Positions 1 through 64,000 of a stretch of DNA of 64,000 nucleotides are shown here, piece after piece. Position numbers and translations under genes: made by a program. The stretch lies in NCBI GenBank assembly GCA_037190965.1, contig JBBCKI010000048.1, positions 32,001-96,000 on the forward strand, written 5' to 3'. The stretch's first letter is position 1; every line of letters begins with the position of its first letter. This stretch comes from Chthoniobacteraceae bacterium. Its GTDB lineage: Bacteria; Verrucomicrobiota; Verrucomicrobiia; Chthoniobacterales; Chthoniobacteraceae. The notes below the pieces were generated by a model. The model was not told where the DNA came from. It made no database searches and saw only the letters and a list, made by a program, of their open reading frames with translations.

Positions 1-2800
1 CCCAGCTGCCGGGCTCGGGAATGACGGTGAACTCGCTATTGTGGTTGATAACAGCCCAGACCGTTCCTTTCGAAACGTCGATTCCGTAATACCCGAGAAT
101 GAAGTCGCTACTGGCATTATAGGCCTTGTCCCCGAGGTTAGTGGCCGTTCCACCGATGTTGCCATCGACCGCGTTGACCCATAGGTTGGTTTCCGCATTC
201 AACCAACCGAGGATGTTGCCGGCCGCAATATCGGCAACCGCGATTTCAAGGACGAATATATCCGTCTCGCCCGTGTTGCCATCAAGCACGGAAACCCCGC
301 TCAGGTGAAACACGTTCCCGATGCGAATTTCATCGTTGATCGCCGCGGAGTTCGCGGAGAAGCTGCCATCCAGTGTCGTTGCCCCCGAGCTGGTACCCCC
401 CGCAATCCTGGCCCCGGTGGTGACGCCGCCGATGGAGCCGGTGAGATTCATAGAATCCACAAGGCTTGCTCCGGAGCTAATGCCACGCCTGAAATTACCG
501 TCCTCCAGGGTGACGTCATTATCAAAGTCAACGCCCGCCTGCACCGAAAGCGTGCCGCTCTTGACGGTGACCGCGCCTGTACCCAGAGCGTGATTGGCGC
601 CGGCGACTACGCTACCCGCTTCGACGACAGTTCCTCCACTGTAGCTATTGCTAGCGCTCAGAGTCAGCGCCCCCGTCCCCTGCTTGGTCAGCCCTCCGCT
701 TCCGCTAACGGACGCAGCGATGCCAATATCGGAGCCAAGTTCCGCCTGCACCGTAAGCGAGCCGCTCTTGAGAGTAACGTCGCCCGTGCCGAGGGCGTGA
801 TTGGCGCTGACGATAATGTCACCCGCTTCGAGAACCGTTCCACCGCTATAGCTATTGCTGGCGCTCAGAGTCAGCGCCCCCGCCCCCTGCTTGGTCAGCG
901 CTCCGCTTCCGCTCACCGATGAGGTAATGGCAATATCGGAGCCGACTCCCGCCTGTACCGTAAGAGTGCCACTCTTGAGGGTGATGTCGCCCGTACCGAG
1001 AGCATGATTGGCGCTGACGATAATATCACCCGCTTCGAGAACCGTTCCGCCACTGTAGCTATTACTGGCGCTCAGAGTCAGCGCCCCCGCCCCCTGCTTG
1101 GTCAGCGCTCCGCTTCCGCTCACCGATGAGGTGATGGCAATATCGAAGCCATTGCTATCGATGTAAGCTCCGCCATTCCCTATGGCGACTTCCCCGGCGG
1201 CAAAATTGGAGATAAAGGCGTTCGACGCGGCCCGGGCGCGAAGGACTCCGCCATCGAACGCAACGGAAGCCGTTCCTGCGCTGCTGCCCCTCTGGACCTG
1301 CGTCGCCTCCAGAACGGCTCGGTTGCCTGCGCTGCCGGAAAGCTTCAGGGTGCCATTACCGCTGGAAGTACCCGCGACAATAACCGCCTGCGCGTTGACC
1401 AAACCGCCGGAAAGATCCAGAGTTCCTTTACCTTTGCCGGCAACGGTCAGGCCGGATGTTGTGACGTTCAGAGTCCCGCTGGTAACCGATACGGTTCCGT
1501 CGCCGGTGTCTTCCAGCCCGATCGTCATTCCAGTCGTCGTGAGAAGGCCGCCTTCAACCGCCATGGAAGCAGTTCCCCTGGTCCCAACGGCCATGGTTCC
1601 CGAGGTCCACGTTCCCCCGGTTAGACTGACGTCGGCGTTGGCGCCCGCGTTAGTACCGAAAGTGGTGCTACCTGTCGTGACAACCCCGCCGCTCACCGTC
1701 ATTGACGCCGCTCCATTTTGCCCAATGTGAGAAAGAGCAGTGCTGAATGTACCGCTCGAGACGGTTATATTAGCACTACCCTCCGCTCTGGAAGCCGCGT
1801 AAAATACGCCCGTGTTGTTGAGAAAGGTGCCGCCGCTCACTTCCAAAGAGCCTGCGCCGAAGTTTCCGACGGTAAAATTTGCACTCGAAGTAAAGGTACC
1901 ACTACTAACGACCATCTTCCCCTCGTTCGCCCCAGCCGCAACAATAACGGCGCCGGTATTGCTAACGTACCCACCATTGATGGTCATTGTTCCTTTTCCC
2001 TGAGAACCGACTGTCATGCCCGAGGCTGAGGTCAAGGTGCCACTGGTGACGGTGACGGTACCGACACTAGTATTTGAAGAACCGATAACCAGAACATAGC
2101 TGGTAACAGTGCCTCCATTGATCGCCATCGAGCCGGTACCGCTTTTGCCCACAATCAAGTTGCCAGACATTGCCCATGTCCCACCGGTAACCGAAGCACT
2201 GCCGTTTGCACCGGCCAAACTTCCGAAATCGACCATATTGCTGGAAATGCGACCACCGCTCAAGCTGACTACGCCCTGCCCTCCGTAGCCAAGAAACGTA
2301 GAGCCAGTGGTAGTCCAGGTACCGCTCGTAACGGTTGCGGTACCGCTCCCCAAGGCATCATACCCCAAGTAAGAAGCAGCCCCAGACAGTTGGCCACCCG
2401 TGATCGATATGGTCCCCGCCCCCCCGGATGTGTTCCCGAGGTGAAGATAGCTGTAGTTTCCAGTAACACCGGTCGCAACCGAAGCAACGCCTTTGTTATT
2501 AATCATGGTCGTGCCGCTTGCCGTCGGCACGCTTCCGCCGTTCCAGTTCGAGCCTGTACCCCAGGAACCGCTACTTCCCGTCCACGTCTTCTGAGCATTG
2601 GCCGAAGGTTGGGCGAAGAGCAGGCCCGCTCCCACGATCGCCAGTGCGCCGACGTTTCTCGTAAGGCCACTAACCCATCTTCCCCGCACCGACACAATCG
2701 GGCGGTTTTCCGCCAAGCAAGCTGATGATCTGGAGTGAGCCTCCTCACTGAGCAAGGAAGAAAAGGTAACGCTGGAGCTTGGAAGGTTCTCTGTAGACAT
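1..2800 (-). CDS. PEP-CTERM surface protein with Gly/Ser/Thr-rich beta-strand and autotransporter-associated (PATR-like) repeats; 3' end runs off the window
   Basis: Not in the ORF track because its stop lies outside the window. Manual translation from ATG 2800 gives MSTENLP...signal-like ALAIVGAGLLFAQPSANA-QKTWTGSSGSWGTGSNW; the same frame ends ...GYYGIDVSKGTVWAVINHNSEFTVIPEPGSW at position 2. Confidence 0.88.
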   Translation of the reverse strand, partial: MSTENLPSSSVTFSSLLSEEAHSRSSACLAENRPIVSVRGRWVSGLTRNVGALAIVGAGLLFAQPSANAQKTWTGSSGSWGTGSNWNGGSVPTASGTTMINNKGVASVATGVTGNYSYLHLGNTSGGAGTISITGGQLSGAASYLGYDALGSGTATVTSGTWTTTGSTFLGYGGQGVVSLSGGRISSNMVDFGSLAGANGSASVTGGTWAMSGNLIVGKSGTGSMAINGGTVTSYVLVIGSSNTSVGTVTVTSGTLTSASGMTVGSQGKGTMTINGGYVSNTGAVIVAAGANEGKMVVSSGTFTSSANFTVGNFGAGSLEVSGGTFLNNTGVFYAASRAEGSANITVSSGTFSTALSHIGQNGAASMTVSGGVVTTGSTTFGTNAGANADVSLTGGTWTSGTMAVGTRGTASMAVEGGLLTTTGMTIGLEDTGDGTVSVTSGTLNVTTSGLTVAGKGKGTLDLSGGLVNAQAVIVAGTSSGNGTLKLSGSAGNRAVLEATQVQRGSSAGTASVAFDGGVLRARAASNAFISNFAAGEVAIGNGGAYIDSNGFDIAITSSVSGSGALTKQGAGALTLSASNSYSGGTVLEAGDIIVSANHALGTGDITLKSGTLTVQAGVGSDIAITSSVSGSGALTKQGAGALTLSASNSYSGGTVLEAGDIIVSANHALGTGDVTLKSGSLTVQAELGSDIGIAASVSGSGGLTKQGTGALTLSASNSYSGGTVVEAGSVVAGANHALGTGAVTVKSGTLSVQAGVDFDNDVTLEDGNFRRGISSGASLVDSMNLTGSIGGVTTGARIAGGTSSGATTLDGSFSANSAAINDEIRIGNVFHLSGVSVLDGNTGETDIFVLEIAVADIAAGNILGWLNAETNLWVNAVDGNIGGTATNLGDKAYNASSDFILGYYGIDVSKGTVWAVINHNSEFTVIPEPGSW
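535..1150 (-). repeat. Three tandem 207-bp (69-aa) intragenic repeats
   Basis: gagtcagcgcccc recurs at 661, 868 and 1075; the unit contains LTKQGAGALTLSASNSYSGGTVLEAG (autotransporter-associated beta-strand repeat). Confidence 0.92.
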
Positions 2801-3175
2801 AATGTGGTTAAGGGAGTTGGGCGATCGTCCGTGGCGTGCGACCACCTCTTTGAAAGAGGCCGTGCCAATCAGAAGATCAGCAGTCCATCGCCGCTTACAA
2901 AGATGATCTCAATGAAGCGCCCCCTTTTTACTTTGATTCAGCATCCCCCGACAGTCGGCGCATATCGTCATTTTTTTGTAGGACTTTTCCTACAAGCCCG
3001 GATTAGTAGTGGCGAATGAGCACCCTGCGATGTGCGCTTTGGGAGAGGTGACCGCGGTCTGAGAGGGAGAGCCCCTCCGGTCCCACGCCGGTATTCGACG
3101 AAATAAAGAGAGCCGCCCGGATTAAAATCCAGACGGCTCCTTTTGATCGGAATTTGCGGAGAGGCACCCGGGGGC

Positions 3176-3800
3176 CTATGAGGCCTTTACGATAGACCAC
3201 CGCTGACGAAGGCCAAGGAATATGGCTCCTCCAAAGAAAAGCAGCGCCAAGGCACCCGGCTCGGGGATCGCGGCAAAGTCGCTGTTGTGGTTGATAACCG
3301 CCCAAACCGTTCCGTTCGAAGATTGACTCCGTAATACCCAGTTAGTACCCAGTTAGTACCCAGCTAGTACCCAGTTAGTACCCAGCGTTACCGAGCTTGC
3401 TGAGATAGCTCCGCCACTTACCGTCATCGTGGCGCTCCCCGAGTTTGCCACGTAGAGGGTGGTAGCGCTGAAGGAGCCGCTTGTGACCGCGATGTCCGCA
3501 ACACTGTTCGCCTTGGCGCCTGCGTACATGATGCCGGCGGCAAAGGTTCCGCCGCTCACTTCCAATGAGCCCTTGCCGGAATCGGCGAGGTAGACGATTT
3601 GGTTGATGCTAAAGGTGCCGCTGCTTACAGCCAGCCTCCCCGAGCCGCTCGTTGTGGTTCCAACATAAATGGAACCGGTAGAGGAAACATATCCCCCATT
3701 GACGGTAAGTGCCCCTTTTCCATAATCGCCGATCGTTATGCACCTTCGAGCTCAAGGTGCCGCTCTTAACAGTCACTGTACCGGTACTATTATCCCTGCC
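3176..3800 (-). pseudogene. Decayed PEP-CTERM paralog (5'-truncated, frameshifted, internally deleted)
   Basis: Fragments GTVTVKSGTL / ITIGDYGKGALTVNGGYVSSTG / GKGSLEVSGGTF lie in shifting frames and match the intact gene at about 1830-2070; C-terminus GTVWAVINHNSDFAAIPEPGALALLFFGGAIFLGLRQRW, TAG at 3176. Confidence 0.85.
3335..3385. repeat. 11-bp tandem repeat (tacccagttag x4 + tacccag)
   Basis: Directly visible; sits at the junction of the N- and C-terminal pseudogene fragments. Confidence 0.95.
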
Positions 3801-3807
3801 GCCGAGA

Positions 3808-3855
3808 AAGAAAGAAATAAAGGGGCCGCCCGGACCAAAGTCCGAACGACCCCTT
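3808..3855 (-). terminator. Intrinsic terminator of ppdK
   Basis: AAGGGGTCGTTCGGAC-TTTG-GTCCGGGCGGCCCCTT followed by TATTTCTTTC on the minus strand. Confidence 0.75.
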
Positions 3856-3906
3856 CTGATGGGAATCTTAGCTAGTCTGTAGCCTGGTTACATTCCCGCT
3901 GGATCA

Positions 3907-6900
3907 CTAGGCAAGTGCCGCCTGGGCTGCCGCGAGGCGCGCGACGGGCACACGGTAAGGCGAGCAGCTCACGTAGGTGAGGCCCAGCTTGTGGCAGAAC
4001 TTGACGGAATCGGGATCGCCGCCATGTTCGCCGCAGATGCCCAGCTTGATGCCGGGGCGGGCCTTGCGGCCCTTCTCGGAGGCGATCTCCATGAGCTGGC
4101 CGACGCCGGTCTGGTCGATCGTGGCGAAGGGGTTCTTCTTCACGATTTCCAGTTCCGCATAGTGCGGCAGGAACGAGCCCGAGTCGTCGCGGCTCATGCC
4201 CAGCGCGGTCTGCGTGAGGTCGTTGGTGCCGAAGCTGAAGAACTCGGCGGTCCCGGCGATTTCGTCCGCCGTGAGCGCGCCACGAGGCACTTCGATCATC
4301 GTACCGACGAGGTACTTGATCTTCACCTTCTGTTCCTTCTGCACTTCGTCAGCCACGCGGCGGACGATCTCCACCTGAATATCGAGCTCCTTCTTGAAGC
4401 CGACGAGCGGGATCATCACCTCGGGGTTCACCTTCACGCCGCTCTTCTGCACTTCGGCGGCGGCCTCGAAGATGGCGCGCGCCTGCATCTCGGTGATCTC
4501 GGGGAACGAGATCCCAAGACGGCAGCCACGGTGGCCGAGCATCGGGTTCATTTCATGCAGCTCGTGAACGCGCTTGGCGATCTTCTCGGCGGGCACTCCC
4601 AGCTTCTCGGCCAGCGCGCTCTGGGCGGCGTGGTCGTTGGGCAGGAATTCATGCAAGGGCGGATCGAGCAGGCGGATCGTGGCAGGCAGGCCTTTGAGCG
4701 CCTTGAAGATGCCCACGAAGTCGCCCTTCTGGAACGGCAGGAGGCGTTTGACCGCCGCCTTCCGGTCGTCGTCCTTGTCGGCGAGGATCATCTCGCGGAC
4801 CACGTCGATGCGCTCGCCCTCGAAGAACATGTGCTCCGTGCGGGTGAGGCCGATGCCGCTCGCGCCGAAGGCGATTGCGTTCTCGACCTGTTCCGGCGTG
4901 TCGGCGTTCGTGCGGACCTGGAGCTTGGTGGCTTTCGCGCACCAGTCCATGAGCTGGACGAAGTTCTTGTAGGTGCCGCCCTTCTTGGCAATGGCGTCGT
5001 TCTCGATGAGGCCCTGGATGACTTCCGAGGCCGCCGTCTTGAGTTCGCCGGCGTAAACCGCGCCGCTGGTGCCGTCGATGGAGAGGTAGTCCTCGCCTTC
5101 GCGGAACACCTGGCCGTCCACGGTCATTGTCCGGGCAGTGTAGTCGACCACGATGGCCGCAGCGCCGCAGACGCAGACTTTGCCCATCTGACGGGCGACG
5201 AGCGCCGCGTGCGAGGAGACCCCGCCGCGAGCGGTGAGGATGCCTTCGGCGGCGATCATGCCACGGAGATCTTCCGGGGAAGTCTCCACGCGAACGAGGA
5301 GCACTTTCTCGCCCTTGGCCGCAGCGGCAGCCGCGCGGTCGGCGTTCACATAGATCTTGCCGGTGGCCGCGCCCGGGCCCGCAGGCAGGCCGGTGGCGAT
5401 CACCTTGCTGTTCTTGACGGCGGTGCGATCGAAGATCGGCGCGAGCACCTGCTCAAGCTGGTCAGCCGGGACGCGATGCACGGCGGTCTTCCAGTCGATG
5501 AGCTTCTCCTTGACCATCTCGACAGCGAAGCGGACGGCGGCGACGCCGGTGCGCTTTCCGTTGCGGGTCTGGAGCATGAAGACAGTGCCGTCCTGAATGG
5601 TGAACTCGAAGTCCTGCACGTCCTTGAAGTGGGTCTCCAAGGTCTTGCGGATGCGGTCGAGCTCGGCGTAAGCCTTCGGGAGCTGCTTCTTAAGGTCGGC
5701 GACGGGCTCCGGCGTGCGAACGCCCGCCACCACGTCTTCGCCCTGCGCGTTGATGAGGAATTCTCCGTAGAACACCTTCTCGCCGGTGGCCGGGTCACGC
5801 GTGAAGGCGACGCCGGAACCGGAGTTTTCGCCGGTGTTGCCGAACACCATCGCCTGCACGTTGACGGCCGTGCCCCACTCGTGCGGGATGCCGTACTTGC
5901 GGCGGTAGACGATCGCGCGATCGTTCATCCAGGAGCCGAACACGGCACCCACCGCGCCCTTGAGCTGCGCCCACGGGTCGTTCGGGAAGTCCTTGCCGGT
6001 ACGCTCCTTAACGAGCTTCTTGAATCGGGCGACGAGTTCGCGGAAGTCGTCGGCGCTCAGCTGCGCGTCGGAGAGTTCGTGGTTGCCGTAGCGTTCGTCC
6101 TTAAGGTGCTCGATCACCGTTTCGAACGGTTCGTGATCTTCGCTCGGGAGCTTCTGCACGCCGAGAACGACGTCGCCGTACATCTGGATGAACCGGCGGT
6201 AGCAATCCCAGGCGAAACGCTCGTTCTTGGTGGCGGCGGCAACCGCCTGCACCGTCTCGTCATTGAGACCGAGGTTGAGAATCGTGTCCATCATGCCGGG
6301 CATCGAATCGCGCGCGCCGGAGCGGACAGCGACGAGCAGCGGCATCTTGGAGGTGTCGCCGAACTTCGTCCCCATGATCTTCTCCATGTTCTTGACGCCG
6401 GCTTCCACCTGCCCCTGGAGTTCCTGGGGATAGGTGCGCTTGTTGTCGTAGAAATAGGTGCAGACTTCCGTGGTGATGGTGAACCCGGGAGGCACCGGCA
6501 GGTTGATGCGGGTCATCTCGGCGAGGTTCGCGCCCTTGCCGCCGAGCAGCGCCTTCATCGTTCCGTTCCCGTCGGCCTTGCCTGCGCCCCAGGTGTAAAC
6601 GTACTTATTCTTGCGGGCAGTCGGCTTGGCTGCTGGCTTGGCGACCGGCTTGGCGGCTTTGACCGCTTTGACTGCCTTGGTAGCTGGCTTCACGGCTTTG
6701 GCTGCGGGCTTGGCTGCTGGCTTCACAGGCTTGACTGCCTTTACCGCTTTGACAGCCTTCACCGGCTTCACGGCCTTCGCCGCTTTGGCGGCCGGAGCTT
6801 TTTTGGCGGGAGCCGCTTTGGCGGCCGGTTTCACAGCCTTTGCTGGTGCCGCCTTCTTCGAGGCGACCTTCTTGGGAGCCGCCTTAAGAGCCTTCACGGC

Positions 6901-6930
6901 CTTAGGGGCTGACTTCGTTTTTTTGGGCAT
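3907..6930 (-). CDS. ppdK: Pyruvate, phosphate dikinase with a ~105-aa Lys/Ala/Pro-rich N-terminal extension
   Basis: [39 protein letters not shown] (phospho-His), [20 protein letters not shown]. Confidence 0.97.
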
Positions 6931-6963
6931 AATATTTCGTGGTTTCGAGGGTCCGGCCTTTGT

Positions 6964-7176
6964 CTAAGCCGGTGTGAGATTTTGTGCTTCCGTCAGCACT
7001 TTGGTGATGGCTCCGGTAAAGTCGCCAATCCCCGTGCTGGGGATGATGATGGTGTTGCGCCTTCCATGCGCTTCTTCGCAGATCCGCAAAAATTGTCCGC
7101 GATCATTCTCGCGGAACTCGACGGTAAGATGCTTCCGTTCAACCTGAAATTCTTGTTTGGCGATAACGTGGTCCAT
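6964..7176 (-). CDS. PUR-alpha/PurA-like single-stranded nucleic-acid-binding protein
   Basis: 70 aa; ERKHLTVEFRENDRGQFLRICEE...RRNTIIIP resembles a single PUR repeat. Confidence 0.7.
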   Translation of the reverse strand: MDHVIAKQEFQVERKHLTVEFRENDRGQFLRICEEAHGRRNTIIIPSTGIGDFTGAITKVLTEAQNLTPA

Positions 7177-7411
7177 GAAAAAGCTCTACATCCGGGGAGA
7201 ACCAATCATCTCGTTTCGGGAAAAGTCGCCGCGCCATTCTTCCGCCGACCGGGAAGGGGTTTATCGAAATGTTGATTTGACAAAGAGAGCACGGGAAAGC
7301 CGCGAACTTTCTCACAGTTCACGAGAACCGTAAACAAGGAAAAATCGATGGCTGAGTTGTGCGGGATTGTGCGGGACGGCCAGGCGCCAAGCCAGACCGC
7401 AAGCCGCTTAG

Positions 7412-10400
7412 TCATCGTTGCGAGGGGGCGTCTTCGAAATAAATGGCCGCCTCGTCTTCTCCCGGCATGACGTAGAGGGATTTGTGACCACCGACGATTT
7501 CCTTTCCGTGGGGATAACGAACCATGAGAAAGACTTGCTGTGCAGGAGCATCGACAAACTCGAACCGGCCTTCCTGATCGGTCGTGAGTTCAGGGCTCGA
7601 AACTCCACTATTGTCGATGGTCCAGTTCAACCGGACGCCGGGGATTCCCGCCCCGGTGGATTTATCGAGGATCCGCCCGGCAACCCGCTTTCCATTTTTG
7701 AGGACCACCGGCTTCCCGCTCGAAAATTCAACCGGCGTTTCAGCGCGAAGATAACCGCCGCTCTCCGGTCGAAGAAAGAAGCGTTCCCCCGGTTCATCGC
7801 CTCCGACCCACAATGTGACGCGGCCACTGGCATCCGTTTGAAGGGAATGATCGCCCGCGATCCGCTCAAAACCATCCTTGAAGATCGATGTTGAAAGGCT
7901 GATCCCCGAGGCCGGTCGCCCGTCTTCACCCACCACAAGGATCTCGTACTTTCTTGGCTCGGGCAGCGTCAGAATGACATCGCTGACGGGATTGCGGGCA
8001 TTGATTCTGACAGGCTGGCTGATGACGAAACGGTTCCAGCAAGAAGCGACGACCTGATAACCCCTTCCACCAAACTCGATCGGTTTGGAAAGATACCATT
8101 CCCTCGCATCCTCCGGAGATGCCCCGTTCTTGATCTCGATGCGGTCCCACTCGCTGTCCCCTTTCCGTCGCCCCCAGACAAAGACGGATTGCGCCAGCTC
8201 TCCATTTTTCTCCAGAACTTTCACCCGTATCATTCCTGCGGGCTTAACGGGAATCGTCAGAACGGTGGGGTCTGTCGTGGCCTGATACTCGGCTTTTTCA
8301 TCAATCTTGCCCCCAAGCAACGTTGAATTGTTCAGCCGAAAGAGAGCAGTCCCCGGAAGCTCGAATTCCGCCTTACCCTCTTTGATGGGCACGTCAAAAC
8401 CTCTCCACGCTTCCGTCTTTCCCGGCAGTGCCCAGTTGAGCCAGAAACTTCCCGTGGGGGCCGCGCCGCCTCGTCCGGTATCCAGATTGAGAACGACCTT
8501 CACCTTCGCGGGCGGCTTGATTTTTGCATAGTCGATCGTGAACTCCGTGGTTTCTGCACTGAGTTCAGGCGAGTGACTCCAAAGGCCCAACATATAAATA
8601 TCCACTGGCAAGGGGCGGAGCCCGCGCAGTTCAACCTCAGCGATACCCTCGGCGATGGGCATTGTCACACGCGCTGAATCTGAGCCGTTCTCGGACGTTC
8701 TTTGACCATACTGAACCGTGATCTCCTTTTCGGGAACGTCCAGATTGATGATCTTGAGTTTCAACCGCCGCTCGCGAGGCAATCGCAACGTCAGGCTGTT
8801 TTCCTTGCCGGGGCTGATCCGAAATAGCGCCCCACGACGGAATGACGCGCCCGTCTCGTCGCGGATCGAAGCTTCCGCCTGCATTCCATAAATCACTTTC
8901 GGATCCAGCCCATCCAGCGTCGCCTGCCCCCCGGCATCGGTCCGCAATCCAGTGTAGTTCCATTTTGGCCATGCGAGCCCGGCGTTATTGGGCCACGCCT
9001 CGTTGATCCGAAGAGTAACGTCCTTGAGAGGAGTCCCGTCGAGTTCGTCGATGACGGTCAGCACAAATGGCGCTGTTCTTTTAAGCGCAAACTGAGGCGG
9101 TTCTGTTTGCGACCTCACCAGAAATCTCTCAATGCGGGCCGTCTGGTATCCCGGCGCGGAGATGCGAAGCTCTCCGAACCAGCGTTCGGGTTGATGCTTG
9201 AAATGAGCAAGGCCGTCAGCGTCAGTCGTCGAGCGCTGCTCCGAAATGCTCCATCCATAAGAGATCGCCACTTCCGCGCCGTGAATCGGCCTCGACTCCG
9301 TATCCACACAACGCACCGCATAAACGATGCCGCGTTTGAGCACGACGGAAACATTCTCCGACGATCTTGTCAGTTCAAAGATTTCCGACGCGAACGCAAA
9401 TTCCTCGGCTGTGACATAGAACCGCAGCAATCCATTGGGCAGCTCACCCTCGAACCTTCCATCGGCCAGGGTTTCTCCACGCGCGGTGGTCGAATTCGAG
9501 ACGGGAAGCATTCTCCAAACGGCGCGCGGCACCGGTTTTCCCATCTCGTCCACGATGGTGCCGGAGAAGCGACGCATTTCCTGCCGCTCTTGCGAAGGAT
9601 TTTGATAAACCCCGATCTGCCGCATGAACGGAGCCGCAAGGCGCTGAATCATCTCCACGCGCTCCTTGGCGGTTAACTGCTTGACGGCGAACCGCACGCC
9701 CTGCCCTGCCGCCACGAAAAACAGCGCCACGAGACAGGCGACGGCTCCCGCGCCGAGCCAACCCGCCGGAGTGCGTGGAATATGGCCCGGGTTCAGAAGC
9801 CGCATCACCCGGTCGCGCAACCCGCTCCGCGACTTCTTTCCATCTCCGCTTATCGCCATTGCGGCCCCGACAGCCTCTCCTCCGGCGTTGCGAGTCCACC
9901 AGATCAGCGCCTCTGCATAAACGGCGGGATCGCTGCAAAAATGACTAGCCATCGCATCGCAGCAGGCTTCCCGTTCGCGACGCACGGTTCGATTGAGCGC
10001 CCAGACGAAAGGGTTGAAGAAGAGCAATGCCTCGGTGCCCATTTGCAGCAGGTTGATCAGGAGATCCCACCGGACCACATGCGCCACTTCGTGCGCCAAC
10101 GCCGCGCGCAACACCTCGGGAGAAACGCCCGTCACAAGAGAGGCAGGCAACAGAATGACAGGCCGCGCTATTCCAACGACCACGGGAGAAAGAACGCGGT
10201 GGCAGGTTTTGAGCCGGATCGTCATCCGCGTTCCATAAGCCGCACAGACCTTGTCCAATTCCATGACCCAATCCGGATCTTTCACCAGCCTGGCTTCCCG
10301 GTGGAATTTCCGCGCGGAAGCAACCGAAGTGGCAATCCGCCAAAAGCCGATCGCCACGCCCGCCTGCCACACCATCAATAACCCGCTTTGCCACGGAAAG

Positions 10401-10717
10401 GCGGTGCGAGATACGGATAGGGACGAAACGGATGCGGGTTGGACCGTCGCCTGCAAGTCCGCATGAATACCGCCGGAAGCGTTCAAAGCGGGCGACTCCC
10501 TTTTCAATTCAGATTTCCGTTCTTGGGCAACTTCCCTTTCCAACAAAGTCCAAGTCGCAAACCATGCGGTCGTCACCAGGCAAACCGCTCCAAGTGCCAA
10601 CCGGTATCGCGCATTCGAGGCTCGCGCCGGAATGAATCGAAGAAGAAAAAATACAACCAGCCATGCCAATCCGCCCTGCCAGATCGAATGCAGCAATGAC
10701 GCGGATAGCGGATTCAT
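7412..10717 (-). CDS. BlaR1/MecR1-like M56 metallopeptidase with large extracytoplasmic carboxypeptidase-regulatory-like domains
   Basis: N-terminal TM helices, ALAHEVAHV (HExxH), FFNPFVW...REREACCD, C-terminal TTDxxGRF repeats. Confidence 0.9.
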   Translation of the reverse strand: MNPLSASLLHSIWQGGLAWLVVFFLLRFIPARASNARYRLALGAVCLVTTAWFATWTLLEREVAQERKSELKRESPALNASGGIHADLQATVQPASVSSLSVSRTAFPWQSGLLMVWQAGVAIGFWRIATSVASARKFHREARLVKDPDWVMELDKVCAAYGTRMTIRLKTCHRVLSPVVVGIARPVILLPASLVTGVSPEVLRAALAHEVAHVVRWDLLINLLQMGTEALLFFNPFVWALNRTVRREREACCDAMASHFCSDPAVYAEALIWWTRNAGGEAVGAAMAISGDGKKSRSGLRDRVMRLLNPGHIPRTPAGWLGAGAVACLVALFFVAAGQGVRFAVKQLTAKERVEMIQRLAAPFMRQIGVYQNPSQERQEMRRFSGTIVDEMGKPVPRAVWRMLPVSNSTTARGETLADGRFEGELPNGLLRFYVTAEEFAFASEIFELTRSSENVSVVLKRGIVYAVRCVDTESRPIHGAEVAISYGWSISEQRSTTDADGLAHFKHQPERWFGELRISAPGYQTARIERFLVRSQTEPPQFALKRTAPFVLTVIDELDGTPLKDVTLRINEAWPNNAGLAWPKWNYTGLRTDAGGQATLDGLDPKVIYGMQAEASIRDETGASFRRGALFRISPGKENSLTLRLPRERRLKLKIINLDVPEKEITVQYGQRTSENGSDSARVTMPIAEGIAEVELRGLRPLPVDIYMLGLWSHSPELSAETTEFTIDYAKIKPPAKVKVVLNLDTGRGGAAPTGSFWLNWALPGKTEAWRGFDVPIKEGKAEFELPGTALFRLNNSTLLGGKIDEKAEYQATTDPTVLTIPVKPAGMIRVKVLEKNGELAQSVFVWGRRKGDSEWDRIEIKNGASPEDAREWYLSKPIEFGGRGYQVVASCWNRFVISQPVRINARNPVSDVILTLPEPRKYEILVVGEDGRPASGISLSTSIFKDGFERIAGDHSLQTDASGRVTLWVGGDEPGERFFLRPESGGYLRAETPVEFSSGKPVVLKNGKRVAGRILDKSTGAGIPGVRLNWTIDNSGVSSPELTTDQEGRFEFVDAPAQQVFLMVRYPHGKEIVGGHKSLYVMPGEDEAAIYFEDAPSQR

Positions 10718-11088
10718 TCCTTGGCCCTCCTTTTGTGTACCCGGATCATCCGTTCGATCTCGGAAAGCTCCGCTTCGCTAACATCGCCCGATTCCAAAAG
10801 CTGCATGAACACCGCCGAAGGCTTGCCGCCAAACACCTTCTGAACCATCTCTCCAAGATACTGCCCAAGGACGCTTTGCTTTGGATTGGCCGGTCTCCAA
10901 CGATCCGTCAGCCCTTCCCTCTTTCGTTTGACCAGCCCCTTTCGATCCATGATTTGAAGGATCGAAAGAATGCTGGTGTAAGCCCGTTCCTTCTGATCGG
11001 GCATATTCTCCAACACCTCCCTTGCCGTCGACGGACCACGCTCCCACAAGACCACAAGAATCTGCATCTCAAGTTCAGACGGCTTCAT
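10714..11088 (-). CDS. BlaI/MecI/CopY family repressor
   Basis: SELEMQILVVLWERGPST, AYTSILSILQIMDRKGLV; 4-nt overlap with the M56 gene. Confidence 0.93.
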   Translation of the reverse strand: MKPSELEMQILVVLWERGPSTAREVLENMPDQKERAYTSILSILQIMDRKGLVKRKREGLTDRWRPANPKQSVLGQYLGEMVQKVFGGKPSAVFMQLLESGDVSEAELSEIERMIRVHKRRAKE

Positions 11089-11130
11089 ACTAATAACTCA
11101 GTAGGTACTGAATTATTAGTAGGATGTCAA
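11088..11130 (-). promoter_or_regulatory. Putative tandem BlaI operators overlapping the promoter
   Basis: TACTAATAACTCAGTA-GG-TACTGAATTATTAGTA (two TACT-N8-AGTA sites forming one near-perfect palindrome); TTGACA on the minus strand at 11125-11130. Confidence 0.7.
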
Positions 11131-11207
11131 CCGTGCCGTTTCAGCAGGCCGCTCATTCGGAGGCGAAAAGATGGCAGGCAGCTTGAGGGAAGGGCGCGCG
11201 CCAAACG

Positions 11208-11310
11208 CCAAAGCGGCGGGGGCGCCGCACTCCAAGGCGCTCTCGCGCCTGCATGGCGCACGACGGAACGCGGCAGCGTCTTGGAGTGCTGCGGTTTTCC
11301 GCAGCTTTCG
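11208..11310. repeat. REP-like doublet, family A, copy 1
   Basis: AAAGCGGCG..CCGCACTCCAA...TTGGAGTGC..GCTTT; homologous to 31026-31128. Confidence 0.8.
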
Positions 11311-11422
11311 TGCGCAGGCCCCCCCTTCGAACTCAGTGGAAAACTCCAGGCGGACTCACCCCGTGAGTCCCTTCACCCAATCCAGTCTCGCCTGCATCCA
11401 CGGGAAATCACCGTATCTCGTT

Positions 11423-13729
11423 TCATCCCCGCCGCCTCTTTTTCATCCCGGCACGATCTTCTCTCCTGCCCTTGAAACCTTTCGCCCCTTTTAGCTCTCC
11501 ACCCGCTTTCGGCGTTCTCACTCCACGTCCCTCTTTCTCCGGCGCAGGCTTGAAGTCGATCTGCTGTTTATAGACATCAACCTTGAGCACCGCCACACGG
11601 AGGCGTTCCCCAACGGCGTAAACCTTGTGCGTCTTCCGCCCGACAAAACGGAAGCGGACAGGATCGAACATATAGAAGTCACCCGAGAGCGCGGAGACAT
11701 GCACCAGCCCGGAGATCAGATACTCCGGCAATTCGATCACTAACCCATAGTTGCGAACATCGAGAATCACCGCTTCAAACTCGTCCTGCCGCGCGGCGGC
11801 GAGGGAGAAATATTCGATCTTCTTGAGCTTCACCGATTCGCGCTCGGCCTCTTCCGCCGTTCTCTCCGTCTGCGAAATATGCGCGGTTACCGAAGGGAGA
11901 TCCGCCGCCGCGATCCGCTGACGCGCTTCGCCGATATGGCCCACCACCCGGTGCACGACGAGATCCGCATACCGTCGGATCGGGCTGGTGAAATGAGTAT
12001 AGTTAACCTTCGACAACCCAAAGTGGCCCAGCGGCTCGACGCCGTACGCCGCTCGCTTGAGGCTCTTTAGAAATGCGATCTTCAACGCGTACTCTTCGGG
12101 CTGGCCCTTGATCGCTTCCAGTAGCCGCGCCAACTCGGCGCGCTGTTTGAGATCGCCGACCTTATAGTCGTAGTTCCTCACCAGCTCGCGAAATTCCGCC
12201 AACTTCTCCTCCGCCGGGTCCTCATGGACGCGGTAGACCGAAGGGTAGTTGCGCGACCGCGTTTCCTTGGCCACCGCTTCATTGGCAACGAGCATGAACT
12301 CCTCGATGAGCTGGTGCGAGATATCGTTCTCAATCTTCTCCAGCTTGACCGGGGTTCCCTGTTCGTTGAGCCAGACTTTGACCTCCGGGAAGTCGAGATC
12401 AAGCGACCCGGATTGAAAGCGGTTCTTCCGCAGGATCGACGCCAATTCCCACGCGAGCTTGATATTCTCCACCACGGCGGTCGGAATGACCTCCGTGCGA
12501 TCCGGCACCGTCGCGGGCAGCGGCTCGGGCGTTTTGCCGGTGAGAATCGCGTAGGCCTGTTTGTATGTCAGCCGCGCGACGCTCCGGATCACGCTCTTGG
12601 AGAACCTTGCCTTCTTCATCTTGCCATTGCGGCTGAACTCAATGAAGGCGGAGCGGGTCAGGCGATCCACAGTCGGCTTTAATGAACAGATGCCGTTGCT
12701 CAGCCGCTCGGGAAGCATCGGGATCACGCGGTCCGCGAGGTAGACGCTATTACCACGCTGGAACGCTTCCTTGTCGAGCGCTGTCCCCGGCTGAACATAG
12801 TGAGAAACGTCGGCGATATGCACACCGACCCGCCATCCATCGCTAGTCTTTTCCACCTGGATCGCGTCGTCGAAATCGCGCGCGTCATCGGGGTCGATCG
12901 TATAGATCAATTCCCCGCGCAGATCTTCACGCCGCGCGATCTCATGAGGCGGCACCGCCTCCGAAACCCCGTGCGCCTCCTTCACCACCTCGGAGGGAAA
13001 CTCGACGGGGAGATGGTGCTTGCGGACGATGGATAGCATATCCACGCCGGGAGCCGAAGCCGGCCCGAGGACTTCGATAATCGCGCCTTCGGGATTGATG
13101 TGGCGCGAGGTCCATTCATCGAGCCGAACCACTACTTTGTCTCCCACGCGCGGCGGTGCAGGCAGCGGCGACTCACCGGGATGCACATAGACATCGTGGA
13201 TGAACCGGGGATCGTCGGGGATGACGTAATGGAATTTCTTTGTCGTCTGGAGCGTGCCGACGATGGTGTCGGTGGCACGCTTGAGAATGCGAATGACACG
13301 CCCCTCCCGCCGCTCTCCGGGCGCAGGACGGCGGCGGCCCCGCAAGGTTTCGACACCTTCCATCCCTTCATGAATAATGCGGGCGACCACGGTGTCATTG
13401 GGCATCGCCGTCCAGGTGTTCTCTCCGGCGATATAGAGATCGGGCTGCCCCTTGCGTTCACTCAAGAGATGCGCGTTGCCGTTGGCGTGAATCTGGATCA
13501 CCCCTGTGACCAGCTGCGCCTCTTCGGGAAGCACATAGCGATCTTTGCGAACGCGGGCGATCTCGCCGCGTTGTTCGAGTTCCTTGAGAATGCCGCGAAG
13601 AAGGCTCCGGTCGTCCAAACCTAGCTTGAGCTTCTTGCTGATCTCGACTTTATCGAGCGGTTGGTAACGCGGTGAACGCATCAGCGCAAGAATGCGTTGA
13701 GCAATGATGGTGCTGGCGGGGGTGCTCAT
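11423..13729 (-). CDS. rnr: Ribonuclease R
   Basis: TIDPDDARDFDDA, HFTSPIRRYADL, C-terminal S1 domain and basic tail. Confidence 0.96.
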   Translation of the reverse strand: MSTPASTIIAQRILALMRSPRYQPLDKVEISKKLKLGLDDRSLLRGILKELEQRGEIARVRKDRYVLPEEAQLVTGVIQIHANGNAHLLSERKGQPDLYIAGENTWTAMPNDTVVARIIHEGMEGVETLRGRRRPAPGERREGRVIRILKRATDTIVGTLQTTKKFHYVIPDDPRFIHDVYVHPGESPLPAPPRVGDKVVVRLDEWTSRHINPEGAIIEVLGPASAPGVDMLSIVRKHHLPVEFPSEVVKEAHGVSEAVPPHEIARREDLRGELIYTIDPDDARDFDDAIQVEKTSDGWRVGVHIADVSHYVQPGTALDKEAFQRGNSVYLADRVIPMLPERLSNGICSLKPTVDRLTRSAFIEFSRNGKMKKARFSKSVIRSVARLTYKQAYAILTGKTPEPLPATVPDRTEVIPTAVVENIKLAWELASILRKNRFQSGSLDLDFPEVKVWLNEQGTPVKLEKIENDISHQLIEEFMLVANEAVAKETRSRNYPSVYRVHEDPAEEKLAEFRELVRNYDYKVGDLKQRAELARLLEAIKGQPEEYALKIAFLKSLKRAAYGVEPLGHFGLSKVNYTHFTSPIRRYADLVVHRVVGHIGEARQRIAAADLPSVTAHISQTERTAEEAERESVKLKKIEYFSLAAARQDEFEAVILDVRNYGLVIELPEYLISGLVHVSALSGDFYMFDPVRFRFVGRKTHKVYAVGERLRVAVLKVDVYKQQIDFKPAPEKEGRGVRTPKAGGELKGAKGFKGRREDRAGMKKRRRG

Positions 13730-13882
13730 AGAGGTTCAGCGGGAAAAAGTGTTTTGGAATTACGAAGCCCAACCCAAAAGCTGCTTTGGACTTGCGCATC
13801 GCCTCCCTTGCAGAATGTACCACCCCAACTCGAAAGTTGGAAGCGGCATTGCACAGGGCAGACGCATCGGGTGCAGCGGCAA

Positions 13883-14041
13883 GGTAGTCCGCTCTCGCCG
13901 AGAGCGCGGGATCGATTGACGAGTCGCGTTTGGCGTCCATCCCCGCAGGACGGGCTGCTGCTTGTCGGGGCGGTCCCATGAAGCCACGGGAGCCAAACCC
14001 CGCGCTCGGCGGCGCGAGCGGGCTACCGGTGCTGCCGCACC
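13883..14041 (-). repeat. GTAG-type REP doublet / MITE, family B, copy 1
   Basis: GGTAG(T/C)CCGCTC..CCG..GAGCGCGGG inverted ends around a conserved spacer; 4 copies in the window. Confidence 0.88.
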
Positions 14042-14070
14042 CCTCTGATTTGCGCGCTACGCCAGTCTCG

Positions 14071-16707
14071 CTACTTCCCGTCCTTCGACTCGGGCCGTAC
14101 CACGGCCAGGATGGAAGGCGTGTCCGCAAAGTATTTTTGCGCGACCGCCTTCACTTCCTTCAGCGTGATCGCCTCGATCCGCGTCCGCAGGCGTCGGTAG
14201 TCATCGAAGCCCAGCCCGTAAAGCTCATCAAGGGCGCAAGCGTGCGCAAAGGCATCGTTGCTTTGATTGCGAATTTCCTGCTGCCCGAGCAGCTTTTCTT
14301 TCGCGCGGCGAAGCTCGTCCACCGTCAGCCCTTCCTTGGCCAGCTGGCTGATCTCATCGAGGAACTCGGCCTTGACCGCTTCCACCTTCGCGGGCGCGGT
14401 GCCCAAATAGAAAACAAACGGCCCGGGAACCAACCCCGCCAACTGGCTCGTGCCGACAAAATAGGCCAACCCCAGTTTTTCGCGGATGCGGATGAAGAAG
14501 CGCGAACCGAGATCACTGCTCGCTTCGTCGATCAACTCGAGGGCAAGACGATCCGGGCTATAAAGATCGGTGCCCCGATAGCCGATCATCACAATCGCCT
14601 GCGCCTTGTCTTTGAATTCCTCGACACTTTTCGCCTCGGTAAGCGGCGCCGGTTGCGGCAACTTCGCGAGCGCGGGCTCTCCCTTGGGGAGATTACCAAG
14701 GGCCTTCTCCACCAGCGCCTTGACCTCGGCGGCCTTCACATCGCCGAAGACAGCGATGACCCCATTGCTTCCCGCGACATATTGCTGATGAAAAGCGGCG
14801 AGTTGATCGCGGTCCAGCGCCTTGACGCTTTCCACCGATCCATTGCCGCGCAAGCCATAGGGATGCCCCGGGTAGAGATTGCGCCTCAGGAGGTTACGCG
14901 CCATCGTCGTCATCTCCTCCTCCTCGGCCTTGATGGAGGCAAGCTGCGCTTCCTTCTCGCGGGCAATCGCCTTTTCCGGGAACGCCGGATTGCGAAGCAC
15001 ATCCGCCAGAATCTCCAGCCCGGTGGCCAGATCGGGCTCCATGACCTTCACCGAAATGTTGAACGAGTTGTTCCCCGCCTCCGCGCCGATCCCGCCGCCG
15101 AGCGATTCGATTTCCTCGGCGATCTGTTCAGCGCTACGGGTTTTCGTCCCCTTGAGGAGCGTCCTCGAAAAAAGCTTGGTGATGCCGTTGGATTCCGTGT
15201 TCTCCACCAGCAGCCCGGCCTTGAAGGTCGCTACCATGGAAACGAGCGGCAACCGGGCATCTTCGCGAACGAGAAGCCGGAGGCCGTTGGAAAGCGTGAA
15301 CTTCTGGATCTCCCCCGCCGCCAGCGGTGCCGCTTCCTGGGCCGCCGCCGCCAGCGAACCGACCGGGTTCAAGGAGGAGACCGTCAGGTTGCGATCTTCA
15401 AAGTAAGTCTGCAAAACGCGGGTGATATCGGCCACCGTCACTTTCTGCACCGCTTCAAGATAATCGCGGGTGAAGTCGAGGTTACGGATCAGCATCCAGT
15501 TCGTCCCGAGATCGGACGCCTTGCCGCGCGTGGTGGCGAGGCCGCTGAGATGTCCGGCGAGAGTCTGCTTCTTCGCCTTGGCGAGTTCCTCCGGCGTGAT
15601 GCCGTCGCGTTTCAACTCTTCCAGGATCGCCAGCACCCCTTTTTGGACGGTCTCCCGTTTATCGGGGTCAAGGGTCGCATCGACGCCGAAAAGCCCAGGC
15701 TGCCCCGGGGTATAACACCAGGCGTGAATGGCATGGGCGGAGCCCTCCTCTTCACGCAGCTTGCGATAAAGGCGGCTGGAGCGCCCGCCCCCCAGCACGA
15801 GCGCGAGAAGATCCAGCGCGGGCACGTCGGGATGGGTGACCTCCGGGATGTGCCACGCCATGTCGAGCCGGGTCAGCTCCGTCGGAAACTCCCGATGCTC
15901 TTCGCGGCGGCCGAGTTGCATCGGCTCCTGCGGAATATAAACCGGAGCAATGGCCTGCCGGGGATATTTCTCGAAATAGGTCGCGATCTGTTTGTAGACC
16001 TCCTCGGCGTTGACATCGCCGACCACGACAAAAAAGAGGTTATTCGGCACGTACCGGGCCTTGTAATAGGCCATCACATCGTCGCGCGTCAGCGTGTTGT
16101 AGACGTCCAGATGCCCGATGACCGGATAACGGTAAGGGTGCTCGCGGTACGCGGTGGCAAAAAGTTTGCGCGAGCTCACCCGGTCCGGGTCATCCTCGCC
16201 CATGGCGAACTCGCGACGGATCACCTCCTGCTCCTTGACGTATTCTTCCGCCGGGAGCGTGGAGTTCATCATCGCGTCGGCAAGAATATCGATCGCCGTC
16301 GCGGTGCCCTTGGAGGGGAGATCGATCCAGTAGACCGTCCGCTCAAACGAGGTATAGGCGTTGATGTAACCGCCGAGATCCTGCACCGACTGCGCGATCT
16401 CGTTCGGTTGGCGCGTGGTCGTCCCCTTAAAGAGCATGTGCTCCAAAATATGGGAGAGCCCCGCGCCGAGCTGTTTATCCTCGGTGATCGACCCCGTCTC
16501 GCACCACGCCTGCACGCTGGCTACCGGCGCGGAGTGATCTTCCTGCACGATCACCACAAGCCCATTGGGCAACGTCCATTGCCGCGCGGTCGTGGCGGGG
16601 AAAATGCCGGAGGCGGCAGCGGAAAGTTCAGGCTTGGCTTTTTGAGCTTCGGATAAAGTCGGCATGAGGAAAAAAACGGTCGCGAGCGCCGCAGAGATGC
16701 CTTTCAT
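14071..16707 (-). CDS. M16 (pitrilysin-like) zinc protease, exported
   Basis: Signal peptide, GLSHILEHMLFKGT (HxxEH), duplicated N/C halves. Confidence 0.93.
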   Translation of the reverse strand: MKGISAALATVFFLMPTLSEAQKAKPELSAAASGIFPATTARQWTLPNGLVVIVQEDHSAPVASVQAWCETGSITEDKQLGAGLSHILEHMLFKGTTTRQPNEIAQSVQDLGGYINAYTSFERTVYWIDLPSKGTATAIDILADAMMNSTLPAEEYVKEQEVIRREFAMGEDDPDRVSSRKLFATAYREHPYRYPVIGHLDVYNTLTRDDVMAYYKARYVPNNLFFVVVGDVNAEEVYKQIATYFEKYPRQAIAPVYIPQEPMQLGRREEHREFPTELTRLDMAWHIPEVTHPDVPALDLLALVLGGGRSSRLYRKLREEEGSAHAIHAWCYTPGQPGLFGVDATLDPDKRETVQKGVLAILEELKRDGITPEELAKAKKQTLAGHLSGLATTRGKASDLGTNWMLIRNLDFTRDYLEAVQKVTVADITRVLQTYFEDRNLTVSSLNPVGSLAAAAQEAAPLAAGEIQKFTLSNGLRLLVREDARLPLVSMVATFKAGLLVENTESNGITKLFSRTLLKGTKTRSAEQIAEEIESLGGGIGAEAGNNSFNISVKVMEPDLATGLEILADVLRNPAFPEKAIAREKEAQLASIKAEEEEMTTMARNLLRRNLYPGHPYGLRGNGSVESVKALDRDQLAAFHQQYVAGSNGVIAVFGDVKAAEVKALVEKALGNLPKGEPALAKLPQPAPLTEAKSVEEFKDKAQAIVMIGYRGTDLYSPDRLALELIDEASSDLGSRFFIRIREKLGLAYFVGTSQLAGLVPGPFVFYLGTAPAKVEAVKAEFLDEISQLAKEGLTVDELRRAKEKLLGQQEIRNQSNDAFAHACALDELYGLGFDDYRRLRTRIEAITLKEVKAVAQKYFADTPSILAVVRPESKDGK

Positions 16708-16734
16708 AAGGCAAAAAACAGAAAAACCTACGTC

Positions 16735-17208
16735 CTACCCTTCTTTGCCGTCGCTCTTGGCGGCGACGCTCTTGCGCTTGGGCGCACGGGTGGGGAGCGA
16801 AGCAGGGACCACGGCCAACACCGGCTTTTCAGGCAGGTAAGGCTTCACGAAGGCTTCGTGGAAATCGTAGCAGTTCTTGAAATCCTCGATGCTGTCGGTC
16901 TCCGTTTTACCAAAGATCCCCGCGTTGATGAGGTTGAAAACCATATGCCCGACATCGGTGCATTCCTTGACGCCCCAGGTATCGAAGACCGTGGGCACCA
17001 TCGGGCCGAACTCCTGAATCGCAAACTGGCGCACTCCTTCGAGCAATTCCGGCCCCGTGACATGCCGGGAGAGATCGGACTTCTGTTTCTTCCGACTTTT
17101 GATGGTGAAATCGAGAGCGTCCCGCAGGAAGAGATACGCCTCTTTATCGAAGCGTCTGTCTTCGGCGACAATCTGATCCAAGGCTTCCGCGAAACCGATT
17201 TTCTGCAT
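16735..17208 (-). CDS. Minf_1886-type conserved Planctomycete/Verrucomicrobia protein
   Basis: EAYLFLRDALDFT, HVTGPELLEG, DVGHMVFNLINAGIFGKTETDSIEDF; start taken at MQKIGF. Confidence 0.78.
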   Translation of the reverse strand: MQKIGFAEALDQIVAEDRRFDKEAYLFLRDALDFTIKSRKKQKSDLSRHVTGPELLEGVRQFAIQEFGPMVPTVFDTWGVKECTDVGHMVFNLINAGIFGKTETDSIEDFKNCYDFHEAFVKPYLPEKPVLAVVPASLPTRAPKRKSVAAKSDGKEG

Positions 17209-17221
17209 AATAATTTGGATT

Positions 17222-17395
17222 TCAACGCGTTCCGTCACCCGAGGCGTGCTTCCGCACCTCTCCCGCCGCCCCCACCTTCCGTGAGAGCCCAGGGCCCTCC
17301 CCTGGATGCCGGAACCAGCGCACTGTTATTCCGATCGTAATCGAAATCAACACTGCGCCCACGAGAATCGCCTCGCGATGGGTCAACCGAAACAT
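17222..17395 (-). CDS. Small single-TM protein (57 aa), below the ORF-track cutoff
   Basis: MFRLTHREAILVGAVLISITIGITVRWFRH...; stop 13 nt before the next gene, same strand. Confidence 0.6.
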   Translation of the reverse strand: MFRLTHREAILVGAVLISITIGITVRWFRHPGEGPGLSRKVGAAGEVRKHASGDGTR

Positions 17396-17570
17396 GCTGA
17401 AACCCCGGGAGCCTACGCGGAGGGAAGAGGAGCGTCAACTCTCCCGGAAGCCCCGGAGTTTGCGGGGCTCCCTTAATTCCTCTCGCCTCCCTAGGCCCTT
17501 CCCCTCTTCAGAGAGGCGCAATCTCCATTGCCGCTCCGAATCCCGTAGAAGAAAAAATGAAATCCTCTCA

Positions 17571-17598
17571 TTGACAACCGGCGATCACCCCCTAGGAT
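17571..17598 (+). promoter_or_regulatory. sigma70-type promoter of rpsU
   Basis: TTGACA-N16-TAGGAT. Confidence 0.6.
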
Positions 17599-17737
17599 TC
17601 CCCTTCGCGCTGGCCCAGTATTTACAGCAGCCGCGTCTGAAGAAATTCGAGAGCCACCACTCGAGGATCTGAAAAAAAATTAAAAAATTTAGCCCGACTT
17701 AACCGTCTTTTAGACCAGGACCGAAAAGGAGAAAACC

Positions 17738-17932
17738 ATGCCAGAAGTTGTCGTTCGCAAAGGGGAACCCATCGACCGCGCATTGAAGCGTTTGAAGAAC
17801 AAGCTCGATTCCGAAGGGGTGATGGAAGAAGTTCGCCGTCTGCGCGCCTTCGAAACCCCGACGCAAAAGACCAAGCGCAAAGCCAAAGCCAACGCCAAGC
17901 GCATGAAGATGAAGTTCCGCTTCAGCTCCTAG
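17738..17932 (+). CDS. rpsU: 30S ribosomal protein S21
   Basis: MPEVVVRKGEPIDRALKRLK...FETPTQK; AAAGGAG SD. Confidence 0.93.
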   Translation: MPEVVVRKGEPIDRALKRLKNKLDSEGVMEEVRRLRAFETPTQKTKRKAKANAKRMKMKFRFSS

Positions 17933-17970
17933 CGTCCAAAAAATTTCGCGCATTTAGCTGCGCCCCCTAC

Positions 17971-18016
17971 AAACAGCCACTGCTTCGCGGATTCTGCGGG
18001 CAGTGGCTGTTTTTTT
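17971..18016 (+). terminator. Intrinsic terminator after rpsU
   Basis: AAACAGCCACTGC...GCAGTGGCTGTTTTTTT. Confidence 0.8.
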
Positions 18017-18067
18017 GCAGAAATCGGATTGCGGAATGCGCGCCGGAGGCGCGGCAAAAGCTCACCC

Positions 18068-18095
18068 CTCGTTCCCAATCTCCAGATTGGGAACG
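18068..18095. repeat. Single REP-like palindrome (family D)
   Basis: CTCGTTCCCAATCTCCAGATTGGGAACG; only one copy in the window. Confidence 0.5.
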
Positions 18096-18149
18096 CCCTT
18101 GTCTTCGAATCTTCGGTTCGTCCGCTTACGGGATTCCCAAGGCGTCCCC

Positions 18150-18773
18150 CTACCCCACCGCCAGATCCAACTCCGTCTGTCCCGGCTCGATCACCAGAAG
18201 CGGTGGCCGTCCCAGGAGGTTTGAGAGCATTTCTCTGTTCGTCGCCCCAGCGACATCCCCTGCGGGCTCCGTTTCGTTGAAAATGAACCCGGCAAAGGGA
18301 ATCCCGCGCCGCTCGATGTCGCGCACGGTTAGGAGCGTGTGATTGATCGCGCCGAGCCTGTTTTTCACCACGACCGCCACGGGGAGGGCAAACTCCGCCG
18401 CGAGGTCGGCCACGAAAAAATCGCGCTCGATCGGCACGAGCCATCCCCCCACCCCTTCGACGATGAGCGAACGATGCCGCGCCCGGAGGGATTGGAACAC
18501 CTCCCGAATCAGGGCCAGATCGACCGGACGGTTCTCCACCATCGCGGCGGTATAGGGAGCCGCCGGGGTTCGAAACCAGACCGGGTTGATCACGTTGAGC
18601 GGCTCCTCGCCGTCGCAGGCGCGGTGCAGCACCTCCGCGTCCTCCCGGTCACCCGCGCAGATCGGCTTCATCGGCGCGGTGTCAAACCCCGCCCGGCGCA
18701 AGGCACGGACGAGAAGCGACGCGACGTGGGTTTTGCCCACGCCGGTATCGGTCCCTGTCAGGAAGAGATTCAT
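18150..18773 (-). CDS. bioD: Dethiobiotin synthase
   Basis: TGTDTGVGKT, VEGVGG, LGAINHTLL. Confidence 0.95.
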   Translation of the reverse strand: MNLFLTGTDTGVGKTHVASLLVRALRRAGFDTAPMKPICAGDREDAEVLHRACDGEEPLNVINPVWFRTPAAPYTAAMVENRPVDLALIREVFQSLRARHRSLIVEGVGGWLVPIERDFFVADLAAEFALPVAVVVKNRLGAINHTLLTVRDIERRGIPFAGFIFNETEPAGDVAGATNREMLSNLLGRPPLLVIEPGQTELDLAVG

Positions 18774-20173
18774 ACGCCGATCTTTTCAAGGATCGCCCCG
18801 GCGATCCTGTCCGCGTGCGCGGAAATGTGCGTGTCGTCGCGCCCCTCGATCAGAAGCCGGATCTTCGGCTCCGTCCCCGAGTAGCGAAGCAGCACGCGAC
18901 CTGCCCCCTTGAGTGAGGCTTCCGCCTCTTTGACCAGCGCGAGTACTTCGGGAAGCTGCTCCAAGGGACGCTTCTCGCGAACTTTGAGATTCCGTTGCGC
19001 TTGCGGGTACTTCCGCAGGCACTTCTTGAGTTCGCTGAGCGGGACGCCCGTTTCGGTCATGATCCGGAGGATCTGAAGCGCGCTCACGATCCCGTCGCCG
19101 GTGGTCGAATAATCGTTGAAGATCATGTGGCCGCTCTGTTCGCCGCCGACATTGTAACCGCCGCGCATCATTTCTTCGATCACGTAACGGTCGCCAACCT
19201 TCGTGCGGATAACCCGCCCCCCGGCGCTGGAAAGCGTTTCGTCGAGGCCGAAGTTGCTCATGATCGTGGCGACCAGCGTGTTGCTGATCAGCCGCCCCTG
19301 CCGAAGCAGGTCGAGCGCGGCGATCGCCATAATCTCATCCCCGTCCACGACTTCGCCACTTTCATCGCACAACAGGACGCGATCCGCGTCGCCGTCGTGG
19401 CTGATTCCAACGCGCGCGCCGGTTTCCTTGACGAGCCGGGCGATCTCCTCGGGGTGCGTGCTGCCGCAGTTCGCGTTGATGTTACGACCGTTTGGCGCAT
19501 TGTGAGCCACGATCAGATCGGCCCCCAACTCGCGAAGAATGCACGGGCTAGATTTGTAAGCGGCTCCGTTGGCGCAATCGAGGACGACCTTCATCCCCTC
19601 GAGCGTCAATCCTCGGGGGAAGCTCGCCTTGGCGTACTCGATGTAGCGGCCCAGGGCGTCGTCGATGCGCGTGGCGCGGCCAATGTTATCGGCGGTGGGG
19701 CGGATCGACTCGATCTCGCCGCTGAAAACCAAGTTCTCGATCTTCGCCTCGATGGCATCGTCGAGCTTGTAGCCGTCATGCCGGAAAAACTTGATCCCGT
19801 TATCCTCGTAAGGATTGTGCGAGGCGCTCAGGACAATCCCCGCGTCGGCCCGCAGCGAACGGGTGATATAGGCGACCCCGGGGGTCGGCAGCGGCCCGAT
19901 TACGAGCACATCGACGCCGAGCGAGGTGATCCCCGCGACGAGCGCATTCTCCAGCATGTAGCCGGAAATCCGCGTGTCTTTGCCGATGACGATCTTGGGG
20001 CGCACGCCGTCGCGATGCGCGCGTGGCGCCAGAGTGGTGATGATGTGAGCGGCGGCACGGCCAAGCTTGAGCGCCGTTTCAGCCGTTACCGGCTCGACAT
20101 TGGCGACGCCGCGCACGCCATCGGTGCCGAAGATTTTACGGGGGAGTGAGGAAGGATTAGTGGTGGATGACAT
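18770..20173 (-). CDS. glmM: Phosphoglucosamine mutase
   Basis: FGTDGVRG, SASHNP, DGDADR, GGEQSGH, RYSGTEP. Confidence 0.97.
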   Translation of the reverse strand: MSSTTNPSSLPRKIFGTDGVRGVANVEPVTAETALKLGRAAAHIITTLAPRAHRDGVRPKIVIGKDTRISGYMLENALVAGITSLGVDVLVIGPLPTPGVAYITRSLRADAGIVLSASHNPYEDNGIKFFRHDGYKLDDAIEAKIENLVFSGEIESIRPTADNIGRATRIDDALGRYIEYAKASFPRGLTLEGMKVVLDCANGAAYKSSPCILRELGADLIVAHNAPNGRNINANCGSTHPEEIARLVKETGARVGISHDGDADRVLLCDESGEVVDGDEIMAIAALDLLRQGRLISNTLVATIMSNFGLDETLSSAGGRVIRTKVGDRYVIEEMMRGGYNVGGEQSGHMIFNDYSTTGDGIVSALQILRIMTETGVPLSELKKCLRKYPQAQRNLKVREKRPLEQLPEVLALVKEAEASLKGAGRVLLRYSGTEPKIRLLIEGRDDTHISAHADRIAGAILEKIGV

Positions 20174-20300
20174 CAGAATGGGCAGGATTATAGCTCCTCG
20201 ACGTTGTATCGATGTTCTTTTTTATGAGAAACCAGAGGGTTGTCGCGATCAGCAGCGAGACGAGCTTCGCCCCCCAATTGTTCAGAATCAGATTCTTCAT
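20157..20300 (-). CDS. Minimal CdaR/YbbR-like membrane peptide (47 aa) overlapping cdaA
   Basis: MKNLILNNWGAKLVSLLIATTLWFLI resembles the YbbR N-terminal TM anchor; canonical position between cdaA and glmM. Confidence 0.7.
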   Translation of the reverse strand: MKNLILNNWGAKLVSLLIATTLWFLIKKNIDTTSRSYNPAHSDVIHH

Positions 20301-21075
20301 ACTTTTCGAGCAACAGCAGTTGGCCAAGACGGCGCTTAAAACTATCAGGGTCGAAGTTCCGTTCGACACGACCCCGGTGGCAAATGGAAACAATCCCCGT
20401 CTCCTCGCTCACGACGATGGTAATGGCATCGCTCTCTTCGGTGATCCCGAGTCCGGCACGATGCCGCAAGCCAAGGTTGCGATCCAGATCGTGGCGCTGG
20501 CTGATCGGGAAAACGCAGGCCGCCGCGAGCACGCGGTCGTTACGGATAATCACGCCGCCGTCGTGGAGGGGCGTTTTTGGATGGAAAAAAGTCACCAGCA
20601 ACTCCGGCGATAGCTCGGAATCGACCTTCACACCGGTCTCGGCCATCGGGTGCAGATTGGTGTCGCGCTCAAGGGCGATCAGCGCGCCGAACTGCCGGTT
20701 GGAGAGTTCGAAGGCGGTCTCCGTCAGGAGCTCGATGGTTTCCCGGTTCTGGGTGACCGTTGCAAAAACATGCTGGCTCCCGAGCGCCGCCAGCGCCCGC
20801 CGCAGTTCCGGCTGAAAGATCACGACAAGGGCGATGGCGAGAAAGGCGGTGAACGAACGGATCAACCAGTAAATGACCTCCAACTGAAGGAGTTGCGAAA
20901 TCAGCGTGAACGTCAGCAACAACCCGAGAAGCCCGGTCAGCACCTTGGCCCCGCGCGTGCCGCGGAAGTAAAGGTAGCTGTAGTAAATGACGACCGTCAG
21001 AATCGCGATCTCCAGCGGAGAGCGCCAGCTCTCCGCGATGAAGTCGAATACGCGGCTCAATCCGTCGGCAATCAT
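20188..21075 (-). CDS. cdaA: Diadenylate cyclase (c-di-AMP synthase)
   Basis: 3 TM helices, VIFQPELRRAL, PLHDGG, GLRHRA, VVSEETG. Confidence 0.95.
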   Translation of the reverse strand: MIADGLSRVFDFIAESWRSPLEIAILTVVIYYSYLYFRGTRGAKVLTGLLGLLLTFTLISQLLQLEVIYWLIRSFTAFLAIALVVIFQPELRRALAALGSQHVFATVTQNRETIELLTETAFELSNRQFGALIALERDTNLHPMAETGVKVDSELSPELLVTFFHPKTPLHDGGVIIRNDRVLAAACVFPISQRHDLDRNLGLRHRAGLGITEESDAITIVVSEETGIVSICHRGRVERNFDPDSFKRRLGQLLLLEKYEESDSEQLGGEARLAADRDNPLVSHKKEHRYNVEEL

Positions 21076-21914
21076 GGTGAAAGAATCGCGTCGGCCACTC
21101 GAAGCGCCTCCACATTGGGTTTCACGTCATGAACCCGAAGCACCTGCGCCCCCAGTTCACGACCCAGGCTTGTCATCGCCACCGTGGGCCAGAGCCGCTG
21201 CTCAGGATCGCTGTTGTCGGTCAGCTTCCCAAGAAATGATTTCCGGGAAACTCCGAGGACGATGGGCCGTTCTGCCGCCCGCAAGTCTTCCAACCGCCGC
21301 AGCAGCATCAGATTGTGCGCCTGCGTTTTTCCAAAACCGATTCCCGGATCCAATGCGATGCACTCGGCAGCAATGCCCGCCCCGACTGCCCGCAAATACC
21401 TTTGCCTGAGGAACTCCCTTACCTCCGGGATCAGGTCGCCGTACCATGGACCATCCTGCATATTTTTAGGGGTACCCTTCATGTGCATCAGGACAATCCC
21501 AGCACCGCTCTCCGCAATAACCTTGAGCATCTCGGGATCGCGGAGCGCCGTGATGTCGTTGACGATCTCCGCACCCCGTTCCACGGCGGCGCGCGCCACG
21601 GCGGGCTTGTACGTGTCGATCGAGATGGCGGCTTTCAGGCGACCCTGGAGGAGTTCCAGAACCGGAATCACCCGGGCGAGTTCCTCCTCTTCCGACACGG
21701 GGTCCGAGCCGGGGCGGGTCGATTCCCCGCCAATGTCGATGATTTCCGCCCCCTCGGCCTCCATCTGCAAGGCATGTTCAACGGCCGCCTCAGGGGCCTT
21801 AGGGGAACCAAAACACCCCGCGTCAGAGAACGAATCGGGCGTCAGGTTGAGAATGCCCATGATCGCCCCGCGCGAGCGGAAGTCGAATTCGCGATTTTTG
21901 GTCTTCCAAATCAT
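21072..21914 (-). CDS. folP: Dihydropteroate synthase
   Basis: MGILNLTPDSFSD, DIGGESTRPG, DPGIGFGK, SRKSF, RVHDV; start at MIWK. Confidence 0.96.
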   Translation of the reverse strand: MIWKTKNREFDFRSRGAIMGILNLTPDSFSDAGCFGSPKAPEAAVEHALQMEAEGAEIIDIGGESTRPGSDPVSEEEELARVIPVLELLQGRLKAAISIDTYKPAVARAAVERGAEIVNDITALRDPEMLKVIAESGAGIVLMHMKGTPKNMQDGPWYGDLIPEVREFLRQRYLRAVGAGIAAECIALDPGIGFGKTQAHNLMLLRRLEDLRAAERPIVLGVSRKSFLGKLTDNSDPEQRLWPTVAMTSLGRELGAQVLRVHDVKPNVEALRVADAILSP

Positions 21915-22049
21915 CGTTTCAAAGTTTCGAATTGAAGTCACGGTTCCCTGGCAGCCGCGCGAAAGGGGTCCGGTAGGTTTATTAAATTGAGGATCGAGGC
22001 GACTCAAGCGGCAACGGTCGTCTTTCCGTATCAAAACAGAACGAAGCTC

Positions 22050-23210
22050 ATGCACACAATCACCAATCAGCCTTCTTCTCACCGTAATTTTCCTCCATTT
22101 AGCCTGACGCGCCTCCTAAAAACAGTTTTTGCGCCAAAAGCCGGTGAACGGATCTGCATTTTGATCGATCTCGCCGATCCTCGGGACGTCAAGGACTTCG
22201 GCTTCCTCCGGAACCCTGCGCTGACCATCCAGCGCCATGCTTACGAGGATTTCTACCAGACCCTCAAAAACGGCGGCATGGCAGAGATGGGGCTCACCGG
22301 GGGCGACTTCTACGCCTACGAAATCACCGGCGGCAGCAATCTCGACCTGCCGGACGCAGCCTTTGCCCCGGATGGCCGGGAACTCTCCCTTGAGCGGGAC
22401 ATTTACCCGAACTACGATCTCATCCTCTGCATCTCCACCTATTCGGCCACCGCGCCGCTGACCGCTTTTGCGAAAAAGTACGGCTTCCGGGGGGCGACGC
22501 TCCACGGAGTCAACGCGATCATCCTCGGCTCCGGCCTCGCGGTCAATTACGACGAGGTGAGCCGCGACGCGGAGAAACTGCGCCTCGGGATGACCAAGGC
22601 CGACGCCGTGGAGATCGACTTTGACGTGGAAGGCCACCGCCACACCCTGCGCCTCGAACTCGCCGGGCAAGAGGCGCAGAAGAGCCACGGCCTCTGCCGG
22701 GGCGGCCCCGACGTTGCCAACCTCCCGGCGGGCGAAATCTACTACGTCCCCGCAGGCGCGGAGGGCGAGTTCCCGATGAAGTACGAAGACGGCACGCTCG
22801 GCCTGATGCGCGTCACCGGCGGGCGAATCGTGGAAGCCACGCTCATCAACGGCGACGCCAAAACCATCGAGGCACACAACGCCAAGCTGAAGAGCGACCC
22901 CGTGACCGGCGAACTCGGCGAGCTCGGTTTCGGCACGCAGGTCCTCCCCGTCTCAGGCCGCGACATTCAGGATGAAAAGGTGCTCGGCACGCTCCACGTC
23001 GCCACCGGCCGTAGCGATCATCTGGGAGGCAAACTGACGCCGGACCGTTTCGCCAACAAAATGAACGCCACCCACGACGACATCCTCTTCGCCCCGCACA
23101 AAACCCCCGAGGTCAACGTCACCCAGGCGCGGATGTTCAAAAACGGCGAAGTGAAGATCCTCATCGAGAACTTCGAACCTCGCTATATGCAGGAATTGCT
23201 GGAGGCGTAG
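22050..23210 (+). CDS. M29-like aminopeptidase / metallohydrolase
   Basis: NLPAGEIY, GELGELGFG, QDEKVLGTLHVATG, HDDI metal-ligand motifs. Confidence 0.65.
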   Translation: MHTITNQPSSHRNFPPFSLTRLLKTVFAPKAGERICILIDLADPRDVKDFGFLRNPALTIQRHAYEDFYQTLKNGGMAEMGLTGGDFYAYEITGGSNLDLPDAAFAPDGRELSLERDIYPNYDLILCISTYSATAPLTAFAKKYGFRGATLHGVNAIILGSGLAVNYDEVSRDAEKLRLGMTKADAVEIDFDVEGHRHTLRLELAGQEAQKSHGLCRGGPDVANLPAGEIYYVPAGAEGEFPMKYEDGTLGLMRVTGGRIVEATLINGDAKTIEAHNAKLKSDPVTGELGELGFGTQVLPVSGRDIQDEKVLGTLHVATGRSDHLGGKLTPDRFANKMNATHDDILFAPHKTPEVNVTQARMFKNGEVKILIENFEPRYMQELLEA

Positions 23211-23277
23211 AAATTCACGACTCTCGGATTAACGGCAGCCCAGCACCGTCCGCTGGCTGCCGAGGGGGGGGGGCCTT

Positions 23278-23436
23278 GGTGCGGCAGCACGGTAGCCCGC
23301 TCGCGCCGTCGAGCGCGGGTATCGGCTCCCGTAGCTTCATGAGGGCCTCATCCCAACACCGATAACCCGTCCTGCGGGGATGGGCGTCAAACGCGGCTCT
23401 TCGCCGATCCCGCGCTCTCGGCGAGAGCGGGCTACC
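23278..23436 (+). repeat. Family B REP doublet, copy 2
   Basis: GGTAGCCCGCTCGCGCCG...CGGCGAGAGCGGGCTACC. Confidence 0.88.
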
Positions 23437-24177
23437 CGTCCCCCAAATCGATTGCGTTTCCGTCACGCATCCGATCGGGCGAAGCTCTGGCCCTTTCCTT
23501 GGTGCTCGCCATCTCTACTGGATTTTCAAGGGATGTTCGCTTTCAGGACCTTCAGATTAGCAGGCCAACAGAATGGACTATTGCTTCACCTGAGCGTTCG
23601 AATGCGTAGGCAGCTCGGTCGCGGAAACACTGATGCTTCGCAGTGCAGATGGCACCATGTAGATTACTGCTCAAAAGTTACCCCAGCGAATTTTCAATCA
23701 GATAATGGAAGCAATGAAGAAGGAATTTGTCGAAATCGGCTTGGAAAGACGCAAAATGACAAGCTTACGGCATAGCTCGCTTTAATCAGTGGTTCCTTAG
23801 GCAATATTGCTGGCTACCCCTTCTCCATCTTTCAATTCCTCCGATTCCAATAACACTCCAGGGCTATTCAATTTCCAACATTACAGAGCTACTTCTCGCT
23901 TCTATTCACTTCAAAAACCGCGCGCAACTGCGTGGCAATCGCGAGGACGTTCCGCCAGCGCCCTCCCCTTTTGACCTTGACTATAGAGCGGGCAAAGTTG
24001 TGTAACGTACCCAGATTCATGGCGGAAGGAAGAAAGCCTCTTTCCACCAGGAAGGGAGCATCCCAAAAACGAAGGTTTGATAATAATATGAAAAGGAAGG
24101 CCAACAAAACGGATCGATGGAAACTACAGATGGGCGCGCAAGCAGTACGCCCCCCGCGAAGCACAAACTGGTTTAAG

Positions 24178-26151
24178 ATGCTTCCGACTATCATCTTAAA
24201 CATTGCCGCTGCTTCATCGGCAATGGCGTCTGCTTGGACAGGTGAAGGCACAAACAGCTATTTCGACAATCCCGTCAACTGGAGCAGCGGCGTCCTGCCT
24301 TCAAGCAATGGTGCTAGCGCGGTGTTTGATCGGCTCGCGAGTGTGGAATTCCGAGCATCCGGCGGAGCCTCCTCCCTTTTCATAGGCCAGTCCACGAGTT
24401 TTCTTCTCCAGGGGCGGACATTTTCGACCTCCTCTACCTATATTAATCAGAAAGCATTTTTTACCATAGATGGCGGAATGGCCTCTCTGGGTGACGTCAG
24501 CCTATCCGGCGGAATTACGGCAAAAGGCGCCGGAACGATCGTGTCCGCAGGTTCCATCCAAGGTGAAGGCTCCGGCGTAAGTATCTTGCAATTCAGCAAT
24601 GGCGCTATTTTAAGCGCCGATTCTGTTTCCGGCGTAAAGTCCATCCAGTTTCTCTCCGGTGCCGTGGGCGACGTGGGAGGCCTTGGGCTTATGCAGGGGC
24701 AATCCCTGGTGGTAAGCGGGGCAGGAACAAGCCTTGGCGTTTCTTCTCTCTCCAACAATGGAGGCCAAGTTTCGCTTAGCGCCGGAGCGCAACTGAACTC
24801 GACTGGATACAACGCAATTGGAAACCTCTCGGTTTCCGGAGCTGGAAGCCAATTTATCGGCGAATGGTTGACCGATGCCAGATCGGTCTCCATTAGTGAT
24901 GGAGGCAGTCTTTCTGTCCTAGGTGTTGATTTCAGCTACGGTGGTCAACTTACTGTTTCCGGTCCGGGCAGCAGCCTTTCGAGCCGTCACCTTACCGGTT
25001 CGGTGGACATTAACATTTCCAATGGAGGCTCCATCACGGCAGTAGAAACTCAAAATCTGGGCAGCCTTTCGATTTCGGGTGGAAGTTCAAGCTACAAGAG
25101 TTCCAGTACAACCAGAATCAAGGATGTATTTTCCCTCCGTGATGGCGCCAGCATGTCGGTTCAGCAGTTAAATCTTTCGGGCGCCTCTTCCATCCAGAAT
25201 GCTGTTCTGATCGCCAATCAAATTGATAACTCAGGTGCCCTGGAGATCCGGGAAAGCAGCATCGCTCCTCGCGACAAGGGCGGCGCATTCACCAACTCCG
25301 GTTCCCTAACCGGAGATTTCGCCTCCGAATACCAGTTGAACAATTTCGGTCACGTATCCATCGAACGCGAGGATTCGATGGTGTTTCGAAGAGGCGGAAA
25401 CTATTCCATCGGCTATATCAACGTACGCGGTTCGATGGAGTTCCTTGAATATTTCACCAATGACGGCACGATTGTGCTTTCCGGGTCGCTCCGGGCCAAT
25501 GACTTGCTTACCAACCAGCGCACGATTGAAGTCAGCGGTACGGCCAGTATTGGGGGTGGAGATTTCTACAACAACACGTCGGGTTCGGTCGCCGTACTCG
25601 GGCAGTCCAGGGTGAATTTCCTGGATGACGTCGTGAACGATGGCACGATCGCAATCGCCCTTGATTCAACGGCCGTTTTCCATGGGAGTTATTCCGGCAA
25701 CGGTTCGATTACCGGTACGGGAACTTCGGTTTTGCTCGGCGATCTCCGCCCCGGCCATAGCCCCGGCAGTCAAACCTTCGAAGGCGATGTCGTTTTTGGA
25801 GATGATTTCAGCTACACCGTCGAAATTGGCGGGCTTACTCAGGGAAGCGAGTATGACGTCATCCACGTTGGCGGTCTTCTCACTCTGGATGGAACCCTCT
25901 CCATTTCGCTATTGAACGGCGTTTCCTTGAAACAAGGAGATACTTTCGAGATTCTAACCTTCGGAGCGATTGAGGGAGAGTTCGCCGCGTTTCAGGGCCT
26001 TACGTTTGAGGGCCTCTCTTTCGAAACCATCTGGGGCGCGAATAATTTGACGCTTATGGTGATTCCCGAGCCGAACGCGGCGACCCTGCTGCTCCCTGGC
26101 TTGGCTGGCGTCATCGCCTTCGGCTGGCGTCGTCGCTGGAAGCAATCTTAG
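24178..26151 (+). CDS. PEP-CTERM surface protein with T5SS/PEP-CTERM-associated beta repeats
   Basis: Signal-like MLPTIILNIAAASSAMASA-WTG, repeated VSGAGS units, PGHSPG, VIPEP + TM + RRR; start may be further upstream (24088/24130). Confidence 0.88.
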   Translation: MLPTIILNIAAASSAMASAWTGEGTNSYFDNPVNWSSGVLPSSNGASAVFDRLASVEFRASGGASSLFIGQSTSFLLQGRTFSTSSTYINQKAFFTIDGGMASLGDVSLSGGITAKGAGTIVSAGSIQGEGSGVSILQFSNGAILSADSVSGVKSIQFLSGAVGDVGGLGLMQGQSLVVSGAGTSLGVSSLSNNGGQVSLSAGAQLNSTGYNAIGNLSVSGAGSQFIGEWLTDARSVSISDGGSLSVLGVDFSYGGQLTVSGPGSSLSSRHLTGSVDINISNGGSITAVETQNLGSLSISGGSSSYKSSSTTRIKDVFSLRDGASMSVQQLNLSGASSIQNAVLIANQIDNSGALEIRESSIAPRDKGGAFTNSGSLTGDFASEYQLNNFGHVSIEREDSMVFRRGGNYSIGYINVRGSMEFLEYFTNDGTIVLSGSLRANDLLTNQRTIEVSGTASIGGGDFYNNTSGSVAVLGQSRVNFLDDVVNDGTIAIALDSTAVFHGSYSGNGSITGTGTSVLLGDLRPGHSPGSQTFEGDVVFGDDFSYTVEIGGLTQGSEYDVIHVGGLLTLDGTLSISLLNGVSLKQGDTFEILTFGAIEGEFAAFQGLTFEGLSFETIWGANNLTLMVIPEPNAATLLLPGLAGVIAFGWRRRWKQS

Positions 26152-26177
26152 GGCAGAATCGAGTTCGCACGCAAGCG

Positions 26178-26523
26178 GGGTAGACTCTTCGGGCGTCGAC
26201 CCGATTGAACACACGTCCGGGCAAAGCCGGTGTTCCGTTCCATGCTGGAACGGGAAGAATCGGCGGTTTCCGGTCTTTACTCCAAACGCTTGTACCGGTA
26301 ATGTTTGGGTGTTCGGCAATAGTCGAATCGGGGTGTAAGAGCCCCGCCAAAGCGGTTCGGTATTGACCGGAACAATGCCGTCTTCTCGTCCTCAAAAAGG
26401 TCGGGGAGACGGCGACGCATGTCCAGGCTGTGGCCTCGCGCCACGGCTAAAGGTCGTCGTGGCTGTCTTTGGCGGTCTCTTAACTCCCCGACCACCTTGA
26501 GAAATCAAGGTGGTCGCTTTGTT
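26178..26523 (+). ncRNA. Candidate large structured RNA / attenuated leader (unidentified family)
   Basis: At least 8 helices whose non-Watson-Crick pairs are mostly G-U on the + strand; four-way junction 26329-26490; terminator at the 3' end. Confidence 0.6.
26489..26523 (+). terminator. Intrinsic terminator closing the candidate RNA, upstream of the SLOG gene
   Basis: CGACCACCTTGA-GAAA-TCAAGGTGGTCG then CTTTGTT. Confidence 0.7.
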
Positions 26524-26544
26524 AACCGCCCAGACGGACCGACC

Positions 26545-27219
26545 ATGAATGACGATCCCTTTATTCCCACCTCCGAAACCGTGACAGTTGCGCAGGGCTG
26601 TCAGGAAGAGATGCCCCTTGAAGCATTGTTCAGGATTTCGACCTGCTACGCGGGTATTGGCTCCAGAAACACCCCGCGTCCAGTCCTGATCCTTATGGGC
26701 GAGATTGCCATGATGCTGGCCGACTACGGCTTGATTCTTCGGAGCGGAGGAGCCCCCGGAGCAGACACCGCCTTTGAAAATGGGTGCGATCGGAGGGGCA
26801 GAAAGAAGGAAATCTTCCTTCCGTGGAAAAGGTTCAATAATCACCCGTCCCCTTTCTTCGATCCTCCTGAAGACGCCCGGATACTCGCCTCCTTTTGCCA
26901 TCCAAACTGGACGGCTTGCGGATCTACCGCTCGTAAGCTTCACGCCAGAAATTGCCAACAGGTGGTTGGTCTTCATCTGAACGACCCGGTGGATTTCGTC
27001 CTCTTGTGGGCTCCCGAAGAGAGCGGCCGGGTTAAAGGAGGCACGGCCACCGCCGTGAACCTCGCCCGACGAATGAAGATTCCGACCTTCAATTTGTGGG
27101 ATGAATCCACCTATGAACGGTGGAAGGAAATGATAGCCACCCATCAGAGACGCCAGGAACTCCTCTGGCGCCGCATTCTTTCGTGGTTGGGAAATAGGGA
27201 AGGCGAGGACCATGACTGA
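26545..27219 (+). CDS. DprA-like / SLOG-superfamily protein (short, phage-type)
   Basis: YAGIGSRNTP, LRSGGAPGADTAFE, IFLPW, LHARN, GGTATAV, IPTFNL; start uncertain. Confidence 0.8.
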   Translation: MNDDPFIPTSETVTVAQGCQEEMPLEALFRISTCYAGIGSRNTPRPVLILMGEIAMMLADYGLILRSGGAPGADTAFENGCDRRGRKKEIFLPWKRFNNHPSPFFDPPEDARILASFCHPNWTACGSTARKLHARNCQQVVGLHLNDPVDFVLLWAPEESGRVKGGTATAVNLARRMKIPTFNLWDESTYERWKEMIATHQRRQELLWRRILSWLGNREGEDHD

Positions 27220-27461
27220 TCCCTCACTCAAGCAGCATGGATCATGTCCTTGATCTCCGTTTAAAATACTGGTGTCCGAGTCCTCATTTTTTGGCGAACA
27301 CCAAGAATCAGGCACCGGCAATTGAACCAAAAGGTACTGAGATCGCCGCAAGATCGGCAAGATTGCCTGAAAGGGAGATATTGAACTCCGAAGTTCACTC
27401 AATTGTTGAATGGACTCGACCCCTCTCCAATACTCTGGGAACCCATCTCGCCTAAGGCACA

Positions 27462-27779
27462 ATGAAAGAATCTGATTAGAAGATTTTCAGCCGGGAGCTT
27501 TATCCGTCCGCGCGCACCCGGTATTCGCAAAAGACGCTTGATGATCTGGCAGCGCTCTCTGCGAATAGCGAAAAGGATCCTCACGAAAGATATCTCGATA
27601 TTTCCGAGCTAATCCGAAAGAGAAATAAGGAAATCGCCCAGATATTCGCCAGTCTCTCACGTTCGAGTGCCTTTTTGGGGTTTCAAATTTACTCCCGAAA
27701 CCTGATCACCGAAAATCAGTTGATGAAACTATCCCCGGAAACCCGCGCCAGTCTGCATTCACAAATTGAGAAAAGGTGA
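27462..27779 (+). pseudogene. Conserved ~105-aa helical hypothetical protein with a premature stop
   Basis: MKESD*KIFSREL...HERYLDISELIRKRNKEIAQIF..SRSSA...SPETR; TAG at 27477 where I recall W in homologs (ESDWK). Confidence 0.65.
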
Positions 27780-27798
27780 GCCTTCGGCTGCAAGGAGT

Positions 27799-27961
27799 GC
27801 GGCGTCGCGGAGCTCCGCCCTCCGTTGGGGGGTGTTGCCACATCGGAAGAACCTCTCGCCCTGCGCGCGCTTGCCGCGCGGGAGAGGGAGGGCGGAGTTC
27901 CACGACGCCGCCTGTGGCCAAAGGCCCTTTACTTCTTCTTCTCAACCACTCGTGGTTGTGC
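27799..27961. repeat. Family C REP doublet, copy 1
   Basis: GCGGCGTCGCGGAGCTCCGCCCTCC...GGAGGGCGGAGTTCCACGACGCCGC plus a ~50-bp tail shared with 63897-64000. Confidence 0.85.
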
Positions 27962-27985
27962 CGCCTTTTCGAGGTTGAAAGGAAA

Positions 27986-30928
27986 TCAGTGAAGACCAAG
28001 CAGCGAAGCCAAGGCTGATATCGTCACCTGCCCTGCGACAGCACCCCCTGGCGTCAACTCCTCCCGGCCAAAAGACAGGCGGTAAGGATTAGCCGGTTTT
28101 CCTGCAAGGAATTCCTGACTTGCCTTGAAGGGATAAAGGGCCGTTGGCTTTTGGGCCGGGGTCCCCACCGAGGCCACCGCCTCCCAGATCATCTTGGGAT
28201 CACTCACTTCTCTCAACGCCGAAGCGGAGCGCCCCTTTGGATTCAGCTTGAAGAGATGTACCGCAATCGCATCCCGCTCTGCGGCTGGAAGGCGAACATG
28301 CGATGAGGCGCTGAGAAGACGCTTCCAGGCATTGAGATACTCGGGATCAAGCGCGACCGCCTTCCGATAGTGAGCCAGCGCTTCATCATAGCGCTTCTGC
28401 TCATCCCGCAGATAGCCAAGGAGGTAAAAGACCTGAGGCTTGTCCGGATTTTTCCGGCTCAAATCGGTAAAGATCGTTTCCGCGATCCCTTGCTGCTGCG
28501 TCCCTTCAAACGCCTGTTCGCAGCCAAAGCAATGACTCTCCACCCGTCCGAAGCTATCCGGCATCAATTCGTAAGCCCGCCGATAATGCTCTTCGGCTTC
28601 CTTCATCCTGCCGAGATTGAAAAGCTGCCGCGCAAGCCGCGATTGGATGCAATAGGCATCCGCAAAATGAGTCAGCGACTCCTGGTACATTTTTACCGCC
28701 CGGCTCAGCAACCCCGCCTCGTAGAACCGATCAGCCTTCTCCGAAAGCCGAATTGCCTTCACAACGTTACGGTATAAAGCCACGTCCTTTGTATCCCCCC
28801 GGGCTTCGAGAATATCCGCCAGGATAGCGTAAGCGCGCATCCGGTCGTTGGGGCCCTGCTCCCCGTCGGACGGATCAATCGCGATGGCCTTGCGGATCGT
28901 CGCCTCCGCTTCCGGTAGCCGCTTGGCATCCAATAGGAGTTTCGCCTTCCAGATCAACGGCCGTTCCTCAAAGGGATCCGCCGCAAAAAGGGCATCCAGC
29001 TTCGCCTCGGCTTCCGGTCCAGCCAGTTCCAATAGAAGTTCATAGCCACGATCGAAGCCAGGTCGATCCGTCAACGTCGCTTCGATAATGGGACGAGCCG
29101 CTGCCGCCTGACCGGTCTTGGCCAAAGCCGCTGCAACCAGGTACCCGACAGGAAAGTCTTCCTTCGCCGAACCCAAAGCATCCGTCTGCCTGGAATAAAT
29201 TGCAGCCAGATCCGCAACACCCCAATCGGGAGATTGATCCATGAGCGCAAGCACATCGCGATAGTTGCCGGATTGGTGATACAACGCCGCGAGACTTAGA
29301 AGTGCATCCTGACATCCATCGGGCGATGCATAGCCTCCGGAAGCGGCAGCTTTGTTCTGCTTGACCTTGCTCAGCAAATAGTCCGCCAGGACTTTCTCGG
29401 CAGCACCGTTTTTGCCTGCCGCAAAAAGAATTCCGGCAATCTGCTGATCGTTTTGGTCAGCGCTGCTGTCGAAAGCCGTCTTCTCGGCAGCACCGTCGGC
29501 ACGCAAAATTGCCAGCCCCTCCTCCACCAACGCAGGCTTCTGCAAGACTAACCCGAGTTGAGCTAAACGAAGCGCTAACTCAGAACGCTTTTTACTAGCC
29601 TCCGATGGGCTTCCCGTCCCTTTTTCACCGGCCACCAAAGCCTTTCGGATCACCGCCAATCCTTCCTCCACCTGATCGGCGGCAAGCAGGGCATCGATCA
29701 GAGCCTCATCCAACTCATTTCGCCTTTCCGGGGACAAAGTCTTCACGGCCACCCCCGCCCGGACTCGTTCCAACATCTTATCCGTCGCTCCGACCTTGGC
29801 AGAAAGCCCGATATAGAAACTCCAGAAAGGAAGATCCGGATTTTTGGAAAGGAGCTTATCAAGAAAATCGAAGGCCTGCTCGCCCCGCCCCGCCTTTACC
29901 AGGGCTGCAAGGGAAGGCCCCGCAATACCGCCCTCCGAGGGAAACTTTTCCGCAACGGCAAGCGCCTTTTCTGTTTCGCCCCGCGCAATCAAACCTACTA
30001 GATAGTAAACCCTCGCCTCTCTTGCATCATAGTCCTGTTGACTGGAAATATCGGCGGGAAAGCGGCGCTCCAACGCCTCATAAAGCTCTCCGGCATCGAG
30101 GGAGGCCGCCAGCGCCCATTGAGGACTTTTCAAAGCATCCACCCGCTCCAATGCGATTTTCCGGGCTAGTTCCAGCGTCTTATCCCCCTCCGAAACGGAA
30201 AGTTTGACGTTCTCAGCCGTCAATGCCGTTCGGAGAACTTCTGCCGCGCGCTCTTCCCCCAGGATCGTGGCCAGATCCGGAACGGCAAAATCCATGGGAT
30301 AAGACATCTTGTTCTTCTGGAGCCACTTCAGCTGCTCTTGAAGACTATTGAGAATTTGATTTGGATCATCCGATCTGTCGATCAGCGCCTGTCTCAAGAG
30401 ATAAAGAAGTTGGGCGGATTGCCCTCCGTAACGAGGATCTTCCGTCTCGCCCGCAGCCTCCAAAGCCGAGAATTCCTTCTCAAACGCGGCGCGGTCGGAC
30501 GTCAAGCTTGCCACGAGCATCCGAAGACCGATCTCGCGAACCGTCGCTTTCGCCTTCGCCGTAGGCCGCGCCAGGACTTCCTTTTTCAGAACATCCCAAG
30601 CTGCGGGCGGCGGAAGAGCGGCGATCAGCAATCTCCCTTCCGGCACATATCCAAACTGTTCTGTCAAAGACGCATGGGCATCGAAGAGACTCAGCCATTC
30701 CTTGACGGCCGCTTCCACAGGGAGACCAGCCCCCTTCTTCTGCAAATCGCCCACCCGCCTCTTCCACAATTCGCGGGCGTCGGGTGGAAGAGCATCGCCG
30801 CCTTCAGCGGCAACCCGTTTCAAAATCGCCTCCGCTCCTTGGTAATGATCTGCCGCTCTCAATGGACAGAGCGACAACAACGTGACAGCGACAAGATAGG
30901 GGGAAAATCGCGCGGCAACCGTGACCAT
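27986..30928 (-). CDS. Exported tetratricopeptide-repeat protein
   Basis: Signal peptide, multiple TPRs, C-terminal YCIQ...HCFGCE. Confidence 0.82.
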   Translation of the reverse strand: MVTVAARFSPYLVAVTLLSLCPLRAADHYQGAEAILKRVAAEGGDALPPDARELWKRRVGDLQKKGAGLPVEAAVKEWLSLFDAHASLTEQFGYVPEGRLLIAALPPPAAWDVLKKEVLARPTAKAKATVREIGLRMLVASLTSDRAAFEKEFSALEAAGETEDPRYGGQSAQLLYLLRQALIDRSDDPNQILNSLQEQLKWLQKNKMSYPMDFAVPDLATILGEERAAEVLRTALTAENVKLSVSEGDKTLELARKIALERVDALKSPQWALAASLDAGELYEALERRFPADISSQQDYDAREARVYYLVGLIARGETEKALAVAEKFPSEGGIAGPSLAALVKAGRGEQAFDFLDKLLSKNPDLPFWSFYIGLSAKVGATDKMLERVRAGVAVKTLSPERRNELDEALIDALLAADQVEEGLAVIRKALVAGEKGTGSPSEASKKRSELALRLAQLGLVLQKPALVEEGLAILRADGAAEKTAFDSSADQNDQQIAGILFAAGKNGAAEKVLADYLLSKVKQNKAAASGGYASPDGCQDALLSLAALYHQSGNYRDVLALMDQSPDWGVADLAAIYSRQTDALGSAKEDFPVGYLVAAALAKTGQAAAARPIIEATLTDRPGFDRGYELLLELAGPEAEAKLDALFAADPFEERPLIWKAKLLLDAKRLPEAEATIRKAIAIDPSDGEQGPNDRMRAYAILADILEARGDTKDVALYRNVVKAIRLSEKADRFYEAGLLSRAVKMYQESLTHFADAYCIQSRLARQLFNLGRMKEAEEHYRRAYELMPDSFGRVESHCFGCEQAFEGTQQQGIAETIFTDLSRKNPDKPQVFYLLGYLRDEQKRYDEALAHYRKAVALDPEYLNAWKRLLSASSHVRLPAAERDAIAVHLFKLNPKGRSASALREVSDPKMIWEAVASVGTPAQKPTALYPFKASQEFLAGKPANPYRLSFGREELTPGGAVAGQVTISALASLLGLH

Positions 30929-31025
30929 TTGCCCGTGTTAAACAATCACACTCAATATAGCCAGCCTTTTCAGGCAGCCGACGTTCGAAGGAAGTATCAG
31001 CAGATCTAAACGCCACTTCCGCGAA

Positions 31026-31128
31026 CGAAAGCGGCGGGAAACCGCCGCACTCCAAGACGCTGCCGCGAGTCTCGGAGCGTTCTATGGCGCGCCAGCGTCT
31101 TGGGTGCGGTGGCTCGATACCGCTTTGG
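31026..31128. repeat. Family A REP doublet, copy 2
   Basis: AAAGCGGCGGGAAACCGCCGCACTCCAAGACGCTG...GCGTCTTGGGTGCGG..CCGCTTT. Confidence 0.8.
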
Positions 31129-31169
31129 AACGAGACGCCGAGACTATTTGCCATGACCGTCCAAAACGC

Positions 31170-31201
31170 AAACAAGCCGCAGGTTCCCCTGCGGCTTGTT
31201 T
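31170..31201 (-). terminator. Terminator after tsf
   Basis: AAACAAGCCGCAGG..CCTGCGGCTTGTTT hairpin. Confidence 0.75.
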
Positions 31202-31230
31202 GTTGGAATTGATTCTCGAAAAACGAGGGC

Positions 31231-31854
31231 TTACTCCGCGGCGGGAGTGGCTTCGCCTTCGACGCCTTCGCCCACCATGTAGCGGGTGAAGCGGCGGATG
31301 ATGATGTTCTCACCGAGTTCCGCGATCTTGCTCTTCACGACATCCTGGATGGTCATGTCGGGGTTCTTGATGAACGGCTGCTCGAGGAGAGCGACCGAGG
31401 CGCAGAATTTGTCGATCTTGCCGTCGACGATCTTCTCCACGATGTTCTCGGGCTTGCCTTTGACCTGGTCGCGGGCGATCTCGCGCTCACGAGCGATCAG
31501 CGCCGGGGAGATTTCCTCACGGCTGATGCAGATCGGGCTGGCGGCGGCGATGTGAAGGGTGATGTCCTTGACGAAGTCGCGGAAGCTCTCGTTCTTCGCA
31601 ACGAAGTCGGTTTCGCAGTTGATCTCGACGAGCACGCCCACCTTGCCCTGCATGTGAATGTAGGAGGCAATGGTGCCTTCCTTCGCGGCGCGGGAGGCTT
31701 TCTTCCCGGCGCTGGCAATGCCTTTCTTGCGGAGAATGTCTTCGGCCTTCTCGATGTCGCCACCGGATTCGGTAAGAGCGCGCTTGCAATCCATCATGCC
31801 GGCGTTGGTCTTTTCGCGAAGGGTCTTTACGAGTTGAGGAGTAATTTCGCTCAT
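31231..31854 (-). CDS. tsf: Elongation factor Ts (short form)
   Basis: LREKTNAGMMDCKRAL, EINCETDFVAK. Confidence 0.97.
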   Translation of the reverse strand: MSEITPQLVKTLREKTNAGMMDCKRALTESGGDIEKAEDILRKKGIASAGKKASRAAKEGTIASYIHMQGKVGVLVEINCETDFVAKNESFRDFVKDITLHIAAASPICISREEISPALIAREREIARDQVKGKPENIVEKIVDGKIDKFCASVALLEQPFIKNPDMTIQDVVKSKIAELGENIIIRRFTRYMVGEGVEGEATPAAE

Positions 31855-31955
31855 AGAAAAATGATTAAAGGGTCAAAAGTAGGGTCAAAAAAGCGCAGCC
31901 GAAGAGAATCCCCTCGGCTGCGCGCACTGCTTCTCAGGTTTGACTGAAAAGGGTA

Positions 31956-32681
31956 TTACTCGGCGATCGCAGCCAGCGAGGCCGGCTCGGAAGCAGGCAC
32001 GTGTCCGCCGCCCGAAACGAGGGCGTCGACCAGCTTCTGGAGGATCACGCGGATGGCGCGGATGGCGTCGTCGTTCCCGGCGATCGGGTAGTCGATCAGG
32101 TCGGGGTTCGCGTTGGTGTCAACGATGGCAACAACGGGGATCCCAAGGCGGCGGGCTTCTGCCACGGCGATGGCTTCGCGCTGGGTGTCGATGACGATCA
32201 ACGCGTCAGGGAATTTCTCCATGTTGCGGATGCCTTCGAGGTTGCGGAAGAGCTTCTCGCCCTCACGGCGGACAGCGGCGATCTCCTGCTTGCCCATCTT
32301 GGAATACTCGGCCTGCTTGTCGAGATTCTCGATGTACTTGAGGCGGCCGATGCTCTTGCGGATCGTCGCGAGGTTGGTGAGGGTGCCACCCAGCCAGCGC
32401 TGGTTGACGTAAAAGTGTCCGCAGGCCTGCGCGGCTTCTTTCACTGCTTCCTGCGCCTGCTTCTTGCAGCCGACGAAAAGCACTTTGCCTTTGCGCTCCG
32501 CCAACTCACTCAGGAACTGCGTGGCGGCCTGGAGCTGCTTGACGGTTTCACCGAGGTTGATGATGTAGATCGCGTTCCTCTTCTCGAAGATAAAAGGCTT
32601 CATCTTCGGGTTCCAGCGCTTGGTCTGGTGACCAAAGTGGACTCCGGCCTCGAGAAGTTCCGTCATTAATTCTGTCGACAT
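31956..32681 (-). CDS. rpsB: 30S ribosomal protein S2
   Basis: LLEAGVHFGH, RWLGGTLTN, GNDDAIRAI. Confidence 0.98.
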   Translation of the reverse strand: MSTELMTELLEAGVHFGHQTKRWNPKMKPFIFEKRNAIYIINLGETVKQLQAATQFLSELAERKGKVLFVGCKKQAQEAVKEAAQACGHFYVNQRWLGGTLTNLATIRKSIGRLKYIENLDKQAEYSKMGKQEIAAVRREGEKLFRNLEGIRNMEKFPDALIVIDTQREAIAVAEARRLGIPVVAIVDTNANPDLIDYPIAGNDDAIRAIRVILQKLVDALVSGGGHVPASEPASLAAIAE

Positions 32682-32790
32682 AACTTATTATTCTGCTTCC
32701 AAAAGGGCGCGTAGTATCTACGGCTCCTGCTTTGAACGCAAGGGGTAATTTTGAGGCCCTCTTTGGCTTAAAGGTGGCTCCAGCGTCCCT

Positions 32791-33384
32791 TCACGTTACG
32801 GTTGGTTTTTGGTTTTGGGTTGGTGGGTTCTCTGCGTGCGTTTCCGTCCACCTTGCCCAGAGCCAGCAAAGGTCTGAGAGGCGGTTTAGGTAACGCAAAA
32901 TTTCCAAATTCAGGGTCGGGTCGGCTTCGTGCAGCCTCGTCACCTGCCTTTCGGCGCGGCGACAAACGGTCCTCGCCATATCGAGGGCGGCGCTTTCCAC
33001 GGTCGCACCGGGGGTAGCCCAATGCTTGAAGCTGATCTGGTGGTTCTTCTCCAGATCGTCGATGGCGGCGGTAAGCCGGTCGACACTCTCTGCCGCGATG
33101 GAGCCGAAACCGGCTTTCGCATGGCGATCCCGGTCTTCCGGGGTCACGGCGATCTCGCCCATCAGGGTAATGAGTTCCTTCTGAATCCCGAGGATTGGCC
33201 GGGCAATGAATGCCTCGGCTTCGCTCCCCCCGGTCGCCGTCAGCGTGGCTCGCGCCATGCCGAGGGCTGCGTTGAGTTCATCCACCGCGCCGTTGCAGTC
33301 GATCCGAAGATCGCCCTTCGACACGCGCTTTCCGAAGAGGAGAGCGGTGGTGCCGTTATCACCGGTTTTGGTTGCGATGGACAT
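32791..33384 (-). CDS. ATP:cob(I)alamin adenosyltransferase (PduO type)
   Basis: TKTGDNGTT, GAVDELNA, ARTVCRRAER, YLNRLSD. Confidence 0.92.
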   Translation of the reverse strand: MSIATKTGDNGTTALLFGKRVSKGDLRIDCNGAVDELNAALGMARATLTATGGSEAEAFIARPILGIQKELITLMGEIAVTPEDRDRHAKAGFGSIAAESVDRLTAAIDDLEKNHQISFKHWATPGATVESAALDMARTVCRRAERQVTRLHEADPTLNLEILRYLNRLSDLCWLWARWTETHAENPPTQNQKPTVT

Positions 33385-33396
33385 TTCTGAAAAAGA

Positions 33397-33435
33397 GAGC
33401 GGCGGCGTCTCGTGTTTCCGGGGACGCCGCCGCTC
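33397..33435 (-). terminator. Terminator-like hairpin after rpoC
   Basis: GAGCGGCGGCGTC...GACGCCGCCGCTC then TCTTTTTC on the minus strand. Confidence 0.7.
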
Positions 33436-33446
33436 AAACTGGATCG

Positions 33447-37559
<4,113 letters not shown>

Positions 37560-37604
37560 AGGAATAGCAATGCGATTTGCTGGATTTGCGAACGGTTGCG
37601 GGGA

Positions 37605-41399
<3,795 letters not shown>

Positions 41400-41671
41400 A
41401 GGTGGTGCGTTGGAGTTGGGACCTTGTATTGGGACGTGCCGTGGAGCCTTATTAACCTTCTATCCTGACCTGTAACTCGCGGTGCCTCGGGAGAAAACGG
41501 GAACTCGCGATCATGGGTACAACAAAACCTTCCCCCGCGCGAACGCGGGAAAAAGGAATAGGCTGAAAGTCGCGGGCCGTCAAACAGCCCGCGACTTTCA
41601 ACCTCTGAGTACTGGATCGGTGAAACGCTGAGTTCAGAATACGCCGGGTCGAATAAAGAAAATGGGTTGGG

Positions 41672-41700
41672 ACCCTATGACACAAATCGGCGTGCGGCAA
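41672..41700 (-). promoter_or_regulatory. Putative internal promoter for rpoB
   Basis: TTGCCG-N17-TAGGGT on the minus strand. Confidence 0.45.
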
Positions 41701-41746
41701 GCAATTTTTTTGCCTACCGCACGCTCGAAAGTGCTTTTTATCGAAA

Positions 41747-42121
41747 TTACTTGATTTCGACCTTGGCTCCGGCCGCTTCGATCTTCTTCTTGATCTCTTC
41801 GGCTTCAGCCTTCGTCCCGCCTTCCTTGATTGCCTTGGGAGCGCCTTCAACGAGGGCTTTGGCTTCGGCGAGGCCGAGTCCGGCAACAGCGGCGCGGACT
41901 TCCTTAATCACGCCGATCTTGTTGCCACCCACGTCAGCGAGGATGACGTCAAAGGAGGTCTTCTCCTCGACAGGAGCGGCGGCGGCTGCCGGAGCGGCGG
42001 CGGCTGCAACAGGAGCAGCGGCGCTCACGCCCCACTTCTCTTCGAGGTTCTTGACGAGATCAGCAATTTCCAGAACGGTGAGACCGCTGAGCTGATCGAC
42101 GATTGCGTTGATATCTGCCAT
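41747..42121 (-). CDS. rplL: 50S ribosomal protein L7/L12
   Basis: [31 protein letters not shown]. Confidence 0.98.
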
Positions 42122-42285
42122 AGTATTTTTTCGGTGTCGTCGTATCCCGGAGGCATCCGGATGTTTCAGGCAATCAGCCGATCACCCGACGAGGAACCAG
42201 TTTTTGGGTTTTTTTGGATTTGCGGGGCCAACGACCGTATTGGTGGTCGACCCCGCAAAAGGATGTTGTGATCTTGGTTGTCCGA

Positions 42286-42834
42286 TTAAGCGGCGGCTTC
42301 GGTGGCTTCGCCACCTGCAGATCCACCGGCCGCTTCGGCCTTGGCCTTGAGCACGCGAGCCAGCGAGGAAGCCGGTTCGTTGAGCAGGCGCACCAGCGTG
42401 CTGGCGGGCGAGAGCAACGTTCCGAGCAACTGGCCCAGAAGAACTTCGCGGCTTGGGAGGTCGGCAATGGCGGCAATCTGCTCGCTGCTGACGACAACCC
42501 GGTCAACCACGCCGACCTTGACGGCCAGCTTCTTGGTTTCACCGGCGAAAGTTTTGACGATTTTGGCGGCGGCGGCCACATCCTTGTCACCGATGACGAT
42601 GGCCGTCTGGCCATTGAGGTCGGCGCTGATGTCGGGCAACCCGGCATCGCTCAAGGCGCGGCGGAGGAACGTGTTCTTGACCACCTTGCACTCGGCACCC
42701 GCTTCGGCGAGCCGGTTGCGGAGGGTCGAAAACTGCTCAACCCGGAGGCCGGCATAATCGGTCACAAGCACGAACGGCGAGGCGTTCAGCTTGCCCTGCA
42801 AATCTTCAACAATTGTGACTTTTTCGGGTCTCAT
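42286..42834 (-). CDS. rplJ: 50S ribosomal protein L10
   Basis: DYAGL, KVVKNT, LPSREVLL. Confidence 0.97.
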   Translation of the reverse strand: MRPEKVTIVEDLQGKLNASPFVLVTDYAGLRVEQFSTLRNRLAEAGAECKVVKNTFLRRALSDAGLPDISADLNGQTAIVIGDKDVAAAAKIVKTFAGETKKLAVKVGVVDRVVVSSEQIAAIADLPSREVLLGQLLGTLLSPASTLVRLLNEPASSLARVLKAKAEAAGGSAGGEATEAAA

Positions 42835-42849
42835 GATGGGCGGCTCCGG

Positions 42850-43548
42850 TTAGTTCTTCAGGTAGGGCGACGGGTCGAGTTTCAGACCCGGGAGCATCGT
42901 GGCGCTCAGCGTGATGTTGGTGACAAACGTCCCCTTTGCGGTGGCCGGACGAGCCTTGACGATCGCTTCGATGACGGTCGTGCCGTTGTCGTTGAGGGCT
43001 TCTTCGCTGAAGGAGAACTTGCCGAACGGCACGGCGATGTTGCCATTCTTGTCGAGCTTGAACTCAACGCGGCCCGCCTTGACTTCCTTGACCGCTTTGG
43101 CGGTGTCGTCGGTCACGGTGCCGGTTTTCGGGTTTGGCATCAAGCCGCGAGGCCCGAGGACTTTACCGAGCTTGCGGACTTCAGTCATCGCAGCCGGAGT
43201 GGCGATGGCGACGTCGAAATCCTGGAAGCCTTCCTGAACCTTCTTGAGGAGGTCTTCGTAACCGACGAATTCCGCACCAGCTTCGCGGGCGGCTTCAGCG
43301 GCCTGGCCCTGGGCGAACACGAGAACGCGGACCGACTTGCCGCTGCCGTGAGGAAGCGGAGTGGTGCCACGGACCATCTGGTCGGACTGGCGGGGATCCA
43401 CGCCGAGACGGAACGAGAGAGTGACCGTCTGGTCGAATTTGGTGGCGGGGAGCGTCTTGATGAGAGAGACGGCTTCCTGCAGGGAGTACGCTTTGTCGGC
43501 CACCTTTTCAAGGGCGGCGCGGTAACGCTTGCTTCTTTTCTTTGCCAT
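42850..43548 (-). CDS. rplA: 50S ribosomal protein L1
   Basis: [18 protein letters not shown]. Confidence 0.98.
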
Positions 43549-43555
43549 AAAGGGT

Positions 43556-43594
43556 TGCAGTAAAAGCGAGCCTCCTTTCGGAGGCTCTCCTGCG
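43556..43594 (-). promoter_or_regulatory. Putative L1-binding autogenous regulatory element before rplA
   Basis: GCAG-GA-GAGCCTCC-GAAA-GGAGGCTC-GCTTTTA-CTGC, an asymmetric internal-loop hairpin like known L1 sites. Confidence 0.65.
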
Positions 43595-43611
43595 GTTTTG
43601 ATTGTGTTGAC

Positions 43612-44037
43612 TTAGCCTTCGATCTCAATGCCCATCTGACGGGCCGTTCCGGCGATGATGCGGAAGCCGGCTTCTTCAGTGCGGGCGTTGAGGTCTTTGG
43701 ACTTGATCTTGACGATGTCGAGGACCTGTTTTTTGGTGAGCTTGGCCACTTTCACCTTGTTGGGCTCCTTGGAACCGGCGGCGATACCGGCGGCTTTCTT
43801 CAGGAGGACGCCGGCGGGAGGCGACTTGGTGATGAAGGTGAAGGACTTGTCCTTGTAGACCGTGATGACAACCGGGAGGATGTCTCCAGCCTGCTTCTGC
43901 GTGGTGGCGTTGAACTCCTTGCAGAAAGCCATGATGTTGACGCCCTGCTGACCGAGCGCGGGCCCGATGGGGGGCGCTGGGTTGGCCTGGCCTGCAGGGA
44001 TCTGCAATTTGATGAACGCGACGACTTCTTTAGCCAT
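43612..44037 (-). CDS. rplK: 50S ribosomal protein L11
   Basis: [19 protein letters not shown]. Confidence 0.98.
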
Positions 44038-44090
44038 AGGATAATTGAAAAGTGATTTAGACGGGTAAAAAGGATTTTCCGGCAGCGGAG

Positions 44091-44651
44091 TTAGCTCCGT
44101 TCAACCTGCCAGTACTCGAGTTCCACCGGGGTGGAGCGCCCGAAGATGCTGACAGAGACGCGCAGCTTGCCGCGCTCGGGGTCGATCTCCTCGACCACCC
44201 CGCTCTGATTCTGGAAGGGGCCGTCGGCCACCTTGACGGTCTCGCCGATCTCGAAGCTGACCTTCGGTTTGACGGTGTCTTCGCGCTCGGCCATTTGGGC
44301 GAGCATGGTCTGCACCTCCTGGTCCCGCATGGGAATGGGCCGGTCTTTGGTGCCTGCGAACCCGATAACGCCAGGGGTTTCGCGGATGAAATACCAAGTG
44401 CGCTCAACGAGCTTCCCATCTTCGAGAAGGCGCATGTTGATGATGAGATAGCCTGGCAGCAACTTGCGCACCGTTTCGGTGCGTTTGCCACGCTTTACCT
44501 CGGAGATCCGCTCTGTAGGAATCAGCACTTCAAAGATCAGGTCGCCCATCTCTTCGGTCTTGATGCGTTTGACGATATTGTCATGCACCTTCTGTTCCTG
44601 GCCTGCGAGAACATGCACCGCAAACCACTGATTGCCTGTCGATTCTGCCAT
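44091..44651 (-). CDS. nusG: Transcription factor NusG
   Basis: NGN + KOW domains ([10 protein letters not shown]); start MAEST overlaps the secE stop (TAATG). Confidence 0.97.
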
Positions 44652-44875
44652 TAGTGCCAGCCTCCGGTCGTGATGGCACCAACCACGTGCACCAGGATCA
44701 AATCCCAAAACGCCACATAGCCGCTCAAGAGCAGCATGGCGACGACGACGACAACGGTGGAATCAACCAGCTCCTTATATTTTTTGAATCCCTTTTCCTT
44801 TGGATCCCAAGGCCAGCTGGCTTTCAGAAGCTCCCCTTTGACTTCGCTGATGAAAGTGTTGATGCGAGCGAACAT
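44651..44875 (-). CDS. secE: Preprotein translocase SecE
   Basis: FISEVKGELLKASWP + TM; synteny. Confidence 0.93.
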   Translation of the reverse strand: MFARINTFISEVKGELLKASWPWDPKEKGFKKYKELVDSTVVVVVAMLLLSGYVAFWDLILVHVVGAITTGGWH

Positions 44876-44897
44876 TAAATTACGGGATTAAAAAGAA

Positions 44898-44970
44898 CAG
44901 GCCAGGAGGGACTCGAACCCCCAACAAACGGTTTTGGAGACCGCTACTCTACCAATTGAGTTACTGACCT
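44898..44970 (-). tRNA. tRNA-Trp(CCA)
   Basis: AGGTCAG...CTCCAAAA...GGTTCGAGTCC...CTGGCCTG; CCA end not encoded. Confidence 0.95.
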
Positions 44971-45053
44971 ATCTCTTTAATGAAGTGAAGTTCTTTTCTC
45001 AAACCCTCCGGGAAGCTAGCTCCCCGGAGGTTTGAAAGCAATCCTTGTCCTCT

Positions 45054-46235
45054 TTAGAGGATTTCGGAAACGCGGCCTGCACCCACCGTACGGCCACCTT
45101 CGCGGATGGCGAAGCGGATGGTCTTCTCCATGGCGATCGGGGTGACGAGCTCGACTTCGATGGCGACGTTGTCACCAGGCATCACCATTTCAACTCCTTC
45201 AGGGAGGCTGACGGTGCCGGTCACGTCCGTGGTACGGAAGTAGAACTGCGGGCGGTAGTTGGTGAAGAACGGCGTGTGGCGGCCGCCTTCGTCTTTGCTC
45301 AAGACGTAGATTTCAGCCTTGAACTTGCTGTGCGGGGTGATCGAGCCGGGCTTGGCGATCACCTGACCACGCTGAATGTCTTCCTTCTTCACGCCGCGGA
45401 GCAGAACGCCGACGTTGTCACCGGCGCGGGCTTCGTCGAGAAGCTTGCGGAACATTTCGATGTCGGTCGCGGTCGTCTTCGAGGTCGGACGGATACCAAC
45501 GATCTCGACTTCGTCCATCTTCTTGAGGATGCCACGTTCGACACGGCCGGTCGCGACGGTGCCGCGGCCTTCAATGTTGAACACGTCTTCCACAGGGAGG
45601 AGGAAGGGCTGATCCACCGGACGCTCAGGAACGGCGATGTACTCGTCGACAGCGGCAACGAGGTCGAGGATGCGCTGCTCGTATTCGGCGTCGCCTTCGA
45701 GCGCCTTGAGAGCGGAACCCTTGACGATCGGAATCGAGTCACCAGGGAATTCGTACTGGTTGAGAAGGTCGCGAACTTCCATCTCGACGAGGTCGAGGAG
45801 TTCGGGATCGTCCACCATGTCGCACTTGTTGAGGAAGACAACCATCGCGGGCACGCCGACCTGACGGGCGAGCAGGATGTGCTCACGGGTCTGAGGCATG
45901 GGGCCGTCAGCGGCACTGACGACGAGGATCGCTCCGTCCATCTGCGCGGCGCCGGTGATCATGTTCTTCACATAGTCGGCGTGGCCGGGGCAGTCGACGT
46001 GCGCGTAGTGGCGGTTGTCGCTCTGGTACTCGACGTGAGCGGTGTTAATGGTGATACCGCGCTCTTTTTCTTCCGGAGCCGCGTCGATGTCGGCGTAGGC
46101 GCGGGCCTGAGCGAAGCCTTTCTTCGCAAGAATCGTCGTGATTGCCGCTGTGAGGGTGGTCTTGCCGTGATCGACGTGACCGATCGTGCCAATGTTCACG
46201 TGCGGCTTATCGCGCTTGAATGATTCCTTTGCCAT
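45054..46235 (-). CDS. tuf: Elongation factor Tu
   Basis: [21 protein letters not shown]; true start MAKESF (the ORF-track extension runs through the tRNA). Confidence 0.99.
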
Positions 46236-46333
46236 TTTCTGGTCTCCTCGTGACTGGGTTAGTCTTGGGTTAAGTTTAGTCTTGGTGGTTAAAATTGTTG
46301 TGCCGTTCAAGTCCCGGCTTCCAGTGCCGGAGG

Positions 46334-46409
<76 letters not shown>

Positions 46410-46566
46410 GTATCCATTTCATCTCCTGAGACCGAACGGGATTTCTCCCGGTCCTCCCAAGATCTCGCTCCAAGAGGCCAAGGGCGAAAAACCCCTGAGC
46501 CGAACCCGCATAGAAACGAGCACGATCAGGGTAAAAATCACTCTTGGCTCCTAAAAGCGAGCGGTG

Positions 46567-46594
46567 AAAGTAGCAAAAGCCCCCCGACTGTCAA
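46567..46594 (-). promoter_or_regulatory. Putative promoter of the tRNA-Thr/tuf operon
   Basis: TTGACA-N16-TACTTT. Confidence 0.5.
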
Positions 46595-46730
46595 AAGATT
46601 TCTCGCGGATTTTATCTCAAAGTTCGCGCAAACCCTCCGCAGAGGTGCAATTTTTCCTCGCCAGCACGGGAAGTGAAGCCTAAAACGCTCGTCCCTTCAA
46701 GCGGCAAACCCCGTATGAAGCCTTAATTCG

Positions 46731-47609
46731 ATGAACCAGCAGATTCTCAGAATCGGACTCCCTTCCGGCAGTCTACAGGAGCCCACCCTGGCGCTTTTCG
46801 CCAAGGCCGGGTTCACGATCACTGTTCCAAAGAGGTCCTACAAGCCCTCCGTGGACGACCCGCAGCTCGAAGTTTGCCTTTTGCGCGCCCAGGAGATCAG
46901 CCGCTATGTAGAGAACGGCTATCTGGATTGCGGCCTTACCGGGCTGGACTGGGTCGTGGAGAACGACTCCAACGTCGAACGGCTCTGCGAACTGACCTTT
47001 TCCAAGGTAAGCAGCGCCCCGACGCGCTGGGTGCTCGTGGTGCCGGAGGCCTCGCCGATCCGTTCCGTCAAGGATCTGGAAGGCAAAGTGATCGCCACGG
47101 AGGCGATCAACATGACCCGCCGGTTTCTCGAAAAGAACGGCGTGAAGGCCGAAGTCGAATTTTCATGGGGTGCGACGGAAGTGAAAGTCCCGGACCTGGT
47201 TGACGCGATCGTCGACGTCACGGAGACCGGCTCCTCGTTGCGCGCCAACAAATTGCGGATCGTGGAGACGCTCATGGAGTCGTCCCCTCAGTTCATTGCC
47301 AACAAGACCGCTGCCCTCGACGCTTGGAAGCGGGAGAAGATGGAAACCCTCGTTCTCCTGCTGCGCGGCGCCCTGAATGCACGGGACAAGGTTGGCCTCA
47401 AGATGAATATCGAAGAAAAGAAATTGCAGAATCTGCTGCAAGCTCTACCTTCGCTCCGCAATCCGACCATCGCACACCTGGCGACGGGAGGCTGGGTCGC
47501 GGTGGAAACAGTCATTGACGAAAAAGTCGTCAGAGAGATTATCCCCCAACTCAAGGCGCTCGGCGCCGAAGGGATCATTGAGTATCCCCTGAACAAGGTC
47601 GTTTACTAA
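46731..47609 (+). CDS. hisG: ATP phosphoribosyltransferase (long form)
   Basis: [26 protein letters not shown]-terminal regulatory domain. Confidence 0.95.
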
Positions 47610-47662
47610 AAAAATCGACTAGAAACCAGCAGGTCAACAGCCAAGCAGAACAGTAGCAACGT

Positions 47663-47767
47663 ATGGGTTCATTAAAGAAAAGACGCAAAGCCAAAATTGC
47701 GAAGCACAAGCGCCGTAAGCGGATGAAAGAAAACCGCCACAAGAAGCGTTTGCGCTACAAGAGCTAG
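47663..47767 (+). CDS. Small basic bS22/mS38 (AURKAIP1/COX24-like) ribosome-associated protein, 34 aa
   Basis: MGSLKKRRKAKIAKHKRRKRMKENRHKKRLRYKS. Confidence 0.82.
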   Translation: MGSLKKRRKAKIAKHKRRKRMKENRHKKRLRYKS

Positions 47768-47783
47768 CCAATACGTTAGTGCA

Positions 47784-49685
47784 ATGAACCCACTGAGAGC
47801 CCTGACCCTAAAAAGCCGGCGGCTCTCGTGGCTCTTTCGCCTTTCATCGCCTGGCGTCCGTGGCTTGCGCCCCGGAATCTGCTGCGGGATTCGTCACGGG
47901 ATTGCCCGTGCCATCCATTACGGTATCCACCGCAGTATTCAAATAGGAATTGGGGTCGGTCTTCTGGCCGGCCCGATTCTGTTTTCCGCCCAAGCGGCAA
48001 AGCCGGGCCGTGCGTATCCCGGCTCACGGGGTGTCCAATCCGACATCCTGCCAAAAACAACGCTCAAGCCTGAAGCGACTCCGACAGATCTCCTCCTCCA
48101 GAAATCGGGGGAAAAGATTGCGGAGGCGCTTGCTTCGTTTTCAGAAGGTCTTGCCGCGGAGGAGAATGCCGACTTCGAACGCGCGCTCGAAGCCTACCGG
48201 CGCACGCTGTCGCTGGACCCGAGCAATACCGAGCTTGCGGTCAAGGTCGCCTTCACACTGGCCCAACGCGGAGAAGTTCCGCAAGGGATCGACATCCTTA
48301 AAGACGCGGCCAAAGCCTCTCCGAAAGAGTCGCTGCCCCCTCTCTGCCTTTCGCAGCTTTACGGGAAATTCCTCAAAAAGCAGGATCTTGCGGAACGATA
48401 CGCGCTTACCGCGCTGAACCTGGAGCCGGAAAGCTTCGCCGCTTATCTCGCGCTCTTCGAGATTTACACCGTCAGCAATCAACCCAAGAAAGCCGACGCG
48501 ATCCTCCACCGCGCCTCCCAATCTCCCACGCAGGACCCCCAGTTCTGGCTTCAGCTGGCGGAAATCTATTCGAAACTTCCCACCAACGACGAGGAGAAGA
48601 CGACCCGTGTCATCGCCGCCCTCGATAAGGCGTTGGCCTCCGGGAAGGAAAACCTGGCCGTCATGGCCAAAGTGGCCGATGCCTACGCCGTGATGCGAAA
48701 GGTGGAACTGGCGATCCCGCTCTATCGCAAGGTCATTGAAGGAAGCAAGAACCCACGCTCCGAAGAAACGCTGGCAATGCGGGACAAGCTCGCCCGCTGC
48801 CTGCTGGCCGATGGCAAACGGGATGAAGCGATCGCCGTCCTCGAGGCCATGGTCAAGGATGGCCCGGCTCGTTATGAGACCTACGAAATGCTGGGTGAAT
48901 TACACGCCCTCAACGATCAATTGGAACGGGCCACTCTCAGCTACCAGCAAGCCCTGCTGATCGACGCTTCGCAACCGGAGAAATTCCTCCGCATCGCCGA
49001 TCTCCAATTGCGGCAGAAGAAACCTGAGGAGGCCGTCAAAACGCTGACTGCGGCCCGGGCGAGGTTCCCTCGTTTCCCCAGAATCACCTATTCCCTCGCC
49101 CTCGTCATGAGGGAGGCGAAACAGTTTCCACAAGCTCTGGCAATGTTCGATCAAGCCGCGCAGGAAGGCCAGAATTCCTCCGAAGGGCTCTTTACCAGCG
49201 TGTTCTATTTCGACTACGGAGTGGCTGCCGAACAGGCCGGGAAGCTCGAACTGGCCGCGGAGATGCTTCGCAAGTGCATTCAGCTTGACCCCTCCAACGC
49301 CGCGCAGGCTTACAACTACCTCGGCTACATGTGGGCTGATAAAGGCGAGCATCTGGAGGAGGCTCTGGAGTTGATCAAGAACGCCCTCGCCCTCATTCCG
49401 GATGAAGCCGCCTTCCTGGACAGCCTCGGCTGGTGCTATTTCAAGCTCGGTGACTACGAGAACGCGATCACCTACCTCCAAAAGGCCGCCGAAAAGATGC
49501 AGCCGGAGGAAGCGGTCATCTTCGACCACCTCGGCGACGCCTATGCAGCCGGGGGAAAACAGGCCGAAGCGCTGGAGAACTGGAACAAGGCCGTCGCGCT
49601 TGATCCGAAAAACAAGGAACTAACCGAGAAAATCGACAAAGCGCAGAAGCGCAAAGCCCCGGCTCCCGCCGCTGTGGTCCCCTGA
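47784..49685 (+). CDS. Tetratricopeptide-repeat protein
   Basis: Many TPRs; NYLGYMWAD, FLDSLGWCYFK, DHLGDAY. Confidence 0.88.
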   Translation: MNPLRALTLKSRRLSWLFRLSSPGVRGLRPGICCGIRHGIARAIHYGIHRSIQIGIGVGLLAGPILFSAQAAKPGRAYPGSRGVQSDILPKTTLKPEATPTDLLLQKSGEKIAEALASFSEGLAAEENADFERALEAYRRTLSLDPSNTELAVKVAFTLAQRGEVPQGIDILKDAAKASPKESLPPLCLSQLYGKFLKKQDLAERYALTALNLEPESFAAYLALFEIYTVSNQPKKADAILHRASQSPTQDPQFWLQLAEIYSKLPTNDEEKTTRVIAALDKALASGKENLAVMAKVADAYAVMRKVELAIPLYRKVIEGSKNPRSEETLAMRDKLARCLLADGKRDEAIAVLEAMVKDGPARYETYEMLGELHALNDQLERATLSYQQALLIDASQPEKFLRIADLQLRQKKPEEAVKTLTAARARFPRFPRITYSLALVMREAKQFPQALAMFDQAAQEGQNSSEGLFTSVFYFDYGVAAEQAGKLELAAEMLRKCIQLDPSNAAQAYNYLGYMWADKGEHLEEALELIKNALALIPDEAAFLDSLGWCYFKLGDYENAITYLQKAAEKMQPEEAVIFDHLGDAYAAGGKQAEALENWNKAVALDPKNKELTEKIDKAQKRKAPAPAAVVP

Positions 49686-49704
49686 TCAAGGACGCAAGAC
49701 GGAT

Positions 49705-49868
49705 GGTGCGGCAGCACCGGTAGCACGCTCGCGCCGTCGAGCGCGGGTATCGGCTCTCGTGGCTTCATGAAGGCTGCATCCCAATACCAGAAGCCTATCC
49801 TGCGGGGATGGGCGGCGCAAAACGCGGCTCGTTAACCCATCCCGCGCTCGCGGCGCGAGTGGTCTACC
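49705..49868 (+). repeat. Family B REP doublet, copy 3
   Basis: GGTAGCACGCTCGCGCCG...CGGCGCGAGTGGTCTACC. Confidence 0.87.
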
Positions 49869-49948
49869 AAGCACGCCCACTCTCTCAGCAAATCGGCCAT
49901 GCCCTCTCCGGGCCATTTGCGCTCACGCGCTTCCTGGGACATCTTGAG

Positions 49949-52864
49949 ATGCCCATGATGTCGTTGGACGCCACCATCAAAGCCCAGGGAGAACGGCTTT
50001 TTGCACGCATGTGCCAGCAGCCGCGCGGCTTCTTCTCCAAACGCGGTATCTACGACCGGCTCATGGAGTGGTCGATGCGCGACCCCGCTTTCAAGACGCA
50101 ACTCTTCCGGTTTGTCGATGTGCTCCCCTCCCTGAATTCGGGGGCCGAGATCGTGCGGCATCTGCGTGAGTATCTGGACGCGCAGGCCCGGGTTCTTCAC
50201 CCGTGGCTCGCTTCCGGCTTGCGTACCGCGTCGGTCGCCCCGGCGCTTTCGGCCTGGCTAATCAAAGAGCAAATGGGCACCATGGCCCGCCGGTTTGTCG
50301 CGGGGAAGGACGCCTCCGATCTGTTGCGCCGCTACCGTTCCAACCTCCGCGACGGAATGACGACAACCGTCGATCTTCTCGGCGAGGCGGTCGTCAGCGA
50401 AGCCGAGGCCGAGGCCTTCCTTGCCAGGAATCTTGAAATGCTCGAAACGCTTTCCAAGGCTTTTCCCGAAGGGAGCAAACCGGGCGATCTCAATCTTTCC
50501 GTCAAAATTTCAGCTCTTTCGCCGGAGATCGACCCCCAGGATCCGGAACGCTCCCTGGAAGCCTTGAAAATACGCCTCCGGCCCATTCTCCGACGGGCCG
50601 CCGCCTCCGGGGCGTTCATCAACTTTGACATGGAAAGCTACCGCTTGAAGGACCTGACACTGGCCCTCTTCAAATCGGTGCTCGAAGAGCCCGAATTCCG
50701 CTCGGGCCCCGCGGCAGGAATTGCTCTTCAGGCTTATTTGCGGGATTGCGAGGCCGATCTGCTGGATTTGATCCGGTGGACCAGAGAGCAAGAGCGAAAG
50801 ATTGGCGTGCGACTCGTCAAGGGAGCCTACTGGGATTACGAATCGATCACCGCCCGGCAAAAACATTGGCCTGTTCCCGTCTGGGAAAGCAAACCGGAGA
50901 GCGATGCCTGCTTCGAGGCGCTCTCCCTGCTTCTGCTGGAGAACATCGACACCGTGGAACCGGCGTTTGCTTCGCATAATGTTCGGAGCGTCGCCCATGC
51001 CATTGCCCAGGCCGAACGCCTCGGGATCGCCCCCGGAGCTTACGAATTCCAGGCGCTCTACGGCATGGCGGACGACCTGAAACGCGCATTGATCGAGGAA
51101 GGATTCCGTGTGCGGGAGTATTGCCCAGTGGGCGAACTGCTGCCCGGGATGGCTTACCTTGTGAGGCGGCTGCTTGAAAACACGAGCAATGAAGGGTTTC
51201 TGAGGGCATGGGATCGCGGGGAAGCGGAGATTGACGAACTGCTCCGCGATCCACGCGATCGTCTGGTCCAGCCGCCGCCGCGACCCACATCGTCCCCTTC
51301 GGCACGCGACAGGTTCATTAACGCGCCCAACACCGATTTCACCCGCCCTGAGGCTCGCATGCGCTTCCGAAAAGCCCTTGCGGCGATCGATTCCGGTCGT
51401 GGAAAACATCATCCGCTGGTGATCGGAGGGCAACGGCGCCCGGGGAGTGGCGCCGTGCCATCGGCCAATCCCGCGCGGCCGAAGGAGATTCTCGGCACCT
51501 GGAGCCGTGCGACTCCCGCCGATGCGGAGGCAGCCGTCAAGGCAGCCCGGCTCGCGCAACCCACTTGGGAGGCGACCCCGCAGGAGGACCGTTCGGCAAT
51601 CCTCGAACGCGCCGCTTCCCTGATGGAAGAGAAACGTTTCGAACTGGCGGCGCTGGAGGTTCGGGAGGCCGGGAAACCATGGGGCGAGGCCGACGCCGAC
51701 GTGAGCGAAGCCATCGACTTCTGCCGTTTCTACGCGACGCAGATGCGGCGAAGAGTCCCCGCCCTCACCCAGAACACCCCCGGTGAGTGGAACCTGCAAC
51801 TTTACAAACCGCGCGGGGTCGGCGTGGTCATCGCCCCTTGGAATTTCCCGCTCGCGATCCTCTGCGGGATGAGCGTGGCCCCGCTCGTGGCTGGGAACAC
51901 GGTCATCATGAAACCGGCGGAACAGACCTCGCTCGTTGCCGCCGCGTTCATGGAGATCCTGGAAGCCGCGGGAGTGCCCGCCGGAGTGGCAAACCTCTTG
52001 ACCGGCATGGGCGAAGAGGTCGGCGCGCTGCTCGTGGAGCATCCACAGGTGGATTTCATCGCCTTCACCGGCTCGCGGGCCGTCGGCACGCAGATCTGGG
52101 AAAAGGCGGGCCGGACTCTGCCCGGACAGGCCAGTCTCAAGAAAGTCGTCTGCGAAATGGGCGGAAAGAATCCGCTGATCATCGACGATTCCGCGGATCT
52201 CGACGAAGCCATCCCCGCCGCCCTCCACTCCGCTTTCGGATACAGCGGGCAAAAGTGCTCCGCGCTCTCCCGCCTGATCGTACTGGATGGCATTTACGAT
52301 CGATTCGTAAGTCGCTTTGTGGCTGGGGCGGCCTCCGTCCCGGTGGGCGATCCCGGGGAACCGGGAACGGTAATCAGCCCGGTCATCGACGAGGAAGCCC
52401 AGTTGAGAATCCTGAGCGTCATCGAACGCGGAAAGAAAGAGGCGCAAATTCTCTTCCAGGGGGAAGCGCCCGCCGCCGGCTATTTCGTCCCGCCCACCAT
52501 TTTCGGGAACGTAAAACCGGGCTCATTTCTCGAACGGGAGGAGATCTTTGGCCCGGTGGTCGCGGTCATCCGGGCGGCGACCCTGACCGAAGCCTTCGCC
52601 ATTGCCAACGATACCCCGTACGCATTGACCGCGGGGGTTTTCTCGCGCACGCCGAGCACCCTTGAACGGGCCAGGCGCGAGATTCTCGCCGGGAATCTCT
52701 ATCTCAACCGGGGGATCACCGGCGCGCTGGTGGAGCGCCAGCCCTTCGGCGGCTTCAAAATGAGCGGCGGCGGAACGCAGGCGGGAGGCCAGGGCTATCT
52801 GGACAATTTCCTCATCCCCCGGGTGATTACGGAAAACATCGTCCGGCGCGGGTTTGCGGAGTAA
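49949..52864 (+). CDS. putA: Bifunctional proline dehydrogenase / L-glutamate gamma-semialdehyde dehydrogenase (no RHH domain)
   Basis: RLVKGAYWD, YLVRRLLEN, PWNFPLAI, EMGGKN, GQKCSA; start moved past the REP. Confidence 0.94.
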   Translation: MPMMSLDATIKAQGERLFARMCQQPRGFFSKRGIYDRLMEWSMRDPAFKTQLFRFVDVLPSLNSGAEIVRHLREYLDAQARVLHPWLASGLRTASVAPALSAWLIKEQMGTMARRFVAGKDASDLLRRYRSNLRDGMTTTVDLLGEAVVSEAEAEAFLARNLEMLETLSKAFPEGSKPGDLNLSVKISALSPEIDPQDPERSLEALKIRLRPILRRAAASGAFINFDMESYRLKDLTLALFKSVLEEPEFRSGPAAGIALQAYLRDCEADLLDLIRWTREQERKIGVRLVKGAYWDYESITARQKHWPVPVWESKPESDACFEALSLLLLENIDTVEPAFASHNVRSVAHAIAQAERLGIAPGAYEFQALYGMADDLKRALIEEGFRVREYCPVGELLPGMAYLVRRLLENTSNEGFLRAWDRGEAEIDELLRDPRDRLVQPPPRPTSSPSARDRFINAPNTDFTRPEARMRFRKALAAIDSGRGKHHPLVIGGQRRPGSGAVPSANPARPKEILGTWSRATPADAEAAVKAARLAQPTWEATPQEDRSAILERAASLMEEKRFELAALEVREAGKPWGEADADVSEAIDFCRFYATQMRRRVPALTQNTPGEWNLQLYKPRGVGVVIAPWNFPLAILCGMSVAPLVAGNTVIMKPAEQTSLVAAAFMEILEAAGVPAGVANLLTGMGEEVGALLVEHPQVDFIAFTGSRAVGTQIWEKAGRTLPGQASLKKVVCEMGGKNPLIIDDSADLDEAIPAALHSAFGYSGQKCSALSRLIVLDGIYDRFVSRFVAGAASVPVGDPGEPGTVISPVIDEEAQLRILSVIERGKKEAQILFQGEAPAAGYFVPPTIFGNVKPGSFLEREEIFGPVVAVIRAATLTEAFAIANDTPYALTAGVFSRTPSTLERARREILAGNLYLNRGITGALVERQPFGGFKMSGGGTQAGGQGYLDNFLIPRVITENIVRRGFAE

Positions 52865-52901
52865 CAAAAACGGCGCCGGACCTCCTGGAGATCCGGCGCC
52901 G
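52865..52901. terminator. Hairpin between convergent genes
   Basis: CGGCGCCGGA..TCCGGCGCCG with an A-run on the left. Confidence 0.7.
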
Positions 52902-52926
52902 CGACGTTTCAAATTTTTCCCAGGGA

Positions 52927-55359
52927 TCAACCGCCCCGTTTGAACTCCATCCGGCTGAGGCGTTTCAACTGGATCAGGGCGAACCCGACAAGCAGGGAAC
53001 CGAGGATCCACGCCATGGCCGTTGCCGGGCCGAACTGGAGGAACATGAAGGCCTGGTAAAAGATCCGCAGCGCGGCGACTTCCGTGATGGCGTTGGGGCC
53101 ACCCGCCGTCATGATGAGGATATTCTGGGAGGCCTGGAAGGCCCCCATGACCGCGCCGATGAAGTTGATCGCAATCAATGGGAGCAACGCAGGGACGACG
53201 ATGTGGAAGGTCTTGCGCCAGAACCCGGCTCCGTCGATCTCCGAGGCTTCAAACTGCTCCTCGGGAATCGTCTTGAGGGCGGCGAGATAAATCAGACAGC
53301 CGGGACCCGCCCCTGCCCAGACGCCGGGCAAAACACAAGAGATCATGGCAAAAGCCGGATCCTCCGGCCAGGCGCGACGGATGTGGATCCCCACGGCATC
53401 GAGCATGGTGTTGATCACGCCATTGACGGCGAAAAACTCTTTCCACAAGACGAAGACCGCCGTGCCGGTTAACAGCGCGGGGAGGTAATAGAGCGTCCGG
53501 AAGAGAAGCTTGTGCCTCGGCACAACGTGAAGCAGATAGGCCAGCGTGATCGGCACGCAGAACCCGACCGTCAGCATCCAGAAAGCAAAATGGAACGTGG
53601 CCAGCATCGAAGACCAGAAGCGTTTGTCGAACAGGGTGTTGGCAAAGTTGTCGATGCCGACAAAGGTTGACTTCAGCATGATCTGGTAATCCAGCAGCGA
53701 CATCCACGCCCCTCTTGCAAGCGGGAGGTAAGACCAGGTGAAGGCCAGGCCCAGCGGGATGATCAACATCCCCCAGGCGATGAACTTCGCCTTGCCGCGC
53801 ACGCGACTGGTTGCGGCCCCCGCCTCCGAAAAGGATTTGAAGATCACCCGGCCGACCAACACAAAGGCCCCGATGATCACCAATACGACGACCCAGCCGA
53901 CCCCGCGACGCTGCGCCATCTTCTCCGGCGGGACGATGCCGAGCATCCGTTCGTCAGTCGCCTTGACGGCGGTATCGAGGATTCGCTTGATCTCCTCCTT
54001 GACGGCTTTCTTGTCACCCGTCTTCCACGAATTGGCAATTTTCGAACTCAGCAAAATCTGGTCGAGCGGATAGGTCATCTCGAGATAAACGAGGTCGCAA
54101 TTTTTGCCGTAGGGCTCGGGCTTCCCGTTCGCCATGGCGATCTTGAACTCTTCCTCGGTGCCGGGCGGCACCATCTCAAGGAAAGAGGTGAACCCGAAAC
54201 GCCGCAAATCAACCGGGTTGATGACGTTGGCTGTGCCGAGTTCGACTAGCGCTTCGGTTCGGATCCGCTGCGCCTCGTCGCTACCGTAGAAGTTAATGTA
54301 TTCCCAGGCGGCAGCCCGCACTTTGGGGTCTTTGACTCCGGCAAAGATCCCCATCATCCCGGCGTTGACCTCCGAGCCGCGAATTCCTGTCGGCCCCTTC
54401 GGGACCGCTCCGAATCCCCAGACGTTGGGGTCGAAGCTCATAGAGGCTCCGATGTACCCGAAGGTCATTCCAATATAACGGCTTTCGGCCGAATTAATCT
54501 GCGTTCCAGCGTCGGTGGCCCTGGTGGCAATCCGATCTCCCTCGACCAACTGGTAATAGAACTCGAAAGCGTCAACCGCCGCGTCGGAATTGAACACAGC
54601 GCGCCACTCGTTCTTCTCGATCTCCTCCACGGCCTCTCCCCCGGTGGACCAGAGGAAGTTCATGAGGTTCCAGGAAGCCTGCTGCCCCGCGTTCAACAGC
54701 AACGGCTTGTTCCGAGGGTTGACGGCCTTGATCTTTCTGGAGAACTCCACCAACTCGTCCCAGTCTTTGGGTGTGCGCTGAGGAAGCCCTACCTGCCGGA
54801 ACAGACTCCGGTTGAAGTAGAGACCCATGACATAGTAGCGATACGGCAGCGCATAAGTACGGGTTTCATTATCAGGGCCGGGCCGACGAATTACGTCCTC
54901 GATCTGCGGAAGAATATGCTCCCCTTTCCACCCCGGATTTCCGGCGGTCTCTTTCTCGATGAACTCGTCGAGCGGATAGAGAATCCCCTGCCGGACATAA
55001 CTGTCGATCTTCCGGAAGTTGACGTAGAGAACATCGGGGGAGATGCCACCCGCGATCATCATCAATGGGCCGATCTCGCTCCCCATGCCTTCAACCTTCA
55101 GCCCGGTGACTGATTTAAGCTCAATATGCGAATACTTCTTGCTGAAAGCCTCCAGCACCCGCAAGTCGGCAATGTCGGTGGAACTGGTACTCCCCGGATT
55201 TGGGAGGCCAAACACCTTTACGACGGTTTTTTCGGAGTTTTCCTTCCCCGGACGCTCGGCGGCACACACGCCGGCACCGGTGAAAAAGGCGGCCAAGAGC
55301 AGCAGAGCCTTACGGACAGGGGCCGCAAAATTTGCAAATCGGTTCATACAGTGATGCAA
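52927..55359 (-). CDS. Fused extracellular solute-binding protein + carbohydrate ABC permease
   Basis: SBP_bac_1-like N-terminus (PKDWDEL) followed by TM helices and an EAA motif (EASEIDGAG). Confidence 0.88.
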   Translation of the reverse strand: MHHCMNRFANFAAPVRKALLLLAAFFTGAGVCAAERPGKENSEKTVVKVFGLPNPGSTSSTDIADLRVLEAFSKKYSHIELKSVTGLKVEGMGSEIGPLMMIAGGISPDVLYVNFRKIDSYVRQGILYPLDEFIEKETAGNPGWKGEHILPQIEDVIRRPGPDNETRTYALPYRYYVMGLYFNRSLFRQVGLPQRTPKDWDELVEFSRKIKAVNPRNKPLLLNAGQQASWNLMNFLWSTGGEAVEEIEKNEWRAVFNSDAAVDAFEFYYQLVEGDRIATRATDAGTQINSAESRYIGMTFGYIGASMSFDPNVWGFGAVPKGPTGIRGSEVNAGMMGIFAGVKDPKVRAAAWEYINFYGSDEAQRIRTEALVELGTANVINPVDLRRFGFTSFLEMVPPGTEEEFKIAMANGKPEPYGKNCDLVYLEMTYPLDQILLSSKIANSWKTGDKKAVKEEIKRILDTAVKATDERMLGIVPPEKMAQRRGVGWVVVLVIIGAFVLVGRVIFKSFSEAGAATSRVRGKAKFIAWGMLIIPLGLAFTWSYLPLARGAWMSLLDYQIMLKSTFVGIDNFANTLFDKRFWSSMLATFHFAFWMLTVGFCVPITLAYLLHVVPRHKLLFRTLYYLPALLTGTAVFVLWKEFFAVNGVINTMLDAVGIHIRRAWPEDPAFAMISCVLPGVWAGAGPGCLIYLAALKTIPEEQFEASEIDGAGFWRKTFHIVVPALLPLIAINFIGAVMGAFQASQNILIMTAGGPNAITEVAALRIFYQAFMFLQFGPATAMAWILGSLLVGFALIQLKRLSRMEFKRGG

Positions 55360-55364
55360 AGAGA

Positions 55365-57113
55365 TTATTTATCCGAAGGAACGACAATCCCTCGCAGGAT
55401 GACATTCTGCGCGCAAAGGAAGACAATCAGCGTCGGGACGGCGGTGATAAGAAGCGAAGCGTAAATGATTCCCGGCCCGGCACTCTGCCTCAACTGGTAA
55501 ATCCAGACCATCAAGGTCCACATCTCCGGGTCAGGCGCCAGGATAAGGGCAAAGAAGAAGGCGCCATAAGCGGAGATGAACGCTCCAAGGGCGATCACCG
55601 CGAGAATCGGGCGGGAGAGGTTCATGGTGATCCCCCAGAAAATCTGCCACTCGCTGGCCCCGTCGATATCCGCCGCCTCGTAAAGTTCCTTGGGGAGGCT
55701 GTCGAAGAAGCCCTTTAGCAGGAAAATGGAGAAGCCGTTCACCAACCCCGGCAGCACCAGCGCGCCGAAGGTGTTCAGAAGGCCGAATTCCTTGAGTTGC
55801 AGGAAGTTTGGAATCATGGCCACCTCAGCGGGGAAGGCAATGGTGGCAAGGAAAAAGAGGAGCACGTGATAGCTCTGCGGGAGCTTGTAGCGCGACAGGG
55901 CATACGCGGCCATGGGATTGATCGTGAGCGCACCGAGCACTGAAAGACCGATGAGAATGAGCGTATTCTTCACGCCATTCCCCTGAATCAACACCTCGTC
56001 AATCACGTCGAGGTAGTTCTGACAGACAAACCGCCAGCGCCAGAATCCCTTCTCGTTCTGGAAGTTCTCCCAGTCGAGCGCCATTTGCGGGATGCGGGCG
56101 TCGGCGACGCCGCGTTTCGCCGCCCACTCCGCGAACGCAATGTCGATGCTGCGGACACGGACATCCTGAGCCGTTGCCTTTATCGAGATGAACTCCTTCT
56201 TGGACATCCCTGCTGCGATCCGGGCCGCCTCCCCGGAGGGCGTCAACTCGACGAAAGAGGGGTTAAGCAGTTTTTTGACAAAGGAAAACCATGGGACACT
56301 GGCTCCGCCTTCCGGGGCGGTGCCGGGAAACGGGATCTCCGAATAGGAATGATACTGGGTCCCCGCCGTCTTGTTGTAGGCCTCAATTCCACCCTTGGAA
56401 TCGGAGTCCGCCCCTTCCGTTTTGACATCGCTGGCCTCGCCATAGAGCCGCACGAGATAAACCGAGCGATAGAAATTCCCGACGTTCCAGATCAGGCGAT
56501 GGCTTTCAGGAACGGTTTCGAGATACTCCAGAAATTTCCCCGTCAGGGCCGAATCGGTGTCCGGCTTGAAAACCCTCGCCTGCACGGGCGGTATAATACT
56601 GGTCGAGTGAACAACCTGGATCGAGAGCGCCTCATTGAGCTTGTCGAGGCTGCCGTATTGATCGAGCAACCAGATGCGGAAATTCCGGTTGTGGTAACCG
56701 GCGTCGCGCTTGTTCATCCGCGTGAAGGAGAGGCCGGCGTCGGTTCCCTTCAGAGGGCCATGCTCAGCCTTGAACTCCTGCCAGAGCTTCATCTGCTCCG
56801 GCGGAGCCGGAGGCACGGGGTAAACCGGCGCGTAGAAATCGACGCTCGAGGAGTTCGTCGCCATCGCGAAGTTCTCCAACGAACCGCCGTACTTCGCATC
56901 GACATACCGTCCCCAAAGGGCCTCTTCCTTAAAGAGAAACCGGGGATAGAAAGAAAACGTCTGCGCGTCATAAGGACCGGAGGTGGAACCGGTCACCGTC
57001 ACCAACAACGGCAGCACCATTGTCAGCGCGCCCAGAATCAGCAGTCCGTAAATGGAGGCGAAAAGAAACCGCACGGTGGCGGAGCGTTCCGTAATGGGGG
57101 AAAAAAAACTCAT
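55365..57113 (-). CDS. Carbohydrate ABC permease (MalG-like) with a large periplasmic insert
   Basis: LYEAADIDGASEW EAA motif; ~330-aa insert after TM1. Confidence 0.88.
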   Translation of the reverse strand: MSFFSPITERSATVRFLFASIYGLLILGALTMVLPLLVTVTGSTSGPYDAQTFSFYPRFLFKEEALWGRYVDAKYGGSLENFAMATNSSSVDFYAPVYPVPPAPPEQMKLWQEFKAEHGPLKGTDAGLSFTRMNKRDAGYHNRNFRIWLLDQYGSLDKLNEALSIQVVHSTSIIPPVQARVFKPDTDSALTGKFLEYLETVPESHRLIWNVGNFYRSVYLVRLYGEASDVKTEGADSDSKGGIEAYNKTAGTQYHSYSEIPFPGTAPEGGASVPWFSFVKKLLNPSFVELTPSGEAARIAAGMSKKEFISIKATAQDVRVRSIDIAFAEWAAKRGVADARIPQMALDWENFQNEKGFWRWRFVCQNYLDVIDEVLIQGNGVKNTLILIGLSVLGALTINPMAAYALSRYKLPQSYHVLLFFLATIAFPAEVAMIPNFLQLKEFGLLNTFGALVLPGLVNGFSIFLLKGFFDSLPKELYEAADIDGASEWQIFWGITMNLSRPILAVIALGAFISAYGAFFFALILAPDPEMWTLMVWIYQLRQSAGPGIIYASLLITAVPTLIVFLCAQNVILRGIVVPSDK

Positions 57114-57309
57114 TTCGTAAATTCAAAGGGAGGGGAACCCCCTGGTGTAAAACCAACAGGCCGGCTGTTTTACCATCCCTCAGCCCAGCCACAAATCAAT
57201 TTTCCTGATGTTGACCTTAAAATTTTCAACCTGAATTCCGATGCCGGAGCGGATGATCTTGTGCAATCGCCGCGAGCAACTTCGGAATTCAGGTTTAACA
57301 CCGGGAGAA

Positions 57310-58209
57310 TCACCCGCCGTGCACTCCTCGTCTGGTCTCCCGCGGAGTGCTTCCAGCCCAGCGTCGAAAGGCCCGGCTGAAATAGCTGGGATCCCGGAAA
57401 CCGGCTGCTTCGCTAACCTCCGCGATATTCAAAGTGGAGTTCTCCAACAGCACCTGGGCCCGCATCAAACGCTGGCCATTGATATAAGCCTGCAGGGTGC
57501 CGCCCGTTGTTTTCCGGAAAAGCTGGGAGAGATAGTCGGCGCTGCATTGAAGCTCCCGCGCCAGGCGCGCAACGGAGAGATCAGGGTCGGCCAGGAGTTG
57601 AATGACCCAGTGCCTTGCCTGGGTCACCTTGAAGGGCTCCCTTCGGGAGGGCGCGCTGGATCCCTCCAACGCCGCCAGCAGTAGGGAAAGATGAGCAAGC
57701 ATCAACCCCTTCAACCCGATGAGACGAGCCGATCCGGAGGAATGGGCCAGTTCAGCCGCCTCATCCAGCAACGCGACAACGCCCGGCCCGATCTTGCCAA
57801 TCGAGCTGCCGACAACCCCGACCGGGACCCCCCGGGGCTTTTCGTGAGCAAGATGGAAGTACCCCTCGCGGGCAAACATAAAGACCAGATTCGCGAAGGG
57901 CCCCTGCCAGGCTCGCACCCGCTCGAAATGCGGCATCCCACGGGGCACCAAACAAATCTCACCGGGGCCGACCCGGATTTTTTCCTCGGGAAATTCAAAA
58001 ACCGTCACCCCCGACAATTGAATAAATAATTCGGGATGGAGGTGAAACACCTTCCCAGGGAGGAGCCGCATCACTCCCCGCAACCTGGGGATTCGCACCG
58101 GAATTCGCCCCGCGTCCATTTCCCCAATCCAGCGCCGAAGAGTCTCACGGGTGAAATCACGCAATTCGTTTTCCGTGGAAGGCGAACCTTTGGAGGCGAA
58201 AATCGACAC
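57310..58209 (-). CDS. AraC family regulator with cupin sensor
   Basis: HLHPELF, GFRDPSYFSRAFRR. Confidence 0.93.
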   Translation of the reverse strand: MSIFASKGSPSTENELRDFTRETLRRWIGEMDAGRIPVRIPRLRGVMRLLPGKVFHLHPELFIQLSGVTVFEFPEEKIRVGPGEICLVPRGMPHFERVRAWQGPFANLVFMFAREGYFHLAHEKPRGVPVGVVGSSIGKIGPGVVALLDEAAELAHSSGSARLIGLKGLMLAHLSLLLAALEGSSAPSRREPFKVTQARHWVIQLLADPDLSVARLARELQCSADYLSQLFRKTTGGTLQAYINGQRLMRAQVLLENSTLNIAEVSEAAGFRDPSYFSRAFRRWAGSTPRETRRGVHGG

Positions 58210-58366
58210 CTCGGATATGTCCTATTTTTAGGAGGGATTGTCCAAACAATCCTGATTGAGACCTGCTTGCGACGGGATTAATACAGAAGGAAAGTGAAAC
58301 TTCCCCCGCCCGCGCTTCATCGCGAGTAAGAAAGGATAAATTCTAATCCAACCTGTCATCCAACCC

Positions 58367-59107
58367 ATGAGCACGCCCAGGCCCATTCAAGTCACCATCT
58401 GGAACGAGTACCGCCACGAGAAAAAGAACGAAGCCATCCGGAAAATTTATCCCGAAGGAATGCACCGCACCCTGGCGGACGCCCTCGGGAAGCACGCAGA
58501 CTTTTGCGTGCGGACGGCCACCCTCGACGAACCGGAGCATGGCCTCACCGCCGAGGTCCTCGACGATACCGATGTCCTCCTCTGGTGGGGGCATATCGCC
58601 CATGCCGAAGTCAGCGACGAAGTCGTCAACCGCGTGCAAAAGCGCGTGTTGGAGGGGATGGGGCTGATCGTGCTCCACTCAGGGCACTATTCGAAGATCT
58701 TCAAGCGACTGATGGGCACCACCTGCTCGCTACGCTGGCGGGAGTCGACCGACAAGGAGCGGCTCTGGAATCTGGAACCCGGCCACCCCATCACCCAGGG
58801 GATCGGCGACACCATCGAACTGCCGCGCCATGAGATGTACGGAGAACGCTTCGACATCCCGACCCCCGACGAGTTGATCTTCGTCTCCTGGTTCAGCGGC
58901 GGGGAGATCTTCCGGAGCGGCTGCACCTGGCGGCGAGGCCACGGGAAAGTCTTCTATTTCAGCCCGGGCCACGAAACCTACCCGATCTATCATAACGCGC
59001 AGATCCAGCAGGTCATCACCAATGCGGTTCGCTGGGCAAAGCCGCAGGTGCGCATCGCCGATGCCGCCCCGCGGGTCGAGCCGCGCGAAATCCTTCCCGC
59101 AGAATAA
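58367..59107 (+). CDS. thuA: ThuA-like trehalose utilization protein
   Basis: [30 protein letters not shown]. Confidence 0.9.
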
Positions 59108-59125
59108 ACTCCCGATTCATAGACC

Positions 59126-60166
59126 ATGAAAAAACTTAAAGTCGGCGTGATCGGACTCGGCATGGGCCGGTTCCATCTACTCGAATACAAAAACCACCCG
59201 CAGGTTGAACTGGCGGCGGTGGCGGATCTCGATGAAAAACGATTGGCCAATGCCGTCACCGAGTGCGGTGTCGCACGGACCTACACCTCCGCCGAGGAGA
59301 TGTTGGAAAAAGAATCGCTCGACCTCGTCAGCATCTGCACCCCCAACAAATTCCACAAGCCGCTGACCGTCGCGGCTCTTCGCGCCGGATGCCATGTGCT
59401 TTGCGAGAAGCCGATGGCAATGAACGCGACTGAAGCCCGGGAGATGCTGGAGGCAGCGCGCAAGGCGGATCGCCGCCTGATGATCAACTTCTCCTATCGA
59501 TTCAGCGACCAGAGCTTCGCGCTCAAAAAGCAGGTGGAAAGCGGCATCCTCGGCGACATCTACTTCGGGCGGTCGATCTGGCATCGCCGCCGTGGCATTC
59601 CCGGCTTTGGCGGATGGTTCGGCATCAAAGAGCTCTCCGGCGGCGGCCCGCTGATCGATCTTGGCGTCCATCGGCTCGACCTCGCTCTCTGGCTCATGGG
59701 CTACCCGAAGCCGACCTGGGTGATGGGCTCCGCCTACGACCCGATCGCCCGGGAACTGGCCGCAAAAGAAGGAAAGAAGTTCGACGTCGAAGATCTCGCC
59801 GCCGCCTGCATCAAGTTTGAAAACGGGGCGACGCTGATGATCGAGGCTTCATGGGCTTCCAATTCGAAAAAGAACGAACAGATGGAAACGATTCTCTTCG
59901 GAACCAAGGGCGGGCTTACCCAGCGGAACGTTGGCGAAGGATATGGATCATTCGAAGCCGAGATCCACCTGGAATCCCAGGGCTGCCAGTTCGACATGAA
60001 GCTTCACCCTCCAGTGCCTGCGGCCAAGAAATCGATGATCCATTTTGTGGACGCCATTCTCAACAATGAGCCGCACATCGCCACCGGCGAAGAAGGCCTC
60101 ATCGTGATGGAGATTCTCGACGCGATCTATGAGAGCGCGAGAACCGGCGCGCCGGTGAAGATCTAG
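59126..60166 (+). CDS. Gfo/Idh/MocA oxidoreductase
   Basis: GVIGLG, CEKPMA, DLGVHRLD. Confidence 0.93.
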   Translation: MKKLKVGVIGLGMGRFHLLEYKNHPQVELAAVADLDEKRLANAVTECGVARTYTSAEEMLEKESLDLVSICTPNKFHKPLTVAALRAGCHVLCEKPMAMNATEAREMLEAARKADRRLMINFSYRFSDQSFALKKQVESGILGDIYFGRSIWHRRRGIPGFGGWFGIKELSGGGPLIDLGVHRLDLALWLMGYPKPTWVMGSAYDPIARELAAKEGKKFDVEDLAAACIKFENGATLMIEASWASNSKKNEQMETILFGTKGGLTQRNVGEGYGSFEAEIHLESQGCQFDMKLHPPVPAAKKSMIHFVDAILNNEPHIATGEEGLIVMEILDAIYESARTGAPVKI

Positions 60167-60211
60167 GAGAAAATCGGAAAGCGGAGACTGGAGGAAAGGT
60201 TTCCGCTTTCC

Positions 60212-61612
60212 CTAATAGCTTTTCCGCATGTTGCTCGGCAGGATGCCGAGTTCCGAGCGGTATTTGGCAACGGTGCGCCGGGCGATAGGGATGCCGCGAT
60301 CCGTCAGGATATCGACGATTTCCTTGTCGGAGAGCGGGTTGCGGGTGTCCTCTCCCCGCACCAGTTCGCCAATGGCGTTTTTCACGCTGGTATTGCTCAT
60401 CGCCTCGCCATCCGAGGTCTTGTACCCCGGCGTGAAGAAATATTTCATCTCAAACACACCCCATGGGGTGGCAATATATTTGCCGGAGATGGCGCGGCTG
60501 ACGGTCGTCTCATGAACCCCGACCGCGTCGGCAATTTGCACCATCGTCAGGGGCCGAAGGGCGGTCGGGCCCTGTTCGAAAAAATCAAGCTGCCGGGTTA
60601 AAATTTCGTGCGCGATATTGGAGATCGTCTGCTGCCGCTGATGGATGCTCTTGATGAGAAACTTGCCGCTGCGAATTTTATCCCGGATGTAGTCACGCAC
60701 ATCCATCGGGTTTCCGTCCCGAGCCATCAGGTCTTTGTAGGTATTGGAAATTCTTAGATGCGGAATCTGGTCGCCATTCAGCGTGACCTGCCAATCGCCC
60801 CCCGCTTTTTCAATCGCGACATCCGGCAGAACATAATTGTTCGGGTTCGGCGTAAAGATCTGCCCGGGCTTGGGGTCGAGCGATGCGATGAAGTTCGCAC
60901 ACCGTTGGATCTGTTCCACCGTGGTTCCCAACTTGCGTGCGATCTCGGGAAAACGCCGCTTCCCAAGGTCCTCCAGATGCGACGCCACGATGCGATACTC
61001 CATACTCCCCTCTTTGCCCAGCCGCCTAAGCTGGATAAGAAGGCAGTCCCGCAAATCGCGCGCACCCACGCCGACGGGATGAAAGCTCTGCACCACATCC
61101 AGAACGCTCCGGATGGATTCCACCGCAAGCCCGGTATTCTGCGCCATCTCTTCGACGGAGGCCTGAAGAAAACCGAGGTCGTCGATGTTGCCGATAATCA
61201 GTTCCGCAATCTTCCGGTTCTCAAGACCCACCTCGCTCGTCTGCAGCTGATCAAGCAGATGCGCCTGAAGCGTCTCCTGCCCGACGATTGAGTCGAAAAA
61301 GAACTGGCGGCGCTCTTCGTCCTCCTGCGAGCGGCTGGAGTACGCGCTGCTCTGAGACATGAAATCGCGCCATTCTTCATCCAGCTTGGCCAGATGATCG
61401 AACTCCTGTTGAAATTCGTCCAGCTCCCGCTGCTTGTCTTCAAGGCTTGGCTCGGTGCGCTCCTCCTCGATCACCGGATTGACGGCGAGTTCCGCCTGAA
61501 TCAAGGCCCTCAGTTCCAACATGGGAACTTGAAGGATTTGCAGGCTTTGCTGGAGCTGAGGCGCCAGCGTCTGCTGCATGGAGAGGTTCTGAACCTGTTG
61601 CATTCCGGCCAT
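60212..61612 (-). CDS. rpoN: RNA polymerase sigma-54 factor
   Basis: Q/L-rich region I, HETTVSR, ARRTVAKYR RpoN box. Confidence 0.97.
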   Translation of the reverse strand: MAGMQQVQNLSMQQTLAPQLQQSLQILQVPMLELRALIQAELAVNPVIEEERTEPSLEDKQRELDEFQQEFDHLAKLDEEWRDFMSQSSAYSSRSQEDEERRQFFFDSIVGQETLQAHLLDQLQTSEVGLENRKIAELIIGNIDDLGFLQASVEEMAQNTGLAVESIRSVLDVVQSFHPVGVGARDLRDCLLIQLRRLGKEGSMEYRIVASHLEDLGKRRFPEIARKLGTTVEQIQRCANFIASLDPKPGQIFTPNPNNYVLPDVAIEKAGGDWQVTLNGDQIPHLRISNTYKDLMARDGNPMDVRDYIRDKIRSGKFLIKSIHQRQQTISNIAHEILTRQLDFFEQGPTALRPLTMVQIADAVGVHETTVSRAISGKYIATPWGVFEMKYFFTPGYKTSDGEAMSNTSVKNAIGELVRGEDTRNPLSDKEIVDILTDRGIPIARRTVAKYRSELGILPSNMRKSY

Positions 61613-61736
61613 CCGGAGCAAAATACGAGGCAGCGTAATATGAGCAAGCAGAATCCGCGCCAACCCCTCGATAAAAATCAAAATACTGAACCTTTTATCT
61701 ATACTCCGCCCCGATTCCGGGATATACTTTCGCGCC

Positions 61737-62015
61737 ATGAAGATGACCCGCTCGCTCTACTTCCTGGCGATGGCAGGCGCGCTGACCCTTTTTGCGCTAG
61801 CTGATCCCGAACCAATCTTCGGACAGAATCTCCCAGTCGCCCAGGTCACCACGGAGGCCCCTCTGGAAGCGCTCATCACCGAACTCACCGCGCAAAACGC
61901 GGAACTTGCAAAGAACCAGGCAGAGATGGACGCAAAGATCGATCAAATCGCCGAAGCGGTCCGCCAAGCCCGGCTTTATGCGGCCCGCGCCGGCAAAGGA
62001 GGAGCCAAGCCATGA
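61737..62015 (+). CDS. Small exported coiled-coil protein A
   Basis: Signal peptide + ELTAQNAELAKNQ...QARLYAAR. Confidence 0.72.
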   Translation: MKMTRSLYFLAMAGALTLFALADPEPIFGQNLPVAQVTTEAPLEALITELTAQNAELAKNQAEMDAKIDQIAEAVRQARLYAARAGKGGAKP

Positions 62016-62248
62016 GAAACCCGATTGCACACCTGACCCTGGCAGCCACCCTCGCCACCCTTCTCCTCACCGGCGGCAGACTGATCTCCCAAACACAGCC
62101 GCTCGTCGCGAAATCGCCGGAGCAGAGATTGGCGGAACTCAAAGCCGCCAATGCCGAGTTGCTAAAAAAGCAAGCGACGACCCAGGAGAGGCTTGACGCT
62201 CTTCTGAAGGACGCGGAGCAGTTGCGGATCTTCGCGAAGAGAAGCTAA
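62012..62248 (+). CDS. Small exported coiled-coil protein B (paralog of A)
   Basis: Signal peptide + ELKAANAELLKKQ...QLRIFAKR; ATGA overlap. Confidence 0.72.
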   Translation: MRNPIAHLTLAATLATLLLTGGRLISQTQPLVAKSPEQRLAELKAANAELLKKQATTQERLDALLKDAEQLRIFAKRS

Positions 62249-62273
62249 GAGGCGATGCCGCCGGAAGCCAGGT

Positions 62274-62435
62274 GGTGCGGCAGCACCGGTAGCCCGCTCG
62301 CGCCGCCGAGCGCGGGTATCGACTCCCGTGTGCTTTATGAGAGCCACATCCCAATGTCAGCAGCCCGTCCTGCGGGGATGGACGCGAAACGCGGCTCTTC
62401 ACCAATCCCGCGCTCGGCGGCGCGAGCGGGCTACC
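62274..62435 (+). repeat. Family B REP doublet, copy 4
   Basis: GGTAGCCCGCTCGCGCCGCCGAGCGCGGG...CCCGCGCTCGGCGGCGCGAGCGGGCTACC. Confidence 0.9.
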
Positions 62436-62574
62436 CTAGCCGGTCCTCCAATCGGTAACTTTGCGGTCCATGCACCCGGTTAAACAAAGGCAACCTGTTT
62501 TCGATTGAAAACGTAAGGGAATATCCTAGCTTCCACCCAGGTCACACCTTGGCCTACTGAAGCATATCGTCCAA

Positions 62575-63879
62575 ATGGCCTCTTTCGCGTACCTCTTCGA
62601 GCGCTTTCCCGCTCCCACCCAGACCTTTTGTTACCGGGAGGTAGCCGAGATGTGCAGGAAGGGAGTTGAACCGGCCATATTTTCGATCCGACGCCCCTCC
62701 GAGATTCCCTTGGATTGCCCCGAAGAAGTGATCCGCCTGATTCGCCATCTCCCCGAAGAAAGGACTCTCCGGAGTGAAATCGGGCGGTTGCGCGCCGAAC
62801 GCCGGATCGGACGCAAGGCGAGCAAGCAGCTTGCCCTTAACCCCAAGAGGGATGTCCTGCGGATCTACGAGGCGCTCTGGCTCGGCCCGCGTCTTCGGGA
62901 AGAGGGCATTCGGCACGTTCACGCCCACTTCGCCGGAATCGCCGCGCGCACCGCTTATTGGCTCAAAAAGCTCTACGGAATCAGCTATAGCTTTACCGGC
63001 CATGCCAATGATATTTTTTGCGAAACGAGCTTCCCCGTAACGCAGGTCGATCTCATTCGCGAAGCCGCGCTGGTGGTCACGGAAACCGACTACAGTTGCG
63101 ACTGGCTCAAGAAGCATTACCCCCAATGGGCCGGCAAATTCCATCGGGTCTATAACGGCATCGATTCGACCCAGCTTTTACAGGCGGCCCCCACTCCCGG
63201 CAGGCCGCATATCATCTCGGTGGGCCGCTGCATCGAAAAGAAGGGGTTTGCGGACCTGATCGACGCCTGTGCGTTGTTGCGGGATCGAGGAGTGGAGTTC
63301 GAGTGCTCCATCGTCGGCAGCGGGCCGCTGGAAGATTCGCTTCGCGCCCGGGTGACGGAGCGCAGCCTCGACGGAGTGGTCCGGTTGACCGGCTCGCAGC
63401 CGCAGGCGGAAGTACGCTCGCTTCTCTCACGCTCCCACGTCTTCGCACTTGCTTGCAGCACCGAGGCCAATGGAGGCATGGATAACTTTCCCACCGTGAT
63501 TGTCGAAGCGATGGGCAGTAGGCTCCCGATCGTTTCCACCCGCCTGGCGGGAGTACCCGAGATGGTCCAGGAGAACGTCAACGGGTTGCTCGTGAATGAA
63601 CGGGATCCGGCCGCTCTGGCCGTTGCAATCGAGACCCTGCTTGCCGATCCCGAGCGAGCGAGCCGATTCGGAGCTGCCGGGGTCAACCTCGTCGCCGAGA
63701 AATTTGTAGTATCCGTCACTACAGACAGCCTGATCAACCTGCTTGCAAGTCTCCCGCAGGTCCAGATGCCGCCACCCCACCCGCAGCGCAAGGCATCATG
63801 GCTTCAATGGCTGCGGGAACCCATCGCGAGCTTTTTGACCCTGGCCACCGTTGCGGACTCATCCACGATGGGAGCTTAG
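62575..63879 (+). CDS. GT4 glycosyltransferase (WcaL-like)
   Basis: HVHAHF, VGRCIEKKG, DNFPTVIVEAM. Confidence 0.92.
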   Translation: MASFAYLFERFPAPTQTFCYREVAEMCRKGVEPAIFSIRRPSEIPLDCPEEVIRLIRHLPEERTLRSEIGRLRAERRIGRKASKQLALNPKRDVLRIYEALWLGPRLREEGIRHVHAHFAGIAARTAYWLKKLYGISYSFTGHANDIFCETSFPVTQVDLIREAALVVTETDYSCDWLKKHYPQWAGKFHRVYNGIDSTQLLQAAPTPGRPHIISVGRCIEKKGFADLIDACALLRDRGVEFECSIVGSGPLEDSLRARVTERSLDGVVRLTGSQPQAEVRSLLSRSHVFALACSTEANGGMDNFPTVIVEAMGSRLPIVSTRLAGVPEMVQENVNGLLVNERDPAALAVAIETLLADPERASRFGAAGVNLVAEKFVVSVTTDSLINLLASLPQVQMPPPHPQRKASWLQWLREPIASFLTLATVADSSTMGA

Positions 63880-63896
63880 AGCGCTCAAGAAAAGTC

Positions 63897-64000
63897 CGCA
63901 CAAGGACGAGTTGTTGAGAAGAAAATATTAGGGCCTTCGGCCATAGGCGGCGTCGTGGAACTCCGCCCTCCCTCTACCGCGCGGCAAGCGCGCGCAGGGT
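63897..64000. repeat. Family C REP element, copy 2 (truncated by the window end)
   Basis: Reverse complement of about 27858-27961. Confidence 0.85.

Follow-up and report, generated by a model that had tools for sequence, protein, structure and literature searches.

An unannotated leader RNA, probably of the C4/sRNA-Xcc1 type, upstream of a DprA-like gene in Verrucomicrobiota

The locus and the extent of the RNA

The window analysed here is a stretch of 64,000 nucleotides from a Chthoniobacteraceae bacterium. In it, a gene for a PEP-CTERM surface protein (23932..26151, + strand; PF07589 above cut-off) is followed by a gene for a 224-aa DprA-like/SLOG protein (26545..27219, + strand, with a second possible start at 26611), and the gap between the two is the site of the RNA discussed below. 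The SLOG protein, which we treat as the cargo of the RNA, matches phrog_768 (E 2e-62) and had no match in Pfam, NCBIfam or PDB; no phage genes were seen around the locus. The PEP-CTERM gene, the RNA and the SLOG gene share a patch of low GC content (23500-27800; 0.528 vs 0.59 for the genome). On the 3' side of the SLOG gene, a 105-codon frame (27462-27779, + strand) is interrupted by one in-frame stop, at codon 6, and is probably a broken small gene; it borders a REP-like palindromic repeat (27770-27990), of which many copies, 72-88% identical, are scattered across many contigs, one of them adjoining the third copy of the RNA in this genome (L137).

An earlier note on this DNA had proposed that nearly the whole gap specifies a two-domain structured RNA of about 330 nt. 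Each helix that it listed is indeed where it had been placed, and the 346-nt stretch 26178-26523 (-167.2 kcal/mol) folds far better than shuffled controls, as expected there (z -7.75 on the + strand and -6.23 on the - strand). The signal is strongest in 26311-26524 (z -9.2 on the + strand vs -6.7 on the - strand). The first of the two proposed domains gave z -2.7 (+) and -2.8 (-), values of -2.7 or lower being reached by 2 of 40 random 131-nt windows of the genome, and 26178-26310 gave -1.5 (+) and -2.6 (-), so that neither of these segments shows any preference for the + strand. We found no homologue of the first domain in the organism's own genome or among the collected loci, the best foreign match being 30 nt at 87% identity, and its outer helices make use of strands (26309-26326) that the homologues devote to a first hairpin, which is separate and co-varies; for these two reasons the 330-nt two-domain RNA was not confirmed. 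Conservation across homologues begins at the hairpin starting at 26311, which is also where the match of the window to a contig from an independent soil run ends (these are DNA contigs with loose ends). The conserved folded RNA is therefore confined to 26311-26496 (about 186-190 nt) plus a terminator, and most of the supposed first domain (26178..26275), which is non-conserved and contains a strong local hairpin at 26226-26264, probably lies outside it.

Within the supposed first domain there is a predicted sigma-70-type promoter on the + strand (26276..26304), with a -35 element TTTACT (26276-26281), a spacer of 17 nt and a -10 element TAATGT (26299-26304). This site was too weak to be picked up in a consensus promoter scan, which found none in the window, and it is by position that it is probably the promoter: 42 homologues have a promoter-like pattern at a fixed distance 5' of the first hairpin, with the two T residues at -35/-34 in 35/42 and 38/42 and a T at -7 in 34/42. 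The hexamer TAGACT at 26181, previously suggested as a -10 element, is present in the sequence, but going by the homologues the promoter would lie some 120 nt downstream of it.

From the first hairpin onwards, all the elements are on the + strand. The first leader hairpin (26311..26328; helix 1 of the alignment A2 described below, with double changes at 6/7 pairs) is the probable 5' end of a precursor. It is followed by two short sites, which we call a1 (about 26336-26341, in the loop of a small hairpin at 26329-26346) and b1 (26344-26352) and which together make up the 5' strand (26329..26352) of the long stem designated P1 in the earlier note; then by a spacer hairpin, the former P2 (26358..26380; helix 2, 98.2% of cells paired, two pairs with double changes); and then by a three-way-junction RNA resembling C4 and sRNA-Xcc1 (26399..26497; z -4.8 on the + strand). 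This last is closed by a stem (26399-26408/26484-26493) and has a first arm interrupted by a conserved, asymmetric 9x4 internal loop, a second hairpin whose loop region (26467-26475) we term b', a single-stranded segment a' in the junction (26477-26483) and an ACCN tail (which reads ACCA in 23 of the 44 homologues). The terminator that had been said to close the RNA was found: a hairpin of the intrinsic-terminator kind (26489-26516) with a T-rich tail (to 26523), whose 5' arm shares 5 nt with the closing stem's 3' strand, as it does in all nine of the close relatives scored. Last comes a candidate downstream target site (26521..26537), which ends 8 nt before the start codon of the SLOG gene and overlaps a weak ribosome-binding site.

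A selected, stranded RNA with two alternative folds

The alignment A2 contains 44 copies of the RNA, and its consensus has 45 pairs, with 98.2% of cells paired and changes on both sides at 16 of the 45. None of 500 shuffles reached as high a value, which was also far above slid controls, although because the sequences in A2 are related the shuffle result should not be taken as a probability. Among the cells that are not Watson-Crick, G-U pairs outnumber A-C pairs by 253 to 8, and this excess fixes the + strand as the RNA strand, just as had been argued from the G-U pairs of the window. The RNA is thus both selected and stranded.

The A2 consensus is a 98-nt three-way junction. The four-way junction put forward earlier does exist, as one of two alternative folds: its P1 is a second pairing, exclusive of the first, in which the leader is joined to the b' loop and the single-stranded a', while its P3 appears in the folds of close relatives and is absent from the copies that we call Luteolibacter-type. 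The closing stem of the three-way junction, which competes with the leader duplex, had been overlooked. It is nearly invariant in A2 (6/9 pairs unchanged, one double change), and in the b' hairpin 2/5 pairs have many double changes.

For the precursor, the leader-paired fold is the prevailing one at equilibrium (pair probability 0.96-0.98); 17.7 kcal/mol must be spent to impose the C4-like closing stem, which does not return when only the leader is blocked. In the free fold of a read-through transcript the a'/b' arm is paired with the downstream site. The long imperfect stem that closes the minimum-free-energy fold had also raised the idea of a divergent 6S RNA, which can be virtually dismissed: there is no RF00013 match at the locus, the genome has its own 6S RNA on another contig (C14; 48.8 bits, above cut-off), and the RNA described here is multi-copy and patchily distributed (see below).

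Distribution of homologues

The organism's genome has three copies of the RNA, namely that in the window and two paralogues (L002, 1629-1847; L137, 1634-1852). A core motif common to two copies was found in at least 119 stretches of genome contigs, mostly from Verrucomicrobiota and Alphaproteobacteria, and in 22 stretches of viral contigs, of which two or three are chance matches; the expectation that homologues with covariation would exist was thus borne out. A sequence-only HMM built from 42 foreign copies, with the own-genome copies left out, recovered the window copy (E 1e-26) and both paralogues (8e-19 and 2e-16), the next match being at 0.21. The spread is patchy, since the model R1 was positive in 2 of 150 other genomes of the class (16 candidates scored per genome), giving 3/151 when the present genome is included (again with few candidates scored in each), and there has been local amplification, with 23 model matches in a single Luteolibacter MAG.

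Other searches gave little. A BLAST-type search of 401 genomes of the phylum returned, outside G000, only short matches at chance level; no match to the RNA was found in the phage records searched, a plasmid search gave three weak matches, a metagenome pattern scan gave none, and a degenerate sRNA-Xcc1 pattern matched five stretches. The closest named relatives of the window RNA are Chthoniobacteraceae records (L235-L242), one of which (L237) has a second, partial copy of the RNA in tandem.

Relationship to C4 and sRNA-Xcc1

In Rfam, the only similarity detected at the locus was a sub-threshold one to sRNA-Xcc1 (RF02221; 26400-26500), the family that scores highest in Rfam for each of the three own copies, with 26.6 bits for the window copy and 36.1 and 31.1 bits for the other two, all below the cut-off of 53. 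C4 antisense RNA (RF01695; gathering threshold 45 bits) had no match at E<=1 in the genome, and neither c4-a1b1 (RF03163) nor c4-2 (RF02944; described in PMC5737381) matched at the locus. The c4-2 model matched nowhere, so its search had no positive control; on phage P1, RF01695 and RF03163 scored 68.8 and 51 bits. As the model R1 in turn does not match the P1 c4 region, the link to C4 proper is an architectural one.

The architecture nevertheless agrees closely. Folded alongside the annotated P1 C4, the excised unit has the identical topology, b' occupying a hairpin loop and a' lying unpaired in the junction, and upstream a1/b1 sites are complementary to a'/b' and co-vary with them. Among the closest known systems are the immI regions of phages P1 and P7, composed of c4-a1b1 and C4 antisense RNA (clan CL00128), with which P4 seqA/CI and Gifsy-1 IsrK are grouped. 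In P1 immI, c4 has a1/b1 on its upstream side and a2/b2 on its downstream side (according to the annotation, and to the portions consulted of PMC5320573 and PMC12197685). Promoter, hairpin, a1, b1, spacer hairpin, antisense RNA, downstream site (a candidate one in the window) and start codon come in the same order as here, and a variable specificity code is likewise present in both. Differences from P1/P7 are that the window RNA has no sequence-level match to them, that its first arm is longer and has an internal loop, that an intrinsic terminator stands between the RNA and the gene, and that the cargo is a phrog_768 DprA-like SLOG gene rather than icd-ant, the locus thus having no antirepressor operon of a temperate phage as target. 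The 5' GG start and the ACCA tail are at most compatible with release by RNase P.

With sRNA-Xcc1, described as an 88-nt RNA detected by Northern blotting (in the part of PMC2996969 consulted), the RNA shares a three-stem fold around a three-way junction, a first arm that contains an asymmetric internal loop, a length of 88-98 nt and homology to true members: R1 matched two of 24 over-cut-off RF02221 loci, collected from 151 genomes, at E 4e-9 and 4e-5. When the 15 of these 24 that could be parsed (nine could not) were examined for C4-like sites, their upstream regions were found to carry an a1b1 code of the same kind (a' in 14/15 vs 2% of non-cognate comparisons, b' in 10/15 vs 5%), and downstream b' scored in 10/15 vs 12% non-cognate and a' in 6/15 (non-cognate range 2-12%). 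Like the window RNA, sRNA-Xcc1 is mobile, multi-copy and found 5' of accessory genes (the symE cassette, in the portion consulted of 10.1101/2025.06.18.660453). The window RNA differs in scoring below 53 bits, in the sequence of its internal loop, in the terminator that overlaps its 3' strand and in its verrucomicrobial hosts.

A third comparison is with the C4-like Group 1 sRNAs of Acinetobacter baumannii, which, as far as the part of PMC5320573 consulted goes, have many chromosomal copies and a variable a', are expressed, and seem to arise from a longer precursor through processing at a GG 5' end. Those RNAs match RF01695, whereas the window RNA belongs to a separate subfamily whose copies are fixed in front of genes for secreted proteins, methyltransferases, ECF sigma factors and small proteins.

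The RNA therefore probably operates in the manner of C4 and is related to sRNA-Xcc1, but its scores place it in neither of the two Rfam families. We hold its assignment to the C4/sRNA-Xcc1 kind with high confidence. The earlier claim of a new non-coding RNA stands in so far as the RNA falls below every Rfam cut-off, but this kinship means that it is not categorically new. The portions of the literature that we covered (PMC2864571, PMC5737381, PMC5320573, PMC12189769, PMC2996969, PMC4825925, PMC11701678, PMC12197685, PMC3632133, 10.1101/2020.03.17.996009 and 10.1101/2025.06.18.660453) contain neither a statement that sRNA-Xcc1 is C4-like nor a description of the verrucomicrobial subfamily; a connection of the one or the other with C4 may already be on record in Chen et al. 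(2011) or in the supplement of PMC5737381.

A private code shared by leader and RNA

The variable letters of a' and b' change from copy to copy, and the leader of the same copy carries letters to match. Watson-Crick runs of at least 6 between a' and the cognate leader were found in 36/46 copies, vs 7.1% of 1904 non-cognate combinations, and for b' in 31/46, vs 3.1% of 2032. The two own paralogues could not be parsed for this count; in a separate test both pair with their own leaders at p<0.01. They have a common a' and different b' segments, with b1 changed to match. In a set of 18 loci, 11 lacked the exact motif and so could not be parsed, and the codes were distinct in all seven copies that could. 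At L114/L192, L040 and L070 the leader bears the code of another copy, which could mean that copies have recombined or that the assembly is wrong across repeats.

This code bears on the possibility that the element is a trans-acting sRNA gene with host or phage targets elsewhere, standing alone and only incidentally next to the SLOG gene. Such a role has been proposed for sRNA-Xcc1 and for the Acinetobacter C4-like sRNAs (in the parts consulted of PMC12189769 and PMC5320573), and it would suit the RNA's own predicted promoter and terminator and the existence of copies with no clear ORF behind them. Yet the variable letters co-vary with the RNA's own leader and not with a shared target, and in close relatives the start codon lies at a conserved distance of 89-104 nt behind the RNA, so we regard this explanation as improbable.

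Complementarity on the downstream side is lineage-dependent. In the window, the duplex of the a'/b' arm with 26521-26537 has an energy of -20.0 kcal/mol, equalled by 2.2% of 2000 random windows (p 0.008 against shuffles). The close-relative set has 11 copies, two of which have no downstream start codon in the sequence, and the site reached p<=0.05 in four of the nine scored, five of the nine being from one genome. Among Luteolibacter-type copies it was significant in 1/40, and 34/40 have an SD-like motif within a local hairpin. By strict Watson-Crick runs of 6, no downstream site was found in 45 copies. Several viral homologues that share the internal-loop motif have, by eye, both upstream and downstream complementary sites. 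Two other candidates were set aside: a possible a2 inside the terminator (26497-26502), in place of which close relatives keep a site just past the terminator, and a complementarity between the spacer-hairpin loop and 26266-26275, dropped because it lies upstream of the probable promoter.

The cargo genes

According to the earlier note, the RNA and the SLOG protein might form an RNA-plus-effector module, a reading for which their adjacency and the overall fold score could be cited. Other loci do not bear this out. Among 214 further loci with the RNA, of which 39 are short, none encodes a SLOG relative, in a search that found all 11 positive controls, and neither the RNA nor any C4-clan RNA was found at 10 other SLOG loci, made up of two own paralogues and eight of the 29 plasmid matches. 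Both own paralogues of the RNA precede the same unrelated 73-aa ORF, which has no family match. Taken with the lack of conservation of the first domain, these observations make a new ~330-nt RNA with a SLOG partner very improbable.

The SLOG protein used as a query gave no match at E<=1e-10 in 300 other genomes of the phylum, and none of 18 stretches was confirmed when it was used to look for related loci. Within its own genome there are two further DprA-like SLOG paralogues (L143 and L144; 63% and 52% identical), the second with an internal stop.

The genes behind the homologues are varied (54 of 72 ORFs were scanned), including methyltransferases, ECF sigma factors, TraM, secreted proteins and GYF_2 mini-proteins; the viral homologues precede Rha (two cases) or Bro-N (one) among 12 ORFs scanned. 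Some kinds of cargo recur: a TraM repressor in Rhizobium/Agrobacterium (L082, L084), ECF sigma factors in sphingomonads (L037, L042, L065, L071, L073, L075, L086) and N6/N4 methyltransferases in Verrucomicrobiota (L016, L050, L052, L067). The commonest Luteolibacter-type cargo is a proline-rich secreted family of about 270-305 aa with no Pfam match (L035, L038, L044, L048, L054, L063, L066, L072, L077, L085), and among the closest relatives of the window RNA four cargo ORFs, all belonging to one complete MAG, were scanned and each is a GYF_2-like mini-protein. Since the RNA precedes so many unrelated accessory genes, it does not serve the SLOG protein as a dedicated partner, and is independent of that cargo.

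A proposed attenuator and antisense repressor

We therefore read the element, with a probability of about 0.7, as a leader cassette that is portable and of the same kind as phage C4/CI and sRNA-Xcc1, in the order promoter, first hairpin, a1b1, spacer hairpin, C4-like RNA, terminator, downstream site and cargo gene. It probably represents an unannotated subfamily of C4/sRNA-Xcc1-type leaders, acting as a putative attenuator and antisense repressor of the gene behind it. Transcription would start near 26311 and mostly stop at the terminator (26489-26523). By analogy with P1 C4, RNase P would cut an RNA of about 98 nt from the precursor, which would accumulate, and the a'/b' arm of this RNA, or the same arm in cis, would pair with 26521-26537 on read-through transcripts and block translation of the SLOG gene. 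The upstream a1b1 copy would compete for the arm and so set the switch. With the arm paired over the ribosome-binding region, the cargo would be kept low, and cross-talk would occur only between copies with the same code. For this particular sequence of termination, RNA release, antisense block and competition by a1b1 we would put the odds at slightly better than even.

Given the dominance of the leader duplex in the intact precursor, the mechanism must depend on kinetics or processing, unless the switch works in cis only. The latter possibility amounts to a rival with the same ancestry: the RNA would never be processed and its C4-like fold would be vestigial, the a'/b' arm toggling co-transcriptionally between the upstream leader and either the downstream site or a Shine-Dalgarno hairpin. 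The equilibrium fold of the precursor, the joining of the arm to the downstream site in the read-through fold, and the Luteolibacter-type copies, which lack a2b2 and mostly have their SD-like motif in a local hairpin, all speak for it. We consider it unlikely, because the closing stem, the b' hairpin and the ACCN tail have been kept even though they are incompatible with the leader duplex, and because relatives occur as discrete RNAs of about 88 nt (in the parts consulted of PMC2996969 and PMC12189769).

Implications

The RNA of the window is real, its extent and partner having been misjudged at first, and it is one more instance of a leader RNA, not a new RNA-protein machine. On the reading preferred here, that of a C4-like leader cassette, an unannotated and widespread RNA subfamily gains a concrete and testable mechanism, and sRNA-Xcc1, which has been portrayed as a trans-acting, virulence-linked sRNA (in the sources as far as consulted), is shown to have the anatomy of a phage C4 immunity switch. 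If the copies are orthogonal coded switches for accessory genes, they would offer a general means by which genes acquired horizontally are tamed, as well as a natural set of orthogonal riboregulators.

As a tentative extension, with the odds clearly against it, we suggest that Verrucomicrobiota have domesticated a phage immunity RNA as an RNA address system, in which copies with private codes gate cargo genes individually. If this were so, secreted-protein, DNA-methyltransferase and defence-like cargo would be gated one by one (for example by a timer, a newly arrived gene firing until its own small RNA builds up), and the codes would be swapped through recombination between copies.
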